In this document: in pieces, positions 1 to 14,665 of the stretch
Layout: the number at the start of each line of letters is the position of its first letter
Numbering within the stretch: position 1 is the stretch's first letter
Assembly (NCBI GenBank): GCA_050293845.1
Contig: JBNKNM010000135.1
Coordinates: 1-14,665 of the forward strand
Source of the DNA: Pseudobacteriovorax sp.
GTDB taxonomy: Bacteria > Bdellovibrionota_B > Oligoflexia > Oligoflexales > Oligoflexaceae
Direction: 5' to 3'
DNA: 14,665 bases
The notes under the pieces: model-generated
Told to the model about the DNA's origin: nothing
The model's database searches: none
What the model saw: only the letters and a program-made list of their open reading frames with translations
Translations under genes and position numbers: made by a program

Positions 1-437
1 CTTTGACGCTCCGTCCTCCCTCTTAGTATTTGGGGGACTTTTTTATTTAATTTCATGGATTTGACGCTCCGTCCTCCCTCTTTTCTCCCTCTTTCTCCGT
101 CCTCCCTCTTATATTTAATTTCATGGCTTTGACGCTCCGTCCTCCCTCTTATGACGCTCCGTCCTCTCTCTTCTCTCTCTTCGTCCTCTCTCTTCTTTCG
201 TCCTCTCACTTCTAAGGCTTTGACGCTCCGTCCTCTCTCTTCCTCTCTTCTAAGGCTTTGACGCTCCGTCCTCTCTCTTTCTCTCTTTTCTCCCTATTTC
301 TCTCTCTTCTTTCTCTCTCTTCTTTTTCTCTCTTCTCTCTCTTCGTTCTCTCTTTCTCTTCTTGACGCTCCGTCCTCCCTCTTTTTCCCTCTTTTTTCTC
401 TTCTTGACGCTCCGTCCTCCCTCTTTCTCCCTCTTTC
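1..437. repeat. Irregular direct-repeat array of (CTT)TGACGCTCCGTCCTC(C/T)CTCTT units interspersed with truncated copies and CT-rich sequence; may continue upstream of the window
   Basis: TGACGCTCCGTCCTC starts at 4, 62, 130, 152, 221, 259, 363 and 405 (8 copies, same orientation, spacings 58/68/22/69/38/104/42). Partial copies lie at about 95, 182 and 199. Each unit contains the mini inverted repeat GACG-CTC-CGTC. Confidence 0.92.
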
Positions 438-547
438 CTGCAATTATATATTTACTAGGCTATGGTTTTAAAAACGTTGAAAAACGCTAGTTCTCATAAA
501 AACGAAGATACCACAAACGTACAGCGTCAAGCTAGATAGGGAAGGGA

Positions 548-991
548 CTATGAACTAGGCCGACTTGCGATATAAGCTATAACGATAAGGCCGATGATAC
601 CAACCACTATCTTTACCGCCATGAGGGGTATAAAAAATACTACACTCGGGGGGAAGGTTAATAAGATAGTGATAATGGCAATGATCTTATTTTTTTTATC
701 AATAGAACCACGCTCTTTCCAATTTCTCAGGGGGGGCCCCATATAGGGATGGTTCATGATCCAATTATAGAACCGGATAGATGACCGAGCATACAAAGCT
801 GCAGCCAGCAGTACAAACGGAGTCGTTGGTAAAAGGGGAAGAAAAATCCCTATGACTCCTACCAGGAGCAATAAACCACTCAATAACACCATGAAAACCC
901 GCATAGGTTTTGAAGGTACGAGTTTGACTTCATGACTGTAGTCGATCATTGGTGATTGTCTCTTTTTCTTCAAAAGTATCTCTAAGCTCAT
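548..991 (-). CDS. ybaN: YbaN / DUF454 family inner membrane protein (true start may be ATG at 949)
   Basis: Family signature GVIGIFLPLLPTTPFVLLAAALYARSS.RFYNW..NHP..GP.LRNW plus hydrophobic C-terminal helices. Confidence 0.9.
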   Translation of the reverse strand: MSLEILLKKKRQSPMIDYSHEVKLVPSKPMRVFMVLLSGLLLLVGVIGIFLPLLPTTPFVLLAAALYARSSIRFYNWIMNHPYMGPPLRNWKERGSIDKKNKIIAIITILLTFPPSVVFFIPLMAVKIVVGIIGLIVIAYIASRPSS

Positions 992-1249
992 AATAAAATG
1001 AATATCCTCTCACACCTTACCTGTGAAATACTACTCATAATATGTAATAAACGCAATAACTGTTCCAAGATCTGATCGAGACAGTGCAGTACAAGTAATA
1101 ATTGTAAACACAACACAATAGTTCACGAAAATTGGAAGTAAATTTAGCTCCCTCCCCTATCGTATTAAAGTATTTCGCGTCTCCAACACTCTATAATTTC
1201 AGGGCTTTAAAGTGCAAAAAAAAATTTACCCACAGTTGAAGAAAATCAC

Positions 1250-1276
1250 TAATGAAATCTCCTATCCAGCCGAGTG
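1250..1276 (+). promoter_or_regulatory. Possible sigma-28 (FliA)-type promoter for the peroxidase/cupredoxin operon
   Basis: TAAT(1250-1253)-N15-GCCGAGTG(1269-1276) compared with consensus TAAA-N15-GCCGATAA. It is followed by RBS GAGG (1294-1297) and ATG 1306. Confidence 0.35.
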
Positions 1277-1305
1277 TATGGATTACATAGACTGAGGAAG
1301 AAATC

Positions 1306-2307
1306 ATGTTCATTCGTTTACTCGCTATCATCTTTGCTCTTATAGTTTTCGACTCCGCGTATAGCTATGATTTAGTAAAACTTAAAAAAGAATATCAGCG
1401 ACCAGGCAGCATTCCTAATCCAGAAGATAACAGCTATTCTAAAGCCAAGTATGACTTAGGCTGGAAGCTTTTCTTTGATCCCAGGTTATCTCGCTCAAAC
1501 TTTATTTCCTGTGCTACCTGCCACAACCCAGGCTTTGCATGGGGTGACGGCATGACTACAGGTACAGGCCATGACATGAAAAAGCTTACACGGCGTACAC
1601 CAACCATTCTTAACCTGGCGTGGGGCGGCCCCTATATGTGGGATGGTAGGGCTGAAACATTGGAAGAGCAAGCTTTAGGACCTATACAGGCCAATGCCGA
1701 GATGAACCTACCCATGCCAAAATTATTAAACAAGTTAAAAGATATAGAAGGCTATAGCCCTCTTTTTGCCAAGGCTTTTGGTGATGAAAAGATCACTCCA
1801 AAAAGAATTGCTAAAGCTATAGCTGTTTTTGAGCGGACCATCGTATCCGGTGAAGCCCCATTCGATCGATGGATTAAAGGAAACGAAAAAGCTATCTCAT
1901 CATCGGCTAAAAAAGGTTTTGCATTATTTAATGGAAAAGCCAAATGCGCCGAATGCCATTCAGGATGGCGCTTTACCGACGATGGATTCCACGATATTGG
2001 CGTCAAATCAAACGATATCGGAAGAGCCAAAATTATTCCCGGAATCGATGTTTTGAAACATGCTTTCAAAACCCCAACTCTTCGTAATATCGCTCAACGA
2101 GCACCTTATATGCATAACGGCTCAGAAAAAAACCTAGCAACAGTCGTTGAACTTTACAATTCTGGAGGCCATATGAAGCGCCCTAATCTTTCGCCCAGTA
2201 TCAAAAAATTAAACTTAACTAAGTTGGAAAAGCAGCAACTTTTAGAATTTTTGAAAACATTAACCAGTGACGATAAACCCATAGCTGTTCCGGTTCTTCC
2301 ATTATAA
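1306..2307 (+). CDS. Periplasmic di-haem cytochrome c peroxidase, bCcP/MauG superfamily (MauG-like, predicted His/Tyr haem)
   Basis: N-terminal signal peptide; LFFDPRLS; CATCH (C69-H73) and CAECH (C214-H218); MWDGRA..LEEQA.GPI...EM; FKTPTLRN...APYMHNG; good RBS. Confidence 0.93.
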   Translation: MFIRLLAIIFALIVFDSAYSYDLVKLKKEYQRPGSIPNPEDNSYSKAKYDLGWKLFFDPRLSRSNFISCATCHNPGFAWGDGMTTGTGHDMKKLTRRTPTILNLAWGGPYMWDGRAETLEEQALGPIQANAEMNLPMPKLLNKLKDIEGYSPLFAKAFGDEKITPKRIAKAIAVFERTIVSGEAPFDRWIKGNEKAISSSAKKGFALFNGKAKCAECHSGWRFTDDGFHDIGVKSNDIGRAKIIPGIDVLKHAFKTPTLRNIAQRAPYMHNGSEKNLATVVELYNSGGHMKRPNLSPSIKKLNLTKLEKQQLLEFLKTLTSDDKPIAVPVLPL

Positions 2308-2319
2308 GGAGTCCTTGTA

Positions 2320-2637
2320 ATGACAAATAGCACAAGTTATAAATTAATAATATTAACTCTTTTAGCCAGTTCTTATGCTCAGGCTGAGCATTTAATTGGA
2401 CAAAAGAATAAAACTTTTAGTAAAGAAAAAATTGTCATAAAAGCGGGTGAAAGCATAAAGTTTATGAATGATGACGGCGTTGCTCACAACGTATTTTCTG
2501 CTACCACCGGGAAAAAATTCAACCTTAAGATCCAAGATCCTGGAACAGAGAAAAGCATAAAATTCGAAAAAAAAGGCGAAGTCAATGTGCGTTGTGCTAT
2601 TCACCCTAAAATGAAATTAAAGGTAATAGTAGAATGA
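2320..2637 (+). CDS. Small secreted cupredoxin (amicyanin/plastocyanin-like type-1 copper protein)
   Basis: Signal peptide ending AQA; ligand motifs AHNV and CAIHPKM (His, Cys, His, Met); RBS AAGGAG; 12 nt downstream of the peroxidase. Confidence 0.88.
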   Translation: MTNSTSYKLIILTLLASSYAQAEHLIGQKNKTFSKEKIVIKAGESIKFMNDDGVAHNVFSATTGKKFNLKIQDPGTEKSIKFEKKGEVNVRCAIHPKMKLKVIVE

Positions 2638-3089
2638 AAACTTACTTAATAAATATTACGATCATAGCTCAGATAACTCTACTATTCTCTATGCCATCGT
2701 TTGCTAAACAAGCGGTAGAAATCAACCTTTCTACCAATGGTGATGATATCTCATTTGATAAAAAAGAAGTTAATGTTAAGTACGGAGATGAAATTTTTAT
2801 AACCTTCAAAAATAAGGCATCAAAAGATTCTCATATCATACACAATATTGCTATCGTAACAGTAGGAGGTCTTACCAATCTCATGAAGACTCTCCAAAAA
2901 AGCAACTATGAAATAAATTCAATAAAATCCAATAAGGACCTTATCGCCTTGTCAAAGGACCTTCCGCCCGGAGAGCAAGATACCATTCGCATCAATCCGA
3001 AAAAGCCAGGAAAATATATCTATGTCTGCCTTATGGCTGGCCATGGAGACTTGTTTGATATGACAGGCTACCTCATAGTTAAAAAATAA
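2634..3089 (+). CDS. Secreted azurin/auracyanin-like blue copper protein
   Basis: Signal peptide ending SFA; HNIAI and PGKYIYVCLMAGHGDLFDMTG (Cys-X4-His-X5-Met); ATGA overlap with the previous gene. Confidence 0.87.
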   Translation: MKTYLINITIIAQITLLFSMPSFAKQAVEINLSTNGDDISFDKKEVNVKYGDEIFITFKNKASKDSHIIHNIAIVTVGGLTNLMKTLQKSNYEINSIKSNKDLIALSKDLPPGEQDTIRINPKKPGKYIYVCLMAGHGDLFDMTGYLIVKK

Positions 3090-3110
3090 CCTATCTCGAT
3101 TCTTACCCCA

Positions 3111-3611
3111 TTATCTGAGAGCTGCGCTTTCCTCATCATCAGTAGTGGGAGTGGTCTCATCTTCTTCTATAGGTAATCCAGATTCATCGAAATTTGCTGC
3201 AATGAACGCTTCAAACTGTGCTACAAAATCAGGATCAGAATCTTCCATAATTCCTGACGGAGGCATAGCTGCGCTCCCTTCAAGCCCCTTCATAGAACCT
3301 AAAGATGCTGGGCCGACGTAGATATCTGGATCCAAGTCGGCATTGACAGCAACGAATAGGTCAGATTCGGATTCTAGTAGCGGTAAGGTTCCTCCACCAG
3401 TGGAGTGGCATGTTCCAGCTGCCGAGCAATTCGAAGTCAATTTGCTGGAAAAATCGGCAAAGGTAACAATTTCCGCATCACCCCCTTCCCGATTCAGCTG
3501 AGCGAGCTTTTCAACAGCAGAGCCTTCTTCACCACTGGGATCAAGGCAAGAACTCAATGCTAAGCCTCCTACTAAAAGTAAGCGAGCGTTATGCATTCCG
3601 ATTATTTTCAT
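3111..3611 (-). CDS. Acidic lipoprotein, putative monohaem c-type cytochrome with atypical CX5CH motif
   Basis: Lipobox LALSS-C22; VTFADFSSKLTSN-C62SAAGTC68H69; downstream M116-PP as candidate axial Met; RBS AGGGGA. The CDS is well supported and the product is inferred. Confidence 0.65.
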   Translation of the reverse strand: MKIIGMHNARLLLVGGLALSSCLDPSGEEGSAVEKLAQLNREGGDAEIVTFADFSSKLTSNCSAAGTCHSTGGGTLPLLESESDLFVAVNADLDPDIYVGPASLGSMKGLEGSAAMPPSGIMEDSDPDFVAQFEAFIAANFDESGLPIEEDETTPTTDDEESAALR

Positions 3612-3631
3612 CGTTTCAGATCCCCTAAATA

Positions 3632-4660
3632 TTATTCCTCATTTAGGTTATCGGCTGTATTGCTTAAGAACTTTACCCTTCCTGCCATAAGTTCCGAATA
3701 AATATAGTAATTTTTGCTTGTAGATAGAAATAATTTGACGATAACTGTGATAGGAGTGGCTAATAGCATTCCTGAAATTCCCCATAAAAATCCCCAAAAC
3801 ATCAGACTCAGAAGTATGGTCACCGGATGTAAGTCTAGATTCTGTCCCATCAATTTTGGTTCAATAATATTGCCGATTGAAAGTTGTATAAGCCCAGGTA
3901 CTGCTATTGTCAGTACTACAAACCAAGGATTAGTAAACTGAAGGACGGCAATAGGTATCGGCAGCAACGTTGCTATGATGGAACCAATTGTTGGTATAAA
4001 GTTCAGGAAAAAAGCCAGAAAACCAAACATAATAGCCATATCAAGATCGAGGATCACTAAGAACAAACCTGTTAAAAAGCCTGTTGCTGTAGAGGTAAAT
4101 ATCTTAGTGACTAAATAGCTACGAATATTTCGATTTACTTTTTCCAAAATACCCTTTCTAGGTAGTTCAAAAGGCTTCCCACTAAGTAAGAAGAGACAAA
4201 ATATAGCTATAAGCGTGAAGTCTGATACACTTTTGACTATCGATTGCGATGCTTTTGAAATAAATCTGAAAACAGGGATTTCCTTAATGACTGACTGAAG
4301 ATTTTCAGGCATTGCAATTGGCAAATCATATTTCTCTAAAAATTCTAATGCCACAGCAAAAAGAGCCACAACACGCTGCTCGTATTGCTGTGAGTTTTGG
4401 ACGATCTGACGAATAGAAGAACCAATACCGACTATGAAAACAAATGATAGGGCTACGGCGATAACAATTAAGAAAGTAATTGCGAACTGCCGCTTTACTT
4501 TGAGGTACTTTTCTAGCCCCGAGATTAAAGGCTGTATGGCATAAACAATAAACACTGACAGAATGAAGGGTATCATGATATTTTTAGTCAGATGTAAGGC
4601 TGTCGCAATCAGCATAAGTGCCGCTATGAGAAACACAAAGTTTTGAAATCGATTTGACAT
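3632..4660 (-). CDS. AI-2E family transporter (TqsA/PerM-like)
   Basis: Multi-TM protein with FFLNFIPTIGS, IGNIIEPKLMG..LDLHP..ILLSLMFWGFLWGISGMLLATP. Start moved from 4744 to ATG 4660 (MSNRFQ), which has an AAGGA RBS. Confidence 0.92.
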   Translation of the reverse strand: MSNRFQNFVFLIAALMLIATALHLTKNIMIPFILSVFIVYAIQPLISGLEKYLKVKRQFAITFLIVIAVALSFVFIVGIGSSIRQIVQNSQQYEQRVVALFAVALEFLEKYDLPIAMPENLQSVIKEIPVFRFISKASQSIVKSVSDFTLIAIFCLFLLSGKPFELPRKGILEKVNRNIRSYLVTKIFTSTATGFLTGLFLVILDLDMAIMFGFLAFFLNFIPTIGSIIATLLPIPIAVLQFTNPWFVVLTIAVPGLIQLSIGNIIEPKLMGQNLDLHPVTILLSLMFWGFLWGISGMLLATPITVIVKLFLSTSKNYYIYSELMAGRVKFLSNTADNLNEE

Positions 4661-4775
4661 AGAACTTTCCTTAGCAATAGCAGTTAATTCTGATTGTTTA
4701 TTTGTAGCACACCTGGGGAGATGCACTTCTGTATCTAATCTCACTCAATGATATCAAGTAGCTTGGGTCGCGAAA

Positions 4776-4816
4776 GAGCCTTATATCCACCCTTTGAAAA
4801 GGTGGGATTGCGGCTC
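4776..4816. other. Stem-loop in the putative 5' leader of the AI-2E operon
   Basis: Outer stem GAGCC(4776-4780)/GGCTC(4812-4816) and inner stem CCACC(4787-4791)/GGTGG(4801-4805) around CTTTGAAAA. Confidence 0.45.
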
Positions 4817-4843
4817 ATTATTCTAAAATTTTTCAGATTCTAA

Positions 4844-4872
4844 ATTTTACTCCTATTTATAGTTTGCGTTAA
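4844..4872 (-). promoter_or_regulatory. Possible sigma-70 promoter for the AI-2E/lipoprotein operon
   Basis: Minus strand TTAACG (4872-4867), 17-nt spacer, TAAAAT (4849-4844). Confidence 0.35.
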
Positions 4873-5190
4873 TAGGTTTTAATAAAAATAGTGGAATGTT
4901 CTATAAACTGACAAAGTGAAATCTTATGTTATCTTAGTGAATTTTTCTTAACTGTGTTTTTTTCAGTTTCGCATAAATCTTGCGTCAATAAATTTAACCT
5001 TCTATCTTATAAAATCTTAGTATCTCAGTATTAAGTAATGCATAACTCAATGATCTATTTAAATCAGCTAGTTACATCGATACAGTCCCTTCCCATCTTA
5101 GACTATCTTCTACTAACTATTTAAAACTCATTCTTAGTATTTACGAGTCAAGAAAAAATATGTTCTTACATGATATCTCGCTAACTCCCG

Positions 5191-5207
5191 CAGAACATTT
5201 TGTTCTG
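5191..5207. promoter_or_regulatory. Palindromic operator candidate upstream of the TIGR02147 gene
   Basis: Perfect inverted repeat CAGAACA-TTT-TGTTCTG about 60 nt before the likely start codon of an HTH protein. Confidence 0.45.
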
Positions 5208-5267
5208 TGTTCGCTTGCATTTCTTGCAAAAATCTATTTTATAGAAGCTAGACAAATGGAGAGCGAT

Positions 5268-6086
5268 ATGGAAGTGGCACATCAAGATTACCGTCAAATA
5301 CTAAAAGCAGAGCTTGATAATAGATGTGAGCAAAACCCAAGATATTCCTTACGCGCTTTTGCTAGAGACCTCGACCTATCCCCATCTCGGCTCAGTGAAA
5401 TTCTTAATTATAAACAAGGTGTTTCACGAAAAGCTGCTGAAAAAATAGCCTTAAATCTTGGTTACCGTGAAAATGAAATAGTATATTTTTGTGACCTAGT
5501 TTCGGTAAGACATGCGAGGAGCGTCCGCGAAAAACAGGACGCTCATTTACGACTTCTAAAAAAAGAAGTGGAGTCGGAAGAGAATAAAACATTCCAATTG
5601 CAGCTAGATGCTTTTCGAATTATTTCAGATTGGTACCACATAGGTATTCTTGAACTTATGAAGATAAAGGCTTTTCGCAGCGACCCTAAATGGATTTCGC
5701 GACGCCTCAGTACTTCTCCAATCCAAATAGAACTTGCTATTGACAGGCTCATTCGCGTAGGGCTTTTGAAAAAAAATGCTGCAAACGAATTGGAAGCGGT
5801 TGAAAATGACGGTTGGATTCCGGGAGGAATTCCCTCAGAAAGCATTCGTAAATTTCACAAACAACTACTTACTAAAGCATTAGAAGCTCTTTCCACGCAA
5901 CCTGTGAATCAGAGATATTTTCAAACCCATGTTCTGGCTTTGGATAGAGACGATGTACCCGAAGCTTCGAAAGAGATTGAACAATTTCAACACAGGTTTT
6001 GTGAAAGGTTTCAAAAGGGAGATAAGAAGGACAAGGTGTATTGCGTAGCAATGCAGCTGTTTAAAATCGCAGAGGAGGGACTATGA
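5268..6086 (+). CDS. TIGR02147 family protein (N-terminal HTH, C-terminal DUF4423-like domain), putative transcriptional regulator
   Basis: R..QNPRYSLRAFARDLDLSPSRLSEIL; FRIISDWYH..ILEL; SESIRKFHKQLL.KA.EAL; VYC..MQLF. Start moved from 5160 to ATG 5268 (RBS GGAG at 5258); ATG 5256 is an alternative. Confidence 0.88.
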   Translation: MEVAHQDYRQILKAELDNRCEQNPRYSLRAFARDLDLSPSRLSEILNYKQGVSRKAAEKIALNLGYRENEIVYFCDLVSVRHARSVREKQDAHLRLLKKEVESEENKTFQLQLDAFRIISDWYHIGILELMKIKAFRSDPKWISRRLSTSPIQIELAIDRLIRVGLLKKNAANELEAVENDGWIPGGIPSESIRKFHKQLLTKALEALSTQPVNQRYFQTHVLALDRDDVPEASKEIEQFQHRFCERFQKGDKKDKVYCVAMQLFKIAEEGL

Positions 6087-7771
6087 AAATCAGTTACATT
6101 TACTTATTGGCATTTTCGCTGCTATCCCAGTATGGGTTTAGCTCTATCCAACAGAAAGAAGAACTAGAGAGTGCTCCGGTTTCCGGATTATTGATAGCCT
6201 CAAGTATTGTTGGAGGGCAGGAGTATTCAGAACCATCGGCCTTAGGGCATTGGGGAGTGGGTAATGGTGGTGACTCGTTGCGTATTGGTTTTGCAGAAGC
6301 AAGAAAGCATGCTGCTGAAATTTTAACAAGGTTATCTATAACGGCTATTAACACTATAGAAGATCAGGAAGCTAAAACCTGGTTGCAGGCTAATAAACAA
6401 AAACTTGCCTCAGATATCCTAGCATCGGAACATATCTGGTATACAGAAGAAAAACCAACCTGTGCTTGGACCGTAATGCCAGAGAATAATGAACCAATTC
6501 CCACGGCTAAGCCCATACAACTATCTTATCCTGTTTGTCGCGATTCAATAAAAAGTTTTTATGAAGCGACTCAACTACTTATTCACGAATCCTTACATCA
6601 CTTTGGTGAAGGGGAAACCTTAGCTGACAAGGTAGCTATCGCTGTCGTAGATGCTTGGAAGGAAGGCCGTATTGAATGGATTCCAACAAACCTAACAAAT
6701 GCTCCTTCTTCAAGACAAAAGCACTCAGCAGTTTGGACGGGATCTAAAATGATCGTCTTTGGTGGCTACGATTCGGTAACAGGAACAGCTTTAGCTGATG
6801 GCGGCATTTTTGACCCTGAAGCCAACACATGGACCACTTTTTCTTTACCAGGGATTTCTGGACGATACTTTCATGATGCTCACTGGACAGGCGAAAGTAT
6901 GATTGTTTGGGGTGGTTACAGGAGCAATAGTAATGACTCCACAACATGGCAATACGACGGGTTTATTTGGACACCCAAAGATAATTCCATTCAATTGATC
7001 GCCAAACCAAGTTGGACTCCAGCCATATCAACCTGGGTTTTTGATCCACGCCAAGAAAGTATCTGGACCGGCGATAAGTTAATTGTGTGGGGAGGTATTG
7101 ACGAAGCTACAGGTCAACCCCTGGGAGGTATCTATGATCCTAAAACTGACTCTTGGTCATCCATGAATAATAGTAACGAGTATGCTCCGAAAAAGATTGC
7201 CGGACATTCATTAACATGGACTGGGGAACAACTTGTAATTTGGGGAGGCTACGAAGGAGTCTCAGGAAATGATCGAGAAATTTCAAATACAGGATCAATC
7301 TATACTCCAGCAACTAATACCTGGACGCCAGTTCCCGTCACAGAAATGACCCCAACAGCAAGGGCTGGCCATCAGGCGAGTTGGACTGGCAAGGAGCTTT
7401 TGATATTTAGTGGAGGTGGTGTCAGAAGTCAAAGAGAACTAAAGAGCACGGGAGGAAGTTTCAATCTTGACAGCCTTACTTGGAATCCCATTGGCACTGA
7501 AATGGTTATAGAACGGTTGGGACATTCGGCAACTTGGAACGGACATGAGAACTTAGTTTACGGAGGAAAATCCAACCGCTTACGAACCTATTTTAGCGAA
7601 GTCTATCGCTTTGATCCGGTTAGCAAGCGCTGGGTTGGAATCAACAGTCGCTTTACACCTGCAAGTCGCTGGTACCATACAGCAATATGGACAGGAAGCA
7701 GCCTCATTATCTGGGGCGGCAATGCTGGTACTAATGCTGACCTAAACGATGGAGGTATCTACTATCCCTAA
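6083..7771 (+). CDS. Secreted protein: N-terminal GNGGD/HExxH zincin-like domain plus C-terminal 7-repeat kelch beta-propeller
   Basis: Signal peptide; G60NGGD; LLIH168ESLHHFGE; seven R..H...W(T/N)G....(W/F/Y)GG repeats; ATGA overlap with the upstream gene. Confidence 0.85.
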   Translation: MKISYIYLLAFSLLSQYGFSSIQQKEELESAPVSGLLIASSIVGGQEYSEPSALGHWGVGNGGDSLRIGFAEARKHAAEILTRLSITAINTIEDQEAKTWLQANKQKLASDILASEHIWYTEEKPTCAWTVMPENNEPIPTAKPIQLSYPVCRDSIKSFYEATQLLIHESLHHFGEGETLADKVAIAVVDAWKEGRIEWIPTNLTNAPSSRQKHSAVWTGSKMIVFGGYDSVTGTALADGGIFDPEANTWTTFSLPGISGRYFHDAHWTGESMIVWGGYRSNSNDSTTWQYDGFIWTPKDNSIQLIAKPSWTPAISTWVFDPRQESIWTGDKLIVWGGIDEATGQPLGGIYDPKTDSWSSMNNSNEYAPKKIAGHSLTWTGEQLVIWGGYEGVSGNDREISNTGSIYTPATNTWTPVPVTEMTPTARAGHQASWTGKELLIFSGGGVRSQRELKSTGGSFNLDSLTWNPIGTEMVIERLGHSATWNGHENLVYGGKSNRLRTYFSEVYRFDPVSKRWVGINSRFTPASRWYHTAIWTGSSLIIWGGNAGTNADLNDGGIYYP

Positions 7772-7878
7772 CGTTAGGAAACATTCTTACCTAAAAAGCA
7801 TAATTGATTCCTAATAAAGATAAACCCCTTGACGATGATACTCCTATAAGGTGTGGAGTTCAGGAAGGCAAGGGGTTT

Positions 7879-9417
7879 ATGGCAGAGACCGGTGAGAAAA
7901 GTAATTCTATACATGATCTCATTCATACAAAGTTTTTGAAATTACCCTATACAACAACTTTTGAAAGTGCCGTCATGCTCTTAGGCCAGAGACAGGAGCC
8001 TCTGGCCATTGTTGTGGATGGCAATGATCAGTTTGTTGGAGTTTTTCGCAATGAAGATCTTACCCAAGCAATTATTCATAAAAAGCCCAAAAACACCCCT
8101 ATTAAAGACTTAATTGAGACAAACCCCAAGCAGGTAAACTCTGATACGCTGATCACAAATTGCTCAAAAATCATGATTGAGCATAAATTATCTTGGATTA
8201 CAGTAGTCGATCATGGCCTTATTTTAGGTTATGTAAGTTTGCTAGATCTTCAATCACGATTTGTAGAAGAAATGAATAGGCTAGAAGATAGCAATAAAGA
8301 TTTATCAAATCAAATTGATTACCAAGATGATTACCTGGGTATAGTATCCCATGATGTCAGAACTCCCCTTAGCGTTATTTCGTTATGTTGTGATTACCTT
8401 CTCTCTGCAAACAGTCAAAAAATACTTTCTAATGATCAAATCTCATTTGTAGAAAGAATCCGTCGGAATACTGAAAATGCAGCGAATATGGTAACGGATA
8501 TCCTTGATGTGGTCAGACTAGAGAAAGGGTTTTCCCTCAATTACGTCGATACCAACATCGGTGACTTTCTAGGCGATTGTATTTCCAATCTGCAGGTTAT
8601 CGCCAACGAAAAGCATCTAGAGGTAGTCATTAATTGCGAGGAAAATATTACTGTTGCCATGGACAAGAAACGCATGATTCATGTCCTTGAGAATCTTGTT
8701 AATAATGCTGTTAAATTCTCACCAACTGGCAAAAAAATCTATGTCACAGCCTCCTCTGAGACCCGAGATGGTGAGTCCTTTCTGGTGCTATCAGTTCACG
8801 ACGAAGGGCAAGGTATCAAACCTGAAGACCGTGGGAAAATATTTAAAAAGTTTGAGCAGCTGGAATCAGGTGTCGCCAAAAAGTTAGGAATGGGATTAGG
8901 TCTGTCTATTGCGAGAAAGTTTGTTTCCCTGCACCGGGGTTTTATGGAAGTTGATGGAGGTTGGCAGAAAGGAGCTACTTTTAAGGCTTATATTCCTGGG
9001 GCCAGAAAGGGCCAAGAAGCCGAAGAAAGACCTCGCACGGGGCGCACCCGTATACTCCTTGTTGAAGACGACGCATCGATCCGTGAGTACTTTGAAGAGG
9101 AACTTGAACAAGCTGGTTATGAAGTTTTCAGTTCTTGCGATGGTGAGGATGGCATACATGCATATTTCCGTGTCAAACCAGACTTAATTATGAGCGATAT
9201 TCGCATGCCCAATGTTGATGGTTTGGAATTATTAGCAAAAGTAAGAATGACGGATAAAAACACACCTTTCATCCTATGCTCTGGATATTACCCAGGCTTA
9301 GCAGAGGACCTTACGGCAAGCGAATACAAGGCTGATCATGTTTTAGAAAAACCTGTAACTACCGATTACGTTATTAAGGTTATCAGTCAGGTTTTGCAAC
9401 ATACTAATAAGGCATAA
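7879..9417 (+). CDS. Cytoplasmic hybrid sensor histidine kinase/response regulator (CBS pair-HisKA-HATPase_c-REC)
   Basis: H box SHDVRTPL; N box ENLVNNAVKF; G1 DEGQGI; G2 GMGLGLSI; REC LLVEDD...MSDIRMP...EKP; N-terminal CBS-like VVDGNDQFVGVF / VVDHGLILGYVS; no TM segment. Start moved from 7804 to ATG 7879 (RBS AAGGGG). Confidence 0.9.
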   Translation: MAETGEKSNSIHDLIHTKFLKLPYTTTFESAVMLLGQRQEPLAIVVDGNDQFVGVFRNEDLTQAIIHKKPKNTPIKDLIETNPKQVNSDTLITNCSKIMIEHKLSWITVVDHGLILGYVSLLDLQSRFVEEMNRLEDSNKDLSNQIDYQDDYLGIVSHDVRTPLSVISLCCDYLLSANSQKILSNDQISFVERIRRNTENAANMVTDILDVVRLEKGFSLNYVDTNIGDFLGDCISNLQVIANEKHLEVVINCEENITVAMDKKRMIHVLENLVNNAVKFSPTGKKIYVTASSETRDGESFLVLSVHDEGQGIKPEDRGKIFKKFEQLESGVAKKLGMGLGLSIARKFVSLHRGFMEVDGGWQKGATFKAYIPGARKGQEAEERPRTGRTRILLVEDDASIREYFEEELEQAGYEVFSSCDGEDGIHAYFRVKPDLIMSDIRMPNVDGLELLAKVRMTDKNTPFILCSGYYPGLAEDLTASEYKADHVLEKPVTTDYVIKVISQVLQHTNKA

Positions 9418-9517
9418 AACTCTAATTTATTCTACATTAGCGAAAGTCATTAGCGTGAAATCAACAGTGGGAATCCCGCATCGTAGTACATTTAAAATTG
9501 GCCGGACGGTAAAATAT

Positions 9518-9545
9518 TTGACATATGCTATAGCTTGGTTTTAAT
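9518..9545 (+). promoter_or_regulatory. Possible sigma-70 promoter of the hydrolase gene
   Basis: TTGACA (9518-9523), 16-nt spacer, TTTAAT (9540-9545). It overlaps the ORF-track start at 9535, which favours a downstream start. Confidence 0.4.
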
Positions 9546-9585
9546 TAGAAGTTGGGATCGATTGCGTAACATAAAGGCTGCTGTT

Positions 9586-10827
9586 TTGATTGTAAAAGAA
9601 AACATAGTTACAAAAGCCCTCGGGATGGTCCCAGATCATCTAAAAATGAAGGCTGGAGAAAAGGCTTACGAGGGATTTATCGCCTTACGCCGTAAGTTGT
9701 TAGATGCGGAGGCTAAAGAAGCATTTATCGATAAAGATCATGTCATCTCCTATTGGGAAGTGGATCGTGGTAAAGATGAAACGATGCTTTTTTTACACGG
9801 ATTTGCTGATAGCAAGGATACCTTTTACGATGCGGCACAATTTCTTGTCGGTGAATACAATCTTGTTGTTCCCGACCTACCAGGATTTGGCAAAAGCTTT
9901 AAGAAAAAAAGTGAACGTTATTCTCTTGAAAATTTTGGCCGCTGGATTCTTAAATTTATTGAAGATATTGGCTTAACAGGGTTTCATTTGGTGGGAAACT
10001 CTCTCGGGGGTGCCGTAGCTATTCGTTTAGCTGCAGAAGCTCCAGAGCATGTTAAAACAGTGACATTAGTTGATCCTGCTGGTGTTTATATTCCTGAGCC
10101 CTACAATCTGCATCACGAGTTATTCGATGGGCATATCATCTTTGATATTCAAAATCGTGATGCTTTCGAGTACTTTCTGAACCGAGTATTTGTAAAGCAG
10201 CCCATCATGCCACACCCTATCCGAGATTTCATTTACAAGGAATTTTCCAGACACAACGTTTGGTATCGTAAATTACTTGCTGACCTATTCGCAGGTTTAC
10301 GTTCAGAAGACGATCCGCAGCTTATGAATATTGCCTTAAATCATTGTCTTGAGGATATCAAAAGCCCTACCCTCATCATATGGGGTGATGAAGATAGCTT
10401 TTTCCCAAAGGAAACTGCGTATCTGATGAAAAGTATAATTAGCAACTCGGAAATCCATTTTTTGATGGATGTCGGCCATGCACCTCAAATTGAAGTTCCC
10501 AGACGTTTTACTCATGTTTTAAGAAAATTTATTAAAAAACAATGCCTACTATTTGACGCTCATGAAAAACAACGCCAGCATTCCATAGGTTCCAATGTAA
10601 GTCGTGGCTTTGATGTCAAGCCACACAAGTCTGCTGCGAAAACCCCTACTGTCAGCAAAATCGAGCCGTTACCCGAACTTAAAGACAAGCAAAAGCCAGC
10701 AGATCAAAAGAATAGTTTAACAAATCAAGATTCACGTAAGAAATCAGCTAAGAAGAACGTAAAGCCCATTTCAGCGGGAAAAAAGGCAAAAGCAAAGAAA
10801 AAACCAAAATCTAGTAAGAAAAAGTGA
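9586..10827 (+). CDS. Alpha/beta-fold hydrolase (lipase/esterase-like) with Lys-rich disordered C-terminal tail
   Basis: FLHGF oxyanion motif, PDLPGFG, GNSLGG nucleophile elbow, WGDED acid, GHAP catalytic His. Likely start is TTG 9586 (AAGG RBS); the ORF is open from 9535. Confidence 0.88.
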   Translation: MIVKENIVTKALGMVPDHLKMKAGEKAYEGFIALRRKLLDAEAKEAFIDKDHVISYWEVDRGKDETMLFLHGFADSKDTFYDAAQFLVGEYNLVVPDLPGFGKSFKKKSERYSLENFGRWILKFIEDIGLTGFHLVGNSLGGAVAIRLAAEAPEHVKTVTLVDPAGVYIPEPYNLHHELFDGHIIFDIQNRDAFEYFLNRVFVKQPIMPHPIRDFIYKEFSRHNVWYRKLLADLFAGLRSEDDPQLMNIALNHCLEDIKSPTLIIWGDEDSFFPKETAYLMKSIISNSEIHFLMDVGHAPQIEVPRRFTHVLRKFIKKQCLLFDAHEKQRQHSIGSNVSRGFDVKPHKSAAKTPTVSKIEPLPELKDKQKPADQKNSLTNQDSRKKSAKKNVKPISAGKKAKAKKKPKSSKKK

Positions 10828-10852
10828 TGCTTGACAGGGAAACTAGTAAATA

Positions 10853-11135
10853 CTAGGTATGCAAACTGTTGGATGATTTTCTTCGGAAGCGAAATTATAC
10901 TGGCTATACAGCCAGTATATCATTTAGGGGTTGAATAGTTCTGATCTATACTCCTTGACATCCTACCTTACCTGGTCACTAACTAGCACGAATTTCTGTA
11001 GAAAGGATTATATAGTGACTCTGATAAAATTTTTGCTTTAAAAGCCTTATCATAGCAATTCTCCCTTGGTAGATTCTTCAAGTTCTTAAATAGCTATTTT
11101 TATTGCTTACAAATTGGTGTAAAAGCATTGTACAC
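10853..11135 (+). ncRNA. Candidate structured RNA (sRNA or 5' leader); family not recognised, strand uncertain
   Basis: Perfect 10-bp hairpin TATACTGGCT-ATAC-AGCCAGTATA (10896-10919), a cUUCGg-capped stem (10878-10889) and several further stems, downstream of TTGACA at 10831. Confidence 0.3.
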
Positions 11136-12939
11136 TTTACATTTGTGTCAACGTGAAATGGCACCCCTACGGGCCCTAGCCCTGAGAGTTGAGATGGAAT
11201 TACTTGGAATGCACAATATTAAAGATCTGCGGATGGGGCGTAAAAAACTCTTAGAGTTAGCATTTTTAGCCTATCAACGGTGCTTTGACTGGCATTTTGA
11301 TCATGTACAAATTCTCAATAAAACCCATTGCAAGTTGAATCAGTTGGCGGATATTGATGCCAATGACCCGCCCAGCATCATTAAAATCAGGGACCTGACA
11401 ACAGATACTTTCCATTGGCCTGCTATTACTGCCAAAATTAACGCCATAAAGCGTCGATTCCCGAACTGCAAAGTTGGAGGGTTAACTGCAAAACAGATTG
11501 CTGCTCATCACATCAATCATAAAGTAGCCATTAAGGAATTACTGGCTAAATATAGGCAATGTGGATTGGATTTTCTCTTGTCCGACGATCTTCAATTTTG
11601 CGAACACCCTGATTTCTCCTTCAGTGCTTGGATTGAAGTACATCGCTTAGCTCACCAGGTAGGTTTAAGTTCAGAGCTCTTACTAAACCTGCAAAAAGAA
11701 TCTGAACTCAATGAGTTTCTGAAGCTGCTGCCAATTATTAACCAGCTTCAGATAGAAACAAAAGGCTTTTTTATCGCAGAAATCGACTGTCAATCCCTCA
11801 ACTTTGTCATACAGGTGTTAATCTGCTCATTAGCAAGGGTGATTCTCAACGATTTGCCTGACATTGGTGTTTCTGTATCCCAGGAAAATCTACTAACGGG
11901 TCAGTTAACCATGTCTTTCGGCGCTAATGTTCTAGTTCGAGAATCCAGAGAAGACGACCATGAGGGATTATCTGTAAATGAGCTTAAAACGGCAATACGT
12001 AAATCTAAACGTAAATACTTGCCCTATGACATCAACTATCACGTTTCCCCAGCACCACCTTTGGACTCTATAGGACTTTACAAACTGCAACGTACTGGCG
12101 TATATGACCCAGAAGAACTAAGTAATTTCGTAGCAAGCTACCCTTTACCAGCTTTAGGTATTTTAACGAGTACAAAGATATCCAAAAAACTTGGATTTTC
12201 CTTAGAAAAGTTTTCATGCTTAAATTTACCAGAAACGCCATTAACTCAGGAAAAAATACCCGTTTATATCGATTTTTCCAACTTTGATAAAAGTGAGAAC
12301 ATTAACAGCGAAAAGCTTTTTAATTTCGTTGGTACCATCTCACAAGATAGGGACTGCACCCTCATTGGTTTGCATGGAATCTGGCAGCTGAGTCACAAGC
12401 TGTCTGTTCCACTATCAGCACTTTTTTCTAAATTTGCTGCTCTGGGTGTGAAAACTGTATCCAGCTCAGAGGACGAGTCTGAGGAAAATATTACGACTAG
12501 CGAGGTGATCCATATCCATCGTTCAGCTCACGAACAAGGGCTTTTCTCGATTGCTAAATTAGAAATATCAGCACCTTACAACGGTAACGATGTCCCTTTT
12601 TGGAGCCAGTATATTCAGAGATTATTAGCTTTTAATGACCTGAGCAAAGAGACAGGCATGATCAAAGGGATCATTGTTCAAGAATCACAAAGCGCCTTTA
12701 TATCTCTTTACGAATATTTAAAGGCCATATCAATCACCAATATTGTAAGTCATAATATACCTGAGGTGGTAGCTCCCATAAGAACTCTAAGTCGGGGTAT
12801 TTTACAACCTAAATTCGTCAACAAGCAATCACTGCTGGGCTTAATCCCAATTATTTTAGAATTTGGTGCTACCAGTATTGGCTTGCTTAACTCCGACGAG
12901 CTGGAAGAACTCGCCGAGGATCGGCGAAAGCTCAAATGA
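11128..12939 (+). CDS. Tandem degenerate CofH/MqnC/MqnE-like radical-SAM-fold protein lacking CxxxCxxC (start TTG 11128 or ATG 11158)
   Basis: Domain 1: AIKRRFP, KYRQCGLDFL, WIEVHRLAHQVGL, QLQIETKGF, LARVILNDLPDI, MSFGAN. Domain 2: KFAALGVKTV, IHIHRSAHEQGL, DLSKETGMI, EYLKAISITNIVSHNIP, LEFGAT. No CX3CX2C is present in the 603 aa. Confidence 0.75.
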   Translation: MYTLHLCQREMAPLRALALRVEMELLGMHNIKDLRMGRKKLLELAFLAYQRCFDWHFDHVQILNKTHCKLNQLADIDANDPPSIIKIRDLTTDTFHWPAITAKINAIKRRFPNCKVGGLTAKQIAAHHINHKVAIKELLAKYRQCGLDFLLSDDLQFCEHPDFSFSAWIEVHRLAHQVGLSSELLLNLQKESELNEFLKLLPIINQLQIETKGFFIAEIDCQSLNFVIQVLICSLARVILNDLPDIGVSVSQENLLTGQLTMSFGANVLVRESREDDHEGLSVNELKTAIRKSKRKYLPYDINYHVSPAPPLDSIGLYKLQRTGVYDPEELSNFVASYPLPALGILTSTKISKKLGFSLEKFSCLNLPETPLTQEKIPVYIDFSNFDKSENINSEKLFNFVGTISQDRDCTLIGLHGIWQLSHKLSVPLSALFSKFAALGVKTVSSSEDESEENITTSEVIHIHRSAHEQGLFSIAKLEISAPYNGNDVPFWSQYIQRLLAFNDLSKETGMIKGIIVQESQSAFISLYEYLKAISITNIVSHNIPEVVAPIRTLSRGILQPKFVNKQSLLGLIPIILEFGATSIGLLNSDELEELAEDRRKLK

Positions 12940-13645
12940 TCAACTCCTCATGTGTGTCTTCCCCTGGATATACTTCCTTCCTCAAGAATTCTCGTTCGGA
13001 CTCGAGAGCATCCTCTAGGACATCTTTCGTCCAAACTCTGTTGCCAGCATCCCAACGATAGCGTCGTCCCTTGAGGTTATCTTTCGCGGCAAAGGGAGCT
13101 CCTTGAGCAATGAGGCGGTATTCTTTCATAAATGAACGACTGATCAATTCTTGCATATAGGGTGAGATCAGTCGAAAGGTTGTAGCGCAGTCGAAGAGGG
13201 CTCTATGGGCAAAAGAATTTACGAATCCATGGTCAGCAGCCAGATAGTTTAAAGCCCTTGTCTTAAATCCATGTCCCTCCCAGTCTATATGCTTCATAGA
13301 ACACGCCCAGTGTATGCCTAAATCCACTAACTCTGTCCTTTGCACTAAAAAACTGCGGTCAAAGTCCATATTATGAGCAATAGCAACCGAAGAGCGTGTA
13401 AAAAATTCCCGGACATAATCCCAATTAATTTTTTGATTCTTTAGGAGCGAGTCGTCAAGTCCTGTTATAGATTTAATTTCAGAAGATAACGGGAAACCAG
13501 GATCTTCTAATGCACTATACATATTAGTAATGATAGGACTCTTACCGGATTCAATCATAAACTCTATGATACCAATTTCAATGATTTCATCTTTTTCTGA
13601 GTCCACTCCTGTAGTTTCCAAGTCAACAATGAGACCAATATCCAT
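12932..13645 (-). CDS. DEDDh 3'-5' exonuclease (DnaQ/DNA polymerase III epsilon-like)
   Basis: ExoI VDLETTG, ExoII AHNMDFD, ExoIII AHRALFDC; C-terminal APF..KD.LK.R.YRWD module; RBS GAGGA; 8-bp convergent overlap with the previous gene. Confidence 0.92.
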   Translation of the reverse strand: MDIGLIVDLETTGVDSEKDEIIEIGIIEFMIESGKSPIITNMYSALEDPGFPLSSEIKSITGLDDSLLKNQKINWDYVREFFTRSSVAIAHNMDFDRSFLVQRTELVDLGIHWACSMKHIDWEGHGFKTRALNYLAADHGFVNSFAHRALFDCATTFRLISPYMQELISRSFMKEYRLIAQGAPFAAKDNLKGRRYRWDAGNRVWTKDVLEDALESEREFLRKEVYPGEDTHEELII

Positions 13646-13673
13646 AATTAATCCTCTGATACAGGGCGACTAC

Positions 13674-13702
13674 TAGGCATATACGCCCTTTTGGTGTATA
13701 AT
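13674..13702 (+). promoter_or_regulatory. Probable sigma-70 promoter of the GAF-domain gene
   Basis: TAGGCA (13674-13679), 17-nt spacer, TATAAT (13697-13702); about 50 nt before ATG 13752. Confidence 0.5.
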
Positions 13703-13751
13703 AAAACTAAGATCTGCACTGCTAAAAACACATTCACAATAAAGACCGACC

Positions 13752-14665
13752 ATGAGCACAGCAAGAAAAGACCATGGCAAACTACCCTCATCTAGTCAAC
13801 TTGAGAAGTTAATTTTCGAGGAGTTTAATGACCTAGCTAGCAATTTGACCACCAACCGCTTCCTTGGAGATTGGAAAATTAGCACCAGTCCTGAGGAGAT
13901 TGTAGTAGAGTGGAATGCTACAAGCATTTACTTACTAAGCCATAAGACCTGGTCTAACAAGCAAAAGCTTCAGGCCTATGCTCCCTATTTAAATGACCCC
14001 AGCTGCTGCATCTGTTTGGTAGGTCAAGCGGGAGAGTATGATAGGCAGAATTATGAGCCCGATGAGCGTTTGCAAGAAGTCATTCTTCCCATGAGCGCAC
14101 TTCACTTAAAACTAGCCCTCAAAAACATCTTCCATCTGCAATCAACAATAAAGGCTTCCGAATCAAAACAAGAAGTCATAGCTGAAGCCTCGCAGCACGT
14201 AAAGTATGTATTGCAAATCTCCCGAGAACTTAACGGGGTGCGCGATACCAATAAGCTACTTTCCTTAATTCTTACCAAAGCTCGTGAAGTTACCAATGCC
14301 GATGCGGGATCGATCTACGTGGTCGATCGTGGTGATGCCCTTGATGATGAAGGTGAAATCGTATTCAAAATAACTCAAAATGAAACTGTAGAACAGGACC
14401 TCGATGAGTTTCGCATTCCCATTTCGGACAGTTCCATCGTGGGAAATGCGGTGCTTCATGGCAAAAGTATTAACATAGATGACCTCTATGCCCTAGACCC
14501 AGACCCTAGCAAAAATTCCTATGGAGCCAGGCACGATCGCACCTGGGATGAAAGAATTGGGTACCAATGCCGTTCCATGCTCACGCTACCTATGTTTGAT
14601 ATAACCCATAATGTGGTGGGAGTGATTCAACTTATCAACAAAAAAAAGCCAAATGTCTCTAATTT
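13752..14665 (+). CDS. GAF-domain protein, probably a GAF/HD-GYP cyclic-di-GMP phosphodiesterase (3' end beyond the window; not in the ORF track)
   Basis: Manual translation is open from ATG 13752 to the window end: MSTARKDHG...ISRELNGVRDTNKLLSLILTKAREVTNADAGSIYVV...IPISDSSIVG...GYQCRSMLTLPM...VGVIQLINKK. The catalytic domain is not visible. Confidence 0.85.
   Translation, partial: MSTARKDHGKLPSSSQLEKLIFEEFNDLASNLTTNRFLGDWKISTSPEEIVVEWNATSIYLLSHKTWSNKQKLQAYAPYLNDPSCCICLVGQAGEYDRQNYEPDERLQEVILPMSALHLKLALKNIFHLQSTIKASESKQEVIAEASQHVKYVLQISRELNGVRDTNKLLSLILTKAREVTNADAGSIYVVDRGDALDDEGEIVFKITQNETVEQDLDEFRIPISDSSIVGNAVLHGKSINIDDLYALDPDPSKNSYGARHDRTWDERIGYQCRSMLTLPMFDITHNVVGVIQLINKKKPNVSN

Follow-up and report, generated by a model that had tools for sequence, protein, structure and literature searches.

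The gene at positions 11128..12939 (+ strand) of the 14,665-nucleotide stretch of DNA analysed here (the window) probably encodes a double barrel of dead-MqnE type, in which the C-terminal barrel would provide a putative polar-ligand or non-radical site and the N-terminal barrel would be structural. Its sequence places the gene in a rare and so far unnamed protein family, which we define by two CofH-type barrels per chain together with the series ESSxxExExxLTxSExxxxH ... AKxELxAPYxG ... W in the C-terminal barrel; the window protein has both the two barrels and this signature.

The gene and its two barrels

The reading frame starts with TTG and encodes 603 aa plus a stop, with no internal stop; the earlier note, which had called the frame from this TTG, correctly described it as intact and free of frameshifts. 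The true coding sequence is probably 11194..12939 (+ strand), which begins at the ATG of M23 and gives 581 aa, since the orthologues P0003 (56% identity) and P0004/L001 begin at the aligned position and residues 1–32 are modelled at pLDDT <50 (residues 1–19 and 22–32 in the whole-protein model). The neighbouring genes, which code for an alpha/beta hydrolase, a DEDD exonuclease (convergent) and a protein of the GAF type, are uninformative about function. At gathering thresholds, Rfam has no match in the window; in the 5′ region of the gene it gave a single chance-level match, and the leader RNA fold is unremarkable (z −1.3), so neither offers a riboswitch clue. PADLOC left the target protein unmatched and thus gives no link to a defence system.

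NCBIfam matches, model and alignment locate a degenerate MqnE/MqnC-like barrel, missing its cluster loop, at 11230..12027 (+ strand; residues ~35–300), and hhalign, AF2 and Foldseek a better conserved, cluster-less CofH/MqnE-like barrel at 12115..12936 (+ strand; residues ~330–603). The halves match each other by BLASTP (E 0.002, 22% over 143 residues) and through their family profiles (hhalign probability 99.5%, E 6.1e-23, 225 columns). The AF2 model of the whole protein (pLDDT 86.9, pTM 0.89, a confidence that stems from a 41-sequence alignment including canonical MqnE domains) builds the N-terminal barrel with high pLDDT as eight strands that alternate with helices, and its best solved structure is MqnE (6XIG, E 4e-14). 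The C half modelled alone (pLDDT 91.4) likewise retrieves MqnE first by Foldseek (6xig_A, E 7.8e-11, TMq 0.71), with HydE, BioB and PylB as the next matches; ThiH is also among the best PDB matches of the models. Model and matches indicate that the beta/alpha barrel core of the radical-SAM superfamily (PF04055) is retained, and NCBIfam, hhalign and Foldseek (the last for both models) agree with the earlier proposal that both halves are barrels of the CofH/MqnC/MqnE type.

The landmarks quoted in support of that proposal are all found in the 603-aa translation. They comprise the pairs VHRLAHQVGL (171–180) and IHRSAHEQGL (463–472), LQIETKG (207–213) and LSKETGM (505–511), and the late SFGAN (263–267) and EFGAT (578–582), as well as ILNKTHC (62–68), SDDLQF (152–157) and SSEDES (446–451). 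Named families are matched far below their cut-offs. Residues 104–269 match the MqnC model PRK08445 (E 3.9e-14, 52.3 bits versus a cut-off of 576), and residues 100–269 also match the NCBIfam models for MqnC (TIGR03699), CofH and MqnE; the scores of 45.7 bits on TIGR03699 (cut-off 428.1) and 24.7 bits on the MqnE equivalog TIGR03700 (cut-off 434.55) fail as clearly, and the C half alone has PRK08445 as its sole NCBIfam match (E 0.014, 14.3 bits). No Pfam family, PF04055 included, matches the window protein at E≤0.01, and CofH_C (PF19288, cut-off 27 bits) also leaves it unmatched.

Missing radical-SAM motifs and ancestry of the halves

A motif scan of both halves found neither C-x3-C-x2-C, the absence of which had already been noted, nor the looser C-x2-8-C-x2-C. 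In the alignment to canonical MqnE N-domains, the segment at 11311..11349 (+ strand) holds the remnant of strand β1, ILNKTHCKLNQL, and the loop-deletion point L73/A74, between whose residues canonical relatives have ~30 extra residues including NPTNxCxxxCKFC. ILNKTHC had been taken for what is left of an 'IN.TN.C' strand; as Cys68 is not conserved among the seven members of the window's clade, it can be at most a remnant of strand β1 and not of a cluster ligand. The reported loss of GGGAEI is upheld by the alignment, in which SDDLQF (11581..11598, + strand) stands where canonical relatives have GGGAEIF and SSEDES takes the place of this motif in the C half. The window protein was assessed in this way, and the GG[GAS][AGS]E motif scan covered P0058–P0112 only; among those proteins, the GGGAE-type motif is present in the cluster-bearing ones and absent from the cluster-less ones. 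Relative to canonical MqnE, the window protein also lacks the TMLYGHxE and FIPLxFQP segments.

Word-index protein searches were too insensitive, returning the protein itself and one orthologue for the whole-protein query and four proteins for the C-region of P0015; the family became visible only through a full HMMER scan. Among 1.84 billion representatives, HMMER gave 108 matches at E≤1e-3, of which 55 reached ≤1e-10 and 28 reached ≤1e-30; the strongest are two-domain proteins of 553–739 aa. Shorter family matches (54–510 aa) were considered as stand-alone C-domains and set aside, as most begin mid-domain and look like contig-end fragments. A profile scan of genome contigs yielded no locus with a 2-sequence alignment and two loci with a 7-sequence alignment, and a plasmid tblastn with the cluster-bearing P0111 found single-domain mqnE genes only, with 0 of 75 records covering at least 80% of the query.

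CxxxCxxC occurs near residue 64 in 12 of the 42 full-length members and in the C half of none of them (0/42); the C-barrel triad is absent from every family member inspected, even where the MqnE domain is active. On this evidence, the C half had already lost radical chemistry when the family began to diversify. The N-domains of cluster-bearing members pass the MqnE cut-off of 434.55 (518, 467, 526 and 508 bits), and cluster-less intermediates reach 184–237 bits. The family tree requires at least two changes of cluster state and nests the window clade (7 rows, support 99), whose only named relatives are Oligoflexia MAGs, within a 24-row cluster-less clade (support 98). By motif content and alignment, the window clade is the most degenerate of the family, with the cluster loop deleted outright. 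Three of its members that were scanned score ~25–27 bits on MqnE and 31–52 on MqnC. CofH_C, scanned against five other clade members, gave a sub-threshold match for P0006 (16.8 bits) and none for the remaining four; it matches 24 of 24 wider two-domain members scanned (P0009–P0055), 23 of them at 27 bits or more and P0018 at 26.7 bits.

The N half most likely descends from MqnE, because relatives with an intact N-domain score 467–526 bits against the 434.55-bit cut-off. For the window's own N-barrel, the best NCBIfam match is MqnC (52 bits, against 25 for MqnE), and the clade N-domains form a long branch outside canonical MqnE in the domain tree; an MqnE origin is likely for this barrel by way of its relatives, not from its own scores. 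In the same tree, all C-domains form a separate long-branched clade that belongs with neither MqnC nor MqnE, and the C-barrel profile scores canonical domains at 12–29 bits without separating the two. The idea that an MqnE+MqnC pair was fused fares well for the N half, given the equivalog scores of the relatives. The C half may once have been MqnC: natural MqnE–MqnC fusions of matching order and size do occur (P0073 and P0094), but the C-domains group with neither enzyme.

Constraint on the C-terminal barrel and competing explanations

The family signature SSEDESEENITTSEVIHIH (12463..12519, + strand; S446–H464; consensus ESSxxExExDLTxSExxxxH) covers the end of β4′ and the next helix, and a second signature, KLEISAPYNGNDVPFW (12556..12603, + strand; K477–W492; consensus AKxELxAPYxGxxxPFW), covers strand β5′ and its loop. 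In the 41-sequence family alignment, 12 positions of the C-barrel reach at least 90% conservation, and seven of the 12 are Glu, His, Ser or Thr. S447, E450, E452, T456, E459 and H464 are each a single residue in at least 90% of the sequences, a level also reached by E479 and W492; K477, Y484 and G486 do not vary in a 16-sequence alignment or within the clade of seven, and E529 is near-invariant. In the model, the conserved positions are found at strands 443–445, 473–480 and 512–519 or immediately following them. Within the clade, the C-barrel has a mean pairwise identity of 44%, with 35 of 185 columns at least 90% conserved, and the N-barrel one of 28%, with 10 of 261. Between the window and its Pseudobacteriovorax orthologue (L001), dN is 0.47 for the C-barrel, 0.87 for the N-barrel and 0.30 and 0.36 for the two syntenic neighbours, dN alone being given since dS has reached saturation in all three genes. 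Conservation and secondary-structure position together point to a specific ligand or catalytic site in the C-barrel.

We propose that the ancestor was an active MqnE fused to a homologous CofH/MqnC/MqnE-type barrel that already lacked a [4Fe-4S]/SAM site. In the window lineage the N-barrel, too, has lost the cluster loop, along with GGGAE and further inserts. Given established radical-SAM chemistry, reductive SAM cleavage should be impossible for the window protein and, because both barrels have lost the Fe-S/SAM site, it must do something other than radical chemistry. The working part would be the more conserved C-barrel, whose strand ends and loops, which in radical-SAM enzymes line the SAM/substrate pocket, appear to carry a new lining of Ser, Glu, His, Lys, Tyr and Trp residues that hardly vary. 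Our guess is that this pocket takes a ligand that is small and polar, perhaps cationic or with a ribose or adenosine moiety, and its chemistry may be non-radical acid/base or metal-assisted. The fast-evolving N-barrel would mainly be a structural partner in a pseudo-dimer. The description of the protein in the earlier note as fused and catalytically dead stands insofar as both cluster/GGGAE sites are gone, and is doubtful for the C-barrel, which looks like a putative working site.

Three other explanations have to be weighed against this one. The target is only 35% identical to its counterpart where the syntenic neighbours keep 59–68%, its N-barrel is poorly conserved and Pfam offers no match, all of which could be read as the mark of a decaying gene or an annotation artefact; the faster evolution fits partial relaxation of constraint. 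Against such decay, all seven clade members, at 27–56% identity, retain intact ORFs of 553–603 aa with 51 invariant columns in common despite saturated synonymous divergence, the order of the exonuclease and GAF genes is kept around the syntenic gene in a Pseudobacteriovorax MAG, and the fold model is confident. On this comparative evidence the gene is conserved and not decaying, and we give the decay that the earlier note had contemplated almost no credence. Nor do we expect the protein to have kept radical-SAM activity by way of non-canonical cluster ligands, as ThiC and Dph2 do. The barrel fold is kept and the window protein contains ten Cys residues, but none is invariant across the seven clade members, none among the 41 family sequences, the ~30-residue cluster loop is deleted and GGGAE is replaced. 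The alternative Cys site that the earlier note had allowed for finds no invariant Cys in the clade, and we regard an active cluster as highly improbable.

The protein might instead be a pure non-catalytic scaffold or regulatory subunit that docks on active Mqn or other enzymes, or that senses a ligand. Both radical-SAM sites are gone, relatives fuse the C-barrel to an active MqnE as an accessory domain would be, and the natural MqnE–MqnC fusions hint at enzymes working as an assembly. However, several Glu, His and Lys residues at strand ends are invariant, a pattern to be expected of a catalytic or metal site more than of a surface for docking, and mqn genes are absent from the 14.7-kb window and from L001 and L002 (NCBIfam and neighbourhood check). 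Moreover, the family kept the C-barrel signature through at least two losses of the fused MqnE cluster, so this barrel does not rely on a working MqnE in cis. Since the C-barrel has the look of a functional site for ligand binding or catalysis, a pure scaffold is a doubtful and, in our estimate, unlikely reading, and we favour the double barrel with a putative polar-ligand or non-radical site. A bolder extension of this preferred reading, which we consider speculative and rather improbable, is that the C-barrel is a new non-radical enzyme or ligand module derived from a radical-SAM barrel, once in cis with MqnE, then retained and repurposed in Oligoflexia-type bacteria when both halves had given up radical chemistry. 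Its original role in cis could have been, for example, to receive or process an adenosine-bearing futalosine-pathway intermediate. If true, this would reveal a stepwise and still-sampled route, from active fusion through half-dead to doubly dead protein, to a different chemistry on the radical-SAM fold.

Comparison with known systems

Radical-SAM enzymes are defined by their cluster and, to our knowledge, well-documented, conserved cluster-less descendants are rare; none of this kind was found in the literature searched. FbiC, a CofG–CofH fusion, likewise holds two CofH-type barrels in one chain. The closest arrangement in our data is that of the MqnE–MqnC fusions P0073 (731 aa) and P0094 (1121 aa), which have two CofH-type barrels per chain with the MqnE-like one first and resemble the cluster-bearing family members (695–739 aa) in order and size. 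Unlike either half of the window protein, both of their halves keep CxxxCxxC and GGGAE and pass the equivalog cut-offs.

Among single enzymes, MqnE (TIGR03700; 6XI9 and 6XIG, Pedobacter heparinus) comes first in the structural comparisons with both models, that of the whole protein and that of the C half, and has the landmarks WLxxHRxAHxxGL, LQxETxGF and FGAN in common with the window protein, some of whose family relatives pass the equivalog cut-off. It is a single barrel, whereas the window protein has two and is devoid of CxxxCxxC, GGGAE, TMLYGHxE and FIPLxFQP. MqnC (TIGR03699/PRK08445) is the best NCBIfam match for each half, yet at 52 and 14 bits versus 576; the radical-SAM motifs are missing and the C-domains group apart from it in the tree.

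Single-domain cluster-less MqnC-like proteins (P0058–P0067 and others, ~290–345 aa) resemble the C-barrel in lacking CxxxCxxC and GGGAE. The C-barrel profile scores them highest (33–60 bits versus 12–29 for canonical domains), and the nearest ESM-Atlas clusters are CofH_C-only proteins of this type. They differ in having one barrel, in being sister to MqnC with 100% support and in lacking the ESSxxExE/AKxELxAPY signature. Their N-terminus reads MGISxxQALDCF..., and no characterisation of them was found in the literature searched. The accessible portions of the quinone-pathway papers PMC13386864, PMC3914697 and PMC11707229 held nothing usable on Oligoflexia or the window protein; the futalosine pathway has been discussed as an antibacterial target (PMC7666284).

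Cluster-bearing family members are annotated simply as 'aminodeoxyfutalosine synthase'. This label overlooks a conserved 350-residue domain, and cluster-less members should not be named MqnC or MqnE. The family could reveal whether, in the futalosine pathway, MqnE works with a partner domain that has so far been overlooked. It forms a graded natural series, from an active MqnE with a dead barrel, through a cluster-less MqnE-like domain with a dead barrel, to the eroded double barrel of the window, and could therefore show what a radical-SAM barrel becomes once its cluster is gone.

Reading frame, motifs and the two halves

The open reading frame at 11128..12939 (+) runs for 603 codons from a TTG. 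Its true start is probably the ATG at 11194, which gives a protein of 581 aa, because two orthologues, P0003 (56% identity) and the 580-aa protein of contig locus L001, both begin at a position that aligns with M23, and because AlphaFold2 gives residues 1-32 a pLDDT below 50. All the landmarks quoted in the earlier note are found in the translation, and a motif scan bears out the lack of CX3CX2C, both CxxxCxxC and a looser variant being missing. Pfam recognises zero families in the protein. With NCBIfam, residues 104-269 fall in the MqnC/MqnE/CofH group, the top match being PRK08445 (MqnC; E 3.9e-14, 52 bits, with the cut-off at 576). The C half by itself gives a single marginal match, to MqnC (E 0.014), and this protein and two other scanned members of its clade score ~25-52 bits on NCBIfam models.

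The N half (residues ~35-300) and C half (~330-603) resemble each other weakly by BLASTP (E 0.002); the corresponding family profiles align over 225 columns with 99.5% probability (E 6e-23), and cross-matches connect the N half to the C half of the relative P0029 and the C half to the N half of P0026. The AlphaFold2 model of the whole protein, built with a 41-sequence alignment (pLDDT 86.9, pTM 0.89), consists of two runs of strand/helix alternation, and its closest solved structure is Pedobacter heparinus MqnE (6xig, E 4e-14), followed by HydE, ThiH, BioB and PylB. Folded by itself, the C half reaches a pLDDT of 91.4 and again has MqnE as its top match (E 7.8e-11, TMq 0.71), then HydE, BioB and PylB; the N half is assigned as a barrel on the basis of sequence matches and the whole-protein model. 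The profile alignment and the MqnE matches of both models thus uphold the proposal of two CofH-type halves.

Cluster state and ancestry of the family

A word-index search yielded one relative only; HMMER, run in full against 1.84 billion cluster representatives, retrieved 108 proteins at E<=1e-3, of which 55 also pass <=1e-10 and 28 pass <=1e-30. The top matches comprise ~35 two-domain proteins of 638-739 aa and five shorter full-length ones (553-580 aa); the latter, with P0003, are the closest relatives and complete what we call the window clade. The CxxxCxxC of a [4Fe-4S] site occurs near residue 64 in 10 of the 41 full-length members, or in 12 of 42 tree rows when the NCBI-held P0111 (annotated 'aminodeoxyfutalosine synthase' in one source) and P0112 are counted; the motif scan found it in the C half of none of them. 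Three more family proteins (P0070, P0081, P0092) bear the cluster motif. The N-domain of cluster-bearing members carries Pfam Radical_SAM and CofH_C in 10/10 scanned, and all four tested exceed the MqnE equivalog cut-off of 434.55 (518, 467, 526 and 508 bits). On the MqnE model, cluster-less intermediates retain 184-237 bits.

In these intermediates (P0009, P0010, P0011, P0013, P0014, P0016, P0025 and others) the N-domain Cys triad is gone, LDGR replaces PGGGAE and WGR replaces YW. These new shared residues, together with 26/261 N-domain columns at >=90% conservation (17 sequences), suggest that their N-barrel was re-purposed rather than merely decaying. In alignments of the window clade, the ~30-residue NPTNxCxxxCKFC loop is missing outright, TMLYGHxE has become LLLNLQKE, and the FIPLxFQP segment and one later segment are deleted; GGGAEIF reads SDDLQF in the window protein and GHDF or GNDF in its relatives.

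On the whole-protein maximum-likelihood tree (42 rows, quick search, midpoint root, truncated P0024 excluded), at least two changes of cluster state are required. A cluster-less clade of 24 rows (support 98) contains the 7-row window clade (support 99), and a second cluster-less group is placed inside the cluster-bearing group, adjoining P0041. Loss would be the sensible direction, since the N-domains that bear a cluster have short branches and are close to canonical MqnE. No inspected family member has a Cys triad in its C-barrel, from which we infer that this barrel was dead for radical chemistry before the family radiated.

The earlier note further derived the protein from a fused MqnE+MqnC-like pair. 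Natural two-cluster MqnE-MqnC fusions do exist in the same order (P0073, 731 aa; P0094, 1121 aa, with ~390 additional N-terminal residues), and the highest scores of the C-barrel profile, 33-60 bits, go to MqnC-like proteins with a single domain and no cluster (canonical MqnC or MqnE: 12-29), both of which favour an MqnC origin of the C-barrel. The domain tree, however, places all 17 C-domains in a clade of their own (support 99), outside MqnC, MqnE and the singletons, and gives the window clade's N-domains a long branch that likewise falls outside canonical MqnE. The C-barrel may or may not once have been MqnC, and the subfamily origins of the target's own two halves are therefore inferred from family continuity.

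The single-domain proteins (~290-347 aa; P0058-P0067, P0071, P0076, P0078, P0083, P0085, P0091, P0095, P0097, P0099, P0105, P0107, P0109) make up a separate, apparently widespread MqnC-like family in which CxxxCxxC and GGGAE are both missing. Their MqnC scores of 193-278 bits fall short of the 428 cut-off, and the 10 placed in the domain tree branch as the sister group of MqnC (support 100%). The N-terminal sequence MGISxxQALDCFxSDDLIGIGMEADAVRR is common to most of them, and in ESM-Atlas their nearest clusters belong mostly to Acidobacteriota.

Gene neighbourhood

Two syntenic genes follow in both the window and L001 (a Pseudobacteriovorax sp. MAG): a convergent PRK09182-type DEDD 3'-5' exonuclease (237 aa, -; 12932-13645, and 11658-12371 in L001), which overlaps the last 8 nt of the target, and beyond it a GAF-domain gene (+; 13752-14663, and 12476-14506 in L001). 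No mqn genes occur in the window, L001 or L002 (a second contig locus with a family member), Rfam found no riboswitch in the window or the 5' region, and the target has no defence-system association; the neighbourhood is uninformative on function.

Upstream lies an alpha/beta-hydrolase gene (9535-10827, +; 430 aa) whose product extends ~90 residues past the hydrolase fold and ends in a Lys-rich tail, ..KKAKAKKKPKSSKKK. The 366-nt spacer from this gene to the probable ATG holds a perfect 10-bp-stem palindrome at 10896-10919, TATACTGGCT GTAT AGCCAGTATA, rated terminator-like on the minus strand. At 1306-3089 (+), a gene for a MauG-like di-haem enzyme (TIGR03791, 389 bits, just below the 444 cut-off) precedes two small genes for amicyanin/plastocyanin-like cupredoxins; methylamine dehydrogenase subunits are absent from the window, and the enzyme may belong to a protein-modifying system of MauG/MbnH type in which the cupredoxins are its copper-protein partners. 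At 5160-7771 (+), a TIGR02147/DUF4423 HTH gene overlaps a 562-aa Kelch beta-propeller gene by 4 nt, and the two probably form an operon; the family member in L002 likewise has a TIGR02147 paralogue nearby (13688-14332).

Conservation and a predicted C-barrel pocket

The seven window-clade members (27-56% identity) have intact ORFs and 51 invariant columns in common, and the L001 orthologue (35% identical) keeps the same local gene order, which argues for a gene that is kept, not decaying. Judged by this 35% against 68% for the exonuclease and 59% for the GAF protein, the target evolves faster than the genes around it. With dS saturated between the window and L001 for all three genes, dN is 0.87 in the N-barrel, 1.00 in the linker and 0.47 in the C-barrel, versus 0.30 for the exonuclease and 0.36 for the GAF gene. 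Within the clade, mean pairwise identity is 44% in the C-barrel (35/185 columns >=90% conserved) and 28% in the N-barrel (10/261). Across 41 family sequences, G414, S447, E450, E452, T456, E459, H464, E479, W492, E529, A533 and G580 of the C-barrel are near-invariant; K477, Y484, G486 and P550 are invariant in a 16-sequence subset and in the window clade.

Since the conserved residues fall at or just after model strands 443-445, 473-480, 512-519 and 546-548, they would lie on the C-terminal face of the C-barrel. This face is the ligand-binding side of (beta/alpha) barrels, where radical-SAM enzymes hold the SAM ribose and adenine and the substrate. The MqnE cluster was lost independently at least twice while the C-barrel signature was kept, and we propose on this ground that the C-barrel would be the functional module, with the N-barrel as its putative degenerate structural partner. 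The predicted ligand of the C-barrel pocket would be a small molecule, polar or cationic, and non-radical chemistry may take place there.

This is a real and conserved protein, moderately surprising and so far uncharacterised. Search listings of the open-access literature returned nothing relevant on MqnE fusions, radical-SAM pseudoenzymes or motif-lacking MqnC/MqnE paralogues. P0073 and P0094 join a full MqnE to a full MqnC, and in both fusions the two halves each keep a CxxxCxxC and a GGGAE. Among radical-SAM proteins, the target's fold and descent place it in the CofH/MqnC/MqnE branch, but by sequence it does not qualify in any respect, lacking the Cys triad and GGGAE and staying under the Pfam and NCBIfam cut-offs. 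In its working, under this conjectural mechanism, it would be like no characterised enzyme.
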